Source: Reichenbachiella sp.
GTDB lineage: Bacteria > Bacteroidota > Bacteroidia > Cytophagales > Cyclobacteriaceae
Reading direction: 5' to 3'
Length of the DNA: 64,000 bases
Assembly (NCBI RefSeq): GCF_039969095.1
Contig: NZ_JBDVOL010000017.1
Coordinates: 94,039 to 158,038 of the forward strand
Positions 1 through 64,000 of this stretch are shown one piece after another. Positions within the stretch are counted from its first letter, which is position 1. Each line of letters starts with the position of its first letter. A program made the position numbers and the translations under genes. The notes under the pieces were generated by a model that had not been told where the DNA came from, ran no database searches, and worked only from the letters and a program-made list of their open reading frames with translations.

Positions 1-796
1 TGAGTATTTCACCTGTTGCCGGCTCAATGGCTACTACACTACCTATTTTTCCTTCCATCAATTTTTCCGCGTAGGCCTGTAGACCCATATCAATACTTAG
101 CGTTAAGTTTTCGCCTGGAATTGAGAGCGTATCTAATTCACCGTCTTTAAACGAGCCTTTTTCCACTCGCCGAACATTGACCATTTTATATTTGACTCCT
201 CGTTTACCCCTTAGGTAATTTTCATAGGAAGACTCTAAGCCAGTAATACCCATATAATCACCACTCTTATAGTAGTTGGTGGTATCGCGATCAAGCTGGC
301 GTTTGCTCACTTCACCTATGTAACCAAACACATTCGCCAAACTGTTGTACTTATAACCTCTAATCGTTCTTGCTTTTGGGTAAATTCCGTCAAAATCCAC
401 CAATTGATCTTGCACTTTGGCAAAGACCTGATTGGGCACCTGCTTGACAATGGTAGTTGGCTGAATAGAAGAATAGCGCCTTGCCTTTTGAAGGTTAGAT
501 AATAAATCTTCATAGTCGATACCTAACATCCCGCTAAGCATCAGCGTATCTTCGATGTACAACTCTTTTGGAACTGCGTCCAAATCGAAAATAGGTTCAT
601 TATAAACCAATAATTTTCCATTTCGGTCGAAGATCAGACCACGATATGGATATTCTGTCACAGTATGGATGATGTTACTCTCAGCAGCAGCCTTGTAGTT
701 GTCATCCAGTACTTGAATAGAAAACAATTTGATCAAGAAAGCCGTCGCAACTAATACGATCGCTATCCTGACAATATATTTTCTATCTTCATTCAT
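1..796 (-). CDS. mrdA: Penicillin-binding protein 2 (peptidoglycan D,D-transpeptidase), N-terminal ~265 codons; gene continues past the left window edge
   Basis: Not in the ORF track because it has no in-window stop. Reverse-complement reading from the ATG (CAT at 794-796) gives MNEDRKYIVRIAIVLVATAFLIKLFSIQVLDD...EYPYRGLIFDRNGKLLVYNEP...GITGLESSYENYLRGKRG. That is a membrane anchor plus RGxIxDRNG-type PBP2 motifs. It lies directly downstream of mreB-mreC-mreD. Confidence 0.8.
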   Translation of the reverse strand, partial: MNEDRKYIVRIAIVLVATAFLIKLFSIQVLDDNYKAAAESNIIHTVTEYPYRGLIFDRNGKLLVYNEPIFDLDAVPKELYIEDTLMLSGMLGIDYEDLLSNLQKARRYSSIQPTTIVKQVPNQVFAKVQDQLVDFDGIYPKARTIRGYKYNSLANVFGYIGEVSKRQLDRDTTNYYKSGDYMGITGLESSYENYLRGKRGVKYKMVNVRRVEKGSFKDGELDTLSIPGENLTLSIDMGLQAYAEKLMEGKIGSVVAIEPATGEIL

Positions 797-885
797 TATA
801 TTAGAATACGAGTTTCTCTATCAAAAAATTTAAGCAAAGTTCGATTGCTTTATTTAAACTTAATATTTCAATCCTCAGATACGTT

Positions 886-1401
886 CTATTTTACTTTTTT
901 ATAGAACAAATATTGAATGATCAATAGAATCACTAGTGTAAACACAGAACTATAAAATACTTTAGTCAATGTCTGCCAAAAGAGTCCAAAACCGGCTGCC
1001 TCTATAAATAGAAGAGCCAAAATATGAACGAATACTAGCGGAAATATAAAAGTTACAAACCATCCAAGGCCTTGTGTTCTCAAATTGATTTTTGGTCCAG
1101 AATCGTAGCCACCACTTGGTGTCATGACTTTTGACCAGTAGATTTTTACATACACCAGAAGCACGCTTGCCGCTGCATGAATTCCTAAAGTATTATAAAA
1201 GGAATCAATAATTATTCCCACGACAAATCCAACTAAGAGTTGCACGATAGGATTTGTATCCATGGGTAACATCAGAAATATGAGAATGTACCCGAAGCAA
1301 AAAGCACTATCAAATAGCACTAGATTTTTGAACAAGATCACTTGAGCAAGTATGAGCAATATGGCTCTGAAAAATCCCCCGAAAACATTAAACCTATTCA
1401 T
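886..1401 (-). CDS. mreD: Rod shape-determining protein MreD
   Basis: 171-aa polytopic hydrophobic protein. It overlaps the mreC stop by 8 nt and occupies the canonical third position of mreBCD. Confidence 0.8.
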   Translation of the reverse strand: MNRFNVFGGFFRAILLILAQVILFKNLVLFDSAFCFGYILIFLMLPMDTNPIVQLLVGFVVGIIIDSFYNTLGIHAAASVLLVYVKIYWSKVMTPSGGYDSGPKINLRTQGLGWFVTFIFPLVFVHILALLFIEAAGFGLFWQTLTKVFYSSVFTLVILLIIQYLFYKKVK

Positions 1402-2209
1402 ATTCGAGTTGTACTTTTAAAGAATCTATCTCTTCTTGACCTGTTAAATTCAGCAGATAAACATGTGTAAGCGTATAGAAATTTGTTGACAGCTTAACTT
1501 TCACCTCATAAAAAGTAGCATCATCTTCCAAATTCACTTCAGAAACTATCCCTATCACTTCATCTTCTGGATAAATTGAATTAAAGCCCGATGTGCTTAT
1601 CAAATCACCTGGTGCTATAGATATATGTCTAGGCAGAAATTCTAGGTCTGCATAAAGAGGATCTTCTCCTTTCCAAACAATTGAGCACAATGTCCCAGTA
1701 GACATATGCTGCGCCGAAATCATAGACTTGCCATGTAAAACTGAAATGACAGTTGAGTAATTTTTAGAGACATTTAGTACTTGTCCTACTATCCCATCCG
1801 GGCCTACCACGCCCATACCACTTCTAATTCCATGATCTGAGCCTTTGTTTAGGGTCAAATAATTATTTCTATAAAAAAGAGAATTGTCAATGACCTTGGC
1901 TTTTATGCCCAAATGACTTGAATCAAGCAGAAAACTGGCCATGTAAATTGAATCCGACAAATCGAGTAACTGCTGACGCAGTTTTGCATTCTCTTCAGCC
2001 AATTTATTATTCTGATCGGCTAAATTGAAATAATCCCCAACTTGATCTGAGGTCGATGTGATAGAAGCGACTAATCTATTGGCTGATGTGAAGTACTTTG
2101 CCCCTTGATAATTGTTGGAATTGACAATAATCCAAAAACAGATTCCTTCCAGCACTACCAACAGGATGAAAGTTCTATACTTATATAGAAACTGGAAGAG
2201 TCGTTCCAT
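1394..2209 (-). CDS. mreC: Rod shape-determining protein MreC
   Basis: N-terminal TM segment, a coiled-coil stretch (NKLAEENAKLRQQLLDL) and a beta-rich C-terminal domain. It starts 5 nt after mreB. Confidence 0.85.
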   Translation of the reverse strand: MERLFQFLYKYRTFILLVVLEGICFWIIVNSNNYQGAKYFTSANRLVASITSTSDQVGDYFNLADQNNKLAEENAKLRQQLLDLSDSIYMASFLLDSSHLGIKAKVIDNSLFYRNNYLTLNKGSDHGIRSGMGVVGPDGIVGQVLNVSKNYSTVISVLHGKSMISAQHMSTGTLCSIVWKGEDPLYADLEFLPRHISIAPGDLISTSGFNSIYPEDEVIGIVSEVNLEDDATFYEVKVKLSTNFYTLTHVYLLNLTGQEEIDSLKVQLEYE

Positions 2210-2214
2210 TTATT

Positions 2215-3243
2215 TTACTGCATTAACACGGCACGGTAGCGCTCTAATTCTTTCAATGCTTTTCCTGTTCCACGTACCACAGCCTTTAGTGGATCTTCGG
2301 CTATATGAATTGGCAATTTAGTCTTCATGCCTAGCCTCTTGTCTAGCCCACGAAGCAAGGCACCACCACCTGTGAGGTATATACCGTTATCATAAATATC
2401 TGCTGACAATTCAGGAGGAGCAATCTCCAAGGCTTTGAGAACTGCTTCCTCAATTTTTGAAACTGATTTATCAATTGCAAAAGCTACCTCCGAGTAAGAA
2501 AGTTTTATGACTTTAGGAATACCTGTCATTAAGTCCCTACCTCTAATATCAAAATCTTCAGGGCCTTCGTCCAATTCCGTCAAAGCCGAACCTACTTGAA
2601 TTTTCACTTTTTCAGCTGTTCTTTCTCCAATCAACAAATTGTGCTGTCTTCTCATGTAATCGAGAATGTCTTTGTTGAAGGCATCTCCAGCTACGCGGAT
2701 AGATTGATCACATACAATTCCAGAAAGCGCAATTACTGCGATTTCAGTAGTACCACCTCCAATATCTACAATCATGCTACCATCTGGTCGCTCAATATCG
2801 ATTCCAATACCGATAGCGGCTGCTATAGGCTCATGAATCATAAAAACTTCTTTGGCTCCAGCATGCTCTGCTGAATCTCGAACGGCTCTTTTTTCCACTT
2901 CAGTAATACCTGAAGGAATACAAATGATCATACGATGAGAAGCTGGGAATAATCTCTTCTTATCTTTATCAATCATTTTGATCATGCCGCGAATCATAGA
3001 TTCAGCAGCCTGAAAATCAGCGATCACTCCATCTTTGAGAGGTCGAATGGTTTTGATGCTTTCATGCGTTTTTTCATGCATTTGCATGGCTTCTGCTCCT
3101 ATGGCAAGCACCTTGTTTTTGGCCTTATCTATAGCGATGATGGAGGGCTCATCCACCACTACTTCTCCTTTGCTTATGATCAAGGTATTAGCCGTTCCTA
3201 AATCAATCGCAATATCACTCGAGAAAAAATCAAATATTCCCAT
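2215..3243 (-). CDS. mreB: Actin-like rod shape-determining protein MreB
   Basis: MGIFDFFSSDIAIDLGTANTLI..., DIGGGTTEIAVI, and GIYLTGGGALLRGLDKRL are actin/MreB ATPase phosphate and adenosine motifs. Confidence 0.95.
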   Translation of the reverse strand: MGIFDFFSSDIAIDLGTANTLIISKGEVVVDEPSIIAIDKAKNKVLAIGAEAMQMHEKTHESIKTIRPLKDGVIADFQAAESMIRGMIKMIDKDKKRLFPASHRMIICIPSGITEVEKRAVRDSAEHAGAKEVFMIHEPIAAAIGIGIDIERPDGSMIVDIGGGTTEIAVIALSGIVCDQSIRVAGDAFNKDILDYMRRQHNLLIGERTAEKVKIQVGSALTELDEGPEDFDIRGRDLMTGIPKVIKLSYSEVAFAIDKSVSKIEEAVLKALEIAPPELSADIYDNGIYLTGGGALLRGLDKRLGMKTKLPIHIAEDPLKAVVRGTGKALKELERYRAVLMQ

Positions 3244-3349
3244 AACTTCGTTTACTCAAAAATATTTTTGCTGATCAAAAGATCACAAATTACGCACAAA
3301 AAATCAGGTAATCAATACTAACATCGATAGATATTAGGTAATTGAATAC

Positions 3350-4876
3350 TTAGTGTTTGAAATGACGAGTGCCAGTCATGACCATAGCCATATCTACTTC
3401 GTCACAATAATCTATTGAAAGCTGATCCTTAATAGACCCACCAGGCTGAATAACGGCTGCAATTCCAGCTTTATTGGCTATTTCCACACAGTCAGGAAAA
3501 GGGAAAAAAGCATCCGAAGCCATTACCGCACCATTTAAATCCATACCAAAACTTTCTGCCTTCTCGATCGCTTGATTTAAGGCATCCACTCTGCTGGTTT
3601 GGCCTGTTCCGCTAGACAACATCATGTCGTTGTTAGTGAAAACAATCGTGTTTGATTTGGTATGTTTACAAATTTTTGAAGCGAAAAGCATTGCTTCCAC
3701 TTGCTCGCTAGTTGGTTCTTTTTTGGTGACTGTTGTCAAGTCTTCCTTTACATCAGTTTTCAAATCAGCATCTTGAACTATCACTCCATTCAAAAGTGAT
3801 TTGAATTGAACTGGATTAGGTGCCAAGTCTTTGATTCTAAGAACAATTCTGTTTTTCTTGGATTTTAAAAGTTTTACTGCTTCTTCGTCATATTCAGGAG
3901 CAATCAGCACTTCGCAAAACAATTTATTGATTTCTTCGGCAGCTGCTAAGTCAACTTTCTTATTGGTAATCAATACTCCACCAAAAGCCGATACATTGTC
4001 CGAAGATAAGGCTTTCAAATAGGCGTCTTTCACATCCTTACCTTTGGCTACACCGCAAGCATTGGTATGCTTGATGATTGCAAACGCTGTTTCCCCTTCA
4101 AATTCTCTGATTAGAGAAACTGCTGCATCTACATCTACCAAATTGTTGTATGAAAGCTCTTTGCCATTGAGCTGATCGAAAAGAGCTGTGAGATCTCCGA
4201 AAAAACTACCATTTTGATGAGGGTTCTCACCGTATCTCAGTGATTGCGCCTGTCTCACACTTTGCTTAAAAGATGGCTCTTCTTGTTCCTTGTTGAAATA
4301 GTTGAAAATAGCTGAATCATAATGAGAAGAAATATCGAATGCCTTACAAGCAAAAGATTTCCTTTGCTCAAGAGATGTTTCACAGTTTTGTGAATCCAAC
4401 ATTCCTTGTACATCATCGTATTGCTCCATAGAAGAAACAATGAGTACATCGTTGAAGTTTTTGGCGGCTCCTCTTATTAGAGAAATACCTCCAATGTCAA
4501 TTTTTTCTATGATATCCTCTTCACTTGCTCCAGATGCAACTGTAGCCTCGAATGGATATAGGTCAACTATCACAAGATCAATATCTGGGATATTGTGAGC
4601 TGCTTTCTCTTTTTGATCACTTGTGTTGTCTCTTCGGTTTAGAATACCTCCGAAAATGGCAGGGTGTAGGGTCTTAACACGACCTGAGAAAATAGAAGGG
4701 TAAGCGGTCAAATCCTCCACAGGGGTAACCGTGATGCCCATATCCTCAATAAATTTTTGCGTTCCACCAGTAGAATAGATAGTTACGTCATTGGCGTCTA
4801 GTACTTTGACAATGTTGTCCAAGTTGTCTTTGTGAAAGACAGAAATAAGTGCTGATTTAATTTTTTTTGATCCCAT
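3350..4876 (-). CDS. purH: Bifunctional AICAR formyltransferase / IMP cyclohydrolase
   Basis: 508 aa. N-terminal MGS-like domain (ALISVFHKDNL, STGGT, KTLHP) and C-terminal AICARFT domain (RYGENPHQ, GSIKD, TGTRHFKH). Confidence 0.95.
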   Translation of the reverse strand: MGSKKIKSALISVFHKDNLDNIVKVLDANDVTIYSTGGTQKFIEDMGITVTPVEDLTAYPSIFSGRVKTLHPAIFGGILNRRDNTSDQKEKAAHNIPDIDLVIVDLYPFEATVASGASEEDIIEKIDIGGISLIRGAAKNFNDVLIVSSMEQYDDVQGMLDSQNCETSLEQRKSFACKAFDISSHYDSAIFNYFNKEQEEPSFKQSVRQAQSLRYGENPHQNGSFFGDLTALFDQLNGKELSYNNLVDVDAAVSLIREFEGETAFAIIKHTNACGVAKGKDVKDAYLKALSSDNVSAFGGVLITNKKVDLAAAEEINKLFCEVLIAPEYDEEAVKLLKSKKNRIVLRIKDLAPNPVQFKSLLNGVIVQDADLKTDVKEDLTTVTKKEPTSEQVEAMLFASKICKHTKSNTIVFTNNDMMLSSGTGQTSRVDALNQAIEKAESFGMDLNGAVMASDAFFPFPDCVEIANKAGIAAVIQPGGSIKDQLSIDYCDEVDMAMVMTGTRHFKH

Positions 4877-4962
4877 TTTCCCCTTTTAAAAAATAAGGGG
4901 CAAAAGTACTTATTTATTTAGCAGAAGTGGAGAAATACGTCAAAGTTTTACCCTCAATCGGG

Positions 4963-5535
4963 CTAAATTTTGGAAAGGTATTCCTCGATGGTTTTAGGAA
5001 AGTACTCGTATTCCAATTCATGGATTTTTTCTGCTACCAGATCTGGGGTATCGGTCGCTGAAACTTCGCATTTTTCCTGGCGAAGTATAGCTCCATTGTC
5101 ATAAATCTCATCAACCAAATGAATGGTGATACCTGATTCCTTTTCTTTATTGGCAACTACGGCCTCATGCACATTTGAGCCATACATTCCTTTGCCTCCA
5201 TATTTTGGAAGTAATGCCGGATGAATATTGATAATTCTGTCTGGATAAGCAGTTATCAAATTTTCGGGGATAAGCCATAAAAAACCAGCCAAGATTACCA
5301 AATCAATATTTCTTGACTTAAGTAATTCAACAATTTCATTGGTCTTATAAAAAGCATCACGATCAAAAATCTTAGAATCCACTCCTAGTTTTTTTGCCCG
5401 CTCCAGCACGTAGGCTTTTGGCTTGTTTGTTAATATTAGATCAATTGAAACTTCTGTCTCCTTACTATGAAAATAATTAGTGATCTGTTCAGCATTAGAG
5501 CCGCTACCTGAAGCAAAAATTGCGAGCCTTTTCAT
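4963..5535 (-). CDS. purN: Phosphoribosylglycinamide formyltransferase
   Basis: MKRLAIFASGSGSNAEQI and NIHPALLPKYGGKGMYG match formyl-transferase N-domain motifs. It lies directly upstream of purH. Confidence 0.9.
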   Translation of the reverse strand: MKRLAIFASGSGSNAEQITNYFHSKETEVSIDLILTNKPKAYVLERAKKLGVDSKIFDRDAFYKTNEIVELLKSRNIDLVILAGFLWLIPENLITAYPDRIINIHPALLPKYGGKGMYGSNVHEAVVANKEKESGITIHLVDEIYDNGAILRQEKCEVSATDTPDLVAEKIHELEYEYFPKTIEEYLSKI

Positions 5536-5542
5536 TACTTGG

Positions 5543-6415
5543 TCAAAATTTTAGAATGGCCATACTTAAAATGCCTGCAATGATAATCCATTTGCAGTAG
5601 CTACTCAGATATGAAAAATGTTTTTTCGTGTCTGCCATAACTAACAAGTATAAAAAATGCATAAATGGGATGCTAAGTATTCCGAAGTAATACAGCAGAT
5701 ATTGATTCTGAACTTTGAGCAAGAAAATCACCAAACTAGCTATAAATGGAGCAATTATTGCGAACAGCATGATTTTGGTTTTTCTCATTCCAAAAACCAC
5801 TGGCAGGGTCATGCCGCCATAATTGGCATCGCCTTCTACGTCTTCAATATCTTTAATTATTTCTCTGATCAAAGTAATACCAAAGGCAAATAGGGCATAC
5901 ACCATGGTCAACAGATCTAAAGTCTGATAATATACCAAAAGCACCAATAATGTGCATGCAGTCAAAAGAGCTACTACAAAATTACCCACAAATGGAAGGC
6001 GTTTGAGTTGGTTAGAATACCACCAAAGTAAAAAGGCACAAATTAAGTTAATCACTCCAATCCAAAGCGAAACCAGTGCGCCCAGCAGAATCCCGATAGC
6101 ATTCAGGGTAGTATGAGCAATCATGACAGGGCGTCTTTTTATCGTATTGCCCACAATCACTCGATCTGGCTTATTGATCAAGTCTATTTTAATATCGTAA
6201 TAATCGTTGATGTAGTATCCGGCAGCTGCTATTATTACTGTACTTAATGCCAGAATGAAAAACCGAATGTCACCCAAAACAAACCACACTGATTTTTCAG
6301 CGTTCAGCAAGAAAAAAGCACCTGCATATTGGGTGATAAAAATAATGATCAAATTGTTGAACCGGCTCAGTTTAAGGGCATCCATGAGCAACTGAATGTG
6401 GGATCTTCTGCGCAT
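5543..6415 (-). CDS. UbiA-family aromatic/isoprenoid prenyltransferase, DGGGP-synthase-like
   Basis: About 8-9 TM segments. First Asp-rich motif YYINDYYDIKIDLIN (NDxxDxxxD) and second motif DIEDVEGD. Confidence 0.75.
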   Translation of the reverse strand: MRRRSHIQLLMDALKLSRFNNLIIIFITQYAGAFFLLNAEKSVWFVLGDIRFFILALSTVIIAAAGYYINDYYDIKIDLINKPDRVIVGNTIKRRPVMIAHTTLNAIGILLGALVSLWIGVINLICAFLLWWYSNQLKRLPFVGNFVVALLTACTLLVLLVYYQTLDLLTMVYALFAFGITLIREIIKDIEDVEGDANYGGMTLPVVFGMRKTKIMLFAIIAPFIASLVIFLLKVQNQYLLYYFGILSIPFMHFLYLLVMADTKKHFSYLSSYCKWIIIAGILSMAILKF

Positions 6416-6424
6416 GGTACAAAG

Positions 6425-7126
6425 CTACATGCTTTCCCACTTTTCCCTAAGGACAGCCAGTGTAAAAGGTTTTTTGTCTAATGCAGTGGTGTCTGTACCT
6501 ATTTCCACAGAATTTGCTTTCCACGCATCATGAAATTTTGACAATTTTAGGCTTTGTAAATTGATTCCGTTTTGCATCATATTGTATGCAATTAAGATTA
6601 AATCTTCTCGTTTGATTGAATCTCCATAAAAGATGGCATTGGAAGCAAAATCATCAAAATCATCCTCCGCTGGGCGTTCATGAATATAAAACCCCAAATT
6701 TCGCAGTTGATATACACGGTCTTTATCCTTTTCTTTCTTGTAATACCTAATTACGACATCAGTTCTGGAAATCCTACCTCTAGTATTTTCTCTTTTGGCG
6801 TAATACTCTTCTACCATATTTGAAAAGAAATCTGTATCACTAATAACCAATGGTTCCTCTGTCATTAATTCCTTTTGAAGAATGGTATCAGAGGGTACCA
6901 TGGTAGAGTCAACTTTTTGTGCCCTTGGCTCACTAATTTTTGCTACTGGCCTTTTTTTGGAGGGCCTTTTAGTATGTAGTTTTTTATTTTTCTTGTCAAT
7001 ATTTCTTATTTCAATCTGATGATAGTGCGCACCGATCAACTCAGTCAAATGAATAATAAAAATGCTGGTGAGTATAGCAAATAGATAAATTATCGGTAAA
7101 TAAGAAGAAATATTCCTCTGAGTCAT
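6425..7126 (-). CDS. Hypothetical membrane-anchored protein with a basic linker
   Basis: Single N-terminal TM (LPIIYLFAILTSIFIIHL), a Lys/Arg/Pro-rich linker (KKNKKLHTKRPSKKRPVAK) and a ~130-aa alpha/beta C-terminal domain. There is a 9-nt gap to the UbiA gene. No family recognised with confidence. Confidence 0.5.
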   Translation of the reverse strand: MTQRNISSYLPIIYLFAILTSIFIIHLTELIGAHYHQIEIRNIDKKNKKLHTKRPSKKRPVAKISEPRAQKVDSTMVPSDTILQKELMTEEPLVISDTDFFSNMVEEYYAKRENTRGRISRTDVVIRYYKKEKDKDRVYQLRNLGFYIHERPAEDDFDDFASNAIFYGDSIKREDLILIAYNMMQNGINLQSLKLSKFHDAWKANSVEIGTDTTALDKKPFTLAVLREKWESM

Positions 7127-7360
7127 TTCATGTTAGATTTATTCCTAAATATAGATTATTTAGATTAAAAATATATATAACTTCCTCATTAGCAGATAAT
7201 TCCATTTGGTGTGGATATTTGTTAAATTTAATATAATGTTTAAGAATTGCAAAATGAGGTCGAGTCGTAGAAATTTTATATTTTTGGTCGGATATAGCCA
7301 ACTTTTATACTATTTTCAAAATATATTACGAATCCTCGATTAAACCTTAATAGATCGAAC

Positions 7361-7942
7361 ATGAAAAGAATCTTTACTCTACTTACCATTTTTTCACTGA
7401 CTTACGGAGCTTTTGCTCAGGAGATGGGCACCATGACGGACCCTAGAGATGGAAAAACTTACAAAACAGCAAAATTGAAAATTGAGCTAGAAGGAGGCAT
7501 TTTCATAGAAAGAGAATGGATGGCCGAAAACTTGAATTTCGAAACTGAGGGTTCGGTATGTTATAAAAATTATCCCGCTTACTGTGAGAAATTTGGAAGA
7601 CTATATAACTGGGTTGATGCTAAATTGACTTGTCCTGAAGGCTGGCACCTTTCTACTCAACTTGAGTGGCAAGAGCTTATGCTCAATTACGGAGGATATA
7701 AAACTGCAGGAAAAGCACTAAAAGTAGGTGGCCAAAGCAATTTGAATATCTTAATGGGAGGCTTTTCAAATGTTGAAGGGCAATTTAGCGACATTGGGAA
7801 AACAGCCCATCTTTGGGATGCTGAGCTTGGCAATAAAAAGACAGCTGGTTTGATTTCATTATATGCCGACTACGATGAGATCGCCCATGATGTGATTAGC
7901 GCACGAAACATGAACAGTTGTCGATGCGTGAAGGATTACTAA
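7361..7942 (+). CDS. Secreted/lipoprotein with FISUMP (Fibrobacter succinogenes major paralogous) domain
   Basis: Signal peptide, then DPRDGKTYKTAKL, WMAENLNF, FGRLYNW and CPEGWHLSTQLEWQEL, which is the characteristic FISUMP motif order. Confidence 0.75.
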   Translation: MKRIFTLLTIFSLTYGAFAQEMGTMTDPRDGKTYKTAKLKIELEGGIFIEREWMAENLNFETEGSVCYKNYPAYCEKFGRLYNWVDAKLTCPEGWHLSTQLEWQELMLNYGGYKTAGKALKVGGQSNLNILMGGFSNVEGQFSDIGKTAHLWDAELGNKKTAGLISLYADYDEIAHDVISARNMNSCRCVKDY

Positions 7943-9174
7943 TAGTACTCTGGCGCTAAATAATTAGGATAAATTTTCATGTGGTGGTTTTTGACTTTCT
8001 CAAAAATCACCTTTCTAAATTCTGCTGTATTTGTTTTTTTGACAGCTGAGATGAAAATGTTCGTCTTGTTTTTTGCTGTAGTATCAATTCCTGCAACAAA
8101 ATCAAAGTCCTCTTCTTCGTCAGGCGATGTCAGCTGATCAATTTTGTTATAAACTACGATCATTTCTTTATCAGCAGCACCTAATTCTTGTAGCGTATCA
8201 TTTACCACTTGCATATGCTCTTCAAAAGAAGGGTGTGAAATATCGACAACATGCAAGAGAATATCAGCTTCTCTGACTTCGTCCAAAGTAGATTTGAATG
8301 ACTCTATTAGATTATGAGGGAGTTTTCTAATAAATCCAACAGTATCAGACAATAGAAAAGGAATCGTATTGATGACCACTTTTCTAACTGTCGAATCAAC
8401 AGTGGCAAAAAGTTCGTTTTTTGCATAAATATCTCCTTTTGAAAGCATGTTCATGATTGTAGATTTACCAACATTGGTATATCCTACCAAGGCTACTCTG
8501 ACTACATTAGATCTAGATTTTCTTCTGGTTTCGCCCTGCTTGTCAATTTTTGCAAGTTTTTTCTTCAATACAGAAATTTGATCACGAATCATTCTTCTAT
8601 CTGTCTCAATTTCTTTTTCACCAGCACCCCCTCGAGTCCCTGTACCCCCTCGCTGCCTTTCAAGGTGAGTCCACATACGGGTCAGTCTTGGCATGAGGTA
8701 TTGATATCTCGCAAGTTCTACTTGGGTTTTTGCTTGAGAAGTCTGTGCCCTTTTCAAGAAAATATCTAGAATGAGTAAACTACGATCATAAATCTTGATC
8801 TCTAGTTCCTTTTCCAAATTCCTTAGTTGCGAAGGAGACAAATCATCATCAAAAATTACTACGTCTATCTCTTGATCCTTGACATAAGTGATGATTTCTT
8901 CCAGCTTACCCTTTCCTACAAAACTCCTTTTATCAGGCTTATCAAGGTTTTGAACAAACGATTTCTTCGTTTGAATTCCTAAAGTCTCAGCGAGAAATTC
9001 AAGCTCATCCAAGTACTCTTCAGTTTTTTCTACCGACTGCCGACTTGGAGAAAGAGCCACCAATACTGCTTTCTCTACTTCCTTCTTGGTTTCGTAATAG
9101 TCTCCCATTTCATGCGATTTTTTGCAAAATTGTTCAATTATTGGGATATCCATCCAGTAAAACCGAATATTCAT
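7939..9174 (-). CDS. hflX: Ribosome-associated GTPase HflX
   Basis: HflX N-domain (AVLVAL, ELEFLAETLG), G1 motif GYTNVGKSTIMN, DTVGFI and NKID. The true start may be the internal Met at 9108. It overlaps the convergent FISUMP gene by 4 nt. Confidence 0.9.
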   Translation of the reverse strand: MNIRFYWMDIPIIEQFCKKSHEMGDYYETKKEVEKAVLVALSPSRQSVEKTEEYLDELEFLAETLGIQTKKSFVQNLDKPDKRSFVGKGKLEEIITYVKDQEIDVVIFDDDLSPSQLRNLEKELEIKIYDRSLLILDIFLKRAQTSQAKTQVELARYQYLMPRLTRMWTHLERQRGGTGTRGGAGEKEIETDRRMIRDQISVLKKKLAKIDKQGETRRKSRSNVVRVALVGYTNVGKSTIMNMLSKGDIYAKNELFATVDSTVRKVVINTIPFLLSDTVGFIRKLPHNLIESFKSTLDEVREADILLHVVDISHPSFEEHMQVVNDTLQELGAADKEMIVVYNKIDQLTSPDEEEDFDFVAGIDTTAKNKTNIFISAVKKTNTAEFRKVIFEKVKNHHMKIYPNYLAPEYY

Positions 9175-9248
9175 CGATCAATAGCCCTGATAATCTGTCT
9201 CCTAAATATATTTGGCTTCTAAAGAATTTTTTGCCTTAGAAATAGCAC

Positions 9249-10367
9249 ATGACAATAGCCGTAACGGTCAATACTTCCTGGAACATCTATAATTTTAGAA
9301 TGGGCTTAATTCGCGCACTTTTGAAGCAAGGAAATAAAATCATAGCTATAGCTCCTCAAGATGACTATTCAAAAAATTTAGTAGAAGATGGGTGTCAATT
9401 TGTACCCATAGTTATGGACAATACAGGATCAAATCCATTCAAAGATTACTCATTGTACAGACAGCTAAAAAGAATTTACAAAGACCAAAAACCTGATATT
9501 GTCTTCCATTATACAGTAAAACCAAACATTTATGGAACATTGGCTGCATATGAACTAAAAATACCTGTAATAAATAATGTAAGCGGTCTAGGCACCGTAT
9601 TCCTTAACAAAGGCATCGCTTCTTTCGTAGCAAAGAAACTTTACCAAAAAGCCTTCTCACATGCCGAATTGGTGTTTTTCCAGAATTCAGATGACCATCA
9701 ATTGTTTCTGATGGAAATACCTCTACCAAATCTCCAAACTGATTTACTTCCAGGATCTGGAATTAATTTATCGGAATTCTCTGTTAGCCCAATCATAGGT
9801 GAAGAAAAAGTGTTTTTAATGATCGCAAGACTCATCAAAGACAAAGGAGTTTTAGAATATCTAGAAGCAGCTGAATTAACACTAAAAAAATATCCAAAAT
9901 CAAAATTCCAACTTTTAGGAAAATTAGACCCAAACCATGCCAGAGGAATTCCAGAAAGCATAATATCTGAAGCTCATAACAACAGTATTGTGAAATACTT
10001 AGGAGAAACAGACGACGTAAAACCTTATATAGAGAAAGCCACATGCGTGGTTTTGCCGTCCTATCGCGAAGGCACTCCACGCACCTTACTAGAAGCCGCT
10101 GCAATAGGTCGGCCAATAATAACTACTAATGTAGCTGGATGTAAGGAAGTAGTGTCAGAAGGAGAAACTGGTCTGTTGTGCGAAGAAAGAAACGCATTGG
10201 ACTTGTCTGAAAAAATAAACACAATTTGTGAAATGCCTCAGAAAGAGCTTTCTGTAATGGGTAAGAATGGAAGACAGCTTATAGAAAGTAAATTTGATGA
10301 GCAAATTGTTATCAATCAATATTTAAAACATCTTTCAAATATTATGAATCAATTACAGGCTGAATAA
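9249..10367 (+). CDS. Glycosyltransferase family 4 (GT-B, group 1)
   Basis: C-terminal EGTPRTLLEAAAIGRPIITTNVAGCKEVV...GETGLL is the GT4 E-x7-E region. It is the first gene of the polysaccharide export cluster. Confidence 0.8.
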   Translation: MTIAVTVNTSWNIYNFRMGLIRALLKQGNKIIAIAPQDDYSKNLVEDGCQFVPIVMDNTGSNPFKDYSLYRQLKRIYKDQKPDIVFHYTVKPNIYGTLAAYELKIPVINNVSGLGTVFLNKGIASFVAKKLYQKAFSHAELVFFQNSDDHQLFLMEIPLPNLQTDLLPGSGINLSEFSVSPIIGEEKVFLMIARLIKDKGVLEYLEAAELTLKKYPKSKFQLLGKLDPNHARGIPESIISEAHNNSIVKYLGETDDVKPYIEKATCVVLPSYREGTPRTLLEAAAIGRPIITTNVAGCKEVVSEGETGLLCEERNALDLSEKINTICEMPQKELSVMGKNGRQLIESKFDEQIVINQYLKHLSNIMNQLQAE

Positions 10368-10420
10368 ATTTGTTCTGTTTTATATTACGAATTGAATGGA
10401 TTTATCCAAAACAACACAGT

Positions 10421-11197
10421 GTGAAAAGGTTTAACGCTCTTATTTTTCCAATTGTCCTTCTCATTTTTCTCGTTAGCTGTAAAGCATACAAGCAAGATGT
10501 AATGCTTAAATTGGATGATGATTTTACTGAACAGGACTTAAATAAAGCCATAGAGATGGCCGAGAGGAATTATGTCATCCAAGTAGATGACATGCTGTCT
10601 TTAGATGTGTTTACTAATGATGGGGAAAGAATAGTAGACCCTAACAATGAACTTCAACAAAATATGCAGGGCATTCAAAATAGGCCTGACTTTGATTATT
10701 TGGTAAAAACTGATGGTACGATAAAATTTCCTATTGTAGGCCAAGTAAAAGTAGATAGCCTGACACTCGATCAAGCTGAACTCATGCTTCAAAAAAAGTT
10801 TGATGAATTCTACAAACAATCATTTGTGAAATTACAGTTTAATAACAAACGTGTAGTAGTGCTGGGAGCTGTGCCATCTGGTGGGCAAGTGGTTCCATTA
10901 GTCAATGAAAATGTCTCCCTGTTAGAAGTTCTTGCGCTTTCTGGAGGATTAGACATGGGGTCAAAAGCTCAAAATATAAAAGTCGTACGTGGCAATTTAT
11001 CGAGCCCAGAGGTATATCAAATAGATTTGTCCACAGTATCAGGCATGAAGCAATCCATGTTGGATATTGAGCCAGGGGATATTATTTATATTGAACCTTG
11101 GAGACAACCAATGATTGAGGCTACAAAAGATTTCGCGCCTATATTAAGCCTGATTAGTAGCACTTTAGCACTCGTTCTAGTATTACAAAATTTATAA
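10421..11197 (+). CDS. Polysaccharide export outer-membrane lipoprotein (Wza-like, Poly_export + SLBB)
   Basis: The track ORF starts at TTG 10370. The in-frame GTG at 10421 gives VKRFNALIFPIVLLIFLVSCKAYK, a lipoprotein signal with lipobox Cys. It is followed by DGTIKFPIVGQVKVDSLTLDQAE (Poly_export) and an SLBB-like segment. Confidence 0.75.
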   Translation: MKRFNALIFPIVLLIFLVSCKAYKQDVMLKLDDDFTEQDLNKAIEMAERNYVIQVDDMLSLDVFTNDGERIVDPNNELQQNMQGIQNRPDFDYLVKTDGTIKFPIVGQVKVDSLTLDQAELMLQKKFDEFYKQSFVKLQFNNKRVVVLGAVPSGGQVVPLVNENVSLLEVLALSGGLDMGSKAQNIKVVRGNLSSPEVYQIDLSTVSGMKQSMLDIEPGDIIYIEPWRQPMIEATKDFAPILSLISSTLALVLVLQNL

Positions 11198-11200
11198 TCA

Positions 11201-13531
11201 TTGAATCCTAGAAACGTACATATTCCACAAGATTTACATAATCAGCATTCTCCTGAAACCGAAGGTGCATTTGACAATTTTGATTTTGAAAAGTTTCGAC
11301 AAGTTTTTGTCTCCGGTTGGCCCTGGGTCCTCGGGATCATGATCTTGTCCATGAGTTTGTCCTTCCTATATATTAGATATACTAAACCCATTTACAGTGC
11401 TGAATCCATTCTAAAACTCGACATCAAAAACGACGCTAATTTATTGGGTCTTCAAAATCCACTTGAAAAGGATATAAAAGGAATTGCAGGCGAAATAGAA
11501 ATTCTGAGATCCAGACTATTTTTTAACAAAGTTGTAGATGCGGTTGGTATAAATGTATCTTATTTCCATCCAGGTAGAAGCCATCTAGTTGATGAACGGT
11601 ATGGTAATTCGCCTTTTGAAGTGAATTACGAACTAAAAAACTTAGGTCTCCTAGATCAACATTTTGATATTGAAATCTTAAATGATACTGAATTCAATAT
11701 TTCATGTGCTAAACTAGGAGGTTCAATTGGGGGAACGCAGCAATTTGGCATTCCCATAATCACAAAGGATTTCAATTTTACAGTTGAGAAAACCAGTTAC
11801 TTTCAAGCTCAAAAAGACCTAGTTGATTTTTATTTTATAATAAATAGCAAGGCATCCTTAATCAATTACCTTCAATCGCATGTGACTGTTGAACCAGTTA
11901 ATTTCAATGCCAACACCATCAAAATTTCCCTCGCTGACTTCAACCAATCAAAAGCCAGAAATTTACTTGAAGCTATCGATACTATATATTTAGAATTTAC
12001 CAAAGATGCCAAAAATCAAGCCGTCGAACAGAAAATCAAATTTCTCGAGACGCAAATGGAAAAGACATCGAAAGAGTTAGTAGAATATGAAGAATACTTT
12101 GAGAAGTTCACCATTAAAAATAGGACGACTGATCTATCTAGTGACCTTACCAAAACTATTGCCTTGCTAAACGAATTAGATTCTCAAAGATATAAGTTGC
12201 GTGAGCATTTGGCAGAAGTTGATCTGGTTGGTGAAAATTTTAGAAATGATCAACCTGTCAGTATTTTCAGAATGCCAGCACTTATTACCGAACTAGTCAA
12301 TAATTACAATAATTTGGTCAATGATCGAAATTTAAAACTCAATTCTTACAATGAAAATACACAAGTCATAAAGCGTATTGATCAGCAAATTGAAATCGCT
12401 AAAAACTCTGCCAACTCAAGGCTATTGGCTTACAAAAACAACTTGATTCAGGATTTAGAAGAGATAAACAAAAAGAGAAATTTACTTGAAAATAATTTTG
12501 TTGAATTACCTTCAATGGGAACTTCATACAATAAAAATAGAAGACTCTATGCCCTTCAAGAAGAGTTTTATTTTTCCCTCATTCAAAGTAAAATAGAATT
12601 AGAAATTGCTCGCGCAGGAACCGTCACCAACTTTGTGATTCTATCGCCGGCTTCAGTTTCTAATATTCCCATACACCCAAAAGGCTTTTTGATTTATGGA
12701 TTAGGGTTCGTGGCAGGGCTCATGTTGAGTATTATTTTCGTGGCCATTCAATTTTTGTTACATGATAAAATTACCAGTCAAAAAGAATTGGAGAAAATCA
12801 TGCACGCACCAATTCTGGGACTAATTCCCAACTACAAACAAGGAAAACTAGCAAACTCCAAGCTGATAGTAACCGACAACCCAAAGTCATCAATTAGTGA
12901 ATCCTTACGGTCTATTCGGACTAATATGGAATTTATGGCTACCACAGGAAAAAATCAGCTTATTTCTGTGACTTCAACCGTCAGTGGAGAAGGTAAAACA
13001 TTTATAGCAGTCAACTTGGGAGCTGTATTCGCTTATGCAGGTCAGAAAGTAGTGATTGTAGATTTGGATATGCGAAAACCTAAAGTACATATTGCATTTG
13101 AGTCTGAAAAAGTTCAAAAAGGAATGAGCACCATTCTAATAGGAAAAGAAAAAGTAGAGGATTGTATTCAAGAATCAGAATTGGAAAACTTGCATTTTAT
13201 TTCTGCAGGGCCTATGCCACCAAACCCTTCTGAACTGCTTCTCAGCCCTAGGTTTGATGAATTTTTAGATACTCTAAAAAAATCTTATGATGTGATCTTT
13301 TTAGATTCGCCGCCTGTAGGTCTAGTCACCGATGGCATTTTGGTGATGAAAAAATCCGACCTCCCGATTTACGTGGTAAGAGCGGATTATTCGAAGCGGT
13401 CTTATCTCAAGTCTGTCCATAGCCTCATTTCTAATAACAAATTTGAGCACTTGTCAGTAATACTGAATGGCGTAAAATCTGGCAAAGGATCTTACGGTTA
13501 TGGTTATGGGTATGGCTATTATGAAGATTAA
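11201..13531 (+). CDS. Polysaccharide co-polymerase / BY-tyrosine autokinase (Wzc/GumC-like)
   Basis: Two TM segments flank a long coiled-coil periplasmic domain. C-terminal kinase has Walker A SGEGKTF, Walker A-prime VVIVDLDMRKP and Walker B DVIFLDSPP. Tyr-rich tail is SYGYGYGYGYYED. The apparent start is TTG, 3 nt after the Wza-like stop. Confidence 0.85.
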   Translation: MNPRNVHIPQDLHNQHSPETEGAFDNFDFEKFRQVFVSGWPWVLGIMILSMSLSFLYIRYTKPIYSAESILKLDIKNDANLLGLQNPLEKDIKGIAGEIEILRSRLFFNKVVDAVGINVSYFHPGRSHLVDERYGNSPFEVNYELKNLGLLDQHFDIEILNDTEFNISCAKLGGSIGGTQQFGIPIITKDFNFTVEKTSYFQAQKDLVDFYFIINSKASLINYLQSHVTVEPVNFNANTIKISLADFNQSKARNLLEAIDTIYLEFTKDAKNQAVEQKIKFLETQMEKTSKELVEYEEYFEKFTIKNRTTDLSSDLTKTIALLNELDSQRYKLREHLAEVDLVGENFRNDQPVSIFRMPALITELVNNYNNLVNDRNLKLNSYNENTQVIKRIDQQIEIAKNSANSRLLAYKNNLIQDLEEINKKRNLLENNFVELPSMGTSYNKNRRLYALQEEFYFSLIQSKIELEIARAGTVTNFVILSPASVSNIPIHPKGFLIYGLGFVAGLMLSIIFVAIQFLLHDKITSQKELEKIMHAPILGLIPNYKQGKLANSKLIVTDNPKSSISESLRSIRTNMEFMATTGKNQLISVTSTVSGEGKTFIAVNLGAVFAYAGQKVVIVDLDMRKPKVHIAFESEKVQKGMSTILIGKEKVEDCIQESELENLHFISAGPMPPNPSELLLSPRFDEFLDTLKKSYDVIFLDSPPVGLVTDGILVMKKSDLPIYVVRADYSKRSYLKSVHSLISNNKFEHLSVILNGVKSGKGSYGYGYGYGYYED

Positions 13532-13543
13532 ACCCATATTGAT

Positions 13544-14260
13544 TTGTTCGATTGGATAAAACCGAAAACGAATTTCTTAGAGACTGACCTCCACTCTCAT
13601 CTCATCCCCAACATTGATGATGGTGTAAAATCATGGGAAGAATCACTTGATATTCTTGAAAAGTTGAGTGAAATGGGTTTCAAGAAAATTATCACCACTC
13701 CACACATTATTCATGACTATTATCCTAATCAACCTAGTGAAATAAGACAACAAGTCGACGAGCTCAATCGAAGGTTACTTGAAAAAGGATTACCAATTGC
13801 AGTTGAAGCTGGCGCGGAATATTTCGTTGATGAGTACTTTGCCAACCAGGTTAAAACCCAACAAGAGTTATTGACATTTGGCGATGATTATATCTTGATA
13901 GAAACCCCCTTTTTGAACAAGCCCATCTTCCTTGAGGAAGTAATTTTCAATCTACAATCCAAGGGATTAAAACCTATCCTGGCACATCCAGAGAGATACT
14001 CTTATTTACAAACAAATATTGAACTAGTGCAAAACCTAACCACAATAGGACTATTGATGCAAGTCAATATCAGCTCACTCATGGGTTACTATTCTAAAGA
14101 AGCTCAAAAGCTTGCAAAGTATTTAATAGAGACAAAAAACGTTCACTTTTTAGCCTCAGATATTCATAATCATAAGCACCTTACACAAGTTCAAAAAGCC
14201 ATAAAATCAAAATTATTCCAAAGGTGCAGGCAACTGAACCTACTTAATTTTTCATTGTAA
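13544..14260 (+). CDS. PHP-family protein-tyrosine phosphatase (CpsB/CapC type)
   Basis: N-terminal DLHSHLIPNIDDG, then TPH and AHPERY motifs. It sits directly after the BY-kinase. The apparent start is TTG. Confidence 0.8.
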   Translation: MFDWIKPKTNFLETDLHSHLIPNIDDGVKSWEESLDILEKLSEMGFKKIITTPHIIHDYYPNQPSEIRQQVDELNRRLLEKGLPIAVEAGAEYFVDEYFANQVKTQQELLTFGDDYILIETPFLNKPIFLEEVIFNLQSKGLKPILAHPERYSYLQTNIELVQNLTTIGLLMQVNISSLMGYYSKEAQKLAKYLIETKNVHFLASDIHNHKHLTQVQKAIKSKLFQRCRQLNLLNFSL

Positions 14261-14370
14261 TGGGGATGGCAAAACCGAGCTTTGAGATAATTTCCCCTCT
14301 GAGTCTTTAATTTGAAAATTAATCTATCTTTGCCAGTTCAAAATTTAGAATGCTGTTCGACAGATATACG

Positions 14371-15096
14371 ATGAAGAAAATTATTTTCGCACTTTTTGCT
14401 GGTTTACTGCTTGCAACAGGTCACTTTGCTAAAGCCCAACTAACAGAAGAAATAAAGAAAAAAACACCTGAACTTCCTGGTCAAATCATGATCGATTTTG
14501 GGTTTAATCTTTCAAAAGATAATCCTAGCAACATGGATTACAATTGGTGGAGATCCAAATCTGTTGGTCTCTATTTTGTAAAGTCGTTTGAATTTTCTAA
14601 AAAACTGGAGCTACGCCCAGGTATCGGAGTAAGTCTGGAAAAATTTGGTCACGTCGATAACATGGAAGTGTTTGCTTATGGTGAAGATGCAACAGGTGCT
14701 GATACACTTGGTTTTTCAACTGTTTTGGGTGGAGACCTGAAAAAGAACCAGCTTGCCGTAAACTACATAGAGGCTCCTGTTGAAGTTAGATTTAATCTCA
14801 ATGGCAATGAAAAGAAAGACGGTATGTTCTTAGCTATCGGGGGTTCTGCAGCTTACCGTTTTGAATCTCACACTAAAATCAAATACGAAGATGAGTTTGG
14901 CAATAAGATGAAAGCTAAAACGAAAAACGATTTTGGTCTTAACAAGATAAGATTAGGCGCTTATGCCCGACTAGGTTATAGGAGCTTCAGTGTATTCTAT
15001 AAAACTTACTTCACGGATGTGTTTTCTAGTAGTGGGCCTACTGGAACTGCCGATATGACTTACAGCACGATCGGCATTTCTCTAACTGGACTTTAA
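14371..15096 (+). CDS. Outer-membrane beta-barrel (porin-family) protein
   Basis: Signal peptide MKKIIFALFAGLLLATGHFAKAQ from the ATG at 14371 (track ORF starts at 14350). Alternating beta-strand pattern, ending in an aromatic-rich C-terminal strand. Confidence 0.6.
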   Translation: MKKIIFALFAGLLLATGHFAKAQLTEEIKKKTPELPGQIMIDFGFNLSKDNPSNMDYNWWRSKSVGLYFVKSFEFSKKLELRPGIGVSLEKFGHVDNMEVFAYGEDATGADTLGFSTVLGGDLKKNQLAVNYIEAPVEVRFNLNGNEKKDGMFLAIGGSAAYRFESHTKIKYEDEFGNKMKAKTKNDFGLNKIRLGAYARLGYRSFSVFYKTYFTDVFSSSGPTGTADMTYSTIGISLTGL

Positions 15097-15701
15097 ACAA
15101 ACAAATACAAAGTACCAAAGCAGACTGTAAAACCGATACACAAGCCAGCTAGCACCTCTTTTGGTGAGTGAGCATTGAGTTGGAGTCTCGCACTCATGAC
15201 CAGGCCGGCCAGGATTAAAAAGGTAAGTAATGGGTACAATGCCATACTGTTTGGAAATTTTATCCCAAATACCAGAAAAAATCCCACAACTCCGCTCACG
15301 CCTGCTGCGTGCATACTCACTTTAAACCAAAGTGTGATAATAGTCAGCACTAACACCAAAATTGTAGTTGAGATCAAAAGCAAAGCCATAATTTCATTGA
15401 CCTGAATTTTGATAACAAACAAATAAGTGGTTAATCCATAAAAGATGGAAACAAAAGAAAAAGGCATCACCCGCTCCTTTCTGTTTTCCAATTTGAAACT
15501 CGAAATAGATCCCGAAAATTTTAGCATGGAGATACTAAGCAGGGGTATTAAAAATGTAGTGATGAATAGGAAAGGTAAAGTAACAAATGTCAATGGTTTG
15601 ATCAATTCTGGCATTAGCCAAAATAGGATCAAAAATGTCATCGACGGCATGAGCAATGGATGGAACACATAAGAAATAATTGTATTAATTCTATTTTCCA
15701 C
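15093..15701 (-). CDS. Polytopic membrane protein, possibly a PAP2-like phosphatase
   Basis: Six TM segments. KVSMHAAG and SARLQLNAHSPKE resemble PAP2 motifs (SxH; R-x5-H-x3-D/E). The GTG start overlaps the rpoN TAG by 1 nt (TAGTG). Confidence 0.45.
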   Translation of the reverse strand: MENRINTIISYVFHPLLMPSMTFLILFWLMPELIKPLTFVTLPFLFITTFLIPLLSISMLKFSGSISSFKLENRKERVMPFSFVSIFYGLTTYLFVIKIQVNEIMALLLISTTILVLVLTIITLWFKVSMHAAGVSGVVGFFLVFGIKFPNSMALYPLLTFLILAGLVMSARLQLNAHSPKEVLAGLCIGFTVCFGTLYLFV

Positions 15702-17128
15702 TATAACTCTTTTCTCAATCTGGCCACGGGTAAATTTAATTGCTCCCGATACTTGGCTACTGTTCTACGGGCAATGTTGTAACCATCTGCCTTCAATAAT
15801 TTTTCAAGTTTGTCGTCCGACAACGGTTTGGACTTGTCTTCTTCTTCGATATGTTTCTTTAGTTTTTGCTTTACTTCACGACTACTTACATCCTCTCCGG
15901 AATCTGTAGCAATTCCCTCTGAGAAAAAATACTTCAATGGATAAATGCCAAATTCTGTTTGAATAGACTTGCTATTGGCTACGCGAGAAACTGTAGAAAT
16001 ATCCATATTGATGAGCTCCGCGATATCCTTCAATATCATTGGCTTTAGCTTGCTTTCATCACCCTCCAAAAAGAAATCATATTGATATTTGATAATCGCA
16101 TTCATGGTGTTCAACAAGGTGTTTTGCCGTTGACGAATAGCATCAATGAACCACTTCGCTGAATCGAGTTTTTGCTTCACAAAAGAGACTGTTTCTTTTA
16201 ATTTCTTGTCCTTTTTATCGCTTTTGTGGTAACTCTGAAACATATCCGCATAGGATCGACTAATTCTCAACTCTGGAGCGTTTCTGGCATTCAAAGTCAA
16301 ATCCAGCTTTCCCTCATCATTGGTAAGGATAAAGTCGGGCATCAGATACTGTGTCTTCACCAATCCATCCGTAATCCCACCAGGTTTGGGGTTAAGTTTG
16401 GTGATGAGCTGTACGGCTGACTTTAGTTGTTCATCATCAATGCTAAGTTTTTTCAGGATTTTGTCGTAATGCTTCTTTGTAAACTCATCAAAGCAGCTGG
16501 AAACAATTTTATGCGCCAGTTGGTTTTCTTCGGAATGGTCATCACGTTTTTCCAGTTGGATCAGCAAACATTCTTTTAAGTTTCTAGCTGCAATCCCAGG
16601 AGGGTCGAATGTCTGAATTTTATATAAAATTTCCTCAAGCTCTTCTTCCGTAGTTTCTATATTTTGAGAAAAGGCCAAATCGTTCATAATGGCCTCCAAA
16701 TCCCTACGGATATAGCCATCGGCTTCTATGCTTCCAAGTAGCTGGAGCCCTATCTGCGTCTGCCTTTCATCAAGCTTTTCAAATCCCAATTGAATGATGA
16801 GTTGCTCCTGCAAAGAGGACCCCGATGAGATGGGCATCTCCCGTTCCTCTTCCTGACCATTGCCATCGCCTTGCATTTTGTAGCCTGCATAATCATCCTC
16901 GTTCAGATAGTCATCAATGTCCAGTTCCTCACTAGTTTCTTCTGTGGATTCTTCCACCTGCTCGTCAGCTGGTTCTTCCTTTCCTTCTTCTAGTGCTGGA
17001 TTCATCTCCATTTCTTCTTTAATCCTCGCCTCCAGTTCGACAGTAGGCACTTGAAGCAGCTTGATAAACTGAATCTGCTGTGGGGACAGCTTCTGGCCTA
17101 AAGACTGAATTAAACTAAGATTTTGCAT
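15701..17128 (-). CDS. rpoN: RNA polymerase sigma-54 factor
   Basis: Gln-rich N-terminus (LSPQQIQFIKLLQ), an acidic region, a core-binding domain, an HTH, and the C-terminal RpoN box ARRTVAKYREQL. Confidence 0.95.
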   Translation of the reverse strand: MQNLSLIQSLGQKLSPQQIQFIKLLQVPTVELEARIKEEMEMNPALEEGKEEPADEQVEESTEETSEELDIDDYLNEDDYAGYKMQGDGNGQEEEREMPISSGSSLQEQLIIQLGFEKLDERQTQIGLQLLGSIEADGYIRRDLEAIMNDLAFSQNIETTEEELEEILYKIQTFDPPGIAARNLKECLLIQLEKRDDHSEENQLAHKIVSSCFDEFTKKHYDKILKKLSIDDEQLKSAVQLITKLNPKPGGITDGLVKTQYLMPDFILTNDEGKLDLTLNARNAPELRISRSYADMFQSYHKSDKKDKKLKETVSFVKQKLDSAKWFIDAIRQRQNTLLNTMNAIIKYQYDFFLEGDESKLKPMILKDIAELINMDISTVSRVANSKSIQTEFGIYPLKYFFSEGIATDSGEDVSSREVKQKLKKHIEEEDKSKPLSDDKLEKLLKADGYNIARRTVAKYREQLNLPVARLRKEL

Positions 17129-17264
17129 TCGCTACTTTTTTACACTAGTTGTAGAAAGTCAAATTTATTCTTTTTAACAAAAAGATACGCTGTCTTATTA
17201 TTAATTTGATTAACGGAATTTTATTAGCCTGTTATGTGTTTAGTCTTTGATAATAAATTTTTTT

Positions 17265-17999
17265 ATGAAAAACCTCCTTGTATTACTTCTTTTATCCTTA
17301 CCTCTCATCAATCAAGCCCAGCCTTCTCATCAAGCTTTTGATGTACTGCTAAAAAAATATGTTGACTCAACTGGCGGTGTCAATTACAAAGCCTTCAAAA
17401 ATGATGAGCAAAAACTCAACGATTATCTTGTAGACATGACGACCAATCCTCCCACAGGCGAGTGGGAGGACAATGAAAAATTGACGTATTGGATCAATGT
17501 TTACAATGCACTGACTATTCAATTGATTCTAAAATATTACCCAGTGGAGAGTATCAAAGACATCGGATCATCTATCCAGATTCCGTTCATAAATACACCT
17601 TGGGATATTGAATGTTTTGACATTGAAGATGGCAAGGAGCTTTCGCTCAACAACATCGAACATGGTATCATCCGTAAAGACTTCGAAGAACCACGCATCC
17701 ATTTTGCTCTGGTATGTGCAGCCGTCTCTTGTCCTAAATTGATGAATGAAGCATACGATGCTTCTCGATTAGATGCTCAACTCACAATTCAAACCAAGGA
17801 GTTTTTATCTAACACTACGAAAAACAAAATCAGCTCTGATCGACTCGAACTCTCCAAACTATTCAGCTGGTACGGCGGTGATTTTCGAAAAAATGGCACT
17901 TTAGTGGACTTTCTGAATCAATACACCACCGTCCAAATAGATGACAAAGCCAAAACTTCTTTTATGGATTATAACTGGAGCTTGAATGAACAAAAGTAA
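17265..17999 (+). CDS. DUF547 domain protein, secreted
   Basis: Signal peptide from the ATG at 17265 (track start TTG 17247). YWINVYNALTIQLIL and HFALVCAAVSCPKL are typical of DUF547. Confidence 0.7.
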   Translation: MKNLLVLLLLSLPLINQAQPSHQAFDVLLKKYVDSTGGVNYKAFKNDEQKLNDYLVDMTTNPPTGEWEDNEKLTYWINVYNALTIQLILKYYPVESIKDIGSSIQIPFINTPWDIECFDIEDGKELSLNNIEHGIIRKDFEEPRIHFALVCAAVSCPKLMNEAYDASRLDAQLTIQTKEFLSNTTKNKISSDRLELSKLFSWYGGDFRKNGTLVDFLNQYTTVQIDDKAKTSFMDYNWSLNEQK

Positions 18000-18081
18000 A
18001 AGAAGGAAGACTTAAAATTTTTATATATCGGATAAGTTAGAAGTTGTTATCTTAGTTTTAATCGACTTTTAGATATTCTTA

Positions 18082-19893
18082 ATGATAATTTTTCGGGCAC
18101 TCATTTTTTTCACCTTCACCGCACTAAATACTATCTGCTGGGCGCAGGACAAACATTTTATGGATAGTTTGAAGACTACTCTAAAAGAAGACCCTGACAA
18201 TCTTATAGCTCTCAATGATTTAGCATTTGAATATACTTACACAAATTTGGATAGTGCTAGGATTTTGTTGCTACATGCAATAGAAGTCAATAATGGAGAC
18301 AGCTTGCAACTAGGTATGTCAATGGAAACGCTGGCAATCGTTTATGGAATACAGGGAGATATAGCCTCTGCGATTTCGCACCATTCTAAAAGTATTGAAA
18401 TATTCGAACGAATCGAATCTCCTAGCTATCTCGCTTGGGCCTATAATGATCTAGGGGCTTTGTATTATCAGCAATACGATTATGACCAAGCGTTGACCTA
18501 CTTTTTGAAAGCAATGAACCTTAGGAAGGAAGTTCAAAATCCTGCAGAACTAGCTAAGTCGAAGATCAATATTGCTTTAATATTTAATAAAACTGAGCAA
18601 TACGACTCGGCACTTTCCTATCTCCAAAGCTCATTACAACCTTTTATCGATGAACCCGACCCATTAATGCAGAGTATTGTGTATTTAAATATGGGAAGTA
18701 CTTTCGTTTACCTATCTCAATTTGACAGTGCGGAATATTTTTATAAAAAAACTGAAATAATTCAAAAAAGAATAGAAGACCAAGAAGGTTTGGGCATTTT
18801 GTATCGAAAATATGGGGAATTGTATAGTCAGAAAAATGAACCCTTAAAAGCGCTAGAATATTATGATTTGAGTTTGAGTAATGTGCTAAATCGCGGGGAC
18901 ATGGGGCGTATCATAGAAACCAAACAGGCGCAGTATTTACTCTATGAGAAAATGGGGGACTACCAAAATGCCTATCAAATACAATCTGACTACCTAACCT
19001 TTCGAGATTCGCTGATCAATATTAAGAACAAGGAAATTATTAATGAATACAACACCAAATATGAAACTGAACAAAAAGTTCGGACCATAGCGGAATTAGA
19101 ACTAGAACAGAAAAATGCCGCTTTGGCACTCGCCAATTCTCAAAACCAAAGAAACATATTTATCTCAGGGGTTGCCATTTTAATGATCTTCATCGGATTT
19201 CTCTATCAACGATATTCAACCAAGAAGAAAACTTCTGAACTACTTACAGAAAAAAATTCTGAGATCACCAGCGCCTTAGAAGATCGAGAGGTTTTGCTCA
19301 AAGAAATCCATCACCGTGTCAAGAACAACTTACAAGTCATTTCAAGTTTGCTTAATCTGCAAGCTGGATCGTTGGATGACGATGCAGCTAAAGATGCGGT
19401 AAGAGAAGGGCAGAGCAGAGTTAAATCAATGGCGCTTATCCATCAAAAACTATACTCAGCTGATGATGTACGTGGAGTAGACATACAAGATTACTTAGTG
19501 AATTTATCTTCAGAGCTATTTCGTGCCTTTGGCGTAGATGAAGAAAAAGTGACTTGGAATATTGATGCTTCTGGCCTTAAAATGGACATTGACACTGTGA
19601 TTCCACTTGGCCTTATTATCAACGAGCTTATCACCAATTCCATTAAATATGCTTTTCAAGGCGCAGAAAATGGATTATTGGACATTTCACTGAAAGAAAT
19701 TAATGGAATCCTTAACGTATCAGTGATAGACAATGGCGTGGGTATGAACGAAGAGGCATTGAAAACCTCCAATTCTTTCGGGTGGAAAATGATCAAATCG
19801 CTATCGCGCAAATTGAAAGCCGAAATTGAAGTCAAAAATGAACAGGGGACAGCTGTGTATTTAACACTTTCTCGATATAAATTAGTCGAATGA
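18082..19893 (+). CDS. Sensor histidine kinase with extracytoplasmic TPR array (HisKA_2 + HATPase_c)
   Basis: Signal peptide, ~7 TPR-like repeats, a coiled coil, a TM segment (IFISGVAILMIFIGFLY), H-box EIHHRVKNNLQVISSLLNLQ, N-box ELITNSIKYAF and G1 box DNGVGM. Confidence 0.85.
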   Translation: MIIFRALIFFTFTALNTICWAQDKHFMDSLKTTLKEDPDNLIALNDLAFEYTYTNLDSARILLLHAIEVNNGDSLQLGMSMETLAIVYGIQGDIASAISHHSKSIEIFERIESPSYLAWAYNDLGALYYQQYDYDQALTYFLKAMNLRKEVQNPAELAKSKINIALIFNKTEQYDSALSYLQSSLQPFIDEPDPLMQSIVYLNMGSTFVYLSQFDSAEYFYKKTEIIQKRIEDQEGLGILYRKYGELYSQKNEPLKALEYYDLSLSNVLNRGDMGRIIETKQAQYLLYEKMGDYQNAYQIQSDYLTFRDSLINIKNKEIINEYNTKYETEQKVRTIAELELEQKNAALALANSQNQRNIFISGVAILMIFIGFLYQRYSTKKKTSELLTEKNSEITSALEDREVLLKEIHHRVKNNLQVISSLLNLQAGSLDDDAAKDAVREGQSRVKSMALIHQKLYSADDVRGVDIQDYLVNLSSELFRAFGVDEEKVTWNIDASGLKMDIDTVIPLGLIINELITNSIKYAFQGAENGLLDISLKEINGILNVSVIDNGVGMNEEALKTSNSFGWKMIKSLSRKLKAEIEVKNEQGTAVYLTLSRYKLVE

Positions 19894-20585
19894 GTAAACC
19901 CTCCGTACTGGTGGTAGAAGATGAGCCACTAATAGCTGATGACATAGCCAGCATTCTTGAAAAAAATGGATACGATGTCGTAGATATTGTAGATGAAGCC
20001 CCTGACGCTCTCGCTTCGATTAAAAAGTACAATCCAGACATGGCCTTGCTTGATATCAACATCGAGGGTGATTCAGACGGAATAGATCTGGCAGGAAAGC
20101 TGGACATACCATTTGTGTTTCTCACCTCTTACTACGATCAGCAGACGCTGAACAGGGCCAAAAAAACTAACCCCTCGGGGTATATTGTAAAACCTTTCAA
20201 TGAAAGTGATTTAATCGCTAATGTGGAAATAGCACTTTCCAGAACTCGAAAAAACAAAGAGAAAGAAGCTTCGCCAGAGAAACTGTTCTTAAGAAATGGT
20301 CAAGAGATTGTGTCCGTCATGTCGTCTGATATTGTCTACGTGGAAGCATTTGACAACTACTCCAATGTGTACACCGAAATGGACAAGTTCATCATCAGCC
20401 ACACCCTAAAAAGCGTAGAAGCAAAGCTACTGCCGTTTGGATTCATGCGCGTGCATCGATCTTATTTGATCAATTTTGCACATGTGGATTCTCTTTCGGA
20501 AGGATACGTTTTTCTCAAAGGACATAAAGTTCAAATTGGAAAGTCCTTTCGCAAAGACTTTATTGATGGACTGAGTATGCTATAA
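19890..20585 (+). CDS. Response regulator with LytTR DNA-binding domain
   Basis: Receiver domain (VLVVEDEPLIADDI...ALLDINI...KPF) plus a LytTR domain (IVYVEAFDNYSNVYT...MRVHRSYLIN). ATGA overlap with the kinase gene. Confidence 0.9.
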   Translation: MSKPSVLVVEDEPLIADDIASILEKNGYDVVDIVDEAPDALASIKKYNPDMALLDINIEGDSDGIDLAGKLDIPFVFLTSYYDQQTLNRAKKTNPSGYIVKPFNESDLIANVEIALSRTRKNKEKEASPEKLFLRNGQEIVSVMSSDIVYVEAFDNYSNVYTEMDKFIISHTLKSVEAKLLPFGFMRVHRSYLINFAHVDSLSEGYVFLKGHKVQIGKSFRKDFIDGLSML

Positions 20586-20588
20586 TCG

Positions 20589-20655
20589 TCACTCAATAAA
20601 TAATTCCCTTCACTCAAAACATTTATCCCTTCGCTAAAAACCCTTTTCGTTAGCC
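20589..20655. promoter_or_regulatory. Three direct repeats phased at exactly 21 bp (candidate LytTR operator) upstream of the giant surface-protein gene
   Basis: TCACTCAATAAA at 20589, TCACTCAAAACA at 20610 and TCGCTAAAAACC at 20631. The second and third extend to TCCCTTC(A/G)CT..AAAA. A degenerate fourth copy, TCGTTAGCCAAA, lies at 20647, out of phase. Confidence 0.35.
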
Positions 20656-20699
20656 AAAGGCTAGAGGCAATTTGACTATTCAAATTAAAAAGTTGCCTT

Positions 20700-23600
20700 A
20701 TGAAAAAGCTAATTGCAATTGTATTTTTCCTTTCACCTGCATGGTGCGTGGCTCAGCCAGGTAAATCTCAAATCATTCATCCAGAGATTATTCAATTTGA
20801 CGAAACATCACCAGTGATTCGTTTCCATTGGAAGAACAAGGATGCAAGTGCTGTTTCCTATAAATTCTACAATTCCCTTTCTCAAGCGGCTTCTTGTGGT
20901 GTATATAATTACATCGCTGGAAATGATTTTGCTACTGCCAATAGTTACTATGACTTTACCCTTGAAAATGGGTCGGGTGTGAAATACGACTTTAATGTTA
21001 CTGCCTTAAATGCTTCCAGCGAAGAAGGACAAAACCAAACCAAATGGATCCCCATGAACCCTGGTTTTTGCTACGATTTTGAAGACATCAATGATGCATT
21101 GACTAACTATTATGTATTAACAGGTCTTCAGGCTGTTAATACAGGGGGAAATGATATTATCTATTACCTGAATGGGGGTGCTGATAATATGCTCAATTCC
21201 TATTTTGAGTGGGAAATACCAACTGGATGGGAAATAGAGTTTTATGAAAACGATCAAATCATTGTTGATGCGCCTTTTGGTGCTGAGAGCGGCTACATTA
21301 CCACGAAAGTTGTGAGCCCATTCACCGGAGAGGAAAGCATTAAGCTTAAACTACCTGTGCTAGTCGATGGTGTAAAAATCGATCAAAGCATAAATTGGTC
21401 AACTTCTGAATTGGTCGCTACGGAAGGAGACGACCCGTTAGATATGGACGGGACCTCTTCAGCTGATCTAGATGTTACGTACCACAGTTCGAATACATCT
21501 GTGGCTACCGTTTCTGGCGCTCAGATCACAATTATTGGGGAAGGCACCTCCACCATCACAGCCAGCCAAAGTGGTGATACCTATCACAGTGCTGCCCCAT
21601 CTCTTCAGCGAACACTAACGGTACAACAGCCCTCTACACTGGCTTTTGATACAGACTATCCAAAGTTTGAGTATTACCTTTCTAATACCTACAGGATATT
21701 ACTAAAACTTACTGAGCTTGGAAGTGTCTATTACATCGTAGAACCCGATGGCAGCACCCAGCCTACTGCCGAACAAATAGAAGCAGGGAAAAATGCTTCG
21801 GGAGAAGATGCATTAAAAAAAGGATCGGCCTATAATTTAACTGCTGGTGTAGAATATGCAAATCATGCACAAATAAGTGGACTTGAAGAAGAAACCGAAT
21901 ATGACATCTACCTAGTTCTTGCCGATGAAAGTTACAATGTTCAATCTGTGGTAACTAAACTGGAAGTGACTACCGGAGATTATTCGAGGCCCACATGGAG
22001 CGAAGGATATCCGCAAATGGGCACCATTTCTTCGCTGGAGGCTGAAGTACAAATTGACCTCAATGAAGAAACAGGTATGGTGTATTATGCCGTTTTTCGT
22101 AGCAGCAGTTCCACACATTACCCTCCTAATCTCAAAAATGGAGGGAACTATCAGGCACTGGACGAGGGGTCAGTTGCTGCAAGTGCAGTTGGGTTTACAC
22201 TCAATAATCTGAGTGAAGACACAGACTATGATGTTTGGTTAGCAGCTGAAGACGCAGCTGAAAATCTACAGGTTAGCGCTACCAAAATCGATTTCACGAC
22301 AATCGATGACATAGACCCAGTCTTTAATGCGGGCTATCCGCAAGTGTCCACTATCAATGAAACTGCAGTGGAGATTCACACACGTGTGGATGAACAAGTG
22401 ACAGTCTATGCTATTGCACAACTAGAAGGCAACTCTTCACCCTCCGCTAGTCAAGTCATAGCTGGACAGGATTATCAAGGGCAGGAAGCTATTGGGGTAG
22501 CGGATTCTGAAGCCGATGGTTTGGGAACCAATATCTACGTAGAGTTCACTGGCCTCACCACTCAGGTGGAATACGACTTTTTTGTGGTGGCAGAAGATAA
22601 CTTTGGAAATAGCACAGATCCTGTAAAACTCACGGCTACTACATCGGATGAAACTGCACCAGTCATTTCTCCTACTTACCTCACACAAGTAGAACTGACA
22701 GAGACTACAGCCACATTCTCGTTTTCACTCAATGAAGCAGGAACATTCTACTATGTGCTAGATCCAAATGATGGTGATACACCAAGCGCGACACAAGTGA
22801 AAAGCGAACAGCTTGGTTCCGGGGAATCTGCTCCAGCCTTTGGCAGTATAGCAGCAGAAGCAGATCAGACCTACGAATTCCAATTGACTGGTTTGATTGA
22901 CAATCAGGAATATGAATTATATTTTGTAGCCGAGGATGAAAATGACAACCTCAGTGAATATGCTTATTCCTCCTATTTTGAAACAGAGGATGGCACACCA
23001 CCTTCTTTTACAGACAACCCAGAAATCACAGATGTTTCAAATATGGAAGTGTCGCTTACCGCGGATACCGATGAATACGGAACCATTTATGCCGCAATAA
23101 TTGCCGAGAATGCTGCGCTTCCATCTGTAAATGATTTGTCCAATCTTGAAGTAGAAGGAGCGATTCATCAAGGATCGTACAATTCAGGATACATTTCTGT
23201 ATTTACTTCACTGGAGCTGGGTGTAAGCTACCAATTGGTACTAATAGCTGAAGATGAAAGCGACAATTTGCAGAGCAGTATCACCGCTCTTGACTTCACA
23301 GTACCAGATAATAGGGAAGATCAAATCATTACTTTCGAATTGGTGGATGAGGTGACTGTGGGTGACGACAATCTTTCATTGAGTGCCAGTAATTCCTCTG
23401 GCAACGAGGTCTCTTTCAAATCGTCTGATGAAGAAGTGGCAACAATCATCACAACGGAAGCAGGTATGCAGGTCCAAATAACTGGAGCAGGGACTGTGGA
23501 TATCACCGCATACCACGAAGGAGATTTAACTTATAAACCAAGTGAGATCTCTGAACAGCTAGTGGTAACAAAATTGGAACAAACGATAAACTTCACAACA

Positions 23601-24587
23601 ATAGGCGATCAATCGCTCGAGGACTCGCCCATTACTTTACAAGCATCTGCAACCTCTGACCTCACGGTAGAATTTGCATTGCTTGAAGGTAATGGTGTGA
23701 TTTTGGGAAATCAATTAACCATAAACGAAGCTGGCACCTTCGAAGTAGAAGCCATACAAAATGGAAACCAAAACTACCTAGAAGCTGAGTCGATCATTCA
23801 ATCTTTTGAAGTATTTTCAGTAGCGGAGAGTCAAACAATCAGTTTTAATGAAATAACAGAAAAAGTATATGGTGATACATTTCAACTTGAAGCCTCAGCC
23901 ACTTCTGGTTTAGAAATAATTTATGCCGTCACATCTGGGCCAGCCAGTATTTCAGGCAATGAAGTCTCTATCAACGGCACAGGAGAAGTAAGCATTCTTG
24001 CTTCACAAGAAGGGAATGAGTCTTATTTACCAGCACCAGAGGTGTCACAAACCTTTACAACCACAAAAGCAACATTAGTAGTGAAAGCAGAAGATCTCGA
24101 AATCCAGATGAATCAACCCATTCCGGAATTAAGTTTTTCATATGCTGGATTTATAGGTGAAGACGATGAGCAAGTGATAGATACTCCTCCTACCATAAGC
24201 ACGACAGCTACTGAATTGAGTACTGCTGGTGATTACGCCATAGAATTATCCGATGGAGATGACGATCAATACAAATTTGATTTTGAAGAAGGAACACTAA
24301 GCATAATAGTAGTCACCGAAGTGACTAATAAGATACTTGACAATGTTCGAATCTATCCAGTTCCTTTTACATCAACTTTTCAAATTGAGCTTCCAAACCA
24401 ACCGTTGGGCAAATACGAATTGACCATCCGAAATATAAATGGTGCGACTATCTTCCATTCCATGCTCAGAAGCAATGAATTGATTTACGAAGTAGACCAG
24501 CTAAGCCAATTACCAAATGGGATTTATCAAGTCCATCTCACGCTAGACCATGAGGTAAAATCTTTCAAAGTGATAAAAAGAAATTGA
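20700..24587 (+). CDS. Giant T9SS-secreted cell-surface protein (tandem FN3-like modules, Big_2-like Ig domains, MBG-like domain, Por C-terminal sorting domain)
   Basis: Signal peptide MKKLIAIVFFLSPAWCVAQ. Five ~105-aa repeats, four Ig-like segments (e.g. NTSVATVSGAQITIIGEGTSTITASQ), an MBG-like YAGFIGEDDEQVIDTPPTIST...YAIEL segment, and the C-terminal VRIYPVPFTSTFQIEL...GIYQVHL...FKVIKRN. Confidence 0.8.
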   Translation: MKKLIAIVFFLSPAWCVAQPGKSQIIHPEIIQFDETSPVIRFHWKNKDASAVSYKFYNSLSQAASCGVYNYIAGNDFATANSYYDFTLENGSGVKYDFNVTALNASSEEGQNQTKWIPMNPGFCYDFEDINDALTNYYVLTGLQAVNTGGNDIIYYLNGGADNMLNSYFEWEIPTGWEIEFYENDQIIVDAPFGAESGYITTKVVSPFTGEESIKLKLPVLVDGVKIDQSINWSTSELVATEGDDPLDMDGTSSADLDVTYHSSNTSVATVSGAQITIIGEGTSTITASQSGDTYHSAAPSLQRTLTVQQPSTLAFDTDYPKFEYYLSNTYRILLKLTELGSVYYIVEPDGSTQPTAEQIEAGKNASGEDALKKGSAYNLTAGVEYANHAQISGLEEETEYDIYLVLADESYNVQSVVTKLEVTTGDYSRPTWSEGYPQMGTISSLEAEVQIDLNEETGMVYYAVFRSSSSTHYPPNLKNGGNYQALDEGSVAASAVGFTLNNLSEDTDYDVWLAAEDAAENLQVSATKIDFTTIDDIDPVFNAGYPQVSTINETAVEIHTRVDEQVTVYAIAQLEGNSSPSASQVIAGQDYQGQEAIGVADSEADGLGTNIYVEFTGLTTQVEYDFFVVAEDNFGNSTDPVKLTATTSDETAPVISPTYLTQVELTETTATFSFSLNEAGTFYYVLDPNDGDTPSATQVKSEQLGSGESAPAFGSIAAEADQTYEFQLTGLIDNQEYELYFVAEDENDNLSEYAYSSYFETEDGTPPSFTDNPEITDVSNMEVSLTADTDEYGTIYAAIIAENAALPSVNDLSNLEVEGAIHQGSYNSGYISVFTSLELGVSYQLVLIAEDESDNLQSSITALDFTVPDNREDQIITFELVDEVTVGDDNLSLSASNSSGNEVSFKSSDEEVATIITTEAGMQVQITGAGTVDITAYHEGDLTYKPSEISEQLVVTKLEQTINFTTIGDQSLEDSPITLQASATSDLTVEFALLEGNGVILGNQLTINEAGTFEVEAIQNGNQNYLEAESIIQSFEVFSVAESQTISFNEITEKVYGDTFQLEASATSGLEIIYAVTSGPASISGNEVSINGTGEVSILASQEGNESYLPAPEVSQTFTTTKATLVVKAEDLEIQMNQPIPELSFSYAGFIGEDDEQVIDTPPTISTTATELSTAGDYAIELSDGDDDQYKFDFEEGTLSIIVVTEVTNKILDNVRIYPVPFTSTFQIELPNQPLGKYELTIRNINGATIFHSMLRSNELIYEVDQLSQLPNGIYQVHLTLDHEVKSFKVIKRN

Positions 24588-24598
24588 TAACTAAAATC

Positions 24599-24639
24599 AG
24601 AAGACAAAGACCCGAATGGCATTCAGGTCTTTGTCTTCT
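24599..24639 (+). terminator. Intrinsic terminator hairpin after the surface-protein gene
   Basis: Perfect 14-bp stem AGAAGACAAAGACC / GGTCTTTGTCTTCT with a 13-nt loop, 12 nt after the stop codon. Confidence 0.7.
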
Positions 24640-24755
24640 ATCTAACTTGTCCATTTTAAATCCAAATTTCGCCCGCCACCCATCACAATTTCATTGACCA
24701 GAAACAGAACTTTTTCTAGATTAGATTCATCTCAAATTAGAAAAACTCAACTCTC

Positions 24756-27143
24756 ATGGTCAAAAACTATTTCAAACTCGCTGTTCGCAATCTTTTTAAA
24801 AGTAAGTCTACTGCCTTTATCAATATTGGCGGATTGACTATTGGCTTTCTCTGCGCCCTTCTCATTTTTACTTATATCAAAAAGGAATTATCCTACGACA
24901 GATTCCATTCCAACATTGACAATATCTTCAGGGTTCTCACAATAGATGAGGCACTAGGAGTCACCAGCAATCTTGTTGGTATCACGCTACCTGCCTTGAG
25001 TGAGACCATGAAAAATGAGCTGACCAGTGTAGAAAACAGTGTACGTATCAGCACGAATGGTCGCTCATTAGTGGAGTACAACAAGATTCCAATCTATACG
25101 GAAAATATGGTCTATGTGGAACCCAGCTTGTTCGAAATCTTCGATTACGAATTAATTTCTGGTCATCAACCCACTGCCCTGCAAGCACCAAACACAGCTG
25201 TATTGACAGAAACCATGGCCAAGAAGATATTTTCGAAAGAAGACCCCATTGGCAAAACCATTAAAGTTGATAATTCCACAGATTTGGAAGTAGTTGGCGT
25301 GATGAAAGACCCTTCGCCATTTACTTCTATGGAATTTGACCTTCTCGTATCCATGGTGCCTACAGAAAGCGACAGCAATACCATCAATTATCTGAATAGC
25401 TGGACTAGCATATCGATGGTAGAATATGTATCACTTAGTCCAACAGCCAACATTGAGGAAGTGAAAACCAAGATGGAGGAAATCATTCGAAACAATAATG
25501 TAGGCGATAATTTTAAGGTGACGTTACAACCATTGACGGAAACGCATTTAAGTTCATCAGGTATTTTGTTCGACGTATTCAATGCGAACAAAGGCGACAT
25601 CAATTACCTGTATACCTTGGCAATCGTGGGGCTTTTTGTGGTAATGATAGCAGCATTCAATTTTATGAATCTATCTACTGCCAGATCAGCCAATCGTGCC
25701 AAAGAAGTAGGTATGCGTAAGGTTATGGGTGCCAGCAAAAGACAGCTGGCGTTCCAGTTTTTATCCGAGTCAGTAGTGATTTGCTTCTTTTCTCTGATTT
25801 TATCTTTGGTTGGGCTTTTTGTAGTTAGTTCATTTTTGGACTTTGGCATTGATCAAAACCTTTTGATGTACTTAGTAGGCGACACATCCACTGTGCTATG
25901 GATAATTGGATCAGTGCTTGGGTTGGGTATTGTTGCTGGACTTTACCCTGCATTTTTATTGTCTGGCTTCTCCATTTTGAAAGTCCTCAAAGGCAATTTC
26001 AAAACAGGTACTTCAGGCGTTTGGCTACGCAAGTTGCTGGTGGTGGTGCAATTTACTGCTTCCATCACCATGATTATTGGAACTATTACGGTCTACTATC
26101 AGCTCGACTATCTGAAATCGGCCGACAAAGGATTTGATGATGAGCAAATTCTATCCATCAACTTAGGGGATCAAAGCCTTAGAACTTCGGGTGAAAGATT
26201 AAAAAACAGGCTTGCTCAAATTCCTAATATCGAAATGATGGGACTGTCAGGGTCGATGCCCGGAAGAGGAGTAGGCAGAAGAGGCATTCTTCCTGAGGGA
26301 GCTGATGAAGACGATGTCTGGATTGTTAGCAGTATGGGGGTCAACGAGGAATATTTCGATCTAATGGGAATGGAAATTGTGCAAGGGCGGAATTATTCTA
26401 AAGCAATTAAATCAGATTCTGCTGCAAGTCTCATTATGAATGAAGCGGCTGCAAAAGCTATAGGATGGGAAGATCCCATTGGTAAAAAAATTAGCCAGGG
26501 GCCTAATGAATTTACTGTCATAGGCGTGGTGAAAGATTTTCACTTTGCCAACATGAGACATCAAATAGAGCCAATTATCTTACCCTATAGACCAACTGCT
26601 ATAAGTAACAGTGTAATGTCCCTCAAAATTCGTCAGGAAAATTTAAAAAGTACACTTCAAAAAATAGAAGAAATTTGGGTCGAGGTAAATCCCAATTATC
26701 CTTTTGAATATGTGTTCTTCAATGAAGAATTTGGCAGACAATACGAAAACGATGAGAACTTCGCCTCCTTGATAGTAAGCTTCACTTGGTTGGCCATTTT
26801 CATTGCTTGCTTGGGGTTAATTGGACTATCTATGTTCACGGCTGAGCAACGCATCAAAGAAATTGGAATCAGAAAAGTATTAGGAGCCAACATCAAAACT
26901 GTCGTACTGCTGCTCTCCACTGAGTTTACCAAACCAGTTTTGGTGGCTTGTTTGATCGCTACACCTGTCGCTTATTACTTTCTAAACGAATGGCTTTCTG
27001 GATTTGCTTATCATGTAGAAATGCCTTGGATGGCTTTTGTATTGGCATCTGTTTTAGCTGTAGTAATTTCCCAACTCACGGTGAGTTTTCATGCGATAAA
27101 AGCGGCTACATCTAATCCAGTGAATGCACTAAGAAATGAATAA
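24756..27143 (+). CDS. FtsX/MacB-like ABC transporter permease (double FtsX domain)
   Basis: 795 aa. N-terminal TM plus MacB-type periplasmic domain, then a 4-TM FtsX module, repeated twice (MRKVMGASKRQL and IRKVLGANIKTV). No ATPase gene is adjacent. Confidence 0.85.
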   Translation: MVKNYFKLAVRNLFKSKSTAFINIGGLTIGFLCALLIFTYIKKELSYDRFHSNIDNIFRVLTIDEALGVTSNLVGITLPALSETMKNELTSVENSVRISTNGRSLVEYNKIPIYTENMVYVEPSLFEIFDYELISGHQPTALQAPNTAVLTETMAKKIFSKEDPIGKTIKVDNSTDLEVVGVMKDPSPFTSMEFDLLVSMVPTESDSNTINYLNSWTSISMVEYVSLSPTANIEEVKTKMEEIIRNNNVGDNFKVTLQPLTETHLSSSGILFDVFNANKGDINYLYTLAIVGLFVVMIAAFNFMNLSTARSANRAKEVGMRKVMGASKRQLAFQFLSESVVICFFSLILSLVGLFVVSSFLDFGIDQNLLMYLVGDTSTVLWIIGSVLGLGIVAGLYPAFLLSGFSILKVLKGNFKTGTSGVWLRKLLVVVQFTASITMIIGTITVYYQLDYLKSADKGFDDEQILSINLGDQSLRTSGERLKNRLAQIPNIEMMGLSGSMPGRGVGRRGILPEGADEDDVWIVSSMGVNEEYFDLMGMEIVQGRNYSKAIKSDSAASLIMNEAAAKAIGWEDPIGKKISQGPNEFTVIGVVKDFHFANMRHQIEPIILPYRPTAISNSVMSLKIRQENLKSTLQKIEEIWVEVNPNYPFEYVFFNEEFGRQYENDENFASLIVSFTWLAIFIACLGLIGLSMFTAEQRIKEIGIRKVLGANIKTVVLLLSTEFTKPVLVACLIATPVAYYFLNEWLSGFAYHVEMPWMAFVLASVLAVVISQLTVSFHAIKAATSNPVNALRNE

Positions 27144-27157
27144 TGAAGTAAGCTTAC

Positions 27158-27183
27158 TCTGGGAGGACATTTATTCTCCCAGA
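27158..27183. terminator. Hairpin between convergent genes
   Basis: 8-bp stem TCTGGGAG / CTCCCAGA with a 10-nt loop, flanked by a further GAAGT/ACTTC complementarity. It lies between the FtsX stop (27143) and the SDR stop (27186). Confidence 0.5.
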
Positions 27184-27185
27184 CT

Positions 27186-28079
27186 TCACACTTGCTCATC
27201 CAAAATGCTAATTCCTTCTTCAAAGGAGTGTGGCTGATAGCCCAATACTTCCTTTGCCTTGTCCAGAATAAATCCAGTTTTTGGTGGGCGCTTGGCTGAC
27301 TGAGAGAAAGTACTTGCGTCTACTTTGGTCACCAAAGAGAAATCCAGATTAAAATAATCAGCTGTTTTCTTAGCCATCTCAAAAGGCGTGAGCATTTCTT
27401 CACCAGAAATATTAAAAACTCCCGTAGCACGCTGTTTAGCCACTAAAAAACAACCTGTAGCCAAATCTTCAGCTAAGGTTGGTGTACGCCATTGGTCATC
27501 TACAATATTCAGAGGCTTCCCATTTTCCAAGTTTTCTTTCACCCAAAGAATAATATTAGAACGACTCATACCAGGTGTAATACCATAAACCAAAACTGTT
27601 CGAAGAATAGCCCAATCGCAATTCGCTTGCTTTACAATCTCCTCCGCATCCAATTTGCTCTGTCCATAAAAACTAATCGGATTTGGCTGATCATCTTCTC
27701 TGTATGGCCCTGATTCTCCATCAAAAATAAAATCCGTGGAGAGATGAATAAAATGGATGTTACTCGTTTCGCATGCCCGAACTAACAAGCCTACAGCGTC
27801 TACGTTTAGATTTCTGCATTCGGCTTGCTCCTTTTCACATTGATCTACATTTGTCATTGCTGCTGTATGAATGACAGCATCTGGCCTGTACTTCTTTATG
27901 ACTTCATCCACCTGTATTGCATTTGTAATATCTAATTCAGAATATTCAAACGGCTTTGACAAATAAGTCACGCGGTTAGCACCGCGGGAGGTCGCTATTA
28001 CTTCCATGTCCTTTTCTAACAGCAACTTGACTAGCTTTTGTCCCAAAAGACCATTGGATCCGGTGATCAATATTTTCAT
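27186..28079 (-). CDS. NAD(P)-dependent SDR, RmlD (dTDP-4-dehydrorhamnose reductase)-like
   Basis: MKILITGSNGLLGQKL Rossmann motif, YGQSKLDAE catalytic YxxxK, about 297 aa as for RmlD-type reductases. Confidence 0.7.
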   Translation of the reverse strand: MKILITGSNGLLGQKLVKLLLEKDMEVIATSRGANRVTYLSKPFEYSELDITNAIQVDEVIKKYRPDAVIHTAAMTNVDQCEKEQAECRNLNVDAVGLLVRACETSNIHFIHLSTDFIFDGESGPYREDDQPNPISFYGQSKLDAEEIVKQANCDWAILRTVLVYGITPGMSRSNIILWVKENLENGKPLNIVDDQWRTPTLAEDLATGCFLVAKQRATGVFNISGEEMLTPFEMAKKTADYFNLDFSLVTKVDASTFSQSAKRPPKTGFILDKAKEVLGYQPHSFEEGISILDEQV

Positions 28080-28205
28080 AATGTTAAGAAGTAAATAATT
28101 CGTCGTACGATTTGCTAATACAAACTTAGAAAAATTAAATATTTTTTATATTAGCCTGAACAGCCCAAGATAAGCTAACAATTTTGAGAAACTAAATTTG
28201 CAACC

Positions 28206-28940
28206 ATGGAAACCGAAGCATATCAAAAGTCATCTGGGTTTCAAAATCTGCTCCTTATTCTTTCTATCTATGTTGTCGTAGAACTTTATGTAGGCACTAT
28301 TGTTGACTATCCTGTAGAACTCAAAGAAATTCTATCATGGATAGACTTTGCGATCTGCATGCTCTTCCTCTATGATTTTTTTAATGGCTTTTTTAGAGCA
28401 AACGATAAGTGGAAATATTTTAAAGGCAATTGGATCGATTTAGTTTCATCCATTCCTACGGTTGAAGCGCTTCGAATGGGAAGAATAATAAGAGTCATTA
28501 GAATATTGCGAGTACTGAGATCCGCCAAGTATATATTCAACGCCTTTAGTAGAAAAAATTCTTTCAATACATTCCGCAATCTCATGCTCATAAGCGGCAT
28601 GATTATTCTGTTTTTTACATTAAGTTTTTACCATTTGGAAAGAAATGCAAACCCGCATATTACTTCGATGTCAGACAGTTTGTGGTGGACCACTGTCACT
28701 ACAATCACAGTAGGTTTTTTGCAAGACATTCCACCTGTAACAGTAGAAGGAAAATTTTTGAGTGTAGCGCTAATTTTACTGGGTATGATTATGTTCTCTA
28801 CACTCACAGGCACGATTACCGATTATTTTATTGAGGATGAAGATATTCAGGAAAATATCAATGAACTCAAGGAAAAAGTAGAATCTCTCGAACATAAAAT
28901 TGACTTAATGACGAGTAAAATGGATCAATTGGGTAAATAA
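28206..28940 (+). CDS. 6-TM voltage-sensor-type cation channel with a non-canonical pore filter and a C-terminal coiled coil
   Basis: S4 helix RMGRIIRVIRILRVLRSAKY with Arg at every third residue. Pore segment WWTTVTTITVGFLQD (TVGF instead of TVGYG). C-terminal heptad region INELKEKVESLEHKIDLMTSKMDQL. Confidence 0.75.
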   Translation: METEAYQKSSGFQNLLLILSIYVVVELYVGTIVDYPVELKEILSWIDFAICMLFLYDFFNGFFRANDKWKYFKGNWIDLVSSIPTVEALRMGRIIRVIRILRVLRSAKYIFNAFSRKNSFNTFRNLMLISGMIILFFTLSFYHLERNANPHITSMSDSLWWTTVTTITVGFLQDIPPVTVEGKFLSVALILLGMIMFSTLTGTITDYFIEDEDIQENINELKEKVESLEHKIDLMTSKMDQLGK

Positions 28941-28951
28941 ATTTCAACAAC

Positions 28952-29743
28952 ATGACTCCATTTAACACATTAGGAAATCAATCAAAGTTGCCTAAAATAG
29001 ATGTGGACAAATATCTGCAAAGAATAAAATGCCAAAGAGAAAGGGTACCTAACCTCAAATATTTAAAATCTCTTCATAAGTCTCATTTAATAAATATCCC
29101 TTTTGAGAATCTCGACATCCACATGGGCAATCAGATTATTTTGGATGTAAAAAGAATATATAATAAAATCGTTTTGAATAAGCGTGGAGGCTTCTGTTAT
29201 GAATTGAACGGGCTATTCTATCACTTGCTTTCCCAACTTGGGTTCAGCTGTCATCTTATTTCTGCTCAGACTTATGAAGACGGAGAATTGAGACCCCCCT
29301 TTGATCATGCAGCTATTCTAGTTCATTTCGAAGATCAGATTTATTTAGTGGATGTAGGATTTGGAGACCTTTTTCTTCAGCCCAAGTTGCTACAGGTCGG
29401 TTTAGTGCAGATGGACTACAACCGATATTTCAGAATCGACAAAACCATTGATGATGAATACATACTCCATCTGTCTGAAAATTCAATTGATTTTGAACCG
29501 AAGTATCTTTTTACTGCTAAGGAACGACAATTAATTGAATTTATAGATAGGTGTGACGATCATCAAAACAACAAAAATTCACATTTCAGAAAGCAAAAAC
29601 TAATCACAAGAGCCACGCCCATTGGCAGAGTCACATTAACTGATTCGAAATTGACTATTACTGAAATTGGTAAAAAGGAGAAACAAAACATCCTGAATCT
29701 TGACGAATTCCGTGTCAAGCTTAAGGAGTATTTTGGCATTTGA
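28952..29743 (+). CDS. Arylamine N-acetyltransferase (NAT family)
   Basis: IPFENLDI and KRGGFCYELNGLF (catalytic Cys motif), with downstream His (DHAAILV) and Asp (VDVGFGD) residues matching the Cys-His-Asp triad order. Confidence 0.8.
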   Translation: MTPFNTLGNQSKLPKIDVDKYLQRIKCQRERVPNLKYLKSLHKSHLINIPFENLDIHMGNQIILDVKRIYNKIVLNKRGGFCYELNGLFYHLLSQLGFSCHLISAQTYEDGELRPPFDHAAILVHFEDQIYLVDVGFGDLFLQPKLLQVGLVQMDYNRYFRIDKTIDDEYILHLSENSIDFEPKYLFTAKERQLIEFIDRCDDHQNNKNSHFRKQKLITRATPIGRVTLTDSKLTITEIGKKEKQNILNLDEFRVKLKEYFGI

Positions 29744-29757
29744 TCGATCCGAAATAG

Positions 29758-32679
29758 TTAGACCAGCGCATCCCAAAGCACTTCTACCGTATGTTTGGCA
29801 ATTTTGCCAGTGCCATCTTTAATCTGATGACGACAACTTGTACCTGGAGCAGCAATAATGGTATCCGAAGATGCTTTTCTTACCGCTGGAAAAAGCACCA
29901 ACTCACCTACTTTCATAGATACCTCATAGTGGTTTTTTTCATAACCAAATGAGCCAGCCATACCACAACAGCCAGATTGAATGACCTCTACTTTATAATT
30001 TTCAGGAATGGAAAGTGTGTCTTTCAAAGTCTGAATAGAGGATAATGCCTTTTGGTGACAATGTCCGTGAACTTTTAAGTTTCGTTGCTCTCTGGAAAAC
30101 TTCTCCTTTTTGATATTTCCCCGGCGTGTTTCTCTCGCCAAAAATTCTTCAATAGTCATTGAGGCATCAGCCAATTTTTTAGCTTTTTCTCTTAATGACT
30201 CACTGACTAAATCTGGATACTCATCCCTAATGGTTAGAATGGTAGAAGGCTCTATTCCGATTAATGGAATTTCATTTGACACCAAGTCTACTAGTAACTC
30301 TACATTCTGATCTGCAATGGTTTTAGCTTTCTTCACCATCCCTTTTGAAATTAAGGCACGGCCAGATTCCTTGTGTTCAGGAATAATAACGTTATAGCCC
30401 AATTTGTCGAGCAGTTTAATCGCTTTAATGCCTATTTCGCCATCCAAATAGTTGGTAAATTCATCACAAAAGACATAGACCTTTTTGTCCGATTGTCGGC
30501 TTAGTAATTTTCCTTTCTTCTGATTGTACCAGCTGCTCATCGTACGAGACGCAATCGGAGGCATAGAGCGATCCTGATGTACGCCCATGATTGCCTTGGC
30601 AATCCCGCCTGTCAGTTTGTTGCCAAATACAAAATTGTAAAGAGCAGGCACCTTAGAAGCCAATTTCATATTCGTGGCAAACTCACCCATCATACGTGTT
30701 TGGATCGGCAATCCATTGGCGTCATAATAATTCTGTTGGAATTCGGCCTTGAGTCTAGCCATATCTACATTCGAAGGGCATTCAGATTTACAGCCTTTGC
30801 AAGACAAGCAGAGGTCGAGTACTTCTTTGATTTCCTCATTGTCGAACTTGTTGGCTTTGTCGGAATGCGTTAGAATTTCTCTCAAGATATTGGCTCGTGC
30901 CCTAGTGGTGTCTTTTTCATTCTGAGTAGCCATGTAGCTCGGACACATCGTGCCTCCGCTTCCAGCAGATTTTCTACAATCTCCAGAACCATTGCAGAGT
31001 TCAGCCGAGCGAAGTACACCTTGATTTTTATCCCAATTGAAATAGGTTTTGATTTCATCGTCTTTCTGATCCGAGGTATATCTTAGACAGGAATCCATGG
31101 GAGGAGTGTCTGTAATTTTACCCGGGTTGAATATACCATTAGGATCCCAAGCCTTTTTTATTTCTTTGAGCAGCTCGTAGTTCTTTTCTCCGATTTGTTC
31201 TTTGATAAACTCTCCTCTCAATCGACCATCTCCATGTTCGCCACTCAATGAGCCTTTATATTTTTTTACCAACTTGGAGATTTCCTCGGCCACTACCCTG
31301 AACATCTTGTGACCTTCTTCTGTCTTCAAGTTGAGAATAGGTCTCAAGTGCAACTCTCCAGATCCTGCATGTGCGTAATGCACACATTTCATGTCGTATT
31401 TGTCCAGCGTTTCATTAAATTCTTTGATATAAGCAGGCAGATCATTTACATCTACTGCAGTATCTTCAATCACTGGCTGTGCTTTGGCATCTCCTGGGAT
31501 GTTTGCCAATAAGCCGAGACCCGCTTTTCGTAAATTCCATATTTTACCAACATCCCCCCCTTTGAGAACTGGATAATGATAACCAAGCTTTTCCTTCTTC
31601 AAATTAGAAATCAAGTCCAACACCAAATTATCCAAATCTTCATCGTTGGAAGCTGCTAATTCTACCACCAATATTGCTCCCGGATCTCCCTCGATAAAAA
31701 ATCTATTCTTTTGCTGCTCGATGTTTTCCTTAGTGCATTCGAGTATGTAATGATCAATCAATTCGCAGGCATGTGGGCCATATTTAAGGGCTACCAAATT
31801 GGCCAACAGAGACTCGTTGACATCTTCACAATGAATACAAATGAGTGCTTTGTCCTTTGGAGGAATGGGTATTGTCCCTGCTTTGATTTCTGTGATGAAC
31901 ATCAAAGTACCCTCTGACCCCGCCACTAGTTTGCAGAAGTTGAATGGCTCACCATCTTTTTTGAAAGGCTGATTTATAGCCAAAAGATCGATTGCATATC
32001 CCGTGTTTCTTCTAGGAATCGAAGACTTTGGAAATTCTTTTTCTATTTCTGCTCGGTACTCTTCAGAAGAGAGCATTTTTTGCACATTGCGATAGACTTC
32101 ACCTTCGAGCGTATCGAGTGTCAACTTTTCTTCGAAATCATTAGCCGAAAGGCTGGAAAATGTGACCTCACTGCCATCTGAAAGATAGCCAGAGACTTCC
32201 AGTAAGTGATCTCTCGTGCTACCATAAACCACCGAATTGGAGCCACAAGAATTGTTACCCACCATTCCACCAATCATGGCTCTATTGGCTGTAGAAGTCT
32301 CCGGGCCAAAGTACAAACCAAAAGGCTTCAAGTGTCTATTGAGGTCATCCCTGATCACACCGGGCTGAACTTTCACCCAATTTTCTTTTTCGTTAACCTC
32401 TAGGACTTTATTGAAATGTTTGGAGACATCAACTACAATTCCACTACCAACCACTTGACCAGCTAAAGAGGTGCCAGCTGTTCTAGGAATCAATGAAGTT
32501 TTGTTTGTATTTGCAAAAGCTATAAGCGCTTGTAAATCGGATTTGGATTTGGGAAGTGCAACAGCCAAAGGCAACTCTCTATAAGCTGAGGCATCAGTGG
32601 CATACAGCTTGCGCAATGTCTCATCCCAGTACAACTCTCCTTCGAGTTTCTTCGCCAATCCTTTTAGTGCACTTTCCAT
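29758..32679 (-). CDS. FAD-linked oxidase fused to a 4Fe-4S / CCG-domain module (YdiJ / GlcD-GlcF-like 2-hydroxyacid dehydrogenase)
   Basis: 973 aa. N-terminal FAD_binding_4 (IPRTAGTSLAGQ), a central FAD-oxidase C domain, ferredoxin motifs CNGSGDCRK...CP and CLSCKGCKSECP, and C-terminal Cys-rich CCG repeats (CCGMAGSFG). Confidence 0.85.
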   Translation of the reverse strand: MESALKGLAKKLEGELYWDETLRKLYATDASAYRELPLAVALPKSKSDLQALIAFANTNKTSLIPRTAGTSLAGQVVGSGIVVDVSKHFNKVLEVNEKENWVKVQPGVIRDDLNRHLKPFGLYFGPETSTANRAMIGGMVGNNSCGSNSVVYGSTRDHLLEVSGYLSDGSEVTFSSLSANDFEEKLTLDTLEGEVYRNVQKMLSSEEYRAEIEKEFPKSSIPRRNTGYAIDLLAINQPFKKDGEPFNFCKLVAGSEGTLMFITEIKAGTIPIPPKDKALICIHCEDVNESLLANLVALKYGPHACELIDHYILECTKENIEQQKNRFFIEGDPGAILVVELAASNDEDLDNLVLDLISNLKKEKLGYHYPVLKGGDVGKIWNLRKAGLGLLANIPGDAKAQPVIEDTAVDVNDLPAYIKEFNETLDKYDMKCVHYAHAGSGELHLRPILNLKTEEGHKMFRVVAEEISKLVKKYKGSLSGEHGDGRLRGEFIKEQIGEKNYELLKEIKKAWDPNGIFNPGKITDTPPMDSCLRYTSDQKDDEIKTYFNWDKNQGVLRSAELCNGSGDCRKSAGSGGTMCPSYMATQNEKDTTRARANILREILTHSDKANKFDNEEIKEVLDLCLSCKGCKSECPSNVDMARLKAEFQQNYYDANGLPIQTRMMGEFATNMKLASKVPALYNFVFGNKLTGGIAKAIMGVHQDRSMPPIASRTMSSWYNQKKGKLLSRQSDKKVYVFCDEFTNYLDGEIGIKAIKLLDKLGYNVIIPEHKESGRALISKGMVKKAKTIADQNVELLVDLVSNEIPLIGIEPSTILTIRDEYPDLVSESLREKAKKLADASMTIEEFLARETRRGNIKKEKFSREQRNLKVHGHCHQKALSSIQTLKDTLSIPENYKVEVIQSGCCGMAGSFGYEKNHYEVSMKVGELVLFPAVRKASSDTIIAAPGTSCRHQIKDGTGKIAKHTVEVLWDALV

Positions 32680-32912
32680 GGTGGCAAAATTATGGTTTTC
32701 ACAACATAATCACCTTTAGCTTAGATGTACTTTTCTTTGGCAACTCATTATTTTGAATAATTATAAATTTCATGTTGAAATATTGTAAATTTTGTACGAG
32801 GTGTTCATGGGTCACCTAATCTACATTTCACGATAGATTAAGCTTAAATTATTACTTTTAAGGCAATTTCAACAACGAACTAATTTTACTTGTCCCAGCA
32901 AGTTCAATCAAA

Positions 32913-33746
32913 ATGGATCAAGATTACTCTAACATGAAAAAATGGCAACAAAAGATACATGAAGTAATCTTTGGTTATCATACCGCAGCTGGAAGGTTAT
33001 TTGACTTGGCGCTGTTAGTTGCCATTTTGACCAGTGTGTTGATCGTAATGCTAGAAAGTGTAAACGACATAGAAACACACTATGGCGAAGAGCTTCGAAT
33101 GATCGAGTGGGGATTTACCTTCCTGTTTTCTATAGAATATCTCGCACGTATTTTATCTTCACCCAGACCTCTGAAGTATGTAACTAGTTTTATGGGCATC
33201 GTAGATTTACTCTCGCTCGTACCTACCTATCTCAGTTTCTTTATCGTTGGCACCCACTCCTTATCTGTGATCCGCTCTTTTAGACTGATTCGGGTATTCC
33301 GGATTTTGAAGTTGACGCACTTCATGGGTGGTGCACAGCAGCTCGGTACTGCGCTGTGGGGAAGTAGGCACAAGATAGTGGTCTTCATGGGTACGGTCGT
33401 CTGTATTGTGGTCATCGCTGGTACGATGATGTATTTGATCGAAGGCGGTAAAAATGGTTTTACCAGCATCCCAAAAAGCATCTATTGGGCGATTGTGACG
33501 ATTACCACAGTAGGTTATGGAGACATTGCTCCGCAGACCATATTTGGGCAGACGGCTGCATCTGTTTTAATGATTTTAGGATATGCTATCATAGCTGTCC
33601 CAACCGGTATTGTAACTAGCCAAATGATGACAGATGCTAGAAAATTGGGGCCAGTGACCTGTTCAAATTGTGGTGAAGATGATTTGCCAAAGCGATCCAG
33701 GTTTTGTTTGAACTGCGCGGCTAGACTTAACAACCCACCGGGTTAG
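32913..33746 (+). CDS. Voltage-gated-type K+ channel (6 TM, canonical TVGYGD filter) with a C-terminal zinc-ribbon
   Basis: S4 helix SVIRSFRLIRVFRILKLTHF, pore segment YWAIVTITTVGYGDI, and the tail CSNCGEDDLPKRSRFCLNCAARL (CxxC-x11-CxxC). Confidence 0.85.
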   Translation: MDQDYSNMKKWQQKIHEVIFGYHTAAGRLFDLALLVAILTSVLIVMLESVNDIETHYGEELRMIEWGFTFLFSIEYLARILSSPRPLKYVTSFMGIVDLLSLVPTYLSFFIVGTHSLSVIRSFRLIRVFRILKLTHFMGGAQQLGTALWGSRHKIVVFMGTVVCIVVIAGTMMYLIEGGKNGFTSIPKSIYWAIVTITTVGYGDIAPQTIFGQTAASVLMILGYAIIAVPTGIVTSQMMTDARKLGPVTCSNCGEDDLPKRSRFCLNCAARLNNPPG

Positions 33747-33784
33747 TATATTATTTCAATATCTAGAAGTCTTATCACGAACCA

Positions 33785-34498
33785 TTAGTAATTATCGTTT
33801 CTTGGCCCGTTGTATTTAAATCTTCTGGCAAAACCAATTCCAATAGTATAGTCGCCCACAGCATTCATCAAATAACCTCCATTAATATCCACTTGTGTTT
33901 CAGAATTAATTAAATACATAAAGGAAGTATGTAGCTGTTGCCAATATTCGTGATGCCAATATTCACCAGTTATTGTGAACTTATCACCTATCCCATAGGC
34001 CAGAGTAACATCGCCAAAATACCCGTCCCCAGCCTTTCCAGCATTTACAAAGCCAACTAGATTATCCGACAGTTTTTTATTTACCGCGACTCGATAGCCC
34101 AAAACCTGAAAATTTTGCTCAGAATCGGATGCATTCACTTTTGTTCCCATATTGACAGAGAAACCGACGCCTGGTTTGTTACCTTCTGGTTGTAGCATCA
34201 TCCACTTTACGCCGAACGTTGCAAATTTATATTCTAGAGACGGCACCATAACTCGTATTTCTGTGGATCTTGAAAGCGACGCTCTAAACATAGCATCATA
34301 CGCCATACTTTCACCAGATACGTCCACATACTGAGCACCTTGTTCGTATTGAAAACTATGCTCTGGCAATACCCAGGGGCCTACTGATAAGGTGGGTCTA
34401 GTTGTTGCTATATTTTCTTGAGCCAAAGAGTTTTGAGATAGAAAAATGGTGCAAATAGAAACTATAAGAACTATAGACTTCAAGCGAATTTGAATCAT
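33785..34498 (-). CDS. Outer-membrane beta-barrel protein (MetA-pathway / transporter-family-like)
   Basis: Signal peptide, then TTRPTLSVGPWVLPEHSFQYEQG and alternating amphipathic strands. About 237 aa. Confidence 0.55.
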   Translation of the reverse strand: MIQIRLKSIVLIVSICTIFLSQNSLAQENIATTRPTLSVGPWVLPEHSFQYEQGAQYVDVSGESMAYDAMFRASLSRSTEIRVMVPSLEYKFATFGVKWMMLQPEGNKPGVGFSVNMGTKVNASDSEQNFQVLGYRVAVNKKLSDNLVGFVNAGKAGDGYFGDVTLAYGIGDKFTITGEYWHHEYWQQLHTSFMYLINSETQVDINGGYLMNAVGDYTIGIGFARRFKYNGPRNDNY

Positions 34499-34693
34499 GA
34501 TTTGAGCATTATATGTAATCTACATGAAGATATAACTTATCTGCATTATATTAATCTTTAACAGAATTATTTCATGAATATACAACAAGGCCTACTTATT
34601 CAAAATATACTTACTTTTGACATTTAGAATTAAATTTCATTGCTTAAGCATTACTGAAGGCAACAAAAAATCATATTCCCGTATTAGATAGAT

Positions 34694-36352
34694 ATGAAAT
34701 TGAAGGGTAAAGTAAAAAATATTATAATCGGTGGGGTTCTGCTACCAGTATTTCTGATCAGTATTTTTTCCTTTTCAAGTGATGATAAACACTTCGAAAT
34801 GGCAAAAAATCTTGAGATTTTTGCTTCACTCTACTCTGAAATCAACAAGTATTATGTTGATGATGTAAATCCTAACACTTTGATTAGAACAAGCATCGAT
34901 GCCATGCTTGAAAAATTAGATCCGTATACGGTCTATATCCCAGAAGACGATATTGAGGATTTTAGAACCAATGCTACAGGAGAATATGGAGGACTGGGAA
35001 TCCAGTCAAATAAAATTAATGACGAACATATAGTGCTCAATCTCTATGAAAATTCTCCTGCTATGAAAGCAGGAATTAAAATTGGTGATGTGATAACAGA
35101 AGTAGATGGAGTTCCATTGACCAATCTATCTGACGAACAAGCTGGCAAATTGATGAAGGGTCAGTCAGGCTCTGACATCCAAGTAAAAATATTGCGGAAT
35201 GGCACTGAAAAATTCAATTTTACAACTAAAAGAGAAAAAATAGTAATTCCTAACATCAGTTATTTTACGGTACTAAACAATTCAACTGGATATCTTCGAT
35301 TAAGTGAATTTACCAGGGATGCAGCGGATGATGTCAAAAAAACTGTCTTAGAGTTAAAAGAAAAAGGCGCAACCAAATTGATCATTGATCTCAGAGAAAA
35401 TCCTGGGGGCCTACTCAATGAAGCAGTGGATATCTGCAATTTATTCGTTCCAAAAGGATCCAAAATTGTAGATACCAGAGGGAAAATAGATGCGCAGAGT
35501 CATTCATATAATGCTCAATCTGAACCTTTAGATTTAAATATTCCAATTGCCGTTGTTATCAACGACGGTAGTGCTTCCGCCTCAGAGATCGTTTCAGGTG
35601 TGCTTCAGGATTATGACAGAGCGGTGGTCATTGGTCAAAAATCATACGGTAAAGGATTGGTTCAAGTATCAAGAAAGTTGTCCTTCAACTCTCAACTTAA
35701 AGTAACAACTGCCAAATATTACATCCCAAGTGGAAGGTGTATCCAAGCATTAGACTATGCCCAGCGAAAAGCAGATGGTAGCGCTACAAAAGTAGCCGAC
35801 TCATTAAAAACAGAATTTCGTACCACTAACAACAGAATTGTGTATGATGGAGGAGGAATTGATCCAGATATAATCGTTTCCAAACCGACGCCTTCGTCAT
35901 ATGCTGAAAATCTTTCCGAAAGTGGATTGATATTCGAATATGCAACAAACTACTATTACGCTCATGATAGCATAGATTCTCCTCAAAACTTTCAACTATC
36001 AGATGAAGAGTATCAAGAATTTGTGCTTTGGATGAAAACAAAAAGTTTTGACAACCCTTCCCAAGTAGAAAACACGTTAGAACTTCTAAAAGAAGCCGCT
36101 ACAGAGGACGATGTTTACAATAAGTTGATTTCTGAAATTGAAAACATTGGAACTTCTGTTGAAAAAATAAAATCAAATGGTTTAACCACTTTCAAAACAG
36201 AAATAAAAAATCAACTCGAAAAACAAATCATTTTGAGATACTACTATACATCTGGTCAAGTAGAGGCAGCACTCAATAAAGATGAAGAAATCAAAGAGGC
36301 TCTTAAAATTCTGAATGATACTGATTCGTACGAAGCCAAATTAAACGGCTAG
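34694..36352 (+). CDS. S41 family C-terminal processing peptidase with PDZ domain
   Basis: PDZ domain (SPAMKAGIKIGDVITEVDG). Catalytic region INDGSASASEIVSGVLQDYDRAVVIGQKSYGKGLVQ with the Ser/Lys dyad. Confidence 0.85.
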   Translation: MKLKGKVKNIIIGGVLLPVFLISIFSFSSDDKHFEMAKNLEIFASLYSEINKYYVDDVNPNTLIRTSIDAMLEKLDPYTVYIPEDDIEDFRTNATGEYGGLGIQSNKINDEHIVLNLYENSPAMKAGIKIGDVITEVDGVPLTNLSDEQAGKLMKGQSGSDIQVKILRNGTEKFNFTTKREKIVIPNISYFTVLNNSTGYLRLSEFTRDAADDVKKTVLELKEKGATKLIIDLRENPGGLLNEAVDICNLFVPKGSKIVDTRGKIDAQSHSYNAQSEPLDLNIPIAVVINDGSASASEIVSGVLQDYDRAVVIGQKSYGKGLVQVSRKLSFNSQLKVTTAKYYIPSGRCIQALDYAQRKADGSATKVADSLKTEFRTTNNRIVYDGGGIDPDIIVSKPTPSSYAENLSESGLIFEYATNYYYAHDSIDSPQNFQLSDEEYQEFVLWMKTKSFDNPSQVENTLELLKEAATEDDVYNKLISEIENIGTSVEKIKSNGLTTFKTEIKNQLEKQIILRYYYTSGQVEAALNKDEEIKEALKILNDTDSYEAKLNG

Positions 36353-36398
36353 AATATCTCTTTGTTTTCAAATATATTGCGACAATATTCTTATTCAT

Positions 36399-37310
36399 AT
36401 GTATGAAAATTTAGATCACGTCGCTCTTTCCTTTAATAAAGAATCTTTACTCTTATTAAATGCTTGTATCGCCCTAATTATGTTTGGAGTGGCACTTGAC
36501 TTAAAAATCCATCATTTTAAATACTTACTCAAAGCGCCAAAACCCATTTTTATTGGATTAGTGTCTCAACTTCTTCTTTTGCCTCTTCTTACTTTCGTAT
36601 TGGTGTTTTTGCTAGAACCGTCGCCAAGTATGGCGCTCGGCATGATGCTAGTAGCTGCCTGCCCAGGAGGAAATGTGTCTAATTTTTATGCTAGTTTGTC
36701 CAATGGTAATGTCGCCCTTTCTGTTAGTCTGACGGCGATAACTTCATCTTTGGCATTCATAACTACTCCACTAAATTTTACATTTTGGGCCAACCAATAC
36801 CAACCTACAGCCTCTATTTTACAAGCTGTAAAACTCGATATTTTAGATGTGGTTGTAACCGTCATTTTCATTTTGGTTATCCCACTAGCCCTTGGCATGT
36901 ATGTCAATAAAAAATACCCAAAAACCACTTTAAAAATTGCCAAACCCATCAAGCGTCTCTCTATTATTATCTTTGCAGCATTCATAGTTGGTGCCCTAAC
37001 CTCAAATTTTAATCACTTCGTAGATTACATTTTCAATTTTCTAGTTCTAGTGCTCATTCACAATGCACTGGCGCTGACTACAGGATTTTCATTAGCCAAG
37101 TTTTTCAAGTTGGGACAACCTGAAACTCGAAGTATCGCGATTGAAACAGGCATCCAAAATTCAGGGTTGGCACTGGTGATTATCTTTGACTATTTCAATG
37201 GACTTGGAGGAATGGCCATTATTGCTGCGTGGTGGGGTGTATGGCACTTGATATCAGGAGCCATCCTTTCCTGGCAATGGTCATCCAAATCTTCACTTGC
37301 TATTCCTTAG
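36399..37310 (+). CDS. Bile acid:sodium symporter (BASS) family transporter
   Basis: About 9-10 TM segments. VAACPGGNVSNF and ETGIQNSGLAL are the two signature BASS motifs. Confidence 0.8.
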   Translation: MYENLDHVALSFNKESLLLLNACIALIMFGVALDLKIHHFKYLLKAPKPIFIGLVSQLLLLPLLTFVLVFLLEPSPSMALGMMLVAACPGGNVSNFYASLSNGNVALSVSLTAITSSLAFITTPLNFTFWANQYQPTASILQAVKLDILDVVVTVIFILVIPLALGMYVNKKYPKTTLKIAKPIKRLSIIIFAAFIVGALTSNFNHFVDYIFNFLVLVLIHNALALTTGFSLAKFFKLGQPETRSIAIETGIQNSGLALVIIFDYFNGLGGMAIIAAWWGVWHLISGAILSWQWSSKSSLAIP

Positions 37311-37396
37311 CAATTTTTTCTCAAAAAATCATATTAAAACTCACCCTTTTTTGTACTTTTGGAATATCCCATTTACTAATTCTACTATTTGAATAA

Positions 37397-37615
37397 ATGA
37401 AGACTGAATTCATTTGGTACAATCCCGCTGAGAAGGAATATCAATTCGGAGACAAAAAACGATACATTGATACTATTAGAAATAGTAATCAGTCTCATAA
37501 TTTTGTCATCCTTGATCGGTTTCCCAACATAAGCTCCGACTTCAGAAATAAGCTGATTTCGAAATTGAGATCCCTCAATTCAATGAGCAAATCGGGCATT
37601 ATGGAGTTTATTTAA
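37397..37615 (+). CDS. Small hypothetical protein (72 aa)
   Basis: Only an intact ORF with a reasonable non-hydrophobic composition. No recognisable family. Confidence 0.35.
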   Translation: MKTEFIWYNPAEKEYQFGDKKRYIDTIRNSNQSHNFVILDRFPNISSDFRNKLISKLRSLNSMSKSGIMEFI

Positions 37616-37792
37616 CCTCCAAAATTTATTAATCCTTCATATTCTAGTACTGGTCGACGCCATATGGCTTCTTGTCGAATCACCGTTTTTTTTGCAATGG
37701 TGATCGAGTCATTCTATTCGTCCATCGAATATAAAATTCTAGGATGGTTTTGCTTTATATACTTGTATCAAGAAAGCGCAGTTTATGAGAAT

Positions 37793-37824
37793 CCAAGTTC
37801 TATAGTAGAACTTGGGTTTTCTTT
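37793..37824 (+). terminator. Rho-independent terminator-like hairpin with T-tract
   Basis: Perfect 10-bp stem CCAAGTTCTA / TAGAACTTGG with a 3-nt loop, followed by GTTTTCTTT. It lies 180 nt after the nearest upstream plus-strand stop. Confidence 0.55.
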
Positions 37825-37903
37825 AAAACTAAAAAAATTACCATAAGGTCCGAATAATTAGCTATTGGAAAGATTCGGAATAGGTCGTATGAATTGGAAT
37901 TTT

Positions 37904-37936
37904 AAAACACTTCTTCTACTCTTGAAGAGGTGTTTT
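37904..37936 (-). terminator. Bidirectional terminator abutting the hemB stop codon
   Basis: 13-bp stem AAAACACTTCTTC / GAAGAGGTGTTTT with one G-U pair and a 7-nt loop. T-runs follow on both strands. Confidence 0.6.
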
Positions 37937-38908
37937 TTATTTTATCAACTGCGCAGCTTCTTTCGCAAAATAAGTCAGGATTACTTTAGCACCTGCTCGC
38001 TTCATACTCAATAGCATTTCCATCATAGTACTGTCATTGTCGAGCCATCCTTTTTGAGCAGCAGCTTTAATCATGGCATACTCTCCAGACACATTGTATG
38101 CTGCTATCGGCAGATCAAAATTGTCTCGAAGTAATTTAATGACATCCAAATAGGCCAAAGCCGGTTTGACCATTAGAAAGTCCGCACCTTCTTCTTCATC
38201 GAGTTCAGCTTCAATAATAGCTTCTCTTAAATTGGCTGGGTTCATTTGATAAGTCTTTTTATCTCCAGACTTTGGAGCTGAGTCTAAAGCATCCCTGAAT
38301 GGCCCATAGAATGCACTTGCATATTTTGCTGTGTAAGACATAATTGAAGTGTCCTCAAAACCATTATCATCTAAAATATCTCTGATATATTCAACTCTAC
38401 CATCCATCATATCAGAAGGACCTATGATGTCAACTCCTGTTTCAGCCTGTGCTAATGCCATTGCGCCCAGCACTTCTAATGATTCATCATTTAGAATGTT
38501 TCCATACTCATCTACAATACCATCATGACCATCCGTGCTATATGGATCCATCGCCACGTCTGTCATGATACAAGCTTCAGGAAACTTTTCTTTAATCTGT
38601 TCTAATGCCTTCAAATAAAAGAAATCAGGGTTGTGACTTTTAGTAGCCAGCTTGTCTTTATGCTTTTCTTCGACCACAGGAAAAATATCAAAAGACATTA
38701 TGCCAAGATTCATACAATCTTCAATTTCCTTAAGCATCAAGTCAATTGTAAGTCTATGAATACCAGGCATAGACTCCACCTCTACAGACTGAGACTTGCC
38801 TTCCAATAGAAACAAGGGGTACATAAAATCATGCGTGGAAAGTCTGGTTTCTTCAACCATATTTCTTATCGCAGACGTTTTTCTATTTCTTCTGGGTCGT
38901 CTTAACAT
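37937..38908 (-). CDS. hemB: Porphobilinogen synthase (delta-aminolevulinate dehydratase)
   Basis: MLRRPRRNRKTSAIRNMV is the conserved N-terminus, so the start is moved to the Met at 38908 (track ORF extends to 38956). Also MVKPALAYLDVI (Schiff-base Lys) and YNVSGEYAM. Confidence 0.93.
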   Translation of the reverse strand: MLRRPRRNRKTSAIRNMVEETRLSTHDFMYPLFLLEGKSQSVEVESMPGIHRLTIDLMLKEIEDCMNLGIMSFDIFPVVEEKHKDKLATKSHNPDFFYLKALEQIKEKFPEACIMTDVAMDPYSTDGHDGIVDEYGNILNDESLEVLGAMALAQAETGVDIIGPSDMMDGRVEYIRDILDDNGFEDTSIMSYTAKYASAFYGPFRDALDSAPKSGDKKTYQMNPANLREAIIEAELDEEEGADFLMVKPALAYLDVIKLLRDNFDLPIAAYNVSGEYAMIKAAAQKGWLDNDSTMMEMLLSMKRAGAKVILTYFAKEAAQLIK

Positions 38909-39117
38909 GAGGTTTTTTCTGCAAATGTAAAAAGATGAATGGAAATGCCTATTCAAATACCAGTCTAGTGCCGTTTATATCTTGTACAATAACGACATCT
39001 ATCCTAATAAACTACCGTTCGTGTAGCTTTTTCATACTTTTTATTGTAAATTATTCCTTTCCATAAGGGATTCTTCTGTCCCAGATTGTTAAATATTCAG
39101 ACACCGAGGCGCGAGAT

Positions 39118-40353
39118 ATGAAACAATTGAGAACATACTTATTATTATTTACCCTTCTATTATTAGTAAGGCAAGGTGTGTCTCAACAAGTGGGCTTTGA
39201 TTTTCCGCCTGACGTGCACAAAACATACATTCCATTTGAGCGATACAATAATCTGATCGTAATTCCGATCACTATCAATCATTCACTTACTCTCAAATTC
39301 ATATTAGATACTGGAGTTCAATATCCAATTCTTACAGAAAAAGTATTTGGAGATTATTTAGGACTTAATTACACTAAAAACATTACTATTCAAGGGCCAG
39401 GAGCTGAGGATTCAATCAAGGCAAAAATTGCTCAACAAGTATCTCTTAGTCTACCTGGAGGAGTAGAATCAGGCATAAACCAAGCACTTCTTGTATTAGA
39501 AGAAGATTATTTGGAATTGAAGAATAATCTTGGTACCGATGTGTTTGGAGTTATTGGTTATGACATTTTTAGTCGATTTGTTGTAGAAATCAATTACGAT
39601 GAAAATTACTTAGTACTCCACGAACCAAAAAAATTTCGAGCTAAGCGATCCTATCGTAAAATCCCTATGAGAGTAGTCAACACAAAACCGTATATCGAGG
39701 TTACGATGATGAAAAACGAAGAAGAAGGAAGAAAAATGCATTTAATGGTTGATTCAGGTGCAAGTCACGCCGTATTACTGGATAATCCTGAAGACGAGTC
39801 TCTTATCCCTGAACAAAATATTACTTCAGTCATAGGCCGTGGTCTTGGAGGAAACATCAATGGTTACCTTGGAAGAATGACATCTATCAAAGTGGGCAAA
39901 TTCGAATTTGAAGAGCCCATTGCTACTTTTCCAATCGAAGGAGATTATGGTGCAGCGATTAAACGTGGCAGCCGAAATGGAACGATAGGAGGAGAACTAC
40001 TATCTAGGTTTAATGTTGTTTTTGACTACTTTGGAAGTAATTTATACCTCAAAAAAAGCAGCCTGTACAACAAAGGATTTGAACATGATATGAGTGGTAT
40101 GAATATAGTAGCTGATGGCAAAAACTTGGATAAATTGAGAGTGAGTTCTGTAAGAGTAAACTCGCCGGCATTTGAAGCAGGATTAAGAGTAGGAGACAGG
40201 ATTGAAACTATTAATGGTTATTCACTTGAAAGCTTGAAATTCTCGGACTTTTCTACTCTATTAAGACTGAAACCAGGTAAAAAAATTGTGGTAAAATATG
40301 TGCGAGACGGAGAATCCCAAAAAACCTCCTTTAAACTTGTACGATATATATAA
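39118..40353 (+). CDS. Secreted retropepsin-like aspartyl protease with two D(T/S)G lobes and a C-terminal PDZ domain
   Basis: Signal peptide. FILDTGVQYP and LMVDSGASHAV active-site-like motifs lie ~150 residues apart. PDZ segment SPAFEAGLRVGDRIETING. Confidence 0.7.
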   Translation: MKQLRTYLLLFTLLLLVRQGVSQQVGFDFPPDVHKTYIPFERYNNLIVIPITINHSLTLKFILDTGVQYPILTEKVFGDYLGLNYTKNITIQGPGAEDSIKAKIAQQVSLSLPGGVESGINQALLVLEEDYLELKNNLGTDVFGVIGYDIFSRFVVEINYDENYLVLHEPKKFRAKRSYRKIPMRVVNTKPYIEVTMMKNEEEGRKMHLMVDSGASHAVLLDNPEDESLIPEQNITSVIGRGLGGNINGYLGRMTSIKVGKFEFEEPIATFPIEGDYGAAIKRGSRNGTIGGELLSRFNVVFDYFGSNLYLKKSSLYNKGFEHDMSGMNIVADGKNLDKLRVSSVRVNSPAFEAGLRVGDRIETINGYSLESLKFSDFSTLLRLKPGKKIVVKYVRDGESQKTSFKLVRYI

Positions 40354-40520
40354 CCATTTTAGCGAAAATCCTCAATCCATTCTGAGTTCCTTCAAATCGA
40401 TTTCTATCAAAATTAGCTTTGGTAAGCTTCTATCACAGATTTATTGAATTATCCTTTCTTTAATTAAAACAGCGAAAAACAATTTATTATTTAGCTTTGC
40501 GGTCTTAAAATTTCACAGGT

Positions 40521-43500
40521 ATGACCCAAAACAAAATCAATCCATATCATCCAAAAAATCACATCCGTATAGTTACCGCAGCATCGCTGTTCGATGGGCA
40601 CGACGCCGCTATCAATATCATGCGGAGAATTATCCAGTCTACGGGTGTAGAAGTGATTCATTTGGGGCATAACCGTTCAGTAAATGAAATTGTCAACTGT
40701 GCCATACAAGAAGATGCTCAGGCCATAGCGATTACTTCCTATCAAGGTGGACATGTGGAATATTTCAAATACATGTACGACCTACTCAATGAAAAAGGAA
40801 GTGGGCACATTAAAATTTTTGGTGGTGGAGGTGGAACTATCTTACCTACTGAAATAGAAGAGCTCCATCAATATGGAATCTCGAGAATTTACTCACCTGA
40901 CGATGGCCGAGCCATGGGACTTCAAGGCATGATCAATGATATGGTCAAATCAAGTGATTTTGCTATCGGAGAAAATTTAAACGGAGAATTCAAACAGGTA
41001 GATAAAAAAGATGCCAAGTCAATTGCCAGAATTATTTCAGCTGCAGAAAATTTTCCTGAACAATCTGCAGATTTACTTAAAGATATTGATAAAAAATCTG
41101 AAACTTCAACAACACCCGTTTTAGGAATAACAGGAACTGGTGGAGCTGGAAAATCTTCATTAGTGGACGAATTAGTCAGAAGGTTTTTGATTGATTTTGA
41201 GGATAAAAATATTGCCATCATCTCTGTAGATCCTTCAAAAAGGAAAACTGGCGGTGCTTTACTAGGTGATCGTATTCGCATGAATGCCATCAACAATTCG
41301 CGCGTATATATGCGCTCATTAGCGACCAGACAATCAAATCTCGCGCTATCTAAATATGTACAAGAAGCCGTGAACGTGGTGAAAACGGCAGGGTATGATT
41401 TAGTGATTTTAGAAACAAGTGGTATTGGTCAATCAGATACAGAAATTATAGAACATTCTGATCTGTCTTTGTATGTAATGACTCCTGAGTATGGAGCAGC
41501 CACTCAGTTGGAAAAAATCGACATGTTAGACTTCGCTGACATTATTGCACTGAATAAGTTTGATAAAAGAGGTGCACTAGATGCTCTTCGAGATGTTAAA
41601 AAACAATACCAAAGAAACCACCAACTCTTTGATGCCAATGTAGATGACTTGCCTGTTTTTGGTACCATTGCTTCTCAATTCAACGACCCGGGAATGAACA
41701 AGCTCTATCGGATTATCATGGATTCAATTGCTGAAAAAACTGGTGCTGATTTGAGGTCCTCATTCGAATCTTCGGAGGAGATGTCTGAGAAAATCTTTAT
41801 CATCCCACCTAAAAGAACCCGTTATCTATCTGAAATCTCCGATAGTATTCGAGAATATGATCAATGGGCAGAAAAGCAAAGGCAAATTGCCCAAAACCTA
41901 TACGGAATAGACAAGACCATGCGCTTGTCGCAGGATGAAGCGCTGAATAGTAAACTTAAAGAGCTCTACAAAGAAACTTCCCTTGATTTCGACCCTAGAA
42001 ATCAACAAATATTGGACGAATGGCAAGCCAAAGTAGACAACTACAATTCAGACGAATTTGTTTACCAAGTCAGAGGCAAAGACATCAAAGTTCAAACCAA
42101 GTCTGAGTCACTTTCTCATACCAAAATCCCAAAGGTTTCCTTACCGAAGTACGAAGGTTGGGGTGATATTTTGAAATGGAACTTGCAAGAAAACGTACCC
42201 GGTGAATTTCCATACACCGCTGGCGTATTTCCATTCAAAAGACAAGGCGAAGACCCAACTAGAATGTTTGCTGGAGAAGGTGGCCCCGAAAGAACTAACA
42301 GAAGGTTTCATTACGTATCCAAAGGACTTCCTGCAGCAAGATTATCTACAGCCTTTGATTCCGTCACACTTTATGGGGAAGACCCGGATCATAGACCTGA
42401 TATTTATGGAAAAATTGGTAATTCTGGGGTAAACATCTGCTGTTTGGATGATGCCAAGAAACTTTATTCTGGCTTCAATCTTTCAGATCCGACTACCTCA
42501 GTATCCATGACCATCAACGGTCCTGCAGCAACGATCTGCGCTTTCTTTATGAATGCCGCTATAGATCAGCAATGCGAATTGTACATCAAAGAAAATAGCC
42601 TCGAAAAAGAAATTGAGAAAAAGATAGCTGCCATCTACAAAGGCCGAGAAGACAAACGCCCAAGATATAATGGCGAATTGCCAGAAGGCAATGATGGATT
42701 AGGTTTGATGCTACTTGGCGTCACTGGCGATCAGGTACTGGACGCAGAGATCTACAATAAAATCAAAGTAGATACTTTGACCAAAGTTCGAGGAACTGTC
42801 CAAGCCGATATTCTAAAAGAAGACCAGGCACAAAACACCTGCATTTTCTCTACAGAGTTTTCATTGCGTGTGATGGGTGATGTACAGCAGTATTTCATCG
42901 ATCAGAATGTGAGAAATTTCTATTCTGTATCCATTTCGGGCTATCACATTGCTGAAGCAGGCGCTAACCCAATTACCCAATTGGCTTTAACGCTATCCAA
43001 CGGTTTCACCTTCGTGGAATATTATGTCTCGAGAGGCATGGATATCAACAAATTCGCGCCAAATCTATCTTTCTTCTTCTCGAACGGTATTGATCCAGAA
43101 TATGCGGTGATCGGTCGAGTGGCCAGAAGAATTTGGGCGAAAGCCATGAAACTAAAGTACGGAGCAGATAGTCGTTCACAAATGCTGAAGTATCACATTC
43201 AGACTAGCGGCAGATCATTGCATGCACAAGAGATCGATTTCAACGATATCCGAACCACTCTTCAAGCACTTTATGCGATTTACGACAATTGTAATTCATT
43301 GCATACCAATGCCTATGACGAAGCGATCACTACACCTACTGAGGAATCTGTAAGACGAGCGATGGCCATCCAGTTGATTATCAACAGAGAACTTGGTCTA
43401 GCCAAAAATGAAAATCCAATTCAAGGCTCATTTATCATCGAAGAACTGACTGATTTGGTGGAAGAAGCCGTACTAGATGAGTTTGACAGAATCACAGAAA

Positions 43501-43889
43501 GAGGAGGCGTATTGGGTGCGATGGAAACCATGTACCAACGAAGTAAAATTCAGGAGGAGAGCTTATACTATGAGACCTTGAAGCATACTGGCGAATTCCC
43601 AATTATTGGAGTGAACACTTTCCTTTCGTCTAAAGGCTCCCCGACTGTAATTCCACAAGAGGTTATTAGAGCTACAACTGATGAAAAAGAGTATCAGATA
43701 GAAATGTTGAACAATTTGAAAGAATTCAGTAGTAAAGAATCCGATTCTGCGTTGAAGAAACTACAGGAGACTGCCATTCACAACGAAAACATTTTCGACG
43801 CTTTAATGGAATGTGTTAAACATTGTTCTTTGGGGCAGGTTACCAATGCGCTTTTTGAAGTGGGCGGTCAGTATAGAAGGAATATGTAA
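40521..43889 (+). CDS. icmF: Fused isobutyryl-CoA mutase (B12-binding domain + MeaB-like G-protein chaperone + mutase catalytic domain)
   Basis: N-terminus [40 protein letters not shown] (B12 domain). [17 protein letters not shown] (P-loop) and NKFD. The C-terminal ~570 aa is a methylmalonyl-CoA-mutase-type TIM barrel. Total 1122 aa, and the domain order matches IcmF. Confidence 0.9.
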
Positions 43890-43934
43890 TTCAATAGAGA
43901 TTTAGTATTTTCATGCTCATAAAATAAAATAGGC

Positions 43935-44507
43935 ATGAAGAATTTACCTTGGACCAATTATCTGATCGAATTTGTCACTGTAGTACTAGGTATTTTACTA
44001 GCTTTTGGGCTCAACACCTACTACAGCAATCAAATTGAACAAGAAAGGGTAAGCCATTACCTTGAAGGTGTCAAACTCGAAATTCAAGAAAATTTTATAG
44101 AAGTCGAAGATAAACTAGCTTACCATAAAGACATATTAATCCAATTATCTAAAAACCCTGAAAATGTAATCCTACGTCTCAAATCAGCAAGTGTGAAAAA
44201 TTACGCTTGGCAGATCGCTCAGGAAAATTCAATTAGTCAGCATATTTCATACAAGTTGTACAGAAAACTGGCTGAAATTTACGCCATGCAGCTATTACTT
44301 GAACAAAATGGAACAGAAGCTAGCAATATGATGTCCCATGTCAATGTACTCAGTCCTTTTTATATCGTAGGTGTGGACGTAAATGATGAAGAAGCGATGG
44401 AATTTGCTAAAAGCGTTAAAACAGGCTGGATACCGATATTTGAGGATTTCGTGCATTATGAAGAAAAGCTCACTAAACTTTATATGGAAGCACTGGTGAT
44501 GCTCTAA
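43935..44507 (+). CDS. Hypothetical single-pass membrane protein (DUF6090-like)
   Basis: N-terminal TM IEFVTVVLGILLAFGLNTYY followed by a helical domain. This architecture is common in Bacteroidota hypotheticals. The family name is from memory only. Confidence 0.5.
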   Translation: MKNLPWTNYLIEFVTVVLGILLAFGLNTYYSNQIEQERVSHYLEGVKLEIQENFIEVEDKLAYHKDILIQLSKNPENVILRLKSASVKNYAWQIAQENSISQHISYKLYRKLAEIYAMQLLLEQNGTEASNMMSHVNVLSPFYIVGVDVNDEEAMEFAKSVKTGWIPIFEDFVHYEEKLTKLYMEALVML

Positions 44508-44514
44508 TATAACA

Positions 44515-44538
44515 GCAGCCGACCCGTTAGTCGGCTGC
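44515..44538. terminator. GC-rich hairpin between convergent genes
   Basis: Perfect 9-bp stem GCAGCCGAC / GTCGGCTGC with a 6-nt loop. Confidence 0.6.
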
Positions 44539-44585
44539 CTATCTATACCAAAATAAGATAAACTTACATGGATTCCATGATAAGA

Positions 44586-45494
44586 TTAAGTCACTTTAAT
44601 CGCTTTCCTGCCGAGAGGAATGCTAATAGTTTTATTGGCTATCATGATGCCAAATAATATTAGAGCTGCACCTATAATAGCTTCAACAGCCAAAATTTCA
44701 TCCAAAAATATTACCCCTAAAGCTACGCCATATATCGGCATCAAGTAAGTGACCAAAGAGAGGTAGGAAGCACTGGCACTAGCTAATATTTTATAATAAA
44801 TCACAAAAGCGAGAGCGGTCCCAAAGGTCCCTAAAATGACAAGCGATCCTATCGATTCCCATGACAATGTCGCCCAGGAAGCTGGTCCCTCAACCATCAA
44901 CGCAAAAGGAATTAAATAAACAGACGTGACTAATAGTTGAGAGCTTGGTGCATACAACGGCTTCTCTTTCATCAAGTGCAACCTAGAATACACCAAAGCG
45001 ACACCATAAGAAATCGCAGCTACGGCCACTGCTACAATGCCTAATACAGAAGCATCTACACCAGAGACTAGCTCAGGTGAAACAAGCACCAACAAACCAA
45101 TAAAACCAAGAGTAGTTCCAACGATTCGTTCTACAGTCATGCGCTCATCAGCAATCGCAAAGTTGGCAATTAAAACTGTTGCTAATGGAGTCAATCCATT
45201 CAGAATAGAGGCGATCGAGCTATCTATGTACTGCTCGCCCCAGTTGATCAAAGCAAATGGTATGGCGTGCGCAAAAAAGCCTGCAATCGTCACGTGCTTC
45301 CAAAAATTCCATGATCTGTTGAATTCATAGCCTTTGATCAGAAGCCATATATTTAAAAGTACAGCAGCCAGCCCAATCCTTAAAGCCGCCAAAGTAATTG
45401 GTGAAATTTCAACTACGGCTATTTTGATAAATAGAAATGATGGTCCCCAAAGGGTCGCCAACAATAATAGCAAGAGTAGGTTTTTTAGTTTCAT
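44586..45494 (-). CDS. DMT-superfamily transporter (two EamA domains)
   Basis: Ten TM segments in a 5+5 arrangement. The probable start is MKLKNLLLLLLLATLWGPSFLF at 45494 (track ORF extends to 45533). Confidence 0.8.
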   Translation of the reverse strand: MKLKNLLLLLLLATLWGPSFLFIKIAVVEISPITLAALRIGLAAVLLNIWLLIKGYEFNRSWNFWKHVTIAGFFAHAIPFALINWGEQYIDSSIASILNGLTPLATVLIANFAIADERMTVERIVGTTLGFIGLLVLVSPELVSGVDASVLGIVAVAVAAISYGVALVYSRLHLMKEKPLYAPSSQLLVTSVYLIPFALMVEGPASWATLSWESIGSLVILGTFGTALAFVIYYKILASASASYLSLVTYLMPIYGVALGVIFLDEILAVEAIIGAALILFGIMIANKTISIPLGRKAIKVT

Positions 45495-45579
45495 AGGTTG
45501 TAAAATTAAGACAAAGTTTTTGGCTACCGCCAACAGTTTTTAGTTCCGATGGCGATAGCACCAACGAGACTTTCGTTGG

Positions 45580-45756
45580 TTATTTGATGAAAGACATGAG
45601 TCCAATATGAGGAGTCTTTACTTCCTTGAGATATTCTACTAAGTCGAATTCACTGGTTGTGGTGGTTCGCCTTTGTAGCTTCTCAGGTTGCTCGATCTGA
45701 ATGCACCCTTGTCCATTCAGCTTGGCAATTTTCAAATGTAGTGCTGGTGTTTCCAT
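45580..45756 (-). CDS. Possible 58-aa small ORF upstream of the EamA transporter
   Basis: Below the track cutoff. My translation is METPALHLKIAKLNGQGCIQIEQPEKLQRRTTTTSEFDLVEYLKEVKTPHIGLMSFIK. It is co-directional with the transporter, and its stop is embedded in a hairpin (45560-45580). No homology recognised. Confidence 0.25.
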   Translation of the reverse strand: METPALHLKIAKLNGQGCIQIEQPEKLQRRTTTTSEFDLVEYLKEVKTPHIGLMSFIK

Positions 45757-45856
45757 ATCGATTATGTTTAGAGTCTAGCGGAAAAGTTCCCGCTATAAAA
45801 AATTAAATGATGAGGAATGAAACGCCCGACTTAAAATTTCGTTCCATGAATTGGAT

Positions 45857-45875
45857 GAATTGATTTAGTCAATTC
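45857..45875. promoter_or_regulatory. LysR-type (T-N11-A) palindromic box in the divergent promoter region
   Basis: Perfect inverted repeat GAATTGA-TTTAG-TCAATTC containing TTGA-N5-TCAA, 33 nt upstream of the LysR ATG. It is flanked by direct TTCCATGAAT copies at 45842 and 45873. Confidence 0.45.
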
Positions 45876-45907
45876 CATGAATAAAACTAATACCTCAAAA
45901 CAAACCA

Positions 45908-46819
45908 ATGGAACTACGCCATCTCAAACTGGTACGGGAAGTGGCCGACAAAGGCAGCTTAACTAAAGCCATGGAAAACCTTTATTTATCACAATCCGCA
46001 TTGAGCCATCAACTCAAGGAAATAGAAACACACCTTGGTGCTCAACTCTTTCATCGGGTCAATAAGAAACTCATTCTCACAGGTGCAGGGCAGATTGTCT
46101 TAGATTCTGCTAAGAAAATCCTGAAAGAAATTGACCGAACCGAAAATTCAATCAAAAAGTACGTGAATGGAGATAAAGGGCTCGTTCGACTGGCTACCCA
46201 GTGTTATACGTGCTACCATTGGTTACCGACTTTAATGATAGATTTCAATAAGGAGTTTCCCAAAGTAGATATTGAAATATTTCCTGGAGTCACAGAAAAC
46301 CCGGACAAATTAATTTTGGATGGGGAATTGGATTTGGCAATCACAAGCGATTACAATGAGCATCCTGCGCTGACTTATACCGAATTGTTTCGGGATGAAA
46401 TGATGGCTGTAGTGCCCGCAGGTCATCCATGGACCAAAAAACCCTACGTAGAGGCCGAAGATTTTAGAGAACAGAATGTATTTATTCATTCTTACCCCAT
46501 TGAATCTGTTACTTTGTTCAACCAAGTATTGATGCCAGAAAGCGTAAAACCCAAAAAGGTAATGCCCATACAAGTGACGGATGCTGTACTGCAAATGATT
46601 AAAGCAGGCTTAGGTGTACAAGTCATGGCCAGTTGGATGGTAAAGCCCTATTTGACTGATAACAATCTTGAATTAGTGCCTGTCACAAAAAAAGGATTAT
46701 ACAGAACGTGGTATGCAGCACATCTCCATCAGCCCGAAGCGCCTGCTTACATCAATAATTTTATTGAGCACTTACGGTGCAATGTGGGTGGGGTTTGTGA
46801 GTGTGAGGAGGATTGTTGA
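45908..46819 (+). CDS. LysR-family transcriptional regulator (MetR-like N-terminus) with a Cys-rich C-terminal tail
   Basis: HTH region MELRHLKLVREVADKGSLTKAMENLYLSQSALSHQLKEIE, a LysR substrate-binding domain, and the tail CNVGGVCECEEDC. Confidence 0.9.
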   Translation: MELRHLKLVREVADKGSLTKAMENLYLSQSALSHQLKEIETHLGAQLFHRVNKKLILTGAGQIVLDSAKKILKEIDRTENSIKKYVNGDKGLVRLATQCYTCYHWLPTLMIDFNKEFPKVDIEIFPGVTENPDKLILDGELDLAITSDYNEHPALTYTELFRDEMMAVVPAGHPWTKKPYVEAEDFREQNVFIHSYPIESVTLFNQVLMPESVKPKKVMPIQVTDAVLQMIKAGLGVQVMASWMVKPYLTDNNLELVPVTKKGLYRTWYAAHLHQPEAPAYINNFIEHLRCNVGGVCECEEDC

Positions 46820-46825
46820 ACATTG

Positions 46826-46858
46826 AAACCTTACAGGTTTTGAAAGCCTGTAAGGTTT
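46826..46858 (+). terminator. Intrinsic terminator hairpin after the LysR gene
   Basis: Perfect 12-bp stem AAACCTTACAGG / CCTGTAAGGTTT with a 9-nt loop, 7 nt after the stop. Confidence 0.7.
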
Positions 46859-46963
46859 GCTCTCCTTAACCATTCAAAATCATCCATCTAAGGACACTTG
46901 ATTAAACACTAGGCACTTTCAGGCATTATTTTATATTTGTGATCAGTCAAAAAACCATTTACT

Positions 46964-49126
46964 ATGAAACTGAATCTCACGATACTGCTGCTACTTTTTG
47001 CATTAATCACATCTGCTCAAAAGAAACTCACAGTTTCTGACATCTACGAAAAGAAATTATTCAAACAAGAGACTGTGAGAAGTCTCAATTGGATGAATGA
47101 CGGGCAGTATTACACAGCACTAGAAGAAAATAAAATCTTACGATATGATGTGACTACAGGGCTGTCTGATTCTGTAATTATTGACGGTAAAGCACTGAAT
47201 CTGAAAATTGACGATTACAACTTCACGCCTGACGAATCAAAAATTCTCCTTCAAACTGACAAGAAAAGAATCTATAGGAGATCATTTACTGCTGAGTACT
47301 ATATCTTTACATTCAAAGGAGAAGAGCTGAAAAAACTTTCACCGAATGGACGACAATCCTACGCCACTATTTCTCCTGACAATAAAAACGTAGCTTTCGT
47401 ACGTGACAATAATCTATACTTTGTGAAATTGGTCAATATGAGTGAACACCAAGTGACCAAAGATGGAAAAAAAGGCCGTATCATCAATGGCTCTGCCGAT
47501 TGGGTGTATGAAGAAGAGCTTTACATGACCAAAGCATTTTTTTGGTCTCCAAATTCCGAGAAATTGGCGTATTATCGATTTGATGAAACCGAAGTAAAAG
47601 AATACAATCTACAATATTGGGACGATGGCGCACTCTACCCAAGAGACTATAAGTACAAGTACCCAAAAGCAGGTGAAAAGAATTCTATTGTAACCATCAA
47701 AGTTTACAATCTAAAAGACAACACTACCCAAATTGTAGACTTAGGTAAAGAAACTGATATTTACATCCCCAATGTTCAATGGACCAAAGACCCAGAGATA
47801 TTGGCGATTAAAAGACTCAATAGACTACAAAACCAACAGGATATATTTCACTATAGCACCAAATTCAAATCAGCTACCAACATCCTGACAGACAAAACAA
47901 AAACTTACATCCACGCCACTTACACGAATGAATGGATTTATCTGGACAACGGTACGCATTTTCTCATGTCATCAGAGCGTGAAGGTTACAAACATTTCTA
48001 CATCCATCGTATGGATGGTCAATTAGAATACAAGGCCACTTCTGGAGCCTATAATGCTGAAAAATTAATCACACTAGACCAACGCTCGAAGACACCAGTG
48101 CTATATTATAGTTCCACTGAGGGGTCATCGTTAAACCGACATGTATATCATGTAGATTATAAAGGAAAAGGCAAACTGAAGTTGAGTACAAAGCCTGGCA
48201 TTAATACTATTGACATGAGCAAAGATTTCAAGTATTATATCAGTTTTAATGAATCTGCAACCAGTCCATTGGAAGTTTCTCTCATGTCCACAAAAGGAAA
48301 CAAGTTAGTCAAAGTGCTAAAAGACAATGCAAAACTCAAGGAAACCGTAATTGAGTATGGGTTGACCGAAAAAATTCTCTTCGAAATAGAGGCTGCCGAT
48401 AAGAAACTACTCAACGCCTATATGGTGCAGCCGGCTGATATGGATAGTACCAAGAAGTATCCCCTGCTTATCTATCAATACAGCGGACCAGGTAAGCAAG
48501 ATGTGAAAAATGAATGGCAAGGCAGGCATTTTATGTGGCATCAGCTGTTGGCACAAAAGGGTTACATCGTAGTAGGTATCGACTGTAGAGGTACGGGTGG
48601 AAAAAGCGAAGAATTCAAGAAAATGACCTATTTGAAAATGGGTAAAATGGAAGCTCAGGATCACGTAGCAGCAGCCCAATATTTAGGCACACTTCCATTT
48701 GTTGATAAAGAAAGAATTGGCATTTGGGGATGGAGCTATGGCGGATATGTTTCTACTTTAGCTCTAGAGACGGGTCCAGATGTATTCAAAGCTGGTATTG
48801 CTGTTTCTCCATTTTTATGGAAATTCTATGACACCATTTTTTCAGAAAGATACCTGCGAAGACCCCAAGATAACCCTGAAGGATACAACGAATATTCGAT
48901 CATTAGAAATGCTGGGAAATTGCGTTCTGAGTACCTATTGATTCATGGTACCGGAGATGACAACGTGCATTTCCAAAATGCAGTTACCCTGCAAAATGAG
49001 CTGATCAATCAAGGAAAGCAGTTCGACTCCTTTTACTACCCTGACAAAGCGCATAGCCTTCGAGGCACTAAAACTCAGATTCATTTGTACACAATGATGA
49101 CTAATTTTCTTTTGGAGAATTTGTAA
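46964..49126 (+). CDS. Dipeptidyl-peptidase IV (S9B prolyl oligopeptidase family)
   Basis: Signal peptide, a DPPIV N-terminal beta-propeller (ADWVYEEE), the catalytic GWSYGGY Ser motif, and downstream GTGDDNVHF (Asp) and KAHSL (His). Confidence 0.9.
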   Translation: MKLNLTILLLLFALITSAQKKLTVSDIYEKKLFKQETVRSLNWMNDGQYYTALEENKILRYDVTTGLSDSVIIDGKALNLKIDDYNFTPDESKILLQTDKKRIYRRSFTAEYYIFTFKGEELKKLSPNGRQSYATISPDNKNVAFVRDNNLYFVKLVNMSEHQVTKDGKKGRIINGSADWVYEEELYMTKAFFWSPNSEKLAYYRFDETEVKEYNLQYWDDGALYPRDYKYKYPKAGEKNSIVTIKVYNLKDNTTQIVDLGKETDIYIPNVQWTKDPEILAIKRLNRLQNQQDIFHYSTKFKSATNILTDKTKTYIHATYTNEWIYLDNGTHFLMSSEREGYKHFYIHRMDGQLEYKATSGAYNAEKLITLDQRSKTPVLYYSSTEGSSLNRHVYHVDYKGKGKLKLSTKPGINTIDMSKDFKYYISFNESATSPLEVSLMSTKGNKLVKVLKDNAKLKETVIEYGLTEKILFEIEAADKKLLNAYMVQPADMDSTKKYPLLIYQYSGPGKQDVKNEWQGRHFMWHQLLAQKGYIVVGIDCRGTGGKSEEFKKMTYLKMGKMEAQDHVAAAQYLGTLPFVDKERIGIWGWSYGGYVSTLALETGPDVFKAGIAVSPFLWKFYDTIFSERYLRRPQDNPEGYNEYSIIRNAGKLRSEYLLIHGTGDDNVHFQNAVTLQNELINQGKQFDSFYYPDKAHSLRGTKTQIHLYTMMTNFLLENL

Positions 49127-49270
49127 TCATGCCATCATGAACAAAAACAAATATCACTTAAAGCTTGTTCATCTGTCAGAGTAATTTATCTGTGAGCATC
49201 TTGATCACAGTAGTGTAAGAAAAGTTGTAATTACTATTATAACCATCTAGATAGAATACTAGCAAATTAA

Positions 49271-49303
49271 AAAAGTAGCAGAAATTGCTTTTCTGCTACT
49301 TTT
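49271..49303. terminator. Bidirectional terminator between DPP4 and the flavoprotein gene
   Basis: Perfect 14-bp stem AAAAGTAGCAGAAA / TTTCTGCTACTTTT with a 5-nt loop. The A/T runs give U-tracts on both strands. Confidence 0.7.
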
Positions 49304-49345
49304 ACAATTTTGGGAGGTTAGTCAAATACCGAAAACTAGTACACT

Positions 49346-50965
49346 TTACACAAGTGCCTTTTCCATATTTTCAGAATCCTTCCAATTTTTAAGAAGATCC
49401 GAACGGTTATCAGATAACAAATGTTGCTCAAAAAAATCAATCAGCGGCTGAATATGAATAGGTTGTTCGTCCCATTTATTTTCAAAGTCCTCAATGACGT
49501 GATGCTCTGCCACTTGCCTACCTTTGTAAATTTTACGAATTATGGGATGTAAAAAAGCACTCTTATTTGCATTCTTTATGTCATTCCTGTGTACCCTACT
49601 AATATTAAAGGGATTAGCCGCTTTTTCAAATATTTCATTACCATACTCCAATGTAATTGTATAATACTCATCCAAATTTGGACGGGCTTGCTTATGAAGA
49701 TAGTCCACTGGAATAGACTTAAGGTACTTGGCTTCACCACCATCTATTAAAATGGCATCACAAATGAATCCAAATTGTTGCCACAGTGCTGAGGTTCTAT
49801 TTATATTTTGAATTATCAAATTGGTCATTTCCTTGGACTCAGCCTTCACGTTTGAATATGGCCAATCCTTTCCCTTTATTTTCTTGTGAAGAATATGAAA
49901 GAGACATTCACAGTTGTATCTGAAACCATGAACAAAACCGGAAGTGGATTTTTTAAAATCCCTCATTTGGGTAATCGTTCCCGCAAAATACAGACCTTTC
50001 ACATTTACAGATTCCCACTTCTCATTCTGATCAGGAAACCTATCGTCAATTGTTAATTGTGGTTTTACTTGATCATCAAATATGGAAGCGTCAAACTTAA
50101 AGCCAGTGCACGCTATAATAGCGTCATAAATTAATTGTTCAACTTCTCCATCCGCATTACCATATTTAATCGTAGCAGCCAATGTGCCATCTTGTAATTT
50201 TTCAATCAAGTCAATATTCCCATCTATCAAAGCGTTCTGTGATTTTAGCTGATAGGTATCTAAAAAATTATTATTTACTGCTCTAACATGACCAACAAAG
50301 TGGGTTTTCCACGCCATTTTAACCGTATTGGGGCTGCAGACATGGATTTTTGACGCACTTGCTATTAGATGATCTGCCGTCTCCAATGCTGAGTTGCCTT
50401 TTCCCAAAATCAGTACTCTTTTGTTTTCGAATTCTTTTGTATCAACTGAACACTCAGTATATGGCACTACATGTTCAATACCATTAATCTCTGGTAAATA
50501 AGGCAAAGATGTACCTGTAGCCACTACTACGTTAGGACAAGTATACTTTTTGCCATTTCCCAAGTCGATACGAAACTCGTCATCGACCTTAGATATTTGC
50601 TCAACATTAGAGTTGAACTCGACCTTCAGGCTAAATTTTTTTCTGAAATTATCGAGGTACTCAACAAAAGCATCTGCATCGGGAAAATATTCTTTGGTTA
50701 GGTCTTTGAACAACGGTTCATACTCTTCACTCAAGAGAGAATTCCAATCAAAACGCATATTAATTTCCTTGTCTTCAAAACCGGTATGCACCTTGTTTAT
50801 CGAAATTAACTTACGGTGACGTGGAAATTGCCTAAAAAAAGCACCCGCCTCTTCAGCTTTCTCAAGTATAACATAGTCTATACTGTATTTTTCAAAAAAA
50901 TAACCGAGCTGAAGTCCAGCCGGACCAGCACCAATTACAACGACTTCTTTTTTAACTGAATTCAT
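49346..50965 (-). CDS. Two-dinucleotide-binding-domain flavoprotein (FAD + NAD(P)H; monooxygenase/TrxR-like) with a ~170-aa C-terminal extension
   Basis: VVVIGAGPAGLQLG (FAD GxGxxG), VVVATGT, RVLILGKGNSALETADHL (second Rossmann) and GLYFAGT. There is no WxWxIP halogenase motif and no FxGxxxHxxxY/W FMO/BVMO fingerprint. Confidence 0.75.
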   Translation of the reverse strand: MNSVKKEVVVIGAGPAGLQLGYFFEKYSIDYVILEKAEEAGAFFRQFPRHRKLISINKVHTGFEDKEINMRFDWNSLLSEEYEPLFKDLTKEYFPDADAFVEYLDNFRKKFSLKVEFNSNVEQISKVDDEFRIDLGNGKKYTCPNVVVATGTSLPYLPEINGIEHVVPYTECSVDTKEFENKRVLILGKGNSALETADHLIASASKIHVCSPNTVKMAWKTHFVGHVRAVNNNFLDTYQLKSQNALIDGNIDLIEKLQDGTLAATIKYGNADGEVEQLIYDAIIACTGFKFDASIFDDQVKPQLTIDDRFPDQNEKWESVNVKGLYFAGTITQMRDFKKSTSGFVHGFRYNCECLFHILHKKIKGKDWPYSNVKAESKEMTNLIIQNINRTSALWQQFGFICDAILIDGGEAKYLKSIPVDYLHKQARPNLDEYYTITLEYGNEIFEKAANPFNISRVHRNDIKNANKSAFLHPIIRKIYKGRQVAEHHVIEDFENKWDEQPIHIQPLIDFFEQHLLSDNRSDLLKNWKDSENMEKALV

Positions 50966-51066
50966 GTAGTTTAATATTTAATTACCAGGTTTATTAAAGT
51001 AACTTTTCTCACGACACTGCCAATTGTAAACTGGGACATGCTCGTCCGGCTTTTTTCGCATTATAA

Positions 51067-51465
51067 CTACTTCAAAAGCCAGTCTTCGCAATCTTTTACT
51101 GTGTTAAAATTCTCAATTGTAAGATTTCCTAGTTGCACCCGACTATTAATATCATCTACACTAGACCTCGCATAAATATTAGTCGAAACCAATGCTGATA
51201 CCTTTCTCAATCCAACTTTCTCAACTGCAGGAAACCATTCCTTGGTCAAATAATCCTTTAATTCCTCCGTGACCACTTTCAAATCAAGATGGTCGCTCAA
51301 GTGAAGTTTCACACCATTCTCTTTGATGTATTTTGTCATAAATTCACTACCCTCCTTAGCCTGATTCAATTGAATAAATCCCGACCATTTGGTATACAGG
51401 ATTCCACTTGAATTGTCCATTTCAATTTTGCAAAACTTCTTGTCGAATATTAAATTCTTCCCCAT
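51067..51465 (-). CDS. Small protein paralogous to the N-terminal domain of the adjacent PrnB-like protein
   Basis: From the Met at 51465 (MGKNLIFDKKFCKIEM...). By hand it aligns ungapped to residues ~6-106 of the 51536..53062 product, with 38 identities in 101 positions. Shared blocks include EFM, IKEN.VK.H.S, L.LKV, YL...WFP.VEK.GL and LVS. Confidence 0.6.
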   Translation of the reverse strand: MGKNLIFDKKFCKIEMDNSSGILYTKWSGFIQLNQAKEGSEFMTKYIKENGVKLHLSDHLDLKVVTEELKDYLTKEWFPAVEKVGLRKVSALVSTNIYARSSVDDINSRVQLGNLTIENFNTVKDCEDWLLK

Positions 51466-51535
51466 TTTTAAAATAATTTGATTAATTAATTGTGACAAAT
51501 AATGTTGCGGATAGGTTTGGTTTATTAATATTTTG

Positions 51536-53062
51536 TCAATTCGTCTCCTTGATTTGAGTCAGTTTGTTTATAGAACTACTTAGCGAATCAATCCGTTGAC
51601 TATTGGCTTCAAGAATAAATTGAAGAATATCTGTAGAATAGCCTCCACTACCTTTGTCTTGCCCAGTTTCTTCTTGATATTTGTATGACTCTTCTGCCAA
51701 TTTTTTATGTGGCATCCTGAAGCTCTTTTGCATATTGCACAGCTTAAGAAGTGCCTGAGATGAGGCTACCACCTGATCGTTTGGTTTTTCTTCAAGCATA
51801 CGGATAGCCACATCCACCAGACTCTCTTTTCCTGAATAGAAGTCATAAATATCACGCATAAAGGACAAATTGAATGGAAGGTATTTGGTTTTAAATTCCA
51901 CATACTCTTCGTTCATAATTTGAGAACTCCAAAGCAGATGATCATAAACAAACATAGGTAGCTCCACCGCGCCTGGACCGATAAGTTCTTCATTGTTGAA
52001 TACTATTGGGTCATAGTAAAACCTAAGCTCTCTTGCAAAGAATTCTGGTGAAACTGTTCTATGCGCAAAAACTATAGCCTGAATAACGTGCTTAAAGTCA
52101 GCACCTGCTTTTTCACAAAGTTCTTCATAATATGGAGAATCTATTGGTGTATGATGCAACTTGATAAGGTGGTCAATTGCACCTTCCATTGCAGGAAATG
52201 ATTCTGTCACGCTATGCATTAAATCAAGCTCATCTTTTACTGAGGTGTACCTTCTTTTTCGATGACCATCTGGATTCCAAACGGTATAGTGAAGTAAGGT
52301 ATCTCTTGGAGGAAGGTTTGTTTTACGACTTAATTCGTCTAATACATATTCCAAATGCGGTATGGCTTCAATTGGCTCTATATCATGTCTTTTGATAGAA
52401 CCTAGAAAAATTCCAATGTCTCTCATTGAAGCCAGAGATGTATAGAAGTCAAACCCATCCAATTGCTCCGGAGTTGGAAGTTTACGACTCAGTAGACTTA
52501 CCAACCCATCAGCATCTCCATCAGCATTTAATTTCGGAATTAGGCTAACATATTCGTCAATACCAAGCGGATCCAGTTTTTTTACTTCTTCCTCCACCTT
52601 TAGCATTTGAAAGGCCGAGATTTTGTTGACTAGTTGCTGTGTCTCATCAATTGGCGAACGACTTACCTTCAACCAGTTCAAACATTCCTTTTCTAATCCA
52701 AAGGTGAAAATTTCAAGATCTCCATTCCCAAGATAGCTTTTATTCACCTTATTCATTGCAGCCTTAACATAGGGATCAAAAGAGACAAGCACAGCAATTC
52801 TTTCAAGACCTAATTTTTCAACATTGGGGAACCAGTCTGAATTTAGATACTCTCCAACCTCTTTACTTAATACCTTTAGATTTAGTTGATTACTATAGTG
52901 ATGCTTGACATTATTCTCTTTAATGAAGCTGCTCATAAATTCGCAACTTTCTCTTACATGTCTCACTTTTGGAAAACCTTGCCAGTTGGCGCCTATGGCA
53001 TTTAGCTCCGAGTCGTACCAAATGTGGCACCACTCATCTTTCATTAGATCAGTTTGTTTCAT
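51536..53062 (-). CDS. PrnB-like haem enzyme (monodechloroaminopyrrolnitrin-synthase family, IDO/TDO superfamily) fused to an uncharacterised N-terminal ~135-aa domain
   Basis: Residues ~150-508 contain SMRDIGIFLGSIKRH, TNLPPRDTLLHYTVWNP, GPGAVELPMFVYDHLLW, FRMPHKKLAEESY and KGSGGYS. I recall these as the conserved blocks of Pseudomonas PrnB, including the proximal His followed by GSGG. This recognition is from memory, not from a search. Confidence 0.7.
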   Translation of the reverse strand: MKQTDLMKDEWCHIWYDSELNAIGANWQGFPKVRHVRESCEFMSSFIKENNVKHHYSNQLNLKVLSKEVGEYLNSDWFPNVEKLGLERIAVLVSFDPYVKAAMNKVNKSYLGNGDLEIFTFGLEKECLNWLKVSRSPIDETQQLVNKISAFQMLKVEEEVKKLDPLGIDEYVSLIPKLNADGDADGLVSLLSRKLPTPEQLDGFDFYTSLASMRDIGIFLGSIKRHDIEPIEAIPHLEYVLDELSRKTNLPPRDTLLHYTVWNPDGHRKRRYTSVKDELDLMHSVTESFPAMEGAIDHLIKLHHTPIDSPYYEELCEKAGADFKHVIQAIVFAHRTVSPEFFARELRFYYDPIVFNNEELIGPGAVELPMFVYDHLLWSSQIMNEEYVEFKTKYLPFNLSFMRDIYDFYSGKESLVDVAIRMLEEKPNDQVVASSQALLKLCNMQKSFRMPHKKLAEESYKYQEETGQDKGSGGYSTDILQFILEANSQRIDSLSSSINKLTQIKETN

Positions 53063-53335
53063 GGTTAGGTTTTACTGGTTGTCATTTAAAAGCTGATGCA
53101 GTAAACTATATAGTCTTCAAAATTTTCACAACTTATAAAAGTTATTTTACCCGTTATAATTTCAAAATACCGTCAGCTACCTACTTTACCCATAAGATTT
53201 TCACCTAACCATCTAGGTACATATGCCTAATACCTATACCTGTAAATTATTTTTTGTCTGTTTTATCAAATTCAATAATTGAAGACAAGAAACAAGTAAG
53301 ATCAGCACCATTAAATTAAAATCTAGGATAAAAAA

Positions 53336-53361
53336 AGCTCCCCAATCCTAATTGGGGAGCT
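53336..53361 (-). terminator. Rho-independent terminator of the amylase gene
   Basis: 11-bp stem AGCTCCCCAAT / ATTGGGGAGCT with a 4-nt loop. On the minus strand it is followed by a T7 run, 23 nt after the amylase stop. Confidence 0.75.
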
Positions 53362-53384
53362 CACCTTTTTGAAACTAATAGCTT

Positions 53385-55715
53385 CTAGTTCTTTACTAAA
53401 AATGGTTTGGTCTGTGTCACGTGATCTCTGTATGCAAATTTATAGAGGTAATAACCCGTTCGTAAGTTTTGCACATCGAGCTGGATGGTATGATGTCCAG
53501 CCGATTTCTGAACTTTAATCTGTCTTTCTACACGACCCCACAAATCAATAACTTCAATTGAAACAATCCCATCTTCGGGCAAATCAACGTCTAAGTTAGA
53601 GAAGCCATTCACCACTGGATTAGGGAAAATCTCAGATACATTAAACTCTAATTTATTTTCTAAAGTCTCTTCAAAACCTAAGTCTATGGTTCTTGCTGAT
53701 GGAGCGGAGTAAGCTACATATTCACCTTGTTTTACATATACAGCATATCCCCGAGCAGGTGCTTCTACCCAAGCTCTACCGCTTCCATAGACCTGAGTAG
53801 TTTGGCTGTTATCAAAAGCATTCACCAAAACAGTATTGTCCCAATTAGACCAGCTTGAAGGGGTGATGTCCACCCATAGCCCTTTAGTCGAACTACTGTT
53901 ATTAATCACTACAATCGCACCATCCTTGGTTCCATTTCCAGCACGTCTTGCAACGTATACATCATGTGCATCGCCAGATGGATATGGGTTCCCTACATCA
54001 CTCAGCACTTCAAGACTTCCTCCTAAATAGGTGGATCTTACGAACATCAATTTGTTGATGTCCTCTTGGAGGCTGGCTGGAGAAGTTACAGTCGTATTCG
54101 AATCATGGTTATCTACCAGTGTCACGTTGTAGTAGTGAGGATAGAATACACAAGGGCGACCTTCATGTGTCAGGATATAAGCATATCCCATTTTCCAGTC
54201 TTGAGTTACCCATTTGTCATGCTCCTTGCCTGTATCGTGGTTGTCCAACCATGTCACTACGGAAGTACCAGGCAGCGAATGACCGTTTCCATTTCTGACC
54301 ATACCGGCGTTGTTCAACCAGCGCATATCATAGCCGCTATTGCCATTACACATATCGGTCAAAGAAGATTTCAATGGAAAATCAAATCCATCGGCATCAG
54401 CTCCATCTGCTGCCAGGTCATTCACCCAGTCGTTGATTCTTGAATCCGATCCCCAGTATTCACCTACAATAAACCGTTGGTTTCCATTTAGTAAAGGCAA
54501 ACTATTTACCCAATCGGCTGCATAGTCGGCCTGAAATCCTCTAACAAAGTCCAATCGATAGCCGTCAAATCCGATTTCATTGGACAACCATTCTCCCCAA
54601 TCTTCGAAGCGATCTTGTACTACACTACTGTAGGTATTAAAGTCATTTCCAAAACCTTTGGTATTAGGGATAATCTCATCGCCTCCCCAGTCTCCCAACC
54701 AGTCATTACCATCTACTGGATGAAAGTGCGAATAATTCCAGGTCAAGTTAGGCTCTCCAGAACCTGTATGAGTGGCATAGCTAATGCCCGTATTGGTTCT
54801 GGCTTCCAAAGTGGTACTTGCCAGATTATTGCCATTGTACCACACCTCAGCAGGATACAAACCATGGTTTTGGTTGCCCCAATTCCAGCCACTTGTATTA
54901 TCTATGGCTTTGAGTTTAATCACAATGTCATGAGCACTTGATACAGTCACTTGATATTCATCAATGTCAGATGACGAACCAATAAATCCTCTCATGATTT
55001 GTCCAGATCCCGGAAAAACATCTGTATCTCCATTGCCACCGTTCGGCTCACTTTCCCAAGTATAAGTTGAATTATCTCCTGAGCCAGTCCAATCAATGGT
55101 CACTTCGTATCCGCGACTGTCATAACTACCCCAGTCCATTTCGAACCCTTTGATTTTTATATAATAGTCGCCTGTTCCAGCATTAGGAATCACCCATTTG
55201 ATCTCATTGGAAGGGTAAGGTACATGCTGAGAACCATTGGTATAAGCCTCAGCAAAAGTGTAATCTTTCACTGCTGGGTTCGATTCTTCGTCTTCGTCGC
55301 TAGAATAGACGTGATTCAAAATGATATCTGCATACACTTCAATCTTAGGCTGGCCTCCACTGGTGTCGTGCATGTCTGCAATCATATCTTCCAATTCGGA
55401 TCGACTTCCGAAACGAGTTTCGATTGATCCTTTTTGATTATAATTACCCAGATCATAGTGATCGTAAATACCATAGCCCATGTCCACAATTCCCCAATTT
55501 CCTTTGGCTGGTGATGGAAGCCATAGGCCTGTGAAGCCAGCATTCTTCAAATAAGTTGACTTATCAGCAAGATTGTCCCACCAGTCTCCGTCTAGGTTGG
55601 TTTCATCCACTGGAAGATTCCAGTAAAATGCTTGCATCATTACATCATCCTGCGCCTGACTGGCCGTGGCAAACAGAAATGAGCAACAAATCATTAATGT
55701 AATTTTTTTGATCAT
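53385..55715 (-). CDS. Secreted GH13 alpha-amylase with an inserted beta-sandwich module and a T9SS C-terminal sorting domain
   Basis: Signal peptide. GH13 conserved regions DIILNHV (I), GYRLDFVRGF (II), IVGEYW (III) and WLDNHD (IV). About 250 residues separate regions I and II. C-terminal IFPNPVVNGFSNLDVDL...GYYLYKF...FLVKN. Confidence 0.9.
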   Translation of the reverse strand: MIKKITLMICCSFLFATASQAQDDVMMQAFYWNLPVDETNLDGDWWDNLADKSTYLKNAGFTGLWLPSPAKGNWGIVDMGYGIYDHYDLGNYNQKGSIETRFGSRSELEDMIADMHDTSGGQPKIEVYADIILNHVYSSDEDEESNPAVKDYTFAEAYTNGSQHVPYPSNEIKWVIPNAGTGDYYIKIKGFEMDWGSYDSRGYEVTIDWTGSGDNSTYTWESEPNGGNGDTDVFPGSGQIMRGFIGSSSDIDEYQVTVSSAHDIVIKLKAIDNTSGWNWGNQNHGLYPAEVWYNGNNLASTTLEARTNTGISYATHTGSGEPNLTWNYSHFHPVDGNDWLGDWGGDEIIPNTKGFGNDFNTYSSVVQDRFEDWGEWLSNEIGFDGYRLDFVRGFQADYAADWVNSLPLLNGNQRFIVGEYWGSDSRINDWVNDLAADGADADGFDFPLKSSLTDMCNGNSGYDMRWLNNAGMVRNGNGHSLPGTSVVTWLDNHDTGKEHDKWVTQDWKMGYAYILTHEGRPCVFYPHYYNVTLVDNHDSNTTVTSPASLQEDINKLMFVRSTYLGGSLEVLSDVGNPYPSGDAHDVYVARRAGNGTKDGAIVVINNSSSTKGLWVDITPSSWSNWDNTVLVNAFDNSQTTQVYGSGRAWVEAPARGYAVYVKQGEYVAYSAPSARTIDLGFEETLENKLEFNVSEIFPNPVVNGFSNLDVDLPEDGIVSIEVIDLWGRVERQIKVQKSAGHHTIQLDVQNLRTGYYLYKFAYRDHVTQTKPFLVKN

Positions 55716-55776
55716 GTCGATTAGATTTTGAAAGTAACAGCATTTCTCAAATGCCGCCTGATTAACTATTAATCAA

Positions 55777-55800
55777 GTCTTCAAATGTGCCCTTGAAGAC
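55777..55800 (-). terminator. Hairpin between the AraC-type gene and the amylase gene
   Basis: 8-bp stem GTCTTCAA / TTGAAGAC with an 8-nt loop. No clear U-tract. Confidence 0.4.
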
Positions 55801-55890
55801 GATGAAAAACGTCCTATTTTCTAAAATCAGCCAAGAAACTAAAATATACAACACTTGGATACAACTCGTAACTAACTGATATTTTGACGG

Positions 55891-57321
55891 TTAAAGGGCA
55901 TAAGCTTTGAAATATTCTCGGGGGCTCTTATGTGTGATTTTTTTGAAGGCTAGGTTAAATGTAGACTTAGAATTGAAGCCCACCTCATGAGCCAAACCCA
56001 AATAGGTGAGTTTTTCTAATTTGCCACTATTGGCTAAATCAATAAATTCTTCAACTCTATAACCATTGACATAGTCTCTGAAATTTTGTTCAAAGTGTTC
56101 ATTCAATAGCTTAGATAGTATATGCGGTTTAGTCTCCATCAATTCTGCCAAGCGATTAACGCTCAATTCTGCCTCGTGATACACTTTTTCTTTTTCCATT
56201 AAATCACGGAGTTTGGGCAATAGCTCATCAGCTTTATCAATATGTAGAACCTGTGGTTTTTCTTTAAAAAATTGCGCGTCTTTCCACAACGCAATTACCT
56301 CTGTCCAAACCAATAGCGAAAGCACAACAAAAAACCATTTGTATTCACCCAAGTTCCCATTGGTCAGACCACACCCGTCAGTATAAAGACTAAAAAACAC
56401 AAAACATAGACTCACACCATTAAGAATTAAGACCCAAAGGGAAAATGAATACGGTCTTTCTGTTATTTTACTCCATTTCAAATCCCCAATCACTTTGATC
56501 AAATAGTAAAGTGTGATCATGGCTCCTCCTCCCATCAATAATGCCTTCCCCCAAGTTAAAAATCCACTTATCGATAAAGAGAAGAAGCTGAAAAAATCAA
56601 GATTCATCAATCTCAAAAAAGCAATCAAAGAAGCAAGAATGACAGGAATAAAATAATGATAGGTAACTGTCAGGTTTTCCTTGTGTTCAACTTGTTTGAT
56701 AAATAAGTAAGCCATAGGGCCCCAGACAAAAATGAGTGCCTGACCCAAAATAATCAAATAACTTTGCCAGATGGGATTGACCACAAAATAAGCTACAGCG
56801 CTTAAATAGAGCATACCAAAAAACCCGTGCAAAGTCACAAAAATCCGTCTTCTATTCGGATCTTTTTTGAAAATTCTAAATGAAAGTGTCAACAGTATGA
56901 TAGACAAGAATGCAATTGAGAAGTAATAAAATATCAAATATTCAAAACTTCGGGCACCACCTAAATCTTGCCAATTTTTAATTCTTATCGGTATGGGCTC
57001 TGATGACGATCGACTAACCAAAGTTCGATTAGGAATGTACTCATTCTCCGTCCCGGTTTCTACTTTCAACCAATCCCCTCTGGTAAATTTGTATTCTATT
57101 ACTGGCTCGGTAAAATATAGAATAACAGCTAATTGACCGTTGGGCTGCTTTCGCAAAAGATATTCTGGATCACTTGTATTCCAGTTATTGAAAGTGCCTG
57201 TAATAAAGATCGAATCTTGGGCTGGAGTTGTCTCTGGCAGAGACTCAATGATAAACTTGGTCTGACTCGAAGCAGAGTAGGACAAGCAAAATATGATCAA
57301 AAGCCCGTAGTAGTTTTTCAC
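55891..57321 (-). CDS. Membrane-embedded AraC-family regulator: signal peptide + CBM48/CBM20-like module + ~7 TM + cytoplasmic HTH
   Basis: SIFITGTFNNWNTSDPEYLL...IEYKFTRGDW resembles the GxFNNW glycogen/starch-binding module. Seven hydrophobic helices follow. The C-terminus is GFNSKSTFNLAFKKITHKSPREY (AraC HTH). Confidence 0.8.
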   Translation of the reverse strand: MKNYYGLLIIFCLSYSASSQTKFIIESLPETTPAQDSIFITGTFNNWNTSDPEYLLRKQPNGQLAVILYFTEPVIEYKFTRGDWLKVETGTENEYIPNRTLVSRSSSEPIPIRIKNWQDLGGARSFEYLIFYYFSIAFLSIILLTLSFRIFKKDPNRRRIFVTLHGFFGMLYLSAVAYFVVNPIWQSYLIILGQALIFVWGPMAYLFIKQVEHKENLTVTYHYFIPVILASLIAFLRLMNLDFFSFFSLSISGFLTWGKALLMGGGAMITLYYLIKVIGDLKWSKITERPYSFSLWVLILNGVSLCFVFFSLYTDGCGLTNGNLGEYKWFFVVLSLLVWTEVIALWKDAQFFKEKPQVLHIDKADELLPKLRDLMEKEKVYHEAELSVNRLAELMETKPHILSKLLNEHFEQNFRDYVNGYRVEEFIDLANSGKLEKLTYLGLAHEVGFNSKSTFNLAFKKITHKSPREYFKAYAL

Positions 57322-57537
57322 TGTTGTCTAAATTCAAATTGACTTTGACAAATTCAACCTGAGCATTTAATCAAAAAAGTGAAGCGTGATTCACCCTTGT
57401 CTAATGCGCTGATTGAAATAAAACGTGCTTTTTGAAGCTTCAATTTACTTAGAAATCCTTAGAAGTACCCATTCCTTAATTCAATAATTTGTCTCAAAGC
57501 TATTTTGATTAATGAATGGAATGACTGAATTTAGAAT

Positions 57538-57975
57538 ATGACAAGCATTCAAAAAGAAATATCTCTTAACCCGAGACCAAGGGGTTTTCATTTGGTGACT
57601 GAAGAAATTCTGGATGTCATTCCTGAAATAAAAGATATTCAGATCGGCATTTTACAAGTTTTCATCAAACACACTTCGGCCAGCCTGACCATCAATGAAA
57701 ATGCTGACCCTACGGTAAGACAAGATTTCGAAAGCCACTTCAATGAATTTGTGCCAGAAAATGCTCCCTATTATAAGCACACTTACGAGGGTGCTGATGA
57801 TATGCCAGCACATATCAAGTCTTCTTTGTTAGGCAGTTCCGTTTCTATTCCTATCACCAACGGGAAGCTCAATGTTGGCACATGGCAAGGGATTTACCTT
57901 TGCGAACATCGTAACTATGGCGGATCAAGAAAATTGGTTGTCACAGCTATTGGTGAACAAAGCCAAACTCAATAA
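57538..57975 (+). CDS. yjbQ: YjbQ/UPF0047 family protein (secondary thiamine-phosphate synthase-like)
   Basis: 145 aa. VFIKHTSASLTINENADPTVRQD, and the MPAHIKSSLLGSS and GTWQGIYLCEHR motifs. Confidence 0.85.
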   Translation: MTSIQKEISLNPRPRGFHLVTEEILDVIPEIKDIQIGILQVFIKHTSASLTINENADPTVRQDFESHFNEFVPENAPYYKHTYEGADDMPAHIKSSLLGSSVSIPITNGKLNVGTWQGIYLCEHRNYGGSRKLVVTAIGEQSQTQ

Positions 57976-57980
57976 CTGTG

Positions 57981-59558
57981 TTATTTAACATTAATCCTTT
58001 GTGCATATACCTCTGCACCCATATTGATTTGTATTACATAAATACCTCTAGGTAACAAAAGAGAAGAAGCATCAAACCTAATCTTTCCACTTTCAATGTT
58101 ATATGGAAGTTCAAAACTTAAACTCCCCGTGAGGTCATAAACTTTTGCTATTATTTGCTCCTCCCCTGAATAATTGATGTAAAAATCCTCGCCAGATGCA
58201 ACTGGCATTGGGTATATGGTAAGGCCTGCATTTTGATTCAATTTATAATTGACTTTCTTGATAGGAAAAAATTCATTGGCCCCATCATAGTCTACCTGCT
58301 CCAACTGGTAATAATAGATGCCTTTTTGTGAAGGATAATCCTGGAGTTCGTACTTTTTCTGTTCGTTCGTTGTTCCATGACCAGCTACCCAGTCTATAAT
58401 CTCAAAATCTACTCCATTAGTTGAGCGATGGATATTGAAATGATCGTTGTTCAACTCACTAGCTGTTTTCCAAGAAAGGGCTATGTGATCCAGTTGAATA
58501 TCCACATCAAATGAAAGTAAGGAAACTGGCATACTAGCACAAGCGGATCCGCAACAACCACCACCTCCACCACTACAGTTTTCGTCTGCTCCACCAGTTA
58601 CAGTAGGATCTGTTCCTGAATAAGTGCCACCTACGACCATGCCACCTCCATCTACAGTAGTAGTACCACCTCCAGTGTTGTCATAGTCTCCATCAACATC
58701 TATAGTACCTCCGCTTTCTGCAGTGGTACTGCCACTACCGCCATTGTCAAAATCTCCTCCTATGCTGATCGATCCGCCATTGCTCACTTCTAAAATTTCC
58801 GAGCCTCTATTGTCAAAATCACCTGTGATAACTACATGAGAATTATTGATATACAATTCATTATTCTGCAAATGCCCTTTTACATCCAAGGTCGTATTAT
58901 TATTAAGATACAATTTACCGCCACCATTCATAGATAATGCAGTCTGAGATACACCGTCGGCATAACCCACTCCTACATCCAAATCAGAATCGCTCACCGT
59001 GGTTGTTCCACTGTCTATAAATAGGTCTCCGCCAATATTGAATGTACAACTAGTAACAGTAGCTTCTTCGAGTTCGAAATCACCTGTTCCTGTGGTAGTG
59101 AAATTACTATTAGAAAGTGTTAGCGTATTTAAATTAGAACTTAAAGAACCAGAATTGATCGTACTATTTGATACAGTAATATCTGCTCCAGTAAGACTTG
59201 CAGCACCTGTTGCATTTATAGTTGCTCCATCGATCAAGAGGTCTCCACCTCCGCTAGTACTCAAATCACCCGAAATGGTATATGTTCCACCTGTAATTGT
59301 GTTATTTCCATTGCCATCAGTAAAACTTCCTAAGACAATATCTGCGCTCGATGCAGTGATGGAACCACTGGCCTTCAATGTGAGTTTACCAGTTACAGTC
59401 ATGGTCACTCCGGGATTCACAATTAGGGAACCACCGCTTACGGTTAAGTCACCAGTTGTAGTACAATCAGATGATATAGTGCCACTTGTTGGGCATTGTG
59501 CTGACACACGCATACCTAGTCCAAGTATGCTCGCGCATAATATAATTTTTCTCTTCAT
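57981..59558 (-). CDS. T9SS-secreted beta-helix repeat surface protein
   Basis: Signal peptide, ~320 aa of G/T/S/D/N-rich imperfect repeats, a Cys/Gly linker CSGGGGGCCGSACAS, an FN3-like domain (LSWKTASELNNDHFNIHRSTNG) and a Por sorting tail (LTIYPMPVASGEDFYINY...GIYVIQI...RINVK). Confidence 0.7.
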   Translation of the reverse strand: MKRKIILCASILGLGMRVSAQCPTSGTISSDCTTTGDLTVSGGSLIVNPGVTMTVTGKLTLKASGSITASSADIVLGSFTDGNGNNTITGGTYTISGDLSTSGGGDLLIDGATINATGAASLTGADITVSNSTINSGSLSSNLNTLTLSNSNFTTTGTGDFELEEATVTSCTFNIGGDLFIDSGTTTVSDSDLDVGVGYADGVSQTALSMNGGGKLYLNNNTTLDVKGHLQNNELYINNSHVVITGDFDNRGSEILEVSNGGSISIGGDFDNGGSGSTTAESGGTIDVDGDYDNTGGGTTTVDGGGMVVGGTYSGTDPTVTGGADENCSGGGGGCCGSACASMPVSLLSFDVDIQLDHIALSWKTASELNNDHFNIHRSTNGVDFEIIDWVAGHGTTNEQKKYELQDYPSQKGIYYYQLEQVDYDGANEFFPIKKVNYKLNQNAGLTIYPMPVASGEDFYINYSGEEQIIAKVYDLTGSLSFELPYNIESGKIRFDASSLLLPRGIYVIQINMGAEVYAQRINVK

Positions 59559-59916
59559 TATTCTCTCTATACTGCTTCTTTACTGCTGCTGGTTGGGCTG
59601 GGTAGGAGAGGTTGAGCTGCAAAAGAAATTTAAAGTGTTGAGAAAAAGATAGGTTTTCGACGAAATGTATCTATTACCCGATAAATAATATTTATAAGTC
59701 AATACAGAGTCGTATAAGTGACCTTATATCTTAATAGTACAATTTTACAATATTCGCATTAATCCTGTCTAAAAATAAACAATCCTAAACGATGTAGGTA
59801 CATTTATGTTAAAATGACAATAGATTCATTCAGCCTGGAAAGACTTAATTCAAAGTGAACAAAGGATTCCCGGTAGTATTTCATTTTTGCAAGGCAATAA
59901 GAGGATGGCCATTTCA

Positions 59917-62727
59917 TCAATGCGCCTCCAACCAATTATTTCCTGTACCCATTCCTACCTCCATCGGCACATCGATTGGTAGTGCATTTTTCATCAATTC
60001 TTCTACTTTTTTCTGGAGAGTTGATAGTTCATCCTTATGGGCATCAAAGACCAATTCATCATGCACTTGCATAATCATTTTGGATTTAAGTTTTTCCTTT
60101 TTCATCCAATCATGGATGTTGATCATGGCTACTTTGATGATGTCCGCGGCGCTTCCCTGGATAGGCGCATTGACTGCATTTCGCTCTGCGAAACCTCTAA
60201 CAGTGGCATTTCTGGAATTGATGTCTCTCAAATAGCGGCGACGACCCAAAATCGTCTCCACATATTCATGCTCCTTAGCGAAATTCACCTGATCATCCAT
60301 GTACCTTTTGATGTTCGGGAATTGAGTGAAATAGGAGTCAATAATCTCTGCCGCTTCAGTTCTGGAAATACCAATATTTTGCGACAAGCCAAATGCTGAA
60401 ATGCCATAAATCAATCCGAAGTTTACCTCTTTGGCTTTACGCCGAATATCAGGAGTCATCTCCGCCATTGGTACATCAAATACCTTTGATGCCGTAGTCG
60501 AGTGAATATCTTGCCCATCTTTGAAAGCCTGAATCATACTTTCATCTTTGGCGAAAGCCGCAATGATACGTAACTCTATTTGAGAGTAATCTGCCGCGAA
60601 AATAGTATAGTCTTTACTCCTTGGCACAAAAGCTTTTCTTATCTCACGCCCCTTGGCAGTACGAATAGGAATATTCTGAAGGTTTGGGTTATTCGAACTC
60701 AGTCGACCCGTGGCAGCTACTGCTTGTCTATAATCTGTATGAATTAGTCCGTCCTTTTTGCTTATCAAAAGCGGCAAAGCATCCACATAGGTAGATTTCA
60801 GTTTTTGATATTCTCTGAATTCCAAAATGCGTTCAGCAATCTCGTGCTCTGGCGCCAGCTTGGACAAAATTTCTTCTCCAGTAGCATATTGGCCTGTCTT
60901 CGTCTTCTTGGGCTTGTCCACCAACTGCAATTTATCAAACAGAATCTCACCCATTTGTTTTGGTGAGTTGATATTGAACTCTTGCCCTGCCAATTCAAAA
61001 ATTTTGTCCTGAGCGGTTACGCTCAACTCGTTGAGGTCTTTCGACATTTCACCGAGTACATTAGTATCAATTTTGACCCCAGCATACTCCACATCTGCCA
61101 ATACAATACTCAGTGGTTCCTCAACTTCGTGCAATAATTTTTCCAGTCCCCTTTCTTCAATTTCTTTTTCCAGTTTGAGCTTTAACTGAAGCGTAATATC
61201 CGCATCCTCCGCCGCATAGTCTACTACATCAGCCACAGGAATGTCACGCATGTTTTTTTGAGACTTGCCCTTACCAATCAAGTCTTCAATCGGAATAGCC
61301 GTATAGTTCAAGTAATTTTCCGCCAACACATCCATCTTGTGCCTGGACTCTGGATCGATGAGATAGTGAGCAAGCATGGTGTCAAACATTTTGCCCGTTA
61401 CTTCCACTCCATAGTTCTTCATCACTTGAATATCGTATTTCAAGTTTTGACCTATTTTTTGAATATTGTCATTTTCCAAAACAGATCTAAACTCTTCCAC
61501 AATCGTCTGAGCTTCTTTTTGATCTGCGGGAATTGGCACATAATAAGCCTCACCAGGCACATAAGCGAAAGCAATTCCTACCAACTCCGCCTCTTCTGGA
61601 TTGACACTTGTGGTCTCTGTATCAAAACAATATTCCTCTTGCAGTGAAAGATATTTCACTAAAGACTTTCTGAGTGCTGGCGTATCAATACAATGGTATT
61701 CGTGCTTGTGGTTCTTCGAATTTTTCTTTTCTTGAACTGTGGTTTGAGCTTGCACCTCTACTGCCGTATCACCAAACAATCCAAGCTGAGATGGTGCAGG
61801 TGCTTTCTTTTTTGCAGGCGTTTTTGCAGAAGTAGTTGGTGCCTCATCAATATCAAAGATTCTTTTGAGCATGGTACGAAACTCTAGTTCTTCAAAAATT
61901 TCCTTGACCTTGGCCTCATTAGGTTCGCAATGTGCTAAATCCTCCTCATTAAAGTCGATCGGCACGTCGATTTTGATTGTAGCCAATTCTTTAGATAGAA
62001 TACCTTGCTGCCCAAATGCTTCCACCTTTTCTTTCATTTTTCCTTTCAGATCAGCTGTATTTTCTAGCAGCCCTTCTACAGTTCCATATGCCTGCAAAAA
62101 TTTAATGGCTGTCTTCTTCCCTACACCAGGTATTCCAGGAATATTATCAGCCGCATCTCCTTCCAAGCCTAAAATATCTCTGACCTGATCTACTTTCTCA
62201 ATTTCAAACTTGGCTAACACCTCAGGGATACCAAGCACATCCACACCATTGCCCATGTAGGCGGGTTTGTAGAGGTAAATATGATCTTCTACTAATTGTG
62301 CATAATCCTTATCCGGCGTCATCATGAACACCTCAAACCCATCTCTAGCAGCCGCCTTGGCTAAAGTGCCAATCACATCATCTGCTTCAAATCCATCCAA
62401 TTGAAGAATTGGAATATTGAATGCTTTCAGAATGTCTTTGATAATAGGTGTGGCTGTACGGATATCTTCAGGCGTTTCTTCACGATGGGCTTTGTATTCG
62501 GGAAACTGCACATGCCTAAAGGTAGGGGCACTTGTATCAAATGCCACCCCAATATGAGTAGGCTTTTCCTTTCTAAGGATTTCCAAAAGGGAATTCATAA
62601 ACCCAAATACGGCACTGGTATTCATGCCTTTGGAATTGATTCTTGGATTTTTGCTAAAGGCAAAATGTGCGCGATAAATCAGGGCAAATGCGTCTAGCAG
62701 GAATAATTTCTTCTCAGGTTTACTCAT
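59917..62727 (-). CDS. polA: DNA polymerase I (5'-3' exonuclease, 3'-5' exonuclease and polymerase domains)
   Basis: 936 aa. LLDAFALIYRAHFA (5' nuclease), CFDTETTS (exo I), RRKAKEVNFGLIYG (motif B) and MQVHDELVF (motif C). Confidence 0.97.
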   Translation of the reverse strand: MSKPEKKLFLLDAFALIYRAHFAFSKNPRINSKGMNTSAVFGFMNSLLEILRKEKPTHIGVAFDTSAPTFRHVQFPEYKAHREETPEDIRTATPIIKDILKAFNIPILQLDGFEADDVIGTLAKAAARDGFEVFMMTPDKDYAQLVEDHIYLYKPAYMGNGVDVLGIPEVLAKFEIEKVDQVRDILGLEGDAADNIPGIPGVGKKTAIKFLQAYGTVEGLLENTADLKGKMKEKVEAFGQQGILSKELATIKIDVPIDFNEEDLAHCEPNEAKVKEIFEELEFRTMLKRIFDIDEAPTTSAKTPAKKKAPAPSQLGLFGDTAVEVQAQTTVQEKKNSKNHKHEYHCIDTPALRKSLVKYLSLQEEYCFDTETTSVNPEEAELVGIAFAYVPGEAYYVPIPADQKEAQTIVEEFRSVLENDNIQKIGQNLKYDIQVMKNYGVEVTGKMFDTMLAHYLIDPESRHKMDVLAENYLNYTAIPIEDLIGKGKSQKNMRDIPVADVVDYAAEDADITLQLKLKLEKEIEERGLEKLLHEVEEPLSIVLADVEYAGVKIDTNVLGEMSKDLNELSVTAQDKIFELAGQEFNINSPKQMGEILFDKLQLVDKPKKTKTGQYATGEEILSKLAPEHEIAERILEFREYQKLKSTYVDALPLLISKKDGLIHTDYRQAVAATGRLSSNNPNLQNIPIRTAKGREIRKAFVPRSKDYTIFAADYSQIELRIIAAFAKDESMIQAFKDGQDIHSTTASKVFDVPMAEMTPDIRRKAKEVNFGLIYGISAFGLSQNIGISRTEAAEIIDSYFTQFPNIKRYMDDQVNFAKEHEYVETILGRRRYLRDINSRNATVRGFAERNAVNAPIQGSAADIIKVAMINIHDWMKKEKLKSKMIMQVHDELVFDAHKDELSTLQKKVEELMKNALPIDVPMEVGMGTGNNWLEAH

Positions 62728-62777
62728 GCGAGTAAAGGTAAGAAAATGATTAAAAGATTGGTTGAGTCGGAGAAAAT

Positions 62778-63242
62778 TTACTGCCCTCCCAAATTAAGGA
62801 ATGGGATCATATGTCCGGCAAACTTCACTGCCCAAGTCATCGGATATCCCCAAAAGATACTGCTCATCCACATATACTTGATGATATCTTTTTTTCGCCC
62901 ACCAAAAGCATTCACAAGAATAGCTCCCCCCAAAGGAGACAGTAGTACTGGCGTAAGAAAGGACATCCCCACCACTCCATACTTCAACCAAAGTTGAACG
63001 TACTTTCTGTTTTTCTTAGTGAATACCTTTTTGTCTCTAGATCTAAATACGCTTTGTGTAAAGTGTCTGATATAAGTCCCAAAATAAGTAAACAGATACA
63101 CGGTAGTCATCATCCCAAGGATGGTCAATGTACCCGTGAAGAAAACACTGTAGCCAAATGACGCACCAAACACAGGTCCAAAAACAAACTTGATACCACT
63201 TGAGCTATAAATTAATAAGTACTTCAGAATTTCTTCGAACAT
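62778..63242 (-). CDS. Small 4-TM membrane protein of unknown function
   Basis: Start placed at MFEEILKYLL (CAT at 63240-63242). The 60 extra N-terminal codons of the track ORF (to 63422) are non-hydrophobic and overlap the opposite-strand M42 peptidase gene. Confidence 0.5.
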   Translation of the reverse strand: MFEEILKYLLIYSSSGIKFVFGPVFGASFGYSVFFTGTLTILGMMTTVYLFTYFGTYIRHFTQSVFRSRDKKVFTKKNRKYVQLWLKYGVVGMSFLTPVLLSPLGGAILVNAFGGRKKDIIKYMWMSSIFWGYPMTWAVKFAGHMIPFLNLGGQ

Positions 63243-63300
63243 AGAATTATAAGATTCGGCGGTAAAATTACGTTCACCTATTTGATTTAGTTGAAAAACA

Positions 63301-64000
63301 ATGATTTTTGTGCTTCGATTTTCAAAAGAATATATGCAGCCTGCAGATATACAATTATTAAAAACCCTTTGTGGGGTCTTCGCTCCTTCTGGCAATGAAT
63401 CTGCCATGACCGAATTTCTCATCGATTATATCAATAAGAATAAAGGAAGTTGGAAAGTACAACCAGAAATGATTCATGGAGATGAATTTCAAGACTGCTT
63501 GATTCTAAAATTTGGCCAACCAAGGACAGCCATATTTGCTCATATTGATTCCATAGGTTTTACCGTTCGGTATGAAAATCAACTCATACCAATTGGAGGG
63601 CCAGAAACTGAAACTGGCTATCGATTAGTCGGACAAGATGCCATGGGACTTATTGAATGCAAACTCAAAGATGAAGAGGGTCATTTATTTTATGATTTTG
63701 GGCGAGGGATCGAGTCTGGTACAGACTTAGTATTCAAATCTGATTTCAGGGAAACAGACGACTATGTCCAATCCTGCTATATGGACAATCGGCTGGGTGT
63801 ATTGAATGCTTTGAAAGTAGCCGAAACACTTGAGGACGGCCTCATCATTTTTTCTTGCTGGGAAGAACATGGCGGAGGCACCGTGCCTTTTTTATGCAAA
63901 TGGATGTATGAAAATTATCAAATCAAACAAGCACTGGTCTCTGACATTACCTGGGTAACTGAAGGTGTAACGCATGGGAATGGCGTGGCTATTTCCCTAC
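63301..64000 (+). CDS. M42 family metallopeptidase (FrvX/glutamyl aminopeptidase-like), N-terminal part; continues past the right window edge
   Basis: Not in the ORF track because it has no in-window stop. My translation is MIFVLRFSKEYMQPADIQLLKTLCGVFAPSGNESAMTEFL...TAIFAHIDSIGFTVRYENQLIPIGGP...CYMDNRLGVLNALKVAE. The start could instead be the Met at 63334. Confidence 0.75.
   Translation, partial: MIFVLRFSKEYMQPADIQLLKTLCGVFAPSGNESAMTEFLIDYINKNKGSWKVQPEMIHGDEFQDCLILKFGQPRTAIFAHIDSIGFTVRYENQLIPIGGPETETGYRLVGQDAMGLIECKLKDEEGHLFYDFGRGIESGTDLVFKSDFRETDDYVQSCYMDNRLGVLNALKVAETLEDGLIIFSCWEEHGGGTVPFLCKWMYENYQIKQALVSDITWVTEGVTHGNGVAISL

Follow-up and report, generated by a model that had tools for sequence, protein, structure and literature searches.

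What is a PrnB-like gene doing outside a pyrrolnitrin cluster? The question is raised by a 64-kb window, by which we mean the whole stretch of DNA that was analysed, from a marine Cytophagales bacterium. Three minus-strand open reading frames (ORFs), which an initial annotation had grouped into a tryptophan-rearranging unit, were confirmed, with products of 508, 143 and 539 aa. They correspond to a fusion gene (51536..53062) encoding an N-terminal STAS-fold domain, a linker and a PrnB-family haem domain, a free STAS/SpoIIAA-fold gene (51067..51498), and a gene for a NAD(P)H/FAD two-Rossmann flavoprotein (49346..50965). As originally described, the gaps are short (37 nt between fusion and free STAS gene, 101 nt between the latter and the flavoprotein gene) and hairpin terminators bracket the unit. 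At the 5' boundary, the upstream gene, which encodes 776 aa, is closed by a terminator-like hairpin (53335..53362, minus strand) whose 12-bp stem precedes a run of T; at the 3' boundary, a hairpin with a 14-bp stem (49271..49303, minus strand) lies 43 nt past the flavoprotein stop codon. No terminator-like hairpin is found between the three genes, the 101-nt spacer included. Among ORFs of at least 150 aa, the whole window has neither a WxWxIP halogenase motif nor a Rieske CxH...CxxH motif, in keeping with the non-pyrrolnitrin context first proposed. The locus is surrounded by housekeeping genes, outside any biosynthetic cluster, and no kynurenine-pathway genes lie near it.

The 508-aa protein comprises a STAS-fold domain (residues ~1-127, encoded by 52682..53062, minus strand), a disordered linker (128-138) and a haem domain (~150-508). 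The blocks by which the latter had been recognized as PrnB (SMRDIGIFLGSIKRH, TNLPPRDTLLHYTVWNP, GPGAVELPMFVYDHLLW, FRMPHKKLAEESY and KGSGGYS) are all found in the translation, and the predicted match to the DUF1864 family was obtained: PF08933 (PrnB, still DUF1864 in some sources) matches residues 204-492 with E=8.8e-49 and 166.7 bits (cut-off 27). Searches of the PDB matched PrnB 2v7i to residues 159-484 (E=4.3e-73) and 9dfg at E=1.4e-46. The AlphaFold model (pLDDT 83.5) superposes on PrnB structures with TM 0.89-0.92 and rmsd 2.0-2.6 Å in Foldseek, among them 2x67 (E=3.8e-19, TM 0.91, rmsd 2.6 Å) and 9dfl (TM 0.92, rmsd 2.0 Å). SO4414 and IDO1/2 come next, at TM 0.55-0.68, far below the ~0.9 to PrnB.

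In the alignment with 2v7i, the histidine of FRMPH (His452) falls on residue 313; His313 is the proximal haem ligand of PfPrnB. The same histidine is present in 24/24 homologues and in 49/49 sequences. Across the two PrnB classes defined below, 61 positions are invariant, among them the GPGAVE (362-367) and GSGGY (471-475) loops. By alignment, Ser472 corresponds to FbPrnB Ser319 and the pocket residue Tyr259 to FbPrnB Tyr104. In FbPrnB, the substrate carboxylate is held by the backbone of Gly210/Gly211 and by the Ser319 loop (PMC11791213), and both carboxylate-holding loops are kept in the 508-aa protein. Model and alignments establish the C-terminal 360 residues as a predicted PrnB/IDO-fold domain with the proximal histidine and the amino-acid-group-holding loops of the crystallised PrnBs.

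A survey of PrnB-family contexts at 70+ loci distinguished class A (prnABCD-type) from class S (STAS-linked), and the two contexts do not overlap. None of the 26 prnABCD loci carries a STAS gene and all have halogenase and Rieske motifs, which are found in 0/23 STAS-linked loci. In 23/23 class-S loci, the PrnB-like gene either follows a STAS gene for a small protein of ~132 aa, at a distance of 7 bp in the unfused loci, or is fused to it. The sequence available for L027, L028 and L030, three short class-S-like contigs, contains no STAS gene. No third conserved neighbour was found across the STAS-linked loci, and the conserved unit is two genes (STAS and PrnB-like), not three. The STAS-linked clade is deep, mostly Cytophagales, and monophyletic in 48 of 60 bootstraps. 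This arrangement, in which a PrnB-like gene is always STAS-paired or STAS-fused and never accompanied by pyrrolnitrin genes, is undescribed so far, and the literature searched likewise held no description of a pathway with the composition seen in the window. Novelty within Bacteroidota had been overstated: PrnB homologues are annotated in dozens of Cytophagales, and a Flavobacteriales homologue has been crystallised (9DFG etc.; PMC11791213).

The window protein shares PF08933, the fold, His452/His313 and both loops with the prnABCD PrnBs of Pseudomonas and Burkholderia (2V7I and related entries), and tryptophan is its likely ligand also. The two differ in that identity is 35-44% and the clades are distinct, window-type genes never lie beside prnA, prnC or prnD and have no halogenase partner, and the window protein has a STAS-fold partner as both fused and free copy. 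Ten positions are fixed differently between the classes. For instance, the pocket position of Tyr259 is invariably Tyr in class S and invariably Val (Val117) in class A; Arg268 and Lys446, together with Ala343 and Ser379, are further class-specific residues in or near the pocket. A pyrrolnitrin-pathway PrnB was rejected on these grounds, namely the lack of prn-type motifs in the window, the separate clade and Tyr259 in place of Val.

FbPrnB (MCB9204939, from a Flavobacteriales bacterium; PDB 9DFG/9DFI) is the only characterised Bacteroidota PrnB homologue. It resembles the window protein as a Bacteroidota PrnB-family haem protein with the same pocket Tyr and loop Ser, but it is a 370-aa single-domain protein with 28-29% identity to the window protein and belongs to the other main branch, grouped with prn-type PrnB. 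Both L-Trp and 7-Cl-Trp bind to FbPrnB with the amine as haem ligand; PfPrnB binds L-Trp too, and L-Trp is an accepted PrnB substrate (PMC11791213).

Since ten positions are fixed differently between the classes, Tyr259/Val117 included, the substrate or reaction of the window protein could differ from that of PrnB. It might, for instance, dioxygenate tryptophan, or another indole or aromatic amino acid, as IDO/TDO do, or mono-oxygenate it in the manner of MarE, for catabolism or detoxification. The modest identity to prn-type PrnB and the fixed differences around the pocket are in line with such chemistry, as are the housekeeping-like genomic context and the varied outcomes from one substrate within the IDO/PrnB superfamily (PMC11791213, PMC12921851). 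The PrnB family-specific motifs are nevertheless kept, the model is much closer to PrnB than to IDO or SO4414, and kynurenine-pathway genes are missing from the vicinity; we regard a non-PrnB reaction as quite improbable.

The small ORF had been described as a paralogue of the extra N-terminal domain of the fusion, and BLASTP bears this out, with 39% identity over 122 aa (E=6e-33) between the 143-aa product and the N-terminal ~130 residues. A STAS HMM matches residues 1-132 of the fusion protein (E=6.7e-40), and this domain is modelled with a beta-alpha pattern. The 143 residues are counted from the first TTG; the true start is probably M12, because homologues are ~132 aa long. Pfam gives nothing for the small protein at E<=1, while the homologues P0289, P0266 and P0306 match PF11964 at 8e-6 to 1.6e-12 and the closest homologue, P0253, does so weakly (0.0036). 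The model of the free protein (pLDDT 89.8) has SpoIIAA, DUF3478, RsbS and SiaC as top Foldseek matches; 1tid_B SpoIIAA (TM 0.71), 2ook/2q3l DUF3478, 4xs5 STAS and RsbS all have probability 1.0, and stressosome proteins and YtvA are also among the structural matches. The STAS/SpoIIAA fold and the signalling family to which the domain belongs had been missed by the initial annotation, and they change the range of plausible functions.

With SpoIIAA, RsbV, RsbS, SiaC, PF11964 and DUF7793, the small protein shares a fold of four or five strands alternating with helices (probability 1.0, TM 0.6-0.7) and the generic Asp of the strand-3 motif, and its relatives give weak Pfam matches to PF11964 and DUF7793. 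Unlike these proteins, it carries a subfamily-specific H-L-S-D-H signature (H66 to H70, intact in the free copy), has no adjoining cognate kinase or phosphatase, and pairs with a haem enzyme instead of an anti-sigma factor. The signature is intact in 20/20 upstream and 6/7 downstream free copies and degenerate in 7/7 fused copies; in the fused copy of the window, it has decayed to HYSNQ. Sequence comparison shows that the STAS-enzyme fusion arose once, in the Reichenbachiella lineage, and that the fused copy lost the signature with an intact free copy directly downstream. Position 77, the site of the SpoIIAA phospho-serine (N-terminus of helix 2), is occupied by Ser in 17 of the 20 upstream copies; downstream copies have Thr, Asn or Met there.

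We propose, with about even confidence, that the locus encodes a STAS-coupled PrnB-family haem enzyme that would apply PrnB-type chemistry to unhalogenated L-tryptophan under STAS gating. As in FbPrnB and PfPrnB, unhalogenated L-tryptophan would bind to the haem domain with its amine ligated to the iron. With reduced haem and O2, its ring would then be oxidatively rearranged and the substrate decarboxylated in PrnB fashion, leading to an aminophenylpyrrole-type product. For the STAS-linked clade, we infer this chemistry from homology at the identity level given above. The STAS protein would form a complex with the enzyme and gate or activate it. It may also tie the enzyme to kinase-based signalling, given that 6/6 large members of the wider STAS family are PAS/GAF-HisKA-HATPase_c histidine kinases with the STAS domain at the C-terminus. 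Pure preparations of canonical PrnB have never shown activity, and the enzyme depends on some cellular factor that may be a redox partner (PMC11791213). The STAS protein might be the partner that PrnB biochemists lack. If so, it would be a dedicated activator for PrnB-type chemistry, the kind of missing partner that has stood in the way of reconstituting PrnB in vitro for three decades.

The main rival to a STAS-regulated enzyme is a sensor of haem ligand or tryptophan. The IDO-fold haem domain would detect O2, NO, redox state or free tryptophan and signal via STAS to a partner-switching or kinase pathway, comparable to globin-STAS RsbR and LOV-STAS YtvA. The nearest structures of the STAS partner (anti-sigma antagonists, RsbS, SiaC and YtvA) agree with this, as do the kinases of the wider family and the self-contained nature of the module, which is found outside biosynthetic clusters in varied contexts. 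In two relatives (L003 and L006), the pair is divergent from a HAMP-MCPsignal gene and adjoins cbb3 oxidase and Usp genes, neighbours that fit sensing as well as catalysis. Moreover, the inert complex that PrnB forms in vitro, when the substrate amine ligates the haem, is ligand-sensor-like (PMC11791213). The haem-globin RsbR of the Vibrio stressosome and YtvA likewise combine a cofactor domain and STAS in one polypeptide, but the window fusion has the reverse order, with STAS N-terminal, an IDO/PrnB-fold cofactor domain and an intact substrate site, and no RsbS or RsbT genes adjoin the window locus. To our knowledge, no IDO-fold sensor has been described. The 61 invariant residues are common to catalytic PrnBs, though a sensor would keep ligand-binding residues too. 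In addition, Ser/Thr is not conserved at the SpoIIAA phospho-serine position in downstream free copies, and no gene for an anti-sigma kinase (HATPase_c), a PP2C phosphatase or a sigma factor is conserved beside the STAS-linked loci; for the same two reasons, a partner-switching anti-sigma-factor antagonist was rejected for the small protein. We consider a sensor rather unlikely. Were it correct, it would be the first IDO-fold haem sensor, in which tryptophan or O2/NO at the haem alters STAS engagement of a kinase or partner-switching pathway.

The flavoprotein stands apart from the conserved pair. Its two-Rossmann assignment was upheld by a Pyr_redox_3 match over residues 9-329 (Pfam, E=1e-50), with GAGPAG at 12-17 and GKGNSA at 188-193; the C-terminal ~200 aa are uncharacterised. 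Residues 1-335 resemble SMFMO 4A9W, 4USQ, YpdA/Bdr 7A7B and TrxR-type ferredoxin-NADP reductases (profile E=1e-15 to 4e-18). The similarity to these small class-B/TrxR-like flavoproteins is only remote, and the extra C-terminal region is conserved and has no known homologue. The sequence contains no CxxC, its sole invariant Cys being Cys286, which ruled out a disulfide reductase of the thioredoxin-reductase type. AetF/Bmp5-type halogenases are Group-B2 FMOs with a large NADP-domain insertion carrying the catalytic lysine (PMC10306068). A single-component flavin-dependent halogenase was rejected for the window protein, in which Pyr_redox_3 is contiguous (profile 1-305 on residues 9-329) and lacks such an insertion; AetF was not found among the best 60 PDB profile matches.

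Conservation of the gene neighbourhood, as first envisaged, held for the small protein and failed for the flavoprotein: the three-gene unit is not conserved because the flavoprotein is absent from most related loci. It occurs only in the window and in two relatives at 81-83% identity (L002 and L007/8). Neither the syntenic 72% relative (L005) nor the 51-57% relatives (L003, L004 and L006) have it, and it is likewise missing from the unfused loci and from 62/62 metagenome loci. These occurrences show a single gain of the flavoprotein gene beside the pair, in the common ancestor of three closely related Reichenbachiella genomes.

An integral three-gene tryptophan-rearranging pathway, with the flavoprotein as obligatory partner of the PrnB-like enzyme, is therefore improbable. 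The co-directional genes, short gaps and flanking terminators without an internal one would suit such a pathway, and the trio is still adjacent in the three genomes despite local rearrangement of flanking genes. The possible redox nature of the factor required by PrnB (PMC11791213) also speaks for it, as do the tailoring-type orthologues of the flavoprotein in NRPS clusters. Apart from its absence from L005, from four other fused- or unfused-pair lineages and from the metagenome loci, the flavoprotein belongs to a family of >4,500 members in many phyla, versus ~234 for the PrnB family. Furthermore, the spacer upstream of its gene (50966..51066, minus strand) has a 3' half (~45 nt), conserved in the three trio genomes, that may be a separate promoter. 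For the STAS-gated enzyme that we favour, the flavoprotein of this sub-lineage might feed NAD(P)H-derived electrons to the haem. Alternatively, it might oxygenate the product or substrate, because its Bacteroidota orthologues are located in NRPS clusters as tailoring-type genes.

The 508-aa product of the minus-strand ORF at 51536-53062 belongs to the PrnB (monodechloroaminopyrrolnitrin synthase) family, an assignment that we regard as practically certain. The initial annotation had reached it from five peptide blocks, all of which are present in the translation. Pfam PF08933 matches residues 204-492 (E=8.8e-49), the P. fluorescens PrnB structure 2v7i (PfPrnB) aligns with residues 159-484 (E=4.3e-73), and 9dfg, the structure of the Flavobacteriales homologue FbPrnB (MCB9204939), matches with E=1.4e-46. 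The AlphaFold model of the protein (24 homologues, pLDDT 83.5) features two domains and a disordered linker at residues 128-138. Superposition of the C-terminal domain on every PrnB crystal structure gives TM scores of 0.89-0.92 and rmsd values of 2.0-2.6 A, as expected from the earlier reading; SO4414 and IDO1/2 match this domain far more weakly (TM 0.55-0.68).

The histidine of the FRMPH motif (His452), previously singled out as the likely haem ligand, corresponds to PfPrnB residue 313, counted along the pairwise alignment, and is invariant across all aligned homologues. Ser472 in the GSGGY motif pairs with FbPrnB Ser319, and the GPGAVE loop pairs with FbPrnB Gly210/211, residues that grip the substrate carboxylate in crystals (PMC11791213). 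Judging from these alignments, the haem- and amino-acid-binding residues of the PrnB-fold domain are intact. Tyr259 aligns with PfPrnB Val117 and FbPrnB Tyr104, and a Val-to-Tyr change at this position narrows the indole pocket, as described in 2024 (PMC11791213). Because PrnB accepts L-Trp, and FbPrnB, which carries the same Tyr in the pocket, binds L-Trp (PMC11791213), the substrate of the haem domain would be unhalogenated L-tryptophan, and the reaction a PrnB-type rearrangement to an aminophenylpyrrole. That the protein is instead a haem enzyme with a different oxygenase chemistry seems highly doubtful.

Two further minus-strand ORFs, encoding proteins of 143 aa (51067-51498) and 539 aa (49346-50965), lie exactly where they had been placed, and are separated by gaps of 37 nt and 101 nt as the ORFs are listed. 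The small gene had been called a paralogue of the N-terminus of the fusion, and indeed the first ~130 residues of the 508-aa protein match the 143-aa ORF with 39% identity (E=6e-33). As proposed, the 539-aa ORF encodes a two-Rossmann flavoprotein (Pyr_redox_3, E=1e-50), the C-terminal ~200 residues of which are unmatched. Terminator-like hairpins occur on either side of the trio and none is internal, in agreement with the bracketing described earlier. Within the unit, no regulatory RNA was found in Rfam at E<=0.1, the Bacteroidota-type TAnnTTTG promoter motif is absent in both intergenic spacers, and a sigma-70 promoter scan scored no better than shuffles.

The absence of halogenase (WxWxIP) and Rieske motifs throughout the 64-kb window bears out the non-pyrrolnitrin context. 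The window derives from a Reichenbachiella sp. MAG (Cytophagales), and the genes around the trio are housekeeping in nature (ALAD, an IcmF-like mutase, peptidases, LysR, EamA, DPP-IV, a secreted 776-aa protein and Pol I). ALAD (hemB; 37937-38956) maps ~12 kb from the haem-protein gene, and a 1,122-aa IcmF-like fusion of B12-binding, MeaB GTPase and methylmalonyl-CoA-mutase domains is found at 40521-43889; no link to the trio is evident for either gene. An anti-phage defence module was ruled out by zero PADLOC matches.

The free small protein has no sequence match in Pfam, NCBIfam or PDB. Its model (13 homologues, pLDDT 89.8) adopts a STAS/SpoIIAA fold, the best Foldseek matches being SpoIIAA, DUF3478 proteins, a Dyadobacter STAS protein, RsbS, SiaC and YtvA. 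An exhaustive profile search with this protein yielded 1,282 cluster representatives, most of which are ~130 aa long. All six long members (P0310, P0381, P0387, P0389, P0400 and P0401) are PAS/GAF-HisKA-HATPase_c sensor kinases whose C-terminus is a SpoIIAA-like/DUF7793 STAS domain, in the place normally taken by a receiver; to our knowledge, hybrid kinases of this kind have not been characterised. Since the long members are kinases, and the free members of the wider family show weak Pfam matches to SpoIIAA-like and DUF7793 domains, the family is a signalling-type domain family. As listed, the free STAS ORF has a TTG start. All homologues are ~131-133 aa long and align from Met12, and in the model residues 1-11 score a pLDDT below 50. 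Translation probably begins at the ATG of residue 12 (about window 51465), and the gap to the fusion gene would then be ~70 nt.

Strand 3 of the STAS protein carries an H-L-S-D-H signature, which is invariant in the copies located upstream of PrnB-like genes (20/20), kept in six of the seven free downstream copies, and degenerate in all seven N-terminal domains of fusions, that of the window protein reading HYSNQ. The signature is limited to the ~35 closest representatives; elsewhere in the family the Asp alone remains. Loss of the signature in the attached copy after fusion, with an intact free copy kept alongside, would account simply for the presence of both a fusion and a paralogue in the window. 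Duplication of the STAS partner is not confined to the fusion lineage, as two loci with unfused PrnB-like genes have two STAS paralogues around the gene, one of them with a degenerate signature (L022, 5100-5522 on the minus and 5932-6402 on the plus strand; L029, 5974-6384 and 7739-8209). Phospho-serine partner switching was rejected as the mode of action of the STAS protein. The downstream copies do not conserve a Ser/Thr at the position of the SpoIIAA phospho-site, and across the compared neighbourhoods no kinase or phosphatase is consistently linked to the STAS gene, so that classical partner switching is unsupported.

The distribution of the genes was surveyed by exact-sequence look-ups of relatives, one genome match and 62 metagenome loci, which were sorted by HMMs and motif scans. 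Two contexts emerged, which do not overlap among the loci examined. The 26 loci of class A show the prnABCD arrangement, with a 361-aa PrnB flanked by ~538-aa and ~567-aa WxWxIP halogenase ORFs and then a ~363-aa Rieske ORF; the small STAS protein is found in none of these loci. Class S comprises 23 non-redundant loci, the window included, none of which has a halogenase or Rieske ORF. A small-protein homologue is present in 23/23, either fused to the 364-378-aa PrnB-like gene or preceding it by between 7 bp and a few tens of bp. Past the local synteny of close relatives, no third neighbour gene recurs in class S. The initial annotation had proposed a conserved three-gene unit. The neighbourhoods support two genes, STAS and PrnB-like, with the flavoprotein in only three close genomes; the conserved unit very probably consists of these two genes, and an obligatory three-gene pathway is quite improbable.

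Proteins of the two classes share 35-44% identity, compared with averages of 52% within class S and 88% within class A. Sixty-one positions are invariant across both classes, and ten are fixed differently (class S/class A: D169/R, D254/E, Y259/V, R268/A, V337/I, A343/Y, D351/E, L376/V, S379/G and K446/L). Class S forms a monophyletic group in 48/60 bootstraps of a distance tree; three short contigs with no visible STAS partner are nested inside it, and its sister branch unites class A with FbPrnB and two further divergent loci. Fused forms make up a single subclade, and the STAS-PrnB fusion therefore arose once. FbPrnB has no close match among the fetched loci (at most 37%) and lies outside class S. 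Divergent PrnB-family lineages with 30-39% identity and neither STAS nor prnACD neighbours were also identified (L039, 5935-7065; L061, 5947-7065; L070; L071). The PrnB family thus has at least one or two further contexts.

In R. versicolor and a related metagenome contig (L003, 5943-7646; L006, 5544-7604, minus strand), the fusion gene is divergent from a HAMP-MCPsignal chemoreceptor-like gene and adjoins a cbb3 oxidase operon (FixNOP/FixG/FixH/FixS), several Usp genes and a PAS histidine kinase. This neighbourhood is oxygen- or redox-themed. The main rival reading, in which the STAS-PrnB-like pair is a haem or tryptophan sensor with a STAS output, draws on these MCP-like, cbb3 oxidase and Usp genes in two relatives and on the signalling affinities of the STAS family. 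We consider it rather unlikely; if true, the IDO fold would gain a role in signal transduction. In the preferred, enzymatic reading, the STAS protein would bind the enzyme and gate or activate it, and the flavoprotein, in this sub-lineage, would tailor the product or reduce the haem. Taken as a whole, the package of L-Trp substrate, PrnB-type rearrangement, STAS gating and flavoprotein role is an even call.

The PrnB reaction, in which the indole ring is opened and re-closed to a pyrrole with decarboxylation, is among the most unusual of haem-dependent reactions. Class S is an old and large clade, sister to PrnB, with an obligatory partner of signalling-type fold, either fused or translationally coupled, and the searchable literature yielded no account of the STAS pairing, the STAS-PrnB fusion or the class-S clade. 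Because the clade has no halogenase, its substrate should be a plain metabolite. PrnB homologues themselves are not new to Bacteroidota: such proteins are already annotated and one has been crystallised (PMC11791213). No in vitro activity has ever been obtained with pure canonical PrnB; recent work concludes that a cellular component is missing, and a partner protein is among the explanations offered (PMC11791213). Class S, in which a protein partner is built in, is therefore a concrete experimental lead, and can be used to ask whether PrnB-type chemistry is turned on by such a partner. The system is tractable, since the related FbPrnB is expressed solubly in E. coli. Class S may also reveal phenylpyrrole-like or other tryptophan-derived compounds of marine and soil Cytophagales.

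Next to the STAS-PrnB-like pair, the flavoprotein is found only in the window and in its relatives L002 and L007/8 (83% and 81% identity, respectively). L005 (72%), in which both flanks are syntenic with the window, lacks the gene, as do L003, L004, L006, the unfused loci and all 62 metagenome loci. On the tree, this is a single gain in the subclade formed by the window, L002 and L007. A block containing YjbQ, HTH_18 and the 776-aa protein gene lies on opposite sides of the trio in the window and in L002/L007, and the trio is still contiguous, which is weak evidence of linkage. The ~45 nt just upstream of the flavoprotein start (50966-51010, minus strand; GTGAGAAAAxTTAxTTTAATAAAxCxGGTAxTTAAA) are near-identical in the three genomes and have no Rfam match, and the remaining spacer has diverged. 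This conserved 3' half of the 101-nt spacer may be a separate promoter or 5' UTR element.

An AetF/Bmp5-type single-component halogenase would have overturned the absence of a halogenase and recreated the logic of PrnA plus PrnB. By the published criteria (PMC10306068), the flavoprotein does not appear to be one, as it has no NADP-domain insertion and AetF is outside its top 60 profile matches. Its nearest solved relatives, all remotely similar, are SMFMO, YpdA/Bdr and TrxR-type FNRs. The flavoprotein family has more than 4,500 matches of ~520 aa, no characterised member was found, and the conserved ~200-aa C-terminal region has no known homologue. Identity is still ~50% in Flavobacteriia/Bacteroidota, Cyanobacteria, Acidobacteriota and Chloroflexota. 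All three Bacteroidota orthologues sampled (56-61% identity) are located inside NRPS clusters, two of which look siderophore-like (TonB receptor, ABC exporter, CmlA-like hydroxylase, and a PALP and OCD pair). The family, examined at 49346-50965 in the window and at loci L075, L076/L077, L078 and L079, is itself of interest as an NRPS-associated enzyme with no assigned role. A cyanobacterial orthologue adjoins another FMO, and some family members are ~830-910 aa fusions with an extra region.

What the first reader, a model, noticed from the sequence alone, without database searches (positions are those of the whole stretch)
55891..57321. One-component transmembrane sugar sensor candidate: extracytoplasmic starch-binding-like module, 7 TM and AraC HTH, directly upstream of a secreted amylase
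After a signal peptide comes a ~100-aa module with IFITGTFNNWN...IEYKFTRGDW. This resembles the GxFNNW core of CBM48/CBM20 glycogen/starch-binding domains. Seven hydrophobic helices follow, which would place the C-terminal AraC helix-turn-helix in the cytoplasm. The next gene on the same strand is a T9SS-secreted GH13 alpha-amylase, 175 nt downstream, separated by only a weak hairpin. The architecture suggests direct coupling of extracellular alpha-glucan binding to transcription. That differs from the SusR or hybrid two-component logic known for Bacteroides starch utilisation, and no SusC/SusD pair is present nearby.
Basis: partly seen in the sequence, partly recalled or inferred. Interest (0 to 1): 0.65.

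Follow-up and report, generated by a model that had tools for sequence, protein, structure and literature searches.

The report
Membrane starch-sensor regulator paired with amylase
A membrane protein with a starch-binding-type module outside the cell membrane and an AraC DNA-binding domain inside always sits just upstream of one secreted amylase gene and a conserved DNA control site, so it is probably an undescribed sensor that switches starch digestion on without any phosphorylation relay.

Summary
Window 55891-57321 (minus strand) encodes a 476-aa protein with four parts: a signal peptide, a roughly 105-aa beta-sandwich, seven TM helices and a C-terminal AraC domain.

- **Sensor module.** Its best structural matches are almost all starch or glycogen CBMs (CBM20, CBM48, CBM41). 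It keeps the AMPK-beta sugar-contact residues (W47, K78, W84).
- **Topology.** Charged residues in the loops put the module in the periplasm and the HTH in the cytoplasm.
- **Gene linkage.** In 19 of 19 loci from three Bacteroidota orders, the orthologous T9SS GH13 amylase follows directly on the same strand. No other neighbour is shared beyond the genus.
- **Control site.** Each spacer holds a conserved 23-bp imperfect palindrome (window 55810-55832). It lies exactly 20 nt upstream of a Bacteroidota -7-like promoter box. It is not an RNA hairpin.

Best reading (0.6): a phosphorelay-free one-component activator that senses periplasmic maltooligosaccharides and turns on the amylase.

The logic matches SusR and BguR, but the sensor, the membrane part and the DNA-binding domain are all different. 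The same module also heads histidine kinases, secreted esterases and AraC proteins with two or three copies. I found no paper describing this. Ligand, DNA binding and the direction of regulation are untested.

The parts
55891..57321 (-). Regulator gene, 476 aa: signal peptide, starch-binding-type module, seven TM helices and an AraC DNA-binding domain.
   Evidence: ORF. Pfam. AF2 model with pLDDT 89.6. A full-length family of 118 aligned homologues.
57262..57321 (-). Residues 1-20, a signal peptide or signal anchor (MKNYYGLLIIFCLSYSASSQ).
   Evidence: Read directly from the sequence. AF2 confidence is low here. Homologues end this stretch with A-Q-V. The topology of the rest is the same whether or not the leader is cleaved.
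56947..57261 (-). Residues 21-125, a periplasmic beta-sandwich of the starch/glycogen-binding CBM20/CBM48 type. The invariant junction motif NWxDLGG lies at residues 116-122.
   Evidence: Foldseek on the isolated module returns CBM20, CBM48 or CBM41 structures for nearly all of the top 50. The profile hits the AMPK-beta CBM at E about 1e-3 and aligns W47, K78 and W84. Pfam AMPK1_CBM matches 44 of 88 members. Invariant residues are listed.
56281..56937 (-). Residues 129-347, a seven-helix transmembrane bundle. It matches no Pfam family and evolves fast.
   Evidence: AF2 helices. Mean K+R is 2.0, 1.8 and 2.1 in the loops TM1-2, TM3-4 and TM5-6, against 0.0, 0.5 and 0.4 in the alternate loops, averaged over the family. 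No Pfam hit in 88 members. Mean identity in distant members is 26%.
55906..56151 (-). [quoted passage not shown]
   Evidence: PF12833 at E 3.7e-11 and 43.6 bits, above the 33.6 cut-off. Foldseek and profile hits to AraC-type DNA-binding domains 6swi, 3lsg and 2k9s.
55716..55890 (-). The 175-nt spacer between the regulator stop codon and the amylase start codon. It holds the control region.
   Evidence: In 15 of the 16 loci measured the spacer is 122-198 nt; L008 is the exception at up to about 490 nt.
55810..55832 (-). Candidate operator GGCTGATTTTAGAAAATAGGACG. It is an imperfect inverted repeat of the half-sites GTCCTATTTT and GACTGATTTT.
   Evidence: It is the only high-scoring PWM hit in the 64-kb window (27.9, next best 16.7). 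In all 9 loci not used to build the matrix, the best hit of the whole locus falls in this spacer. It folds no better than shuffled sequence as RNA.
55782..55789 (-). A -7-like promoter box, CACATTTG, starting 20 nt after the operator.
   Evidence: The pattern nAnnTT occurs at offset 20 in 18 of 19 loci, and in at most 6 loci at any other offset from 0 to 45. The Bacteroidota -7 consensus TAnnTTTG is taken from PMC7641319.
53385..55715 (-). Secreted GH13 alpha-amylase, 776 aa, the presumed target gene.
   Evidence: NCBIfam alpha-amylase models down to 1.7e-95. PDB BLA-type amylases at about 1e-45. Conserved regions DIILNH, GYRLDFVRG, GEYW and WLDNHD are visible in the sequence. Orthologues follow the regulator in 19 of 19 loci.
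53412..53630 (-). Amylase residues 696-768, a type A T9SS C-terminal sorting domain.
   Evidence: PF18962 at 34.9 bits (cut-off 27) and TIGR04183 at 32.6 bits (cut-off 23).

Best explanation
This is a cytoplasmic-membrane, phosphorelay-free one-component transcription factor dedicated to one secreted amylase.

Its N-terminal starch-binding-type module sits in the periplasm. There it binds alpha-1,4-glucan oligosaccharides that the T9SS-secreted amylase releases from starch or glycogen outside the cell. Occupancy is passed through the rigid NWxDLGG junction and the seven-helix bundle to the cytoplasmic AraC domain. The signal could be a conformational change, or clustering of receptors on one multivalent glucan chain.

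The AraC domain then binds the conserved 23-bp palindrome that abuts the -33 region of the amylase promoter and activates transcription. The result is a positive feedback loop that needs no SusC/SusD locus.

Predicted or shown by computation: the architecture, the topology, the fold class, the gene linkage, and the operator with its phasing. Inferred: the ligand, the idea that this protein is what binds the operator, activation rather than repression, and the way the signal crosses the membrane.
For: **Architecture and topology.**
- AF2 gives pLDDT 89.6 with a beta-sandwich, seven TM helices and an HTH domain.
- The positive-inside pattern is strong and family-wide. Mean K+R is about 2 in the loops TM1-2, TM3-4 and TM5-6, against 0-0.5 in the others.

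**Sensor module.**
- Nearly all of the top 50 PDB fold matches are alpha-glucan-binding modules. They include STBD1 CBM20 bound to maltotetraose (E 5e-4), CGTase and beta-amylase CBM20, AMPK-beta CBM48 and CBM41.
- The family profile aligns the invariant W47, K78 and W84 onto AMPK-beta W100, K126 and W133. Those are carbohydrate-contact residues whose mutation abolishes glycogen binding (PMC2642990).
- AMPK1_CBM matches 44 of 88 members at E of 0.01 or better.
- A five-copy relative passes the Pfam cut-offs for AMPK1_CBM, CBM_48, CBM53 and X25.

**Constraint.** The module (51% identity) and the HTH (62%) are conserved, while the TM bundle (26%) is not.

**Gene linkage.**
- The amylase orthologue (49-95% identity) lies directly downstream on the same strand in 19 of 19 loci with enough flanking DNA. 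These span Cytophagales, Marinilabiliales and Bacteroidales.
- All-against-all clustering of 16 of these loci finds no other gene shared beyond the genus.

**Operator.**
- The PWM's best hit in each locus lies in the spacer, including 9 of 9 loci not used to build it.
- A -7-like box lies at a fixed 20 nt in 18 of 19 loci. This puts the site at about -33 to -55, the position typical of an activator.
- Paralogous AraC genes carry related GTCC...GGAC palindromes just after their stop codons.

**Sensor use elsewhere.** The same module forms the periplasmic N-terminus of histidine kinases.

**Precedent.** SusR and BguR show that Bacteroidota use membrane-spanning one-component glycan regulators.
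Against: - There is no experimental data of any kind, and no usable RNA data.
- For the query itself the AMPK1_CBM hit is below the Pfam cut-off (16.8 against 26.8 bits).
- Foldseek TM-scores are only 0.45-0.6.
- The same module sits on secreted PF00756 esterases whose substrate is unknown. The fold alone therefore does not prove alpha-glucan specificity.
- A near-palindromic 23-bp site is unusual for a single AraC domain, which normally reads an asymmetric site of about 20 bp (my own knowledge).
- Roughly 370-390-aa paralogues have the TM part and the HTH with no ectodomain. The TM bundle may therefore be a sensor in its own right.
- Of five two- or three-module relatives examined, two have no carbohydrate gene nearby, and none of the four scanned with the matrix carries this operator.
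- I had no model coordinates, so I could not check that W47, K78 and W84 lie on an exposed face.
Confidence: 0.6

Rival explanations
1. The protein does regulate the amylase, but the CBM-like module is not the alpha-glucan sensor. The TM bundle would sense a membrane or small-molecule cue, or the module would bind another glycan or a protein. One candidate is the amylase itself in transit to the T9SS, which would report secretion load.
For: Paralogues with the TM part and HTH but no ectodomain are common. The module also occurs on esterases of unknown substrate. The query's own CBM48 hit is below the cut-off.
Against: The module is the best-conserved part after the HTH, and it keeps the sugar-contact Trp/Lys/Trp triad invariant. 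The TM bundle is the least conserved part. The only conserved partner gene is an alpha-glucan hydrolase.
Confidence: 0.15
2. The parts are the same but the output differs. Either the protein is a repressor released by ligand, or ligand binding triggers proteolytic release of the AraC domain from the membrane.
For: The direction of regulation is inferred only from the operator's position. A linker of lower confidence and low conservation joins TM7 to the HTH.
Against: The operator lies upstream of the -7-like box and does not overlap it, ending at about -33. That is an activator position. Established knowledge holds that AraC/XylS proteins are predominantly activators, and BguR is an activator. 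No protease gene is conserved nearby.
Confidence: 0.1
3. The conserved palindrome is a transcription terminator of the regulator gene or the site of an unrelated factor. The gene pairing would then be conserved for reasons other than direct regulation.
For: It lies 3' of the regulator gene and is followed by a T-rich run in many loci.
Against: As RNA it folds no better than shuffled sequence. In 8 loci the z-score ranges from -1.5 to +1.0, the energy from -0.1 to -5.3 kcal/mol, and the best fold often ignores the palindrome. Stem positions 2, 4 and 5 are mismatched in most loci while the sequence itself is conserved. The scanner finds no terminator in the spacer. The spacing to the -7-like box is fixed. 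Related palindromes follow paralogous AraC genes.
Confidence: 0.05

Closest known systems
SusR of Bacteroides thetaiotaomicron (starch utilisation regulator)
   Same: It is a membrane-associated, phosphorelay-free regulator that couples sensing of alpha-glucan oligosaccharides outside the cytoplasm to activation of starch-degrading genes. The one-component description comes from the BguR preprint. The maltose response is from my own knowledge.
   Different: No sequence or domain similarity turned up: no SusR-type family appeared in the Pfam or NCBIfam scans. Here the sensor is a CBM20/48-type module, the membrane part has seven helices and the DNA-binding domain is AraC-type. The target is a single T9SS amylase, not a SusC/D locus. 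I did not have the SusR sequence, so no direct alignment was run.
BguR of Formosa agariphila (bioRxiv 10.64898/2026.01.10.698779)
   Same: [quoted passage not shown] It sits next to its glycan-degrading genes, with a conserved motif between the regulator and the first target gene.
   Different: BguR is 940 aa with a tandem beta-propeller and Y_Y_Y sensor, one TM helix and a GerE HTH. It senses beta-glucan and controls a SusC/D PUL. None of those domains is present here.
Hybrid two-component systems (HTCS) of Bacteroides
   Same: They have a periplasmic glycan sensor and a C-terminal AraC-type DNA-binding domain in one inner-membrane polypeptide. The profile hit to PDB entry 12aw, a 'hybrid two-component system protein', falls in the HTH region.
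   Different: No HisKA, HATPase or receiver domains are present, so there is no phosphorelay. The sensor fold is also different.
RsgI anti-sigma factors of Clostridium thermocellum
   Same: A carbohydrate-binding module exposed outside the membrane serves as the sensor of a transmembrane regulator of glycoside hydrolase genes (my own knowledge; RsgI is cited in PMC10766802).
   Different: Those are single-pass anti-sigma factors in Firmicutes that release a SigI-type sigma factor and require autoproteolysis. Here the DNA-binding domain is on the same chain.
AMPK beta-subunit CBM48 and STBD1 CBM20
   Same: The predicted beta-sandwich fold is the same, and the carbohydrate-contact Trp/Lys/Trp residues are conserved. 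In AMPK the module also works as a sensor rather than an enzyme appendage (PMC2642990).
   Different: Sequence similarity is marginal (E about 1e-3, 17-23% identity). Those proteins are eukaryotic and cytosolic, and the output there is kinase regulation.
7TMR-DISM receptors
   Same: The concept is shared: an extracytoplasmic carbohydrate-binding-like module followed by seven TM helices and a cytoplasmic output domain (my own knowledge).
   Different: None of the 88 members scanned matches PF07695 or PF07696. To my knowledge an AraC output has not been reported for that family, and the two papers that mention both terms did not link them.

Membership tests
AraC/XylS transcription factors | A C-terminal DNA-binding domain of about 100 aa with two helix-turn-helix motifs. 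| tested here: met
   PF12833 at 43.6 bits, above the 33.6 cut-off, over residues 391-472. It matches 88 of 88 members. Foldseek gives TM-scores of 0.74-0.81, normalised to the target, against AraC-type DNA-binding domains 6swi, 3lsg and 3oou.
AraC/XylS transcription factors | Sequence-specific binding to a site near the target promoter. | not testable with these tools
   A conserved candidate operator phased with a -7-like box was found. Binding itself needs a gel-shift or footprint.
Starch-binding modules of the CBM20/CBM48 clan | A beta-sandwich fold of about 100 aa. | tested here: met
   The AF2 model of the isolated module has pLDDT 86.8 and seven strands. Nearly all of the top 50 Foldseek PDB hits are CBM20, CBM48 or CBM41, with E from 5e-4 to 1e-2 and TM-scores of 0.45-0.61.
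Starch-binding modules of the CBM20/CBM48 clan | Sequence membership, meaning a score above the Pfam gathering cut-off. | tested here: inconclusive
   The query scores 16.8 bits against 26.8 for PF16561. In the family, 44 of 88 members match at E of 0.01 or better, the best at 1.4e-7. Relatives pass the cut-off: the L099 kinase at 29.1 bits, and the five-copy P0121 at 50.1 for AMPK1_CBM, 39.1 for CBM_48 and 33 for CBM53.
Starch-binding modules of the CBM20/CBM48 clan | Conserved aromatic and lysine residues at the sugar-binding site. | tested here: met
   The HMM alignment places W47, K78 and W84 on AMPK-beta W99/W100, K126 and W133. They are conserved in 100%, 100% and at least 90% of 118 members. 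The role of the AMPK residues is taken from PMC2642990.
Starch-binding modules of the CBM20/CBM48 clan | Demonstrated binding of alpha-glucan. | not testable with these tools
   This needs ITC, affinity gels or pull-downs with the isolated module.
Membrane-spanning one-component glycan regulators (SusR and BguR type) | An extracytoplasmic sensor, a membrane span and a cytoplasmic HTH on one chain, with no phosphorelay domains. | tested here: met
   Topology. No HisKA, HATPase or receiver hits in the query or in 88 members.
Membrane-spanning one-component glycan regulators (SusR and BguR type) | Homology to BguR: a beta-propeller and Y_Y_Y sensor, a single TM helix and a GerE HTH. | tested here: not met
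   Pfam finds no Reg_prop, Y_Y_Y or GerE domain. There are seven TM helices, not one.
Hybrid two-component systems | Histidine kinase and receiver domains between the sensor and the AraC HTH. | tested here: not met
   Both are absent. Only about 43 residues separate TM7 from the HTH.
7TMR-DISM receptors | A match to the 7TMR-DISM_7TM (PF07695) or 7TMR-DISMED2 (PF07696) models. | tested here: not met
   No hit at E of 0.01 or better in any of 88 members.
T9SS cargo (the amylase) | A C-terminal type A sorting domain. | tested here: met
   PF18962 at 34.9 bits (cut-off 27) and TIGR04183 at 32.6 bits (cut-off 23) over residues 696-770.
GH13 alpha-amylase (the target gene) | Conserved regions I-IV carrying the catalytic Asp, Glu and Asp. 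| tested here: met
   DIILNH, GYRLDFVRG, GEYW and WLDNHD are visible in the translation. NCBIfam alpha-amylase models reach 1.7e-95 but stay below their equivalog cut-offs. PDB BLA-type amylases match at 8e-45. Pfam PF00128 does not match, probably because of the large insertion.

The most novel reading that the evidence does not exclude
This pair would be the compact prototype of an unrecognised class of Bacteroidota receptors. In this class, one to three starch-binding-type CBMs act as the ligand sensor of a seven-helix membrane domain, which matches no Pfam family, fused directly to an AraC DNA-binding domain.

That would be a third solution for phosphorelay-free glycan sensing, structurally unrelated to SusR and BguR. 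It operates with a T9SS-secreted enzyme and without a SusC/D locus. The same sensor module would have been recruited independently by histidine kinases.

The two-gene cassette, with its defined operator and promoter, would then be a ready-made, self-contained starch or maltodextrin switch.
Probability: 0.5. Interest if true: 0.72.

Novelty: new variant of a known kind. Interest (0 to 1): 0.62.

Why it matters
Only a handful of regulator types are known for how Bacteroidota sense polysaccharides: HTCS, ECF sigma/anti-sigma pairs, SusR, cytoplasmic repressors, and BguR since 2026. The authors of the BguR preprint state that regulation in marine members is largely unexplored.

This family would add a new type. 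A carbohydrate-binding module, normally an enzyme appendage, would be the sensor of a seven-helix one-component transcription factor.

The system is unusually easy to test:
- It has two genes, one operator and one promoter.
- A cultured relative carries it (Reichenbachiella faecimaris DSM 26133, L001).
- The sensor, the DNA-binding domain and the site can each be tested in isolation.

It also points to SusC/D-independent, T9SS-based starch foraging in Cytophagales and Marinilabiliales. In addition, it gives a functional handle on thousands of unannotated proteins. The module alone defines 3023 clusters at 50% identity, and they include sensor kinases.

Tried and rejected
- **Terminator or hairpin reading of the palindrome.** Rejected. 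RNA folding is no better than shuffled sequence, the stem positions are mismatched, and the scanner reports no terminator.
- **7TMR-DISM or any other Pfam family for the TM domain.** No hit in 88 members. Foldseek matches of the TM bundle to GPCRs and to an adiponectin receptor have rmsd of 6-11 A and E of at least 0.05, so I treat them as generic seven-helix resemblance.
- **Expression evidence.** Runs X1-X6 are DNA assemblies. X10 ('RNA?') gives only 130-210-nt fragments over the amylase, the spacer and the regulator, which is inconclusive.
- **Other regulon members.** No second strong operator occurs in the 64-kb window. The next best hit (16.7) lies inside the methylmalonyl-CoA mutase gene.
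- **Autoregulation.** No operator lies upstream of the regulator at 57322-57537.
- **Generalising the amylase link to two- and three-module relatives.** The result is mixed. Two sit beside a GH13 gene (L098, P0150), one beside a SusC/SusD pair (P0171), and two beside nothing relevant (P0138, P0174). None of the four scanned carries this operator.
- **Literature.** Nine full-text searches found no description of this architecture. Papers in subscription journals are not covered.
- **Technical failures.** One contig look-up failed and was repeated. A Pfam scan of alignment A1 exceeded the size limit and was redone on A3. One coordinate or frame slip was corrected.
Full report
**Observation.**
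The ORF at 55891-57321 lies on the minus strand, starts with GTG and encodes 476 aa. Both quoted motifs are present, IFITGTFNNWN at residues 38-48 and IEYKFTRGDW at 75-84. Pfam finds HTH_18 at residues 391-472 (E 3.7e-11, above the cut-off). It also finds a sub-threshold AMPK1_CBM hit at residues 37-82 (E 0.008, 16.8 against 26.8 bits).

The next gene on the same strand, 175 nt downstream, is 53385-55715. It encodes a 776-aa alpha-amylase with a T9SS sorting domain. Upstream lies a divergent UPF0047 gene, and further on a T9SS-tailed protein and polA. Pfam scans of the 26 largest ORFs across the 64-kb window found no SusC/SusD-like gene.

**Architecture and topology.**
A search of 5.8 billion proteins returned 511 homologues. 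The top ones are full-length (about 465-515 aa) and carry only generic AraC/HTH names. They come from Reichenbachiella (84% and 72% identity), Cyclobacteriaceae, Ohtaekwangia, Chryseotalea, Pseudochryseolinea, Salinivirgaceae and Bacteroidales.

In an alignment of 118 members the invariant residues cluster in two places:
- the N-module: G42, F44, N45, W47, K78, R81, G82, E88, N93, N98, R99, and the junction N116, W117, D119, G121;
- the HTH.

AlphaFold2 on this alignment gives pLDDT 89.6 and pTM 0.74. It predicts a beta-sandwich at 21-113, seven long helices between 129 and 347, and a helical domain at 364-475.

Averaged over the family, K+R is 2.0, 1.8 and 2.1 in the loops TM1-2, TM3-4 and TM5-6. 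It is 0.0, 0.5 and 0.4 in the alternate loops. The module is therefore outside the cytoplasmic membrane and the HTH inside. This holds whether or not the leader is cleaved.

Conservation by domain in distant members is 51% for the module, 26% for the TM bundle, 28% for the linker and 62% for the HTH. No Pfam family matches the TM part in 88 members scanned.

**The N-terminal module.**
- With the full-length model, Foldseek against the PDB returns three classes of hit: AraC DNA-binding domains, starch-binding CBMs and weak seven-helix resemblances.
- With the module modelled alone (pLDDT 86.8), nearly all of the top 50 hits are alpha-glucan-binding modules. These are STBD1 CBM20 bound to maltotetraose (E 5e-4), CBM41 of a pullulanase, CBM20 of CGTases, beta-amylase and GDE5, and CBM48 of AMPK-beta and a branching enzyme. 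TM-scores are 0.45-0.61.
- A profile of the module hits AMPK-beta CBMs in PDB sequences at E about 1e-3. It also hits a CBM-bearing amylase (8dge) at 5e-4.
- That alignment puts W47, K78 and W84 on the AMPK residues W99/W100, K126 and W133. Those residues contact carbohydrate, and their mutation abolishes glycogen binding (PMC2642990).
- AMPK1_CBM matches 44 of 88 family members at E of 0.01 or better.

I conclude that the module belongs to the CBM20/CBM48 starch-binding clan at the level of fold and binding-site residues. For this particular protein, formal Pfam membership is not reached.

**The module elsewhere.**
A profile search of 1.84 billion representative proteins finds 3023 clusters at E of 1e-3 or better, and 192 at 1e-30 or better. 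Architectures seen:
- three to five tandem copies alone; one five-copy protein passes the Pfam cut-offs for AMPK1_CBM, CBM_48, CBM53 and X25;
- one, two or three copies followed by the seven-helix domain and AraC;
- the N-terminus of T9SS-secreted PF00756 esterases;
- the periplasmic N-terminus of sensor histidine kinases (module, TPR, one TM helix, then HisKA or HisKA_3 with HATPase).

The kinase fusions show that evolution uses this module as a sensor domain. The esterase fusions warn that the fold alone does not fix the ligand. Shorter paralogues of about 370-390 aa consist of the TM part and HTH with no ectodomain.

**Gene linkage.**

| Source of loci | Loci with a full-length regulator and enough 3' DNA | Amylase directly downstream, same strand |
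|---|---|---|
| The window itself | 1 | 1 |
| Reference genomes | 9 | 9 (49-95% identity) |
| Metagenome contigs | 6 further distinct loci | 6 |
| Look-ups of distant members | 3 | 3 |
| Total | 19 | 19 |

- The nine reference genomes are two Reichenbachiella, Salinivirgaceae, Pseudochryseolinea, two Bacteroidales, Cyclobacteriaceae, Natronoflexus and Marinilabilia.
- In eight of them the gap is 137-192 nt. Only L008 is longer.
- All-against-all clustering of ORFs in 16 of these loci shows that the regulator and the amylase are the only families shared beyond the genus.
- The pair therefore travels as a self-contained cassette.
- The amylase is much better conserved than the regulator. Against R. 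faecimaris it is 95% identical, the regulator 72%.

**Control region.**
The spacers are otherwise unalignable but share a 23-bp imperfect inverted repeat. The consensus is G-N-C-C-T-A-T-T-T-T-N2-3-A-A-A-A-T-M-R-G-W-C-G, with the half-sites GTCCTATTTT and GACTGATTTT. In the window it is GGCTGATTTTAGAAAATAGGACG at 55810-55832.

- **Specificity.** A matrix built from ten loci scores 27.9 there. Nothing else in the 64-kb window scores above 16.7.
- **Hold-out test.** In all nine loci not used to build the matrix, the best hit of the entire 4-14-kb locus lies in the spacer.
- **Second site.** Many loci outside Reichenbachiella have a second, weaker site about 42-43 bp upstream.
- **Not an RNA hairpin.** In 8 loci the z-score against shuffles ranges from -1.5 to +1.0. 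Stem positions 2, 4 and 5 are mismatched in most loci while the sequence is conserved. No terminator is called in the spacer.
- **Promoter phasing.** Exactly 20 nt after the repeat, 18 of 19 loci carry [C/G]AnnTTT[G/C]. The A is present in 19 of 19 and the TT in 18-19 of 19. No other offset from 0 to 45 matches in more than 6 loci. This fits the Bacteroidota -7 box TAnnTTTG (PMC7641319).
- **Position.** The operator then spans about -55 to -33, next to or replacing the -33 element. That is the position of an activator.
- **Paralogues.** Paralogous AraC genes in unrelated Bacteroidota carry related palindromes (GTCCGAA...TTCGGAC) 0-115 nt after their stop codons. This fits an operator type recognised by this clade of DNA-binding domains.

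**Mechanism.**
The best-supported model has five steps.
1. The cell makes a little amylase and exports it through the T9SS.
2. The enzyme releases maltooligosaccharides from external starch or glycogen, and these reach the periplasm.
3. The oligosaccharides bind the CBM-type module of the inner-membrane regulator.
4. The signal passes through the invariant NWxDLGG junction and the helix bundle, or through ligand-driven clustering.
5. The AraC domain engages the operator and activates the amylase promoter.

Computation supports the parts, the topology, the fold class, the linkage and the phased cis-element. The ligand, the identity of the protein that binds the operator, the sign of regulation and the transduction step are inferred. 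I put this model at 0.6.

The rivals are:
- sensing by something other than the module, or a ligand that is not an alpha-glucan (0.15);
- a repressor or a proteolytic-release variant (0.1);
- a palindrome that has nothing to do with this protein (0.05).

**Comparison with known systems.**
The logic is that of SusR and of BguR. BguR is a beta-propeller, single-TM, GerE activator of laminarin loci described in a 2026 preprint. Its authors say that only SusR had a comparable architecture. The present protein shares none of their domains.
- It is not an HTCS, because it has no kinase or receiver domains.
- It does not match the 7TMR-DISM models.
- The nearest precedent for a CBM used as a transmembrane sensor is the RsgI anti-sigma factors of Clostridium thermocellum. 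Those work through a separate sigma factor (my own knowledge).
- Nine full-text searches found no description of a protein that combines a CBM, seven TM helices and an AraC domain.

I therefore rate it a new variant of a known kind: a membrane-spanning one-component glycan regulator. It has a new sensor, a new membrane domain and a new output combination, and it works without SusC/D.

**Limits.**
- Everything is computational.
- The fold matches are moderate in strength.
- I could not inspect model coordinates.
- No RNA data were usable.
- The two- and three-module relatives show only a partial link to alpha-glucan genes.

Noticed in passing
window 53385-55715 (-), amylase residues about 145-332: The GH13 amylase carries roughly 170-190 extra residues between conserved regions I and II (the domain B area) compared with BLA-type structures. 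Pfam's Alpha-amylase model does not match the protein at all. The insertion is kept in all orthologues, which are all about 770-800 aa.
   Followed up: partly
window 55891-57321 compared with L001 (R. faecimaris): The regulator is far more diverged (72% identity) than its neighbours: amylase 95%, PolA 95% and YjbQ 82%. The divergence is concentrated in the TM bundle (56% identity to R. faecimaris, 26% in distant members).
   Followed up: partly
L013, L016, L021, L038, L051, L053, L054, L064, L069, L074, L075, L077 (0-115 nt after the AraC gene stop); L017 (upstream of the gene): Paralogous AraC-type genes from many Bacteroidota are immediately followed by palindromes of the type GTCCGAA-N8-TTCGGAC. 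This suggests a shared operator type, and a 'regulator then target' layout, for this whole clade of DNA-binding domains.
   Followed up: partly
L099, L101, L102, L106, L108 (metagenome contigs): Sensor histidine kinases whose periplasmic part is the same starch-binding-type module followed by TPR repeats, then one TM helix and HisKA or HisKA_3 with HATPase. They may be two-component counterparts of the AraC fusion.
   Followed up: partly
L091, L093-L096, L100, L105, L109, L110; P0121, P0144: The module also heads T9SS-secreted PF00756 esterases. It also occurs as proteins made of nothing but 3-5 tandem copies. The substrates are unknown.
   Followed up: partly
window 51536-53062 (-) and 49346-50965 (-): A 508-aa protein with a PrnB (monodechloroaminopyrrolnitrin synthase) domain at residues 204-492 and an unassigned N-terminus of about 200 aa. 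A flavin-monooxygenase-like gene follows on the same strand. Together they may be a small tryptophan-modifying pair.
   Followed up: no
window 57981-59558 (-): A 525-aa Thr/Gly/Ser-rich repetitive protein with a Cys-rich stretch (CSGGGGGCCGSAC) and a weak T9SS sorting domain (22 bits, below the cut-off). It is conserved only within Reichenbachiella.
   Followed up: no
L117 2073-4874 and L118 626-3427: In one MAG lineage a 933-aa protein with faint Reg_prop/Y_Y_Y hits (HTCS- or BguR-like sensor repeats) sits directly upstream of the regulator-amylase pair.
   Followed up: no
L113 (P0171) and L114 (P0150): A two-module AraC relative is divergent from a SusC/SusD/DUF5004/DUF4961 locus. A three-module relative is divergent from a different GH13 amylase that carries ricin-B lectin domains and a T9SS tail. 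Neither has the operator found here.
   Followed up: partly
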